This document shows positions 1-26,957 of a stretch of DNA of 26,957 nucleotides, one piece after another. The DNA is taken from the NCBI GenBank assembly GCA_044451405.1, contig JBIOKB010000012.1, positions 1 through 26,957 of the forward strand, given 5' to 3'. Each line of letters starts with the position of its first letter. Positions within the stretch are counted from its first letter, which is position 1. A program made the translations under genes and the position numbers. Origin of the DNA: Candidatus Babeliales bacterium. Its GTDB lineage: Bacteria > Babelota > Babeliae > Babelales > Vermiphilaceae. The notes below the pieces were generated by a model. That model was not told the DNA's origin, did not search any database, and saw nothing but the letters and a program-made list of their open reading frames with translations.

Positions 1-49
1 AGGTGAGCGTATGGCTAAATACAATCATTTACTGCGTATCGAAGATACA

Positions 50-2632
50 TTAACACGTACGCTGTTGCTTGACCTGTAGTGGATTTTCTTCGTTTTCTAA
101 AAGTTTTTTGATCGCATCCGTCTTCGCCTCATCGAATATCTCCGATGTTTTAATTGGGCTACGCCGGACTTCGTCAGCTTTTATATTGTTTGCTATAAGT
201 GTTTTTGTTCCCGTTCGTCCTGAGCTTGACAAAATAGTGCGCTCATGCGCACCAGGATGCGGACGAGAGTCCTTCTTATTACCCTCCACTAAATACAATG
301 GATTTGCAGTCAATATATCTGATTTAAGTTCATCTTTTTGCAAGAACTCTTCAACCATAGTATGTGCATCATTATTGGTGCCAAAGAAGAAGCGGGTAAT
401 AGGGTCACGTAAGCTATCAAACAGTAGCCCTTCATCAGCATATTGGCGTGCTGTAGCGATATAATCTTTTGTATACGTACTTGCACCACCGCGCAGACGA
501 GGCTCAATAATGGTTGGTGAAATAAATACGGTAAGGTTAGTTTTTACAATTTCATCACGTCTACTTTTGAAGAGCCAGCCAATTAACGGAATTCTGCTGA
601 GCACAGGAGTATCCTGCATCTGAGCGGTCGTTGTAGTTACAATAAGACCACCAAGCGCCAAAATAGAGCCATTTTTAATATTAGCATTGGTATCAACAAC
701 ACGGGTAACGCGAAGATTTTGTGATGCGGTAGTTGCATTAGGGCCAGCAACCCACTCAGTTGCTTCAACATTAAGTTGTAAATTGAGCGTCTCAGAACTA
801 CTAATGCGTGGCGTTAGTTTTACGGTTAAATTTGCTGATTGTGGGGTAAATTTAACGCTCGTTGCAGCAGTACCACTGGTAGCTTCATCTGCTAAAAGAC
901 GTGTTTGCCCAATGGAAATAAATGCCTGCTGATTGTTTGTTGCAATAACGTGTGGATGAGACAAAATCTTGGTATGACCAAAGGTTTGTAAAAGCTGCGC
1001 TATGCTCCACGTTTCCCCCGTTGATGGCACATTAAATGAGATAAGAGTTGAGCCTGCAGGAGCTAAGTCTGCATAGCTTACATTACCTGATCCTGAAGGA
1101 TTTGGGATACTTATACTCAGCAAATCAGAAGCTACAGTTGAATCAATAGCGACCGGTGGAGTGGCTGCATCTAAAATAATCTGCGGTGTAACCTGTGCTG
1201 ATTGTGCACTACTTCTGGCAGTTCCTTGCTGACCGGCTTGAGCGTTTGTAATGGGTAATCCAATTGCATTACGTAACGTGTTACCCAACTGTTTTACATC
1301 ATCTATGGTTAAATCGGCTACCAACACTTCAAGAATTACGGTACGCTGCGGCTTATCAAGCTCTTCAATCAGTTGCTTAATGATTTTCCAATCATCATTT
1401 TTTGCAGCAACTACTAATTTGTTACCGCCATAATATGCTTGGGAAGCATCTACCGGCGTATCGGCTTTAATAAGGACACCTTCAAAATATCGTTCAGGGC
1501 CAACTTGAGTTTGAGTCCCGGTTGATTGTCCTGTGCCGCCAGGGAGCGTTGCTTGCACAATATTTTTGATCACCGGCTCAAGTTGTTGCGCATTTAAATA
1601 TTGCAACTCGTAGACGTGTAAAATTGATTGTCCTGAATCAAGTTCCACATCCAGATATTTGTAAATAAAATCTTTTACCTGATTTACTGCTTGTTCGCGG
1701 CCGACAATAACTAATGAATTAGTACGACGATCAGCAATTAATTTAACATTGCGTGAAAAGTATGTTGCTTCATTAAGACGATGAATATCAGTGCGATATT
1801 TATTCGCCTTATCTTTTTCTGGGGCCAAGATACTTTCACTGAATAACTTTGCAATAATATCAGCAGACGTGTAGCGCAATTTAACGACATCAAAGGTTTC
1901 ACGGTACGTTGTCTGATCAAGTGAAGTAAGCACATGCATCACTGAGCGTACGTTATTTGCCTTATCGCTTACCAACAATCCATTAGTTTTAGGATCAACT
2001 TTATAGAGCGCAGTATCGGGTAATAATTCTCTGAGTATGGTCATTAAAATGCCATCAGCGGCATCACTTACTTTTATATTGGCAAAATAATAGAGATACC
2101 GAATGCGTTCATCGCTATCAGGAAGTTCTTCCGGTTTTATACCAATAAAAATAGGAACCGCTTCGCGTGAAATCGCTTTGCTATTTTTTATGATGGTATA
2201 CGTAGGTTCTTGATCAACTAAGCTATAATCGGCAAGATCAAGAATGGATAGTAAAATATCCCATGCTTCATCAAGATCTAATAACTCATTAATGGTTAAG
2301 GTTACTGTTTCAGTAATAGCATTAGCACCCATGGGCAAAATAATATTATAGTCTTTTTCTGAAGCTACATAGTTGATGATATCAACGAGTTGTTCATTAT
2401 TAAATTTAAATTTAATCTTTTTTTCTGCGCGCACAGATCTACTATTTTTGCCTTTGCTCTTTTTCTTACCTGTTGTTTGATTGGTAGAGGAAGAGTCGAA
2501 TTTCTGTGCCAAAAGGGGATGAGAAGCAAGATCATGGTCGCTAGATGCTTGAGTATCTTGTTTGCACACTAAAGGGATGGTTATGCCTATGCTTACAAGG
2601 ATGAGTGCGTGTATATATGTTCTTAACTTCAT
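50..2632 (-). CDS. gspD: Type II secretion system secretin (GspD-like), distal paralog
   Basis: 860-aa ORF with an N-terminal signal peptide, N0 domain (IKFKFNNEQLVDIINYVA), repeated KH-like N domains (VVKLRYTSA, ADRRTNSLVIVG, VYELQYLNA) and a secretin core (VILEVLVAD, ILSHPHVIATNNQQAFISIG, LTVKLTPRI, TPVLSRIPLIGWLFKS, NLTVFISPTII). Confidence 0.93.
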   Translation of the reverse strand: MKLRTYIHALILVSIGITIPLVCKQDTQASSDHDLASHPLLAQKFDSSSTNQTTGKKKSKGKNSRSVRAEKKIKFKFNNEQLVDIINYVASEKDYNIILPMGANAITETVTLTINELLDLDEAWDILLSILDLADYSLVDQEPTYTIIKNSKAISREAVPIFIGIKPEELPDSDERIRYLYYFANIKVSDAADGILMTILRELLPDTALYKVDPKTNGLLVSDKANNVRSVMHVLTSLDQTTYRETFDVVKLRYTSADIIAKLFSESILAPEKDKANKYRTDIHRLNEATYFSRNVKLIADRRTNSLVIVGREQAVNQVKDFIYKYLDVELDSGQSILHVYELQYLNAQQLEPVIKNIVQATLPGGTGQSTGTQTQVGPERYFEGVLIKADTPVDASQAYYGGNKLVVAAKNDDWKIIKQLIEELDKPQRTVILEVLVADLTIDDVKQLGNTLRNAIGLPITNAQAGQQGTARSSAQSAQVTPQIILDAATPPVAIDSTVASDLLSISIPNPSGSGNVSYADLAPAGSTLISFNVPSTGETWSIAQLLQTFGHTKILSHPHVIATNNQQAFISIGQTRLLADEATSGTAATSVKFTPQSANLTVKLTPRISSSETLNLQLNVEATEWVAGPNATTASQNLRVTRVVDTNANIKNGSILALGGLIVTTTTAQMQDTPVLSRIPLIGWLFKSRRDEIVKTNLTVFISPTIIEPRLRGGASTYTKDYIATARQYADEGLLFDSLRDPITRFFFGTNNDAHTMVEEFLQKDELKSDILTANPLYLVEGNKKDSRPHPGAHERTILSSSGRTGTKTLIANNIKADEVRRSPIKTSEIFDEAKTDAIKKLLENEENPLQVKQQRTC
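116..170. repeat. Palindromic repeat family B, copy within the secretin coding sequence
   Basis: ATCCGTCTTCGCC...GGCTACGCCGGACT arms match the arms of intergenic 13820-13870 (ATCCAGCCTTCGCT...AGTTACGGCGGACT; right arm 11/14 identical). Imperfect inverted repeat around an internal CATCG/CGATG hairpin. Confidence 0.6.
210..267. repeat. Palindromic repeat family A (REP/RPE-like), copy within the secretin coding sequence
   Basis: Gapless inverted match to 10544-10601: 30/30 identical over 210-239 and 49/58 overall by manual alignment. Nested hairpin. Confidence 0.9.
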
Positions 2633-2643
2633 AAGTATCCCTG

Positions 2644-3204
2644 TTATTCTTTAGGACTTGTTTTAGGTTCCAAAGACGCAATAGTTATAGTGACTTCAAG
2701 CACTACAGGCATTTTTTTTAATGCTACTATATCTAATTCTTTTGTATAAATTCTTTTATTTTGATCGAGCGTATTAAGCAGTTCACACAGATCTTTCATG
2801 GTCATATCGGTTAATTTTGACCGTAAAATGCTTTCACTATATTTATCTTCTTTGTCGCTTTGTGATGTTTCTTCCAATGTTCGCTTATCGCTTAAGTGTA
2901 AGTTATTTAACACATCATTAAAAAAACCACCGATTTTAAAATTTTCGTCTTCTTTAATAATAGCATCAACTTCGGCTCGTTGCCGTTTAACGCGTTCAGC
3001 ACGTGTTAAAATAGCACGCGTTCGCTCACGTTCTTCATTGATGGTGTTAATGGTGCCAATAAGGGTATTTACCCGACTGTGGTAGAAATATAAAAGCAAA
3101 GAGAGCATAAGAATAAGGGCTCCCAGAGCAATTCCGCTGTATTTATAGAACGTCTGCTCATCAAGACTTGCAATAAAATCGCGCAGCTGATCAAATACTT
3201 TCAT
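2644..3204 (-). CDS. T2SS inner-membrane GspM/PilO-like protein
   Basis: 186 aa with one N-terminal TM helix (GIALGALILMLSLLLYFY), a coiled coil and a ferredoxin-like C-terminal pattern (LCELLNTLDQ...VLEVTITIASL); lies directly after the GspL-like gene. Confidence 0.7.
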   Translation of the reverse strand: MKVFDQLRDFIASLDEQTFYKYSGIALGALILMLSLLLYFYHSRVNTLIGTINTINEERERTRAILTRAERVKRQRAEVDAIIKEDENFKIGGFFNDVLNNLHLSDKRTLEETSQSDKEDKYSESILRSKLTDMTMKDLCELLNTLDQNKRIYTKELDIVALKKMPVVLEVTITIASLEPKTSPKE

Positions 3205-3211
3205 AGTATCC

Positions 3212-4825
3212 TTATACCGGTTTTGCTAATTTTATTTTCATCGTAAAGTCTGGATTTTGTTGCCCTTCAACATGTGCAAAGAGTTTTGATTGACGCAACT
3301 CTTTTTCAAGCAATGCAAGTGCTGCGTGATCCTTTACGTGAGCGGTTAATGTAATAGCAGGTTCAGTAATGGTTAATTTATCAATGGTAAATCCAAGATC
3401 TCTTTTATCAATTTTACTCGTAAGCTCTAGTAAATAGGTCAAAAATGATGGACGCATAGGATTAGCAAATGAGAACCATAACTCTTCTTCTCTTTTAACT
3501 TGTAATGTCGATTGTTCAACGGCATCTTCTAGATTACCAACATCAGATAATGCTTTAGGAAACTGATGTTTGAGCGCCTCAACTGCTTCTTGCTGATATT
3601 CGTCAACAGCGGTATTAAGCGTATGTAATTGTAAAAAGCTAAATACACCAAAACTGATAAGCATCATGAGGCTGAGAATTGCTGCGCAGATTAATTGTTT
3701 ATTTAATAAAGAAGCATCAGATGCTTTAGTTACTATCTTTGGTTGCAAATTAAAATTTTGAATAACAGGCGAAGGCAATGCACTGCTCAAGCTTAAAATG
3801 CTTCTAAATGGAATGTTGTTCTTTCCAACGATTGATATAGTGGCTGTATGGAGCAGCTCGTTAATACGCATTAATTCACATGGCGTCTGTGCCTGCGTGG
3901 TAACAAACGCAGGTAATCCTTTTATATCAGCGCCACCACCTAACAGCACGATGCGTGTTAATGGTGCTTGATCAAGCGCGGTAAAGCTGTTTAAGGTAAA
4001 AGCAATTTCTTGCCAAAAACTGGTAAGGGCGTTGTTCATAGTTTTAGTATAGGCAGGGTTATCATACCGTTCTAAGCCATAGCGCATGATTGATTCTAAT
4101 GCTTCAGATGCTGAAACGTCTAACTCATCACTTATTGATTTTGCAATGGTTGCAACTCCTTTTGGTAATGAGCGTATCAGGCGAAGTTGTCCATTATGTA
4201 TGTAACCAATGGTAGTGGTGTATGAACCAATATCAATGAGCGCTACACCGCCTTCAAGTTTTGAGTATGAAGGTATCTGGAGATACGTGCCATAGAGCAC
4301 AAAAAGATCAACGATTATTTGTTGTACCGTAAGACCTGCTTCTTGAAAGAGTTGCAAATGCTCATCAACATGAACTTTTTGTGTAGCGGCTACTAATACC
4401 TTTGATGTTTTTTCTGTTTTATTTTCTTGGGTAATGATACAATCGATAACTGCATCAGCAAGTGCAAAAGGGAGCAATGGTTCAACTTCAAAATCAGCAA
4501 CCATTGCAACTTTATCTCGTCCAATAAATGGTATGGTGAGTTCTTTAAAAATAACCAGCGAGCTACTCAAGCTTGTGTGAATGGCATCATACCGATCAAG
4601 TTGTTGTGCAATAGTTACAAGCGCTGCTGCTACTCGTTCATTGTACATGCTCACGCTGCCATTCTCTAAGGCTACTTCTATGCATTTTTCAATAGTAACC
4701 TGACGGCCTTTAAGGTAAATCTGCGTTGCATGTATATGTGTTTTGCCAATATCAAAGCCAACAATACGTTTAGGAAATAGATAGTAGGTACCTACATGTT
4801 CAGGAAGAAAGATGTTGCGAATCAT
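3212..4825 (-). CDS. GspL-like protein: PilM-type actin-fold cytoplasmic domain fused to a TM helix and a PilN-like periplasmic domain
   Basis: Actin-fold motifs IVGFDIG, ALIDIGSYTT and IVLLGGGA; TM helix near aa 378-400; C-terminal PilN-like segment (ITLTAHV...LEKELRQSKLF). ATGA overlap with the upstream secretin. Confidence 0.82.
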   Translation of the reverse strand: MIRNIFLPEHVGTYYLFPKRIVGFDIGKTHIHATQIYLKGRQVTIEKCIEVALENGSVSMYNERVAAALVTIAQQLDRYDAIHTSLSSSLVIFKELTIPFIGRDKVAMVADFEVEPLLPFALADAVIDCIITQENKTEKTSKVLVAATQKVHVDEHLQLFQEAGLTVQQIIVDLFVLYGTYLQIPSYSKLEGGVALIDIGSYTTTIGYIHNGQLRLIRSLPKGVATIAKSISDELDVSASEALESIMRYGLERYDNPAYTKTMNNALTSFWQEIAFTLNSFTALDQAPLTRIVLLGGGADIKGLPAFVTTQAQTPCELMRINELLHTATISIVGKNNIPFRSILSLSSALPSPVIQNFNLQPKIVTKASDASLLNKQLICAAILSLMMLISFGVFSFLQLHTLNTAVDEYQQEAVEALKHQFPKALSDVGNLEDAVEQSTLQVKREEELWFSFANPMRPSFLTYLLELTSKIDKRDLGFTIDKLTITEPAITLTAHVKDHAALALLEKELRQSKLFAHVEGQQNPDFTMKIKLAKPV

Positions 4826-7566
4826 GCGTGTACTCCTTGGTTGGTATCAGGAGAGTTCAATAAAGACGATGATCGTGTGCGTGTAGGGACGGTGGTCTGC
4901 TTGGTGTTTTGGGCAACAGTAGTTGCTTTGGTTGTTGCGGATCCTGGAGAAATAACTCGTTGAGCGGGCTCAGCTTTAGGAGTATTCTGCCCGATCACAA
5001 TCTCATTACCCGCAGCCTTGCGCATCTCTGATGGTTTGTTAACACCCTTATTTTTCTTCTTCTTATGTTTTTTATTGCGATTAAAGAGATAATTATCAAT
5101 CATTTTTTCGGTACTATCTTCTCCAGCAGCAAAGAATAACTTATGAATAGGATCACTCGAGGTATATGGTTGTTCTATGTTTGTTAAATCACCATGATAA
5201 TCTTTAATACGCTCTTGCGTGAATCCATTGTAATCTTTTGGTTCATGAGGGCGCACAATGCGCGTCGATATTAATATGAGCAAATTAGTTTTTGATTCTT
5301 GTTTGCTCTTATTTTTAAAGAGCCAGCCAACAATAGGAAGATTTCCTAGCAGCGGTACTTGGGATATAGTGTTAGTTATTTGCGTACGAATTAAGCCGCC
5401 TAACGCTAATACTTCTTTATCAGCAACAATAGATGTTGTCTTAATTTCTTGCGTATTTTTAGTTGCATCTTGGAAGTTTGTTTGATCAGTAAATGTGTTA
5501 ATTTGTACATCAAGATCGAGTACAATCATGCCATCAGAGTTAATTTGTGGGGTAACAGATACCGTTAAATTTGCATCATCGTTAGCAAAAGATTCTTGGG
5601 TTGTTGCACCAACAACGTTTGCAGCTACAACTCGGCGCCGTTGACCAACAGATACCGTTGCCTTCTTTTTGTTAGTAGCAACTAAGAATGGATTAGAAAC
5701 AACTTGAGCGTTGCTGATAGTTTCAAGTATGTTGAAAATACCCCAGACACCAAAAAAGTCAGTACCTAATGATACAACAGTGTTTCCTGGAAGTGATGTG
5801 CCAAATGAACCGTTTACTAAATTAATTAAGTTGCCAAGCAGGCGCTCAACACCAGTTCCAGCGCTATTCGTTACAATACCAGCAGCACTACCGCTAATCA
5901 ATGAGCCAGATGTTTGAAATTGTACACTTTTGAGAGGGTTGCCATTAGTTGCTGGGTTGCTCGCTGATTGTTTACTACGCAATTGAGCACCTAATATTTT
6001 ACTACGTTCAAGATCAAGGGAAATAATAAGCACTTCAACGGCAACTTGTGGTTGAGAAGAATCAAGTGCATCTAAAATTTCTTTAGCGCGTAAATAATCT
6101 TCTTCTTCACCTTTAATGATAATACGATTGGTTGAGGGTTCAGGGGTAAAGGTAATTGTTTTTAAATATTTATCATTATCGCGCACACCACCAACTTGGC
6201 CAGCAGGGGTGTTTTTACCAAACTGGGTAACTTCTGTCATAATGTTAGATACCGTCACCGCATCAGCATATTTGAGCGTGTATACACGCAACGGTGAATG
6301 CATTTTACCGATATCAACATCTACATAGTTAACGATAAAATCTTCTATTTTTTTAATAGCATCAGGAGTTCCGAGTAAAATGAGAGAGTTAGAGCGTGGT
6401 TCAGCGATCATGCGGGTGTTTTCAGGGAAATATAACGTAGTTGGTTGTTTACGTGCCGGGAATAACCTACCTGCTGCACTTTGATCATCTGTTTGGATAA
6501 TGCCATCATAAAGATTTTTAACTTCCTGTGCATCAGCGCGGCGCAATTTGAGCACCGACATTGCTTGAGGAAGTGTTGTACGATCAAGTTCAGTAACAAT
6601 CTTCATTAAGCTTTTTATGTTGTATGCTTTATCGGTAAGTAGAAATGCATTGAGCTCATTAAGAACTAAAAATGCTGATGCGGTGCTGCGCAGCGATTCT
6701 ACAATATCTTTCATAGTGGTTATTGAAGCATTTTCTACAAAATACACATAACGCACCAATTGATCCGTATCAGGAAGGGCATCTGGCTTGGTACCAATGA
6801 ATGCAGGGATAGGTGATTTGCGCGCAAGCTCTGTTTGCACAACTTTAAAAATAGTAGGATCTGCATCAGGAACCAACGTAAGGCCAGCCATATCTAAAAA
6901 TGATACAAATAAGCTCCAGGCAGTTTTTTTGGTCAGTGGCTTAAATGTTTTAAACGAAATTTTGTTACCACTGACCCCTTTGCCTACTTTTGGCAATGGC
7001 GTGAGAATATCGTTGGTAATAAAGGTAACGTTATACACATCGGACATGTACGTTAACAGTGTATTTAAATCAGCATCTTCAAAATGAAATTCTATAGTTG
7101 CTTCTTGCTCGCCCTCGCTCATCACGGGCATGACACTTTTGCGAGCATCTTTTTGCACCTGTTGAGGTGTTTTAGGCGGCATGGCAGGTAGCTGTTGTAT
7201 TTCTTTTTCTAATTCAAGCGGAAGGCGGGATTGGCCTAGATTAACTTCATGAATGTCTTGGTCGCCCTGATCGGCAAGTAACACTGATTTTTTAGTTGAT
7301 ACAGGAACGTTTATTGTTGCGGGAACTTTAGTATCTGCTGCATTGCTTGCTACTGTACTTGCTGCACCTTGCTGAGTCTGATCAGGCGTTTGACTGTTAG
7401 TTAGAGTTGAATTTTTACTGCCCGCGTTGTGCTCTGTAGAAATAGCTGATACTGGCTCCAGTTCATCTCTGCTTGCCAACAACAACCCTTTAGCTTGTAT
7501 TATAGGTGCGCACAATATAGTAGTAAAAAGAAAAGCAAGCACACGGTTTATATACTTATTGTTCAT
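4822..7566 (-). CDS. gspD: Type II secretion system secretin GspD, proximal paralog
   Basis: 914 aa with signal peptide (…APIIQA), low-complexity linker, N0 (IEFHFEDADL), N domains (VLKLRRADA, AEPRSNSLILLG, VYTLKYADA) and secretin core (PQVAVEVLI, VTPQINSDG, VPLLGNLPIVGWLFK). ATGA overlap with gspC. Confidence 0.94.
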   Translation of the reverse strand: MNNKYINRVLAFLFTTILCAPIIQAKGLLLASRDELEPVSAISTEHNAGSKNSTLTNSQTPDQTQQGAASTVASNAADTKVPATINVPVSTKKSVLLADQGDQDIHEVNLGQSRLPLELEKEIQQLPAMPPKTPQQVQKDARKSVMPVMSEGEQEATIEFHFEDADLNTLLTYMSDVYNVTFITNDILTPLPKVGKGVSGNKISFKTFKPLTKKTAWSLFVSFLDMAGLTLVPDADPTIFKVVQTELARKSPIPAFIGTKPDALPDTDQLVRYVYFVENASITTMKDIVESLRSTASAFLVLNELNAFLLTDKAYNIKSLMKIVTELDRTTLPQAMSVLKLRRADAQEVKNLYDGIIQTDDQSAAGRLFPARKQPTTLYFPENTRMIAEPRSNSLILLGTPDAIKKIEDFIVNYVDVDIGKMHSPLRVYTLKYADAVTVSNIMTEVTQFGKNTPAGQVGGVRDNDKYLKTITFTPEPSTNRIIIKGEEEDYLRAKEILDALDSSQPQVAVEVLIISLDLERSKILGAQLRSKQSASNPATNGNPLKSVQFQTSGSLISGSAAGIVTNSAGTGVERLLGNLINLVNGSFGTSLPGNTVVSLGTDFFGVWGIFNILETISNAQVVSNPFLVATNKKKATVSVGQRRRVVAANVVGATTQESFANDDANLTVSVTPQINSDGMIVLDLDVQINTFTDQTNFQDATKNTQEIKTTSIVADKEVLALGGLIRTQITNTISQVPLLGNLPIVGWLFKNKSKQESKTNLLILISTRIVRPHEPKDYNGFTQERIKDYHGDLTNIEQPYTSSDPIHKLFFAAGEDSTEKMIDNYLFNRNKKHKKKKNKGVNKPSEMRKAAGNEIVIGQNTPKAEPAQRVISPGSATTKATTVAQNTKQTTVPTRTRSSSLLNSPDTNQGVHA

Positions 7567-8696
7567 GGTTGTACTCCCTCAGATACATTATGAGGTTGAT
7601 GAGGAGTAGGCGCTTTCCCTTTTTCCATCATTATTTTTCTTTCGCGTGAACGAATGTCGTGTAATGTTGGTGCAAATTTATGACGTTCTTGCATAGCTTT
7701 TATCTGATCTTGGGTAGCTTGACCAGCAGTTGCTCCGCGCATCTGAACCACTTCTTTTTCAGCTGATTCAGTATCATCGGATTGTCCTATGACGTACTGT
7801 ACTGTATAAGGTCTATTATTACGGATTAAGTCTACAACAATAGTGTCTTTTGTCTTCATGCTAGTTATCTGTTTGTAAATTGCCATACGATGTGCGGTAT
7901 CAACAACCGGTACACTATTAATGGCACGAATAATATCGCCTGATTGTAAGCCAAGCTCCTGCGCAAATGATGGATCTTGTATGGTTCCTATTTTGCAGCC
8001 AACACTGGTACCATTTTGATATACGGTAGTTAAATCAAGAAGATCAATAAATTGTCCGAGATTATTAATGCGGAACATAAACTCTTTGGTGTTGATAAGG
8101 TATTGATTGTCGCTCATTTTTTGAGTAATGCCTTTAAAGCCGGTGATCTGTGCATAGGTTGGATCAAGTTGGGCATCTTTAGGACGTAGATACAAGACCT
8201 CCTGTTGCCCGTTTGGACGCAAGAATAGAACTTTATTACTAAAAATTTTAATCAGTTGTGCATCTTCAACAATATCACCAACTTTGTAAGAACCTTCTTT
8301 GTTGGTACGAGTATCGCTAATAATTGCCCGATTTTTAGTATCATCATTGCCAATAATAATGATCCCTTTGAGTGTGATTTTTAATGGTTCTAAAAATTGT
8401 GGCCGTGGTTCAGGTGGCACATGGGTTGGTATAGGAGGTGGTGGCGGAGGTGCAGGTGTAATATAATTAGGCTCTGTTGGTATTTCCTGCTGCGAATGAT
8501 AGGTGCCAAAAAGATCATTTTCATAAATTTTACGGATATTTACTTCTGAAACTTTTTTTGGCAATGGTTTTACATAACCACGTGCTTCAATCTGTTCTGA
8601 CGCAGGAACATCTACACGCATGATAAGCATGAAACATACAATGATAATGAATAGAAAAAGAAGTGCGCTATTCACAATCCACAGGGGATGTCTCAT
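7563..8696 (-). CDS. gspC: Type II secretion protein GspC with PDZ domain
   Basis: N-terminal TM helix, Pro-rich linker, HR domain (LKITLKGII...RAIISD...YKVGD), PDZ motif (AQELGLQSGDIIRAINSV); directly upstream of gspD. Confidence 0.85.
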   Translation of the reverse strand: MRHPLWIVNSALLFLFIIIVCFMLIMRVDVPASEQIEARGYVKPLPKKVSEVNIRKIYENDLFGTYHSQQEIPTEPNYITPAPPPPPPIPTHVPPEPRPQFLEPLKITLKGIIIIGNDDTKNRAIISDTRTNKEGSYKVGDIVEDAQLIKIFSNKVLFLRPNGQQEVLYLRPKDAQLDPTYAQITGFKGITQKMSDNQYLINTKEFMFRINNLGQFIDLLDLTTVYQNGTSVGCKIGTIQDPSFAQELGLQSGDIIRAINSVPVVDTAHRMAIYKQITSMKTKDTIVVDLIRNNRPYTVQYVIGQSDDTESAEKEVVQMRGATAGQATQDQIKAMQERHKFAPTLHDIRSRERKIMMEKGKAPTPHQPHNVSEGVQP

Positions 8697-8726
8697 TCAA
8701 ATTCCTTTTTTAAAATTTACCTTCAC

Positions 8727-8756
8727 ACAATACCTTTGTTGTCTTTGCGTTGTCAA
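8727..8756 (-). promoter_or_regulatory. Sigma70-type promoter for the gsp operon
   Basis: Minus strand TTGACA (8756-8751), 18-nt spacer, TATTGT (8732-8727); AAGGAA Shine-Dalgarno just upstream of the gspC ATG. Confidence 0.6.
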
Positions 8757-8828
8757 GGGTAGATACATGTTGTTAAACTGCTTAAAATCGTGATCTGGCA
8801 AAGTATTTTGGTCCGCTGGTGGTGCTTG

Positions 8829-9821
8829 TCATGGTGAAGGAATCGTCGTAAGAATTTTATGCACAATATAATCAGGTTTAACATCTTCCGCTTCTGCTTC
8901 ATAGCTGAGTGCTATCCGATGACGTAGTATTGCAGGAGCTACAGCCTTAACATCATCGGGTGTAACAAAGTGACGATGTTTTAAAAAGGCATGAGCTTTT
9001 GCTGCGTGCTGTAATGCAATGGTAGCACGTGGTGATACGCCATAACGAATAAACGGTTTTATCTCTTTTAGTCCGAATGATTCTGGTTTACGGGTAGCAA
9101 ATACGATAGTTACAATGTAATCAGAAATTTTACTATCGATGTAGATTGCTGCTGCTAATGTTTGTGCTTGTTGTAGATCATCTTTGGTTATGACCTGTGC
9201 AAGTGTTTGTATGTCTAATGTTTTATTGAGAATTTCACGCTCTTCTTTCATGCTTGGATATTCAACAAGGAGTTTGAACATAAAGCGATCAACCTGAGCT
9301 TCAGGTAAGCGATAGGTTCCTTCTTGTTCTAAAGGATTTTGGGTAGCAAAGACTAAAAATGGTTTATCAAGATGGAAGGTGGTTGATCCGATGGTCACTT
9401 GTTGTTCCTGCATTGCTTCAAGGAGCGCAGATTGTACTTTTGCAGGAGCTCGGTTTATTTCGTCAGCAAGAATAAGGTTAGCAAAGATGGGTCCTTTTTT
9501 TGTCTCAAATTCATGTGTTTTGGGATTATAGATTAATGATCCAATCACATCAGCAGGAAGTAAATCAGGAGTAAATTGGATACGATTAAAATCAAGGCCG
9601 AGTGCTTTATTAAATGCTTTAATGAGAGTAGTTTTTGCAACACCAGGTACTCCCTCAAGGAGTATATGGCCATTACACAACAGTGCTATAACTGTATGAT
9701 GGATGATATCATGGTGTCCTACAATTATTTTTCCTACTTCGGTATGTAAGTTATGTATGCGGTTACTTACATCCTTAATCTGATCAATAACTGGTGTAGT
9801 ATGTGGCATGGTTTCCAACAT
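8829..9821 (-). CDS. moxR: MoxR-family AAA+ ATPase
   Basis: GHILLEGVPGVAKT (Walker A), RIQFTPDLLPAD, ILADEINRAPAKVQSALLEAMQE, ATQNPLEQEGTYRLPEAQVDRF. Start placed at ATG 9821, which has AAAGGT 7 nt upstream; the ORF track extends to 9845. Confidence 0.93.
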   Translation of the reverse strand: MLETMPHTTPVIDQIKDVSNRIHNLHTEVGKIIVGHHDIIHHTVIALLCNGHILLEGVPGVAKTTLIKAFNKALGLDFNRIQFTPDLLPADVIGSLIYNPKTHEFETKKGPIFANLILADEINRAPAKVQSALLEAMQEQQVTIGSTTFHLDKPFLVFATQNPLEQEGTYRLPEAQVDRFMFKLLVEYPSMKEEREILNKTLDIQTLAQVITKDDLQQAQTLAAAIYIDSKISDYIVTIVFATRKPESFGLKEIKPFIRYGVSPRATIALQHAAKAHAFLKHRHFVTPDDVKAVAPAILRHRIALSYEAEAEDVKPDYIVHKILTTIPSP

Positions 9822-10010
9822 CGTTGTTACCTTTCTTTGCTTCATTACTGTTTATGTGTGGGTGTGCTGTACCCATATATAGTGTGCTTGGCGCACCGTG
9901 TAGTACAATCACCATAGAAATTCATAAAAAGATGTCTATTATTGTATCAATCTTACTACAATCTTACAAATACGTAGTTTGTTTATTATTGGTGTGAACA
10001 GGAGTTTTAT

Positions 10011-10535
10011 ATGATTCTTTCTGGAAAAGAAATTAGACGCCGGTTAGGCAAAGAAATTATTATTGATCCCTTTAATAGCGCGCAGCTTGGTCCTAATAGT
10101 TACAACTTACGGCTCCATAATGAATTGTTAGTATATAAAGATCCTATTCTCGATATGAAAAAACAACATGAAGTAACTTCACTTGTTATTCCTCAAGAAG
10201 GACTAGTGCTTGAACCGGGAGTTTTATATCTTGGTAGAACTATGGAATATACGGTTACCGAGCATTATGTACCCATGCTTGAAGGACGCTCGTCTATTGG
10301 ACGCCTTGGCTTATTTATTCATATTACTGCTGGATTTGGCGATGTTGGATTTAAGGGATATTGGACCTTGGAAATTTCTTGTATCCATCCTATTAGAATC
10401 TATCCGCAGGTAGAGATCTGTCAGATTTTTTACCATACCATTGAAGGGGATTACGAATTGTATACGAGCAACAAATATCAAAATAACCGGGGAATTCAGC
10501 CAAGCATGCTCTATAAAGATTTTGAATTGTTATAG
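10011..10535 (+). CDS. dcd: dCTP deaminase
   Basis: MILS start, QLGPNSYNLRL, EGRSSIGRLG, AGFGDVGFKGYWTLEI, ICQIFY, KYQNNRG; AGGAG SD upstream. Confidence 0.93.
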   Translation: MILSGKEIRRRLGKEIIIDPFNSAQLGPNSYNLRLHNELLVYKDPILDMKKQHEVTSLVIPQEGLVLEPGVLYLGRTMEYTVTEHYVPMLEGRSSIGRLGLFIHITAGFGDVGFKGYWTLEISCIHPIRIYPQVEICQIFYHTIEGDYELYTSNKYQNNRGIQPSMLYKDFELL

Positions 10536-10543
10536 TTGAGGAA

Positions 10544-10601
10544 CCCATTCATATCCTGGTGTGCCTGGGCACACTATTTTGTCAAGCTCAGGACGAACGG
10601 G
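10544..10601. repeat. Palindromic repeat family A, intergenic copy between convergent dcd and mlaF
   Basis: Minus strand CCCGTTCGTCCTGAGCTTGACAAAATAGTGTGCCCAGGCACACCAGGATATGAATGGG: outer stem plus inner GTGTGC/GCACAC hairpin. Inverted copy of 210-267. Confidence 0.9.
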
Positions 10602-10606
10602 GAGTG

Positions 10607-11368
10607 TTATAGAGATTTGGTATTAAAATCAGTGTTGATGGGACCCTGTGGAAGACCACGAATAAATTGATACACGTACGGATTATCTGATTCCCATATA
10701 GTTTTGGCATCACCAAAATATTTGATAACGCCATCATATAAGAGCGCTACTTTATCAGCGTACTTAAAAACCTCTACATCGTGGGAAACAACAACTGAGG
10801 TAAGGTTAAGTTTTTTCTGCATATCAAACATAAGTTCATGAATAACTCGCGTAGTAATTGGGTCCAACCCTGTAGTTGGCTCATCATATAAAACGATTTT
10901 AGGATTGGTCACCAGCGTGCGCGCTAGGCCGACACGCTTTCTCATACCACCAGAAAGTTCTGAAGGATATTTTGTTAATATATCTTCATCTAATTGAACA
11001 AGCGCGAGCTTTTCTTTAACGATGGGGAGCACCTCTTTTTCAGATACATTATTTTCTAGTAACGTGATACCGATGTTTTCAAAAATAGTTAGTGAATCAA
11101 GCAGTGCTGCAAATTGAAACACGTAGCCAACTTTTGAATAATATTTTTGCATCTGTTCTTCTGATAGATGGGTTACATTAACATTATCGATAAATACATC
11201 GCCTTCAGTTGGTCGAATAAGGCCGATAATTTGCTTAAGAAGTACTGATTTACCTTCCCCAGATCGTCCGATAATAACTGTCATGCAATTATCAGGGATT
11301 TCAAGGGTAACGCCATTAGTGACCCATTTAGTATCAAATTTTTTTTTGAGGTTAGCGAGCCTAATCAT
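10607..11368 (-). CDS. mlaF: MlaF/Mkl-family ABC transporter ATP-binding protein (lipid asymmetry/MCE system)
   Basis: GRSGEGKS Walker A, VFQFAALLDSL, ELSGGMRKRVGLAR, LYDEPTTGLDP, VVSHD, C-terminal NPYVYQFI; adjacent to mlaE. Confidence 0.9.
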   Translation of the reverse strand: MIRLANLKKKFDTKWVTNGVTLEIPDNCMTVIIGRSGEGKSVLLKQIIGLIRPTEGDVFIDNVNVTHLSEEQMQKYYSKVGYVFQFAALLDSLTIFENIGITLLENNVSEKEVLPIVKEKLALVQLDEDILTKYPSELSGGMRKRVGLARTLVTNPKIVLYDEPTTGLDPITTRVIHELMFDMQKKLNLTSVVVSHDVEVFKYADKVALLYDGVIKYFGDAKTIWESDNPYVYQFIRGLPQGPINTDFNTKSL

Positions 11369-11376
11369 ACAGATCC

Positions 11377-12156
11377 TTATAAGCGTTCAAGGAGTTTGGT
11401 AAGAAAATAGTTACTCATAAGGATGAGTACCGAACTGACAACCACGCTTTGGGTGGTTGAAATACCAACACCACGTGCACCGCCAGACGTATAAAATCCT
11501 TTGTAGGTTCCTACCCAGGTTAAAATGAGGCCAAATGCCGCAGCTTTAGTAAGGCCGCCACGAATATCAGAAAGTTCAACATAGGCTTTAATACCGTTGA
11601 TATAATCTTCTGGGCTTAATAACAGAACGTATACGCAAATTATATAACCGCCTACAATGCCACAAATCATGGCAAATATGGTAAGAAACGGAAGAATAAT
11701 TGTGCCTGCAAGAATGCGGGGTACCACCAAATATTGAAAGGTATTAATACGCAGCGTTTGGAGCGCATCAATTTGTTCGGTAATGCGCATGGTACCAATT
11801 TCAGCAGTAATTGCAGATCCAGCACGCCCAGTTACCATAAGGCCGGTAAGTACAGGGCCTAATTCGCGAATGAGTCCGAGTGCAACAACAGGGCCGATAA
11901 ATTGTTCACCACCAACGCGCTGAAATCCGATATAACTTTGCAATGCAAATACCATGCCGGTAAAAGATCCGGTGAGCACGGTAATATTGAGTGAATCAAC
12001 ACCAATATTACTCATGTGACTGAAAACTTTTGCAAGCTTAAGACGAGTAGTACACAGAATTTTAATAGCTTTATATAAAAATAAGGTAAAAACACCAACG
12101 CGATCTGCAATGGCAATGGTAATGGTGCCTATGGCGTTCACAAATTCTATTACCAC
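11377..12156 (-). CDS. mlaE: MlaE-family ABC permease
   Basis: RELGPVLTGLMVTGRAGSAITAEIGTMRITEQIDAL and GGARGVGISTTQSVV are MlaE signatures; GTG start with GGAG SD. Confidence 0.94.
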   Translation of the reverse strand: MVIEFVNAIGTITIAIADRVGVFTLFLYKAIKILCTTRLKLAKVFSHMSNIGVDSLNITVLTGSFTGMVFALQSYIGFQRVGGEQFIGPVVALGLIRELGPVLTGLMVTGRAGSAITAEIGTMRITEQIDALQTLRINTFQYLVVPRILAGTIILPFLTIFAMICGIVGGYIICVYVLLLSPEDYINGIKAYVELSDIRGGLTKAAAFGLILTWVGTYKGFYTSGGARGVGISTTQSVVVSSVLILMSNYFLTKLLERL

Positions 12157-12189
12157 TCTCTCTCCTTATTTAGGCTTCGACGAGAATTA

Positions 12190-12477
12190 TTAGTTAGTGT
12201 GGCGTGGCATAGCTGCCATGCGTCGGGTATATAATGAACGCTTACCTTCATGATTCTTTAATAGGGTTAACCCGAGTGAGCCGAACATAAATAGAAAGCC
12301 TAAGATCCAGGTAGTTTTCTGAAATACATCTTGGCCACCAGAGCCGCCAAAAAGCATTTGTGCGCCGCCACCTAAGCCACCAATACCAATACTGCTTTTA
12401 CCTTGTTGGATAAGAACGAGCAAGATTAATAAGAAACAAACCAATATAAAAAGTGTGATAAGTAAGCCGTATAACAT
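12190..12477 (-). CDS. secG: Preprotein translocase subunit SecG
   Basis: Two TM helices separated by VLIQQGK...GGG...LFG; canonical position downstream of tpiA. Confidence 0.9.
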   Translation of the reverse strand: MLYGLLITLFILVCFLLILLVLIQQGKSSIGIGGLGGGAQMLFGGSGGQDVFQKTTWILGFLFMFGSLGLTLLKNHEGKRSLYTRRMAAMPRHTN

Positions 12478-12511
12478 GGTTTCTCCGTGATTAGATATAA
12501 TCTATGTACGA

Positions 12512-13258
12512 TTAACAAGATACTATGTTCTTAATTTTTTTAAAATCAAGACTTGCATTCCCTATTAAAAAGCCACCAAGATGATTGACGCTCTTTAATG
12601 CTGGCGCATTATCTTCATTAATGCTTCCTCCATATAAAAAACGATAGGTAACCTGCGTAGTAAGGGTAGCGCATGTTTCATGGAGCCATGCAAATATCTC
12701 CTGTAGATAGGTGATAGGAGCAACTACACCAGTGCCGATAGACCAAACCGGTTCGTAGGCGATGTATATAGCAAGGTTGGTCTGATTGTATTGGTTGAGC
12801 ACATCAGTTACAAGATTCAGTTGTTGTAAAAGTGTTTCACGTGTTGTATGCACTTTATACTGTTCCTGTGTTTCTCCAATACAGATGATAGGTGTTATCT
12901 GATGAGTAAGTAAGCGTTCTACTTGAGCAGCCACTTCCCGATCGGTAACCTGGTGATAGTGCCGTTGTTCGCTATGTCCCACAATGCAGTACGTGCATCC
13001 TAGTTCGCGGAGCGATTCAGCTGATACGTCACCAGTATATGCACCCCTATGATGCATAGAACAATTTTGTGCACCAAGATGGAGCGGCGTGTTGGCAATG
13101 TGTTGCGCAATGGGATACAGTGCTTCATATGAAGGACACAGTACCAGTTCATGCTGACGAGCAAGCTCTATAAGATCATCACGATGGTTAGTAATAAATG
13201 CGCCTGCTTGGGCACACGTAAAATTCATCTTCCAATTAGCTACGTAGAGAAAGGCCAT
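12512..13258 (-). CDS. tpiA: Triosephosphate isomerase
   Basis: ANWKMN (catalytic Lys), GAYTGDVS, IVGHSEQR (His), IAYEPVWSIGTG (Glu), LYGGS, GFLIGNASL. Confidence 0.95.
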   Translation of the reverse strand: MAFLYVANWKMNFTCAQAGAFITNHRDDLIELARQHELVLCPSYEALYPIAQHIANTPLHLGAQNCSMHHRGAYTGDVSAESLRELGCTYCIVGHSEQRHYHQVTDREVAAQVERLLTHQITPIICIGETQEQYKVHTTRETLLQQLNLVTDVLNQYNQTNLAIYIAYEPVWSIGTGVVAPITYLQEIFAWLHETCATLTTQVTYRFLYGGSINEDNAPALKSVNHLGGFLIGNASLDFKKIKNIVSC

Positions 13259-13620
13259 GATGATAGTCCTGAAGGTTGCGCGGGTTCAAATTCTTTTATG
13301 CGTTGTTTAAGCTCTTTTTCTAGTTGTTGTTGTACATCTTTTGTTTTTTTACCAGTCATTTTACACGCTCTTGTTATGAGCTGTGACATAGAAAGATCAA
13401 ACCGTTGTTTGCATAAATTTTCGGGATAACGTTGTTTTGCGTATAGAACTTCTATGGCTAGAAAATTGAGGCATAAATTTTTGTCTTCTCTGTCCCATAT
13501 TGTTTTAGGGGTGTCTAAAGGAGGTAGGGTATTTAATATCTCCATGCCATGGCTTAAAAAATATACCCCGAGGGAAAGTATAAAAAATAAGCTTTTGGTG
13601 TGCCTGCTATTTTTTATCAT
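13240..13620 (-). CDS. Hypothetical protein with probable signal peptide
   Basis: 126-aa ORF, basic N-terminus plus hydrophobic stretch (LFFILSLGVYFL), AAGGAA SD upstream; overlaps the tpiA start by 19 nt. No family recognised. Confidence 0.6.
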   Translation of the reverse strand: MIKNSRHTKSLFFILSLGVYFLSHGMEILNTLPPLDTPKTIWDREDKNLCLNFLAIEVLYAKQRYPENLCKQRFDLSMSQLITRACKMTGKKTKDVQQQLEKELKQRIKEFEPAQPSGLSSWPFST

Positions 13621-13762
13621 GATAAAGGCTTCCTTGGATTAAAAAGATACCCATCTAACGCTTGCTACTGTAATAAAACCCCCCATTTTTTGCAAGAATA
13701 TACCCTAAATTTAGGTGTTTTCAGGTTCAAAGCCTCCTATTGGTTATATTTCAAATAGGAAA

Positions 13763-13790
13763 TTGACTAAATGGCTCTATCTGGTATAGT
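13763..13790 (+). promoter_or_regulatory. Sigma70-type promoter with extended -10 for the 13885 gene
   Basis: TTGACT (13763-13768), 16-nt spacer, TG-g-TATAGT (-10 at 13785-13790). Confidence 0.55.
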
Positions 13791-13819
13791 AGGGGTATAA
13801 GCTAAATTTATTGAATTTT

Positions 13820-13870
13820 ATCCAGCCTTCGCTTATCCGGGCTTCCAGGCTCGGCAAGTTACGGCGGACT
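13820..13870. repeat. Palindromic repeat family B, intergenic/5'-leader copy
   Basis: GC-rich island in AT-rich intergenic DNA; minus strand GTCCGCCGTAACTT-[hairpin]-AAGCGAAGGCTGGA; arms similar to 116-170. Confidence 0.65.
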
Positions 13871-13884
13871 ACCGGGGGGAAATT

Positions 13885-14814
13885 ATGAAAATCATGAATT
13901 ATCTAGTACTCGGCTTGGCACTGGCAGCATGTGGGAACGCATTTGGGGCAGAAAGTGTAAAGCAAGAAGAAGCAAAGATAAAAAAACAAAAAGCAATCGC
14001 AGCTATGCATAGTGCTACCACTATAGAAGAACTTGAAAAAGCTCTAGCAGATGGTGCACAAACAGATAATATTCTAGCCTACGGTGTGGACTCTTATGGT
14101 GGTAACTACAGAGCTTTATTATGTAGTGTGGCGATCAACCCTGAAGCACATGAAGAATTAATCCCTTGGATTGTTAAGCAGAAGGGAAATATGGTGCCAT
14201 GGACTGGTAAAATAAACGTTCAGAGAACCAAAGAAACAGTAACAATGCAAGATAGCTCTCCGATTTTTAATGTAGTGGAGCATGGTATAATTTGTGATAA
14301 TTATTCAGAGGAGGGGGCTTTAAGTCTATTACAAAAAAGATGTAAAGCACTTATAAACGTTGGTTATCCATTATGTATTCCTGTCATAACAGTATTTATG
14401 CCCAATAGTCCTGACCAGAGGAAGATGATAACAGGAGATGTTTTTGCAGATGCAGCAAAAAGAAATTTCGAAAATAGTTGTGGGCTTGCACAAGATCCTG
14501 TTACTCCTCATTTATATGATTATCAGTGTACGGGCACACTTGCTATATGCAAGGTTATTCATGAAGCAGGTACAAGCCGATCTCAAAAATTGAAAGAACA
14601 GTTATCAGATGCATTAAGGATGATGTCTCTCGATATAATTAATAGGGTTATTTTTCAGTACATTTGTCTTGATGATAAAGAACTAACAAAAATAGAAGAA
14701 ATTCTTAAGGATCCACGCGCACAATCTTACTTAGTTAAACTGGAAGAATCACAAGCAAAAGAAGCAGCAGAAGGTGAACGAAAAGAAGCCGCAGCTGAAG
14801 TGATCTTAGCGTAA
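13885..14814 (+). CDS. Secreted or lipoprotein hypothetical protein
   Basis: 309-aa ORF with GGGGGGA SD and signal peptide MKIMNYLVLGLALAAC (lipobox LAAC, or SPase I site AFG-A). No family recognised. Confidence 0.75.
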   Translation: MKIMNYLVLGLALAACGNAFGAESVKQEEAKIKKQKAIAAMHSATTIEELEKALADGAQTDNILAYGVDSYGGNYRALLCSVAINPEAHEELIPWIVKQKGNMVPWTGKINVQRTKETVTMQDSSPIFNVVEHGIICDNYSEEGALSLLQKRCKALINVGYPLCIPVITVFMPNSPDQRKMITGDVFADAAKRNFENSCGLAQDPVTPHLYDYQCTGTLAICKVIHEAGTSRSQKLKEQLSDALRMMSLDIINRVIFQYICLDDKELTKIEEILKDPRAQSYLVKLEESQAKEAAEGERKEAAAEVILA

Positions 14815-14831
14815 ACAAATACACATAGAAG

Positions 14832-14873
14832 AATAGATAAAGGATGACCGTAAAAAGTCATCCTTTATCTATT
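14832..14873. terminator. Hairpin between convergent genes, probable (bidirectional) terminator
   Basis: Perfect 17-bp inverted repeat AATAGATAAAGGATGAC / GTCATCCTTTATCTATT with an 8-nt loop, overlapping the clpB stop codon. Confidence 0.7.
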
Positions 14874-17428
14874 ATGACCGAATCTTTTTTCATGGTAGCC
14901 GCAATGTTTTTTTCATCAGGATGTTTGAGTATAAACTGGGAGAGGGGGACGGTAATCAGATTTTGTATCGTCCGCTTCAGTGGCCGCGCGCCAAACTCTT
15001 TTTCATACCCCACTTGCGCGATGTGTTTGATAACTTTATCATGCACGGTTAACGTGATCTGTTGTTCTTTTAGTCGATTTTCCAACTCACGTATCTGAAT
15101 ACGTGCAATTGTTGCTACATCCTCTTCTGTTAACATTCTAAAGAAGATAATAGCATCAATACGATTTAAAAATTCAGGACGGAATGTTTTGCGTAACAAC
15201 GCGGTAATCGATTCTTTTATTTTTTCCGTTAATTCCTGTGCTTGTAAGATGAGCTCTGAGCCTATATTAGACGTCATGATGATGATGCAGTTTTTGAATG
15301 AAACAACGCGCCCTTGTCCATCAGTTAAATGCCCTTCATCCAGAATCTGTAAAAAGATGTTAAATACATCAGGATGCGCTTTTTCAATTTCATCAAATAA
15401 CACTACGCTATACGGATTGCGCCGCACTTGTTCGGTTAATTGGCCACCTTCTTCATAGCCAACATAGCCAGGAGGCGCACCAATAAGACGGGCCACCGAA
15501 TGTTTTTCCATGTATTCCGACATATCAATGCGGATCATTTTATGAGGATCATTAAACAGAAAATCGGCCAATGTTTTTGCAACTTCTGTTTTACCAACGC
15601 CGGTAGGGCCTAAGAATAAAAATGATCCAATAGGGCGGTTAGGGTTGGTAAGGCCGGTGCGATGCATTTGAATAGCATGGGTAATAGCAGTAATTGCTTC
15701 ATCTTGCCCAATAACACGTTTTTTAAGAACATCTTCCATGGAAAGAAGTTTTTCTGTTTCACTTGCTTGGAGTTTTTCTACGGGAATTTTAGTCCACCGA
15801 GAAAGTACGTTGGCAATATCATACTCATCTACTTGTTGTTTGATGAGCGTCGTTTTGAGACCTTTAATTTTTTCTTGTTCTTTAGCAATTTCTTTTTCAA
15901 GTTTTGCGATCATGCCATATTTAATTTCAGACGCTTTTGCATAATCGCCATCACGTTCGGCAGAATGAAACTTGTAGGTTGCAGATTCTAACTCTTCTTT
16001 GAGTTTGTTTATTTTTTCAAGCGGCGCCCGCTCAGCTTTCCATCGATTGATGAGGGTGTTGTATTCTTCTTTTAAGTTTGCAAGTTCTTTTTCCAGGTCA
16101 GCAAGGCGTGCTTGTGCCGCAGCATCTTCCTTTTCTTTAGTTAATGCAACTTTTTCAATTTCAAGTTGCCGTATGTGGCGCTGCAATTTATCGATACTTT
16201 CTGGTTGAGAATCAATAGACATTTTAACCATGGCAGCTGCTTCATCAACAAGATCAATAGCTTTATCTGGTAAAAAACGATCAGGAATATATTTGGCGGA
16301 TAATACCACCGCATCAACGAGTGCCTGATCTTTGATTCTAATACCATGATGAAGCTCATACCGCTCTTTAAGGCCGCGTAAAATAGAAATAGCATCTTCT
16401 ACCGTTGGCTCTTCAACTAATACTTTTTGGAATCGGCGCTCAAGTGCTGCATCTTTCTCAATATATTTTTTATATTCTTTAAGGGTTGTTGCACCAATGC
16501 AATGCAGTTCTCCGCGTGCAAGTGCAGGCTTTAATAAATTAGAAGCGTCCATGCCGCCAGCTCCCGTCGATCCAGCGCCTACAAGCATATGTAGTTCATC
16601 AATAAAAAGAATAATCTGATCGCCACTTTTCTCTATCTCTTGTAACAGTCCTTTAAGCCGTTCTTCAAATTCGCCCTGATATTTTGTACCGGCAACAAGG
16701 GCGCCTAAATCAAGTGCGTATATAATTTTATCTTTTAAGCTTTCTGGAACATCATTTTCAATAATCCGTTGTGCAATACCTTCAACAATGGCTGTTTTAC
16801 CAACACCTGGTTCACCGATGAGAACCGGATTATTTTTAGTTCGTCGTGACAGAATTTGAATGACGCGGCGAATTTGTTCATGACGGCCAATGACCGGATC
16901 CAATTTGCCTTGGCGTGCAAGGTCAGTGATGTTTTTACAATACTTTTCAAGCACTTGGTACTGAGATTCTGCACTTTTACTCTGCGCACCTTTTCCTTTG
17001 CGCAATGAGTTCATGTAAGTAAGTATCGCATCTTTAGTGAACTGGTACTGCTTAAAAAAAGCGCGGATTGATGAGGGTAGATGCGGTGTTGTTGCCCACG
17101 CAAGAATAAAATGTTCAAGGCTTATATAGGTATCACCAAGCGCATCAGCCTCCTTTTTGCAGCTTTGTAAAAACTGCTCAAACTGTTGATCAATAGATAA
17201 GCGTGCGCCGTATACCTGGGGCATTGTTGCAAATTCATGCTGAATGAGGTTACTCAATTCTTCTAGCGGGATACCAAGTACATTAAAAAAAGTGTGGCAA
17301 AATTCATATTCAATACCTGCATACAGTGTATGAATAGGTTGTAGTGTAGGATGATGGTAATCAGATGCAATTGCTGCTGAGCGATTGATAAGTTCTTGGC
17401 TGGCATGCGTTAATTGTTCAGCGATCAT
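14858..17428 (-). CDS. clpB: ATP-dependent chaperone ClpB
   Basis: Clp N domain, NBD1 ([24 protein letters not shown]), coiled-coil middle domain, NBD2 ([42 protein letters not shown]); 856 aa. Confidence 0.97.
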
Positions 17429-17432
17429 GGAA

Positions 17433-26957: not shown

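Follow-up and report, generated by a model that had tools for sequence, protein, structure and literature searches.

The gain of peptides by essential proteins through selfish palindromes has long been regarded as a Rickettsia curiosity. Rickettsia palindromic elements (RPEs), which are about 100–150 bases long, reportedly insert in frame into protein genes. REP/REPIN sequences with their RAYT enzyme, as set out by Bertels and Rainey (2011, PMC3116915), are short extragenic palindromes that often form inverted pairs and flank a single-copy enzyme gene. Ssn proteins are single-stranded-DNA nucleases of the GIY-YIG type (cd10448) that are accompanied by hairpin repeats named NTS or Ssn-related motif (SRM); an intragenic position is reported for 2% of the NTS (Chenal et al., Nat Commun 2025, PMC11893778). 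Our literature search, with subscription journals outside its coverage, returned the Ssn nucleases and the phrase "Ssn-related motif" from that paper only, no description of the two hairpins reported below and nothing relevant on palindromic repeats in Dependentiae; where short peptides or 14-base DNA stretches from the repeat turned up in print, the papers were unrelated and the matches due to chance.

Here we analyse a stretch of 26,957 nucleotides (the window) from a Dependentiae bacterium (genome of 1.02 Mb in 89 contigs, 95.7% complete), in which a secretin gene contains a composite palindrome: an outer hairpin, A, with a second hairpin, B, in its loop. Taken as a whole explanation, we put a probability of about 0.8 on the element being a gene-less copy of a mobile-looking palindromic repeat that sits in the secretin linker and is translated through. 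In behaviour, A and the composite resemble RPEs, as they are palindromes in a small symbiont genome that are translated as extra segments in loops or linkers of intact conserved proteins. They differ from RPEs in phylum, in length (35–58 rather than about 100–150 bases) and in that a candidate nuclease partner has been identified. Like REP/REPIN sequences, A is a short palindrome, often in inverted pairs and tied to an enzyme gene that it flanks, but no RAYT/Y1 was found in the genome, the candidate partner of A belongs to the GIY-YIG nucleases, and many A copies lie within genes. Peptide addition by selfish palindromes appears to operate in Dependentiae as well.

A composite palindrome read in frame in a secretin gene

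A reading of the window made from the sequence alone had described positions 210–267 as a gapless inverted copy of an intergenic element at 10544–10601 (Table 1). The alignment agrees: 49 of 58 positions are identical (nine differ), including all 30 from 210 to 239. The same reading held that the differences preserve the fold, and for the inner stem this is correct, since its two versions, GTGCGC-TCAT-GCGCAC and GTGTGC-CCAG-GCACAC, differ in a single base pair, C-G in the first and T-A in the second, and otherwise in two bases of the loop. The outer-arm differences had been described as mostly exchanges between Watson–Crick and G-U pairs, and three of the five do give G-T on the window + strand; one falls in a bulge and one gives a C-A mismatch (assigned partly by reading), and all five are transitions within one arm. 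Such G-T "compensation" would also result from transition-biased decay of a single arm.

Table 1. Positions of the composite elements and of secretin features in the window.
Feature	Position	Strand	Remarks
Composite element, hairpin B in loop of hairpin A	210..267	+	Translated from the − strand as secretin residues 789–808
Hairpin A, 5′ arm and start of loop, conserved	210..228	+	Part common to all 24 genomic copies
Hairpin B unit, TA-GTGCGC-loop-GCGCAC-CA	235..254	+	On the − strand: hairpin, then T-run
Hairpin A, 3′ arm, diverged	253..267	+	Copy comparison, fold
Second composite A+B element, intergenic	10544..10601	−	Flanked by dCTP deaminase (stop at 10535) and ABC ATPase (stop at 10607), which converge
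Hairpin B of the intergenic copy	10557..10576	+	Terminator-like on the + strand, 23 bases past the dcd stop
GspD-type secretin gene, 860 aa	50..2632	−	ORF, translation, Pfam domains N0, Secretin_N and Secretin
Secretin C-terminal helix (residues 832–846) and N850-P851 motif	77..139	−	3′ of the element, same frame, conserved
Linker stretch, 63 bases, in frame	134..196		Skipped by one metagenome contig (length polymorphism)

RNA folding of the + strand returned z-scores of −2.6 and −3.1. An alignment of the five composite or divergent copies contained too few sequences and too many gaps for covariation to be counted formally, and stem pairs were instead counted by eye and on the 47 loci of hairpin B described below. 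The composite A/B junction occurs four times in this genome versus zero times in 200 other genomes, and scans of metagenomes for the exact junction gave no match. A search of the window against Rfam gave no family above its gathering threshold.

The composite is open in three to four of the six reading frames. In the frame of the secretin ORF it encodes SRPHPGAHERTILSSSGRTG without a stop, downstream of the last motif common with a paralogous secretin, as the sequence-only reading had stated; the paralogue (4822–7566) shares DPIxxxFF and has no such peptide. Orthologous secretins end in a common L-x-x-LL-x-x-x-NPL motif, which in the window secretin lies downstream of the element. Across 32 orthologue sequences P851 is invariant and N850 is present in at least 90%. 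The frame across the element is real, as the C-terminal helix and N-P motif beyond it are kept in these orthologues, and the position of this motif argues that full-length secretin is made. In the AlphaFold model, residues 777–831 have pLDDT values below 50 and no secondary structure, followed by a helix at 832–846, and the element peptide is predicted to lie in a disordered linker.

The peptide is absent from the two closest orthologues, P0003 (86% identity) and P0004 (78%), whose linkers are about 30 residues shorter. A comparison of orthologues for a clean indel had been proposed from the sequence; at the DNA level the linker of the nearest orthologues cannot be aligned, so that no clean indel, target-site duplication or empty site is demonstrable against them; a clean indel is seen in a permease gene (see below). 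The polymorphic 63-base stretch of the linker was considered as a further repeat and rejected, as it is not repeated.

Hairpin A is widespread and partly intragenic

Hairpin A measures about 35 bases and consists of a conserved 5′ arm and loop and a covarying stem. The match between the window copies exceeds chance: the 18-base arm of A was found 19 times in the genome with up to two mismatches (reversed control, 0) and 24 times with up to three; an nhmmer profile of A recovered 23 of the 24 and no convincing extra copy. Arm matches were present in 67 of 201 Dependentiae genomes, with up to 86 in a single genome and close to none for reversed controls. Many phyla contain the exact 23-base core of A, which was located in at least 123 stretches; this fits the suggestion that the arm is a widespread REP-like motif. 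A search of eight cross-phylum A loci against Rfam returned nothing relevant at E values up to 1.

A is open in five of the six reading frames. Seven of the 24 copies lie within genes, in six ORFs, whereas the coding fraction of the genome is roughly 0.90; these numbers, like the orientation counts given for B, rest on a crude longest-ORF map. Besides the secretin, two intact genes contain a palindromic repeat that is read through in frame and has no counterpart in orthologues. The copy in the MutL linker is absent from a 75%-identical orthologue, and the copy in a permease loop is a clean insert of nine residues that is absent from nine of nine orthologues. The proposal of a dispersed REP/MITE-like element that creates protein sequence is upheld by these intragenic copies, whose segments are lacking in the closest orthologues.

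Hairpin A and small GIY-YIG nuclease genes

In other genomes, from Dependentiae, Dehalococcoidia and Alpha- and Betaproteobacteria, A forms the inverted terminal hairpins of cassettes of about 380 bases that carry one single-domain GIY-YIG gene (about 92 aa; range 91–98 aa). The cassette proteins match the Pfam GIY-YIG model over almost the entire domain and are 55% identical across phyla; their best relatives in the PDB are the UPF0213 proteins 1zg2 and 1ywl, and no NCBIfam model matched the small GIY-YIG proteins. Among close homologues in Dependentiae, A lies within 85 bases of five of eight intact genes and of one decayed gene. Two-sided inverted A copies surround three of the five A-adjoined intact genes and the decayed one (L160, L163, L165 and L179), and the same arrangement is found in other phyla (L034/L181, L180 and L190). 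In Dehalococcoidia, Altererythrobacter and Thiobacillus, the A core is within 85 bases of six of six close homologues (48–56% identity), versus none within 1.5 kb of nine distant homologues, which ties A to one nuclease clade. The nuclease gene was present in 10 of 12 A-rich and four of 12 A-free Dependentiae genomes. The association is not absolute, as three of the eight close Dependentiae genes have no A nearby and two of the 12 A-rich genomes have no such gene.

A link to a GIY-YIG nuclease had been suggested from the sequence. It is borne out by the cassettes of other genomes but not by this one, where a tblastn search with a cassette protein returned no homologue below E = 1 and where the matches to PF01541 are UvrC and the products of three genes that belong to another small GIY-YIG type. 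No mover of A is demonstrable in this genome, although the gene could be unassembled, since several of the 89 contigs end at A copies.

With the cognate gene not found here, A and B might instead have been moved by another agent: a RAYT- or IS200-type transposase, the second small GIY-YIG type, or replication slippage or gene conversion between hairpins. Two of the three second-type genes of this genome adjoin an A copy (within about 110 bases), the cognate gene does occur in A-free genomes, as noted above, and we know of no enzyme for B. We nevertheless regard a different mover as improbable. No RAYT/Y1 transposase (PF01797) was found in this genome by a search whose control matched in six of 14 genomes, nor were TnpB or IS110 transposases; A was near none of five second-type genes in five other Dependentiae genomes; and the contrast of six of six close with none of nine distant homologues binds A to the cassette clade.

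The cassettes resemble the Ssn/SRM systems described in PMC11893778 in having a small single-domain GIY-YIG gene between inverted hairpin repeats and in their wide, patchy distribution across phyla with enrichment in symbionts. Like SRM, A has many gene-less copies per genome and a conserved, oriented 5′ hairpin part. Unlike SRM, A falls outside the degenerate pattern published for SRM searches, which was found neither in this genome (0 matches; shuffles, 0–4) nor in 123 cross-phylum loci or 20 GIY-YIG loci, and its conserved GTC lies within the stem. With seven of 24 copies, A is intragenic more often than the NTS in the same account, and this genome departs from Ssn systems in that the nuclease gene was not found in it and a second hairpin is nested in the repeat. 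The cassette nuclease is likened to Ssn (cd10448) by architecture, its best solved relatives being the UPF0213 proteins. These comparisons widen the Ssn/SRM picture by a class of hairpin that lies outside the published pattern and that, jointly with its nuclease clade, is conserved at the base level in different phyla. They also give a peptide-adding repeat family a nameable, testable likely driver, the tiny GIY-YIG nuclease cassette.

Hairpin B is a separate lineage-specific family

The B unit comprises 20–24 bases and occurs at 47 loci in the genome. The stem pair that differs between the window copies is C-G at 25 of these, T-A at 19, T-G at two and C-A at one, so that 44 of 47 loci have C-G or T-A. 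A strict B pattern matched 24 loci here and none in 30 relatives. In a related organism known from a metagenome (74–88% DNA identity), B is present at two orthologous sites that are empty in this genome, where one of the two shows as a clean gap of 23 bases; a third B site is common to both. Scans of metagenomes with the B pattern yielded 45 single matches, 41 of which were in unrelated high-GC or chance contexts. The sequence-only reading had regarded the form with an inner hairpin as a possibly undescribed variant of the arm motif; no paper describing it was found, but B is a separate family nested in A, not a variant of it. What is new is this nested hairpin with its restriction to one lineage, whereas RPE-like and Ssn-like repeats are of a kind already known.

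B also sits in the loops of other hairpin repeats. It might represent a new kind of ultra-small (20–24 bases) mobile DNA, limited to one Dependentiae lineage, that inserts after an A-run into single-stranded loops (of A, of a "cccggataagc" palindrome and of B itself), keeps its stem by paired C-G/T-A changes and rides within A into coding sequence, all in a genome that encodes no recognisable transposase; we advance this tentatively and consider it doubtful at present.

It is unlikely, and somewhat more so than a different mover, that B is instead the intrinsic transcription terminator of this lineage, so that the secretin transcript would be attenuated or ended at this copy, some 185 bases ahead of the stop codon, and the copy would act at the RNA level rather than as selfish DNA. 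On one strand B does form an eight-pair stem (with G-U) followed by TATTTT, the two copies in the window (the first on the sense strand of the secretin gene, the second past the dcd stop) were scored terminator-like by a consensus scan, and B loci are mostly intergenic. However, the orientation of B relative to neighbouring genes appears random on the crude ORF map (16 fit a terminator, 15 do not), its stereotyped stem sequence is unexpected for terminators, related genomes differ in lacking B at two intergenic sites that are orthologous, and B was not found in the 30 relatives. The conserved motif beyond the secretin copy also argues for a full-length protein. It is very improbable that assembly or binning created the secretin copy artificially, as a chimera induced by repeats close to where the contig starts: the element does lie 210 bases from the contig end and other contigs break at A copies, but secretin sequence flanks it on both sides, the frame runs into the motif kept in 32 orthologues, and window positions 197–355 are matched with zero differences by a contig of 251 bases that was assembled from public soil data, which may stem from the source sample. 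Among public sequencing runs, three soil DNA runs of a single study contained small shares only, and no RNA run was listed.

Proposed origin of the secretin insert

For the gene-less palindromic repeat favoured here, the following course is proposed. A cassette GIY-YIG nuclease acting on the A hairpin in single-stranded DNA would have spread gene-less copies, and this genome would now retain orphan A copies only; repeat populations of this sort may thus outlast the nuclease gene. B would have inserted into the loop of an A copy, after which the composite multiplied to four copies, one of which would have entered the secretin gene at its C-terminal linker, a variable and disordered segment, and added 20 residues. 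Intragenic copies would survive only if they are in frame, stop-free and placed in tolerant loops or linkers, and the residues added to the secretin are more probably carried along neutrally than a functional module. The nested hairpin B offers a small, tractable case of hairpin repeats colonising each other's loops; at one locus, a B unit is nested in a second B unit that is itself nested in A.

Two inverted copies and a repeat family of composite hairpins

Alignment of the intergenic copy with the reverse complement of the secretin copy (see the table of features) is gapless, with 49 of 58 bases identical overall and 30/30 over 210-239, which confirms the inverted duplication described in the sequence-only reading. 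Four of the nine differences lie in the inner hairpin, two in its loop and two forming the paired C-G to T-A stem change that had been claimed as compensatory. The remaining five are all transitions and affect one outer arm only; on the + strand, three exchange a Watson-Crick for a G-T pair, one produces a C-A mismatch and one is located in a bulge. The nested fold drawn earlier was reproduced as a predicted structure for the + strand RNA of both copies (z = -2.6 and -3.1).

Features of the window considered in this section
Feature	Position	Strand	Basis
Secretin, 860 aa, with N0, Secretin_N and Secretin domains	50-2632	-	ORF, translation, Pfam
Element within the secretin gene	210-267		
Cluster with PilM, GspC/PDZ protein and a 186-aa ORF without Pfam match	2644-8696		
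Weaker, third B-like hairpin between the MoxR ATPase gene and dcd	9882-9896		
Intergenic counterpart	10544-10601		
UvrC (GIY-YIG family)	17433-18695		domain search

The assembly (1.02 Mb, 40% G+C, 89 contigs), for which homologue names in databases point to Candidatus Dependentiae, contains 19 arm matches at up to two mismatches versus 0 for the reversed control, an abundance far above chance. Extraction of 24 arm matches revealed two forms. Nineteen are a simple hairpin, A, of ~35 bases, whose 5' arm is conserved and whose loop has 11 bases; the stem covaries among copies (TCCT/AGGA, CCCT/AGGG, TGGT/ACCA). In four others, namely the two window copies, C29:10605 and C54:3590-3662 (contigs of the same genome), a second hairpin, B, sits at the same loop position; C8:2295 is a fifth, diverged composite. 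A search with an nhmmer profile of the simple form (19 copies) retrieved 23 of the 24, with no convincing additional copy in this genome.

In-frame insertion into genes

The secretin gene closes a cluster that also encodes a GspC/PDZ protein, PilM and a second secretin; the two secretins are paralogues of 860 and 914 aa. The element spans codons 789-808, beyond the last conserved core motif (DPITRFFF...DEL, about residue 770). As judged from conservation, the reading frame through it is genuine, since an L-x-x-LL-x-x-x-NPL motif follows in the same frame 30-40 residues downstream. This ending is common to orthologues from 19 relatives and the protein database; across an alignment of 32 sequences, P851 never varies and N850 hardly does. 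In the AlphaFold model from that alignment (mean pLDDT 63), residues 777-831 lack secondary structure, block pLDDT is 30-39 at 781-830, and a helix follows at 832-846. Between the core motif and this C-terminal helix, orthologue linkers vary in length and are unrelated in sequence. The nearest orthologues, P0003 (86% identity) and P0004 (78%), have linkers ~30 residues shorter that do not contain the element peptide. With a linker that is not alignable, this amounts to absence of the peptide rather than to the clean indel that was to be sought in orthologues. The paralogous secretin has DPIxxxFF and its own low-complexity tail, in which the element is absent, as had been noted.

An assembly artefact could in principle have placed the element in the gene. 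Three soil DNA runs from a single study contain parts of the region, and a 251-base soil contig (depth about 2) is identical to the window over 197-355, the whole element included. This argues against an artefact, although weakly, since the run may be the source sample of the genome itself. The same contig joins 133 to 197 and lacks 134-196, a non-repeat stretch of 63 bases that is in frame in the linker immediately downstream of the element, a hint that linkers differ in length across the population.

A crude map of longest ORFs (980 ORFs, coding fraction 0.90) places 7/24 A copies in six credible ORFs. Four encode the secretin, MutL, a family-2 glycosyltransferase and an amino-acid permease; the other two, one of them with a pair of copies, have no Pfam match. 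Three further copies lie in ORFs of 91-95 aa considered doubtful. The MutL copy occupies an interdomain linker and is absent from a 75%-identical orthologue, and in the permease 9 residues are cleanly inserted between conserved helices, a segment that 9/9 orthologues lack. A is read in differing frames and in both orientations across its host genes; 5/6 of its frames are open, and 3 or 4/6 for the composite. Taken together, these copies look like insertions on which selection has acted as a filter, and they bear out the proposal that a dispersed REP/MITE-like element adds peptides in frame. Rickettsia palindromic elements are likewise in-frame insertions filtered by selection, and A resembles them in this pattern. 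Both the observation and the interpretation of the sequence-only reading are upheld overall.

A nuclease gene associated with hairpin A

The arm had looked like a widespread REP-like motif in the sequence-only reading, and its exact 23-base core indeed occurs in at least 123 stretches across phyla (Sphingomonadales, Chloroflexota, Methylococcaceae, Nitrosomonas, Brocadia and Cloacimonadota, among others listed). Within Dependentiae the arm is patchy (67/201 genomes, up to 86 matches per genome). Small GIY-YIG genes of five A-rich Dependentiae genomes are of two types. Five of eight intact genes of the first type (~92 aa) have A within 85 bases; three of these five, and one decayed copy, carry inverted A on both sides, 38-49 bases upstream and 0-85 bases downstream. 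For the second type, A is absent within 1.5 kb of all five genes in these genomes. In Altererythrobacter, a locus reached through the exact core has two inverted cores flanking a GIY-YIG gene of 94 aa; the gene product shares 55% identity with the Dependentiae protein. Across five genomes reached through loci with the core, 6/6 close homologues (48-56% identity; Dehalococcoidia, Altererythrobacter, Thiobacillus) have it within 85 bases, and 0/9 distant homologues (30-44% identity) have it within 1.5 kb. At one Dehalococcoidia locus (L185; G207:C2:613103-616369), the nuclease gene is followed by at least nine tandem cores of 33-base period within one 319-aa open frame.

The GIY-YIG gene flanked by the repeat that had been suggested is therefore found in other genomes, as a cassette; the cognate gene was not found in the 89 contigs of this one. 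Family search here returned UvrC and three small genes, two of them within ~110 bases of A (C29:10345-10593 and C62:137-379, ~82 aa, both of the second type). The cassette gene may be present but unassembled. G014, a single-contig genome with 37 arm matches, likewise has no cassette gene, and the A copies of this genome accordingly look like orphans. The gene occurs in 10/12 A-rich versus 4/12 A-free Dependentiae genomes, related genomes not being independent samples.

Chenal et al. (2025; PMC11893778) describe Ssn (cd10448) as small single-domain GIY-YIG proteins flanked by oriented NTS/SRM hairpins, which they cut as single-stranded DNA, and liken NTS-ssnA-NTS to insertion sequences and REP/RAYT. 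The A cassette matches this architecture, and their species list overlaps the taxa bearing A. However, the degenerate SRM pattern given there matches no A copy or locus, the conserved GTC lies upstream of the stem in their tested oligonucleotides but within it in A, and the intragenic share is 7/24 for A versus the 2% quoted for NTS. Among solved structures, the cassette nuclease is closest to UPF0213 proteins. From the shared architecture, the pattern mismatch and these relatives, we file A as SRM-like: by architecture it would work like an SRM, as a candidate member of the class only. RPE-like in-frame palindromes and Ssn-like nuclease-associated hairpins are already known kinds; what is new is that this hairpin class falls outside the published SRM pattern, that a large share of its copies is intragenic in a Dependentiae genome where the nuclease gene was not found, and that a lineage-specific hairpin, B, is nested within it.

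Hairpin B as a separate repeat

B consists of an A-rich run, TA, GTGYGC, a loop of 3-8 bases, GCRCAC and CA, and is a repeat family of its own. Over its 47 loci in this genome the variable stem pair is C-G in 25, T-A in 19, T-G in 2 and C-A in 1, whereas the four half-sites are about equally common. The strict pattern has 24 loci here versus 0 in 30 relatives, and the A+B junction 4 matches versus 0 in 200 other Dependentiae genomes. A metagenome scan for the B pattern gave 45 matches, four from an organism 74-88% DNA-identical to this genome. Three of these four were aligned: a 23-base B segment of that organism is cleanly missing here at one orthologous intergenic site, at a second this genome has shorter, unalignable sequence in the place of B, and at a third both genomes have B with different loops. 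Presence and absence at orthologous sites indicate that B is gained and lost in one piece. On its own, B hardly ever lies in a credible gene; the secretin copy arrived as part of an A+B composite.

B also occupies the centre of other palindromic repeats: one repeated palindrome (…cccggataagcaaagta-B-cagactgg…) at C2:9781, C4:28631, C19:8153 and C33:5502, and yet another (…agcttaaaata-B-cac…cttcgtag) at C2:35072 and C24:5588. In C54:3590-3662 (locus L150:184-270) nesting is triple, with a complete B in the loop of B in the loop of A. The weaker hairpin near dcd has T-G at the variable pair and a 3-base loop. A locus from the related metagenome organism (L238) has a single B between sequences matching C52:143-293 and C44:1427-1574, and here both of these contigs run up to an A copy with a similar ~60-base arm ahead of it. 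A larger insertion bounded by inverted repeats is suggested, together with an assembly break at the site.

Orientation does not support a role for B as transcription terminator: relative to neighbouring genes it fits one in 16 cases and not in 15 (crude ORF map), although a consensus terminator scan accepts both window copies. At C8:15797 and C3:16627, B is directly followed by AAGGAGAT and a start codon, and thus abuts the ribosome-binding site.
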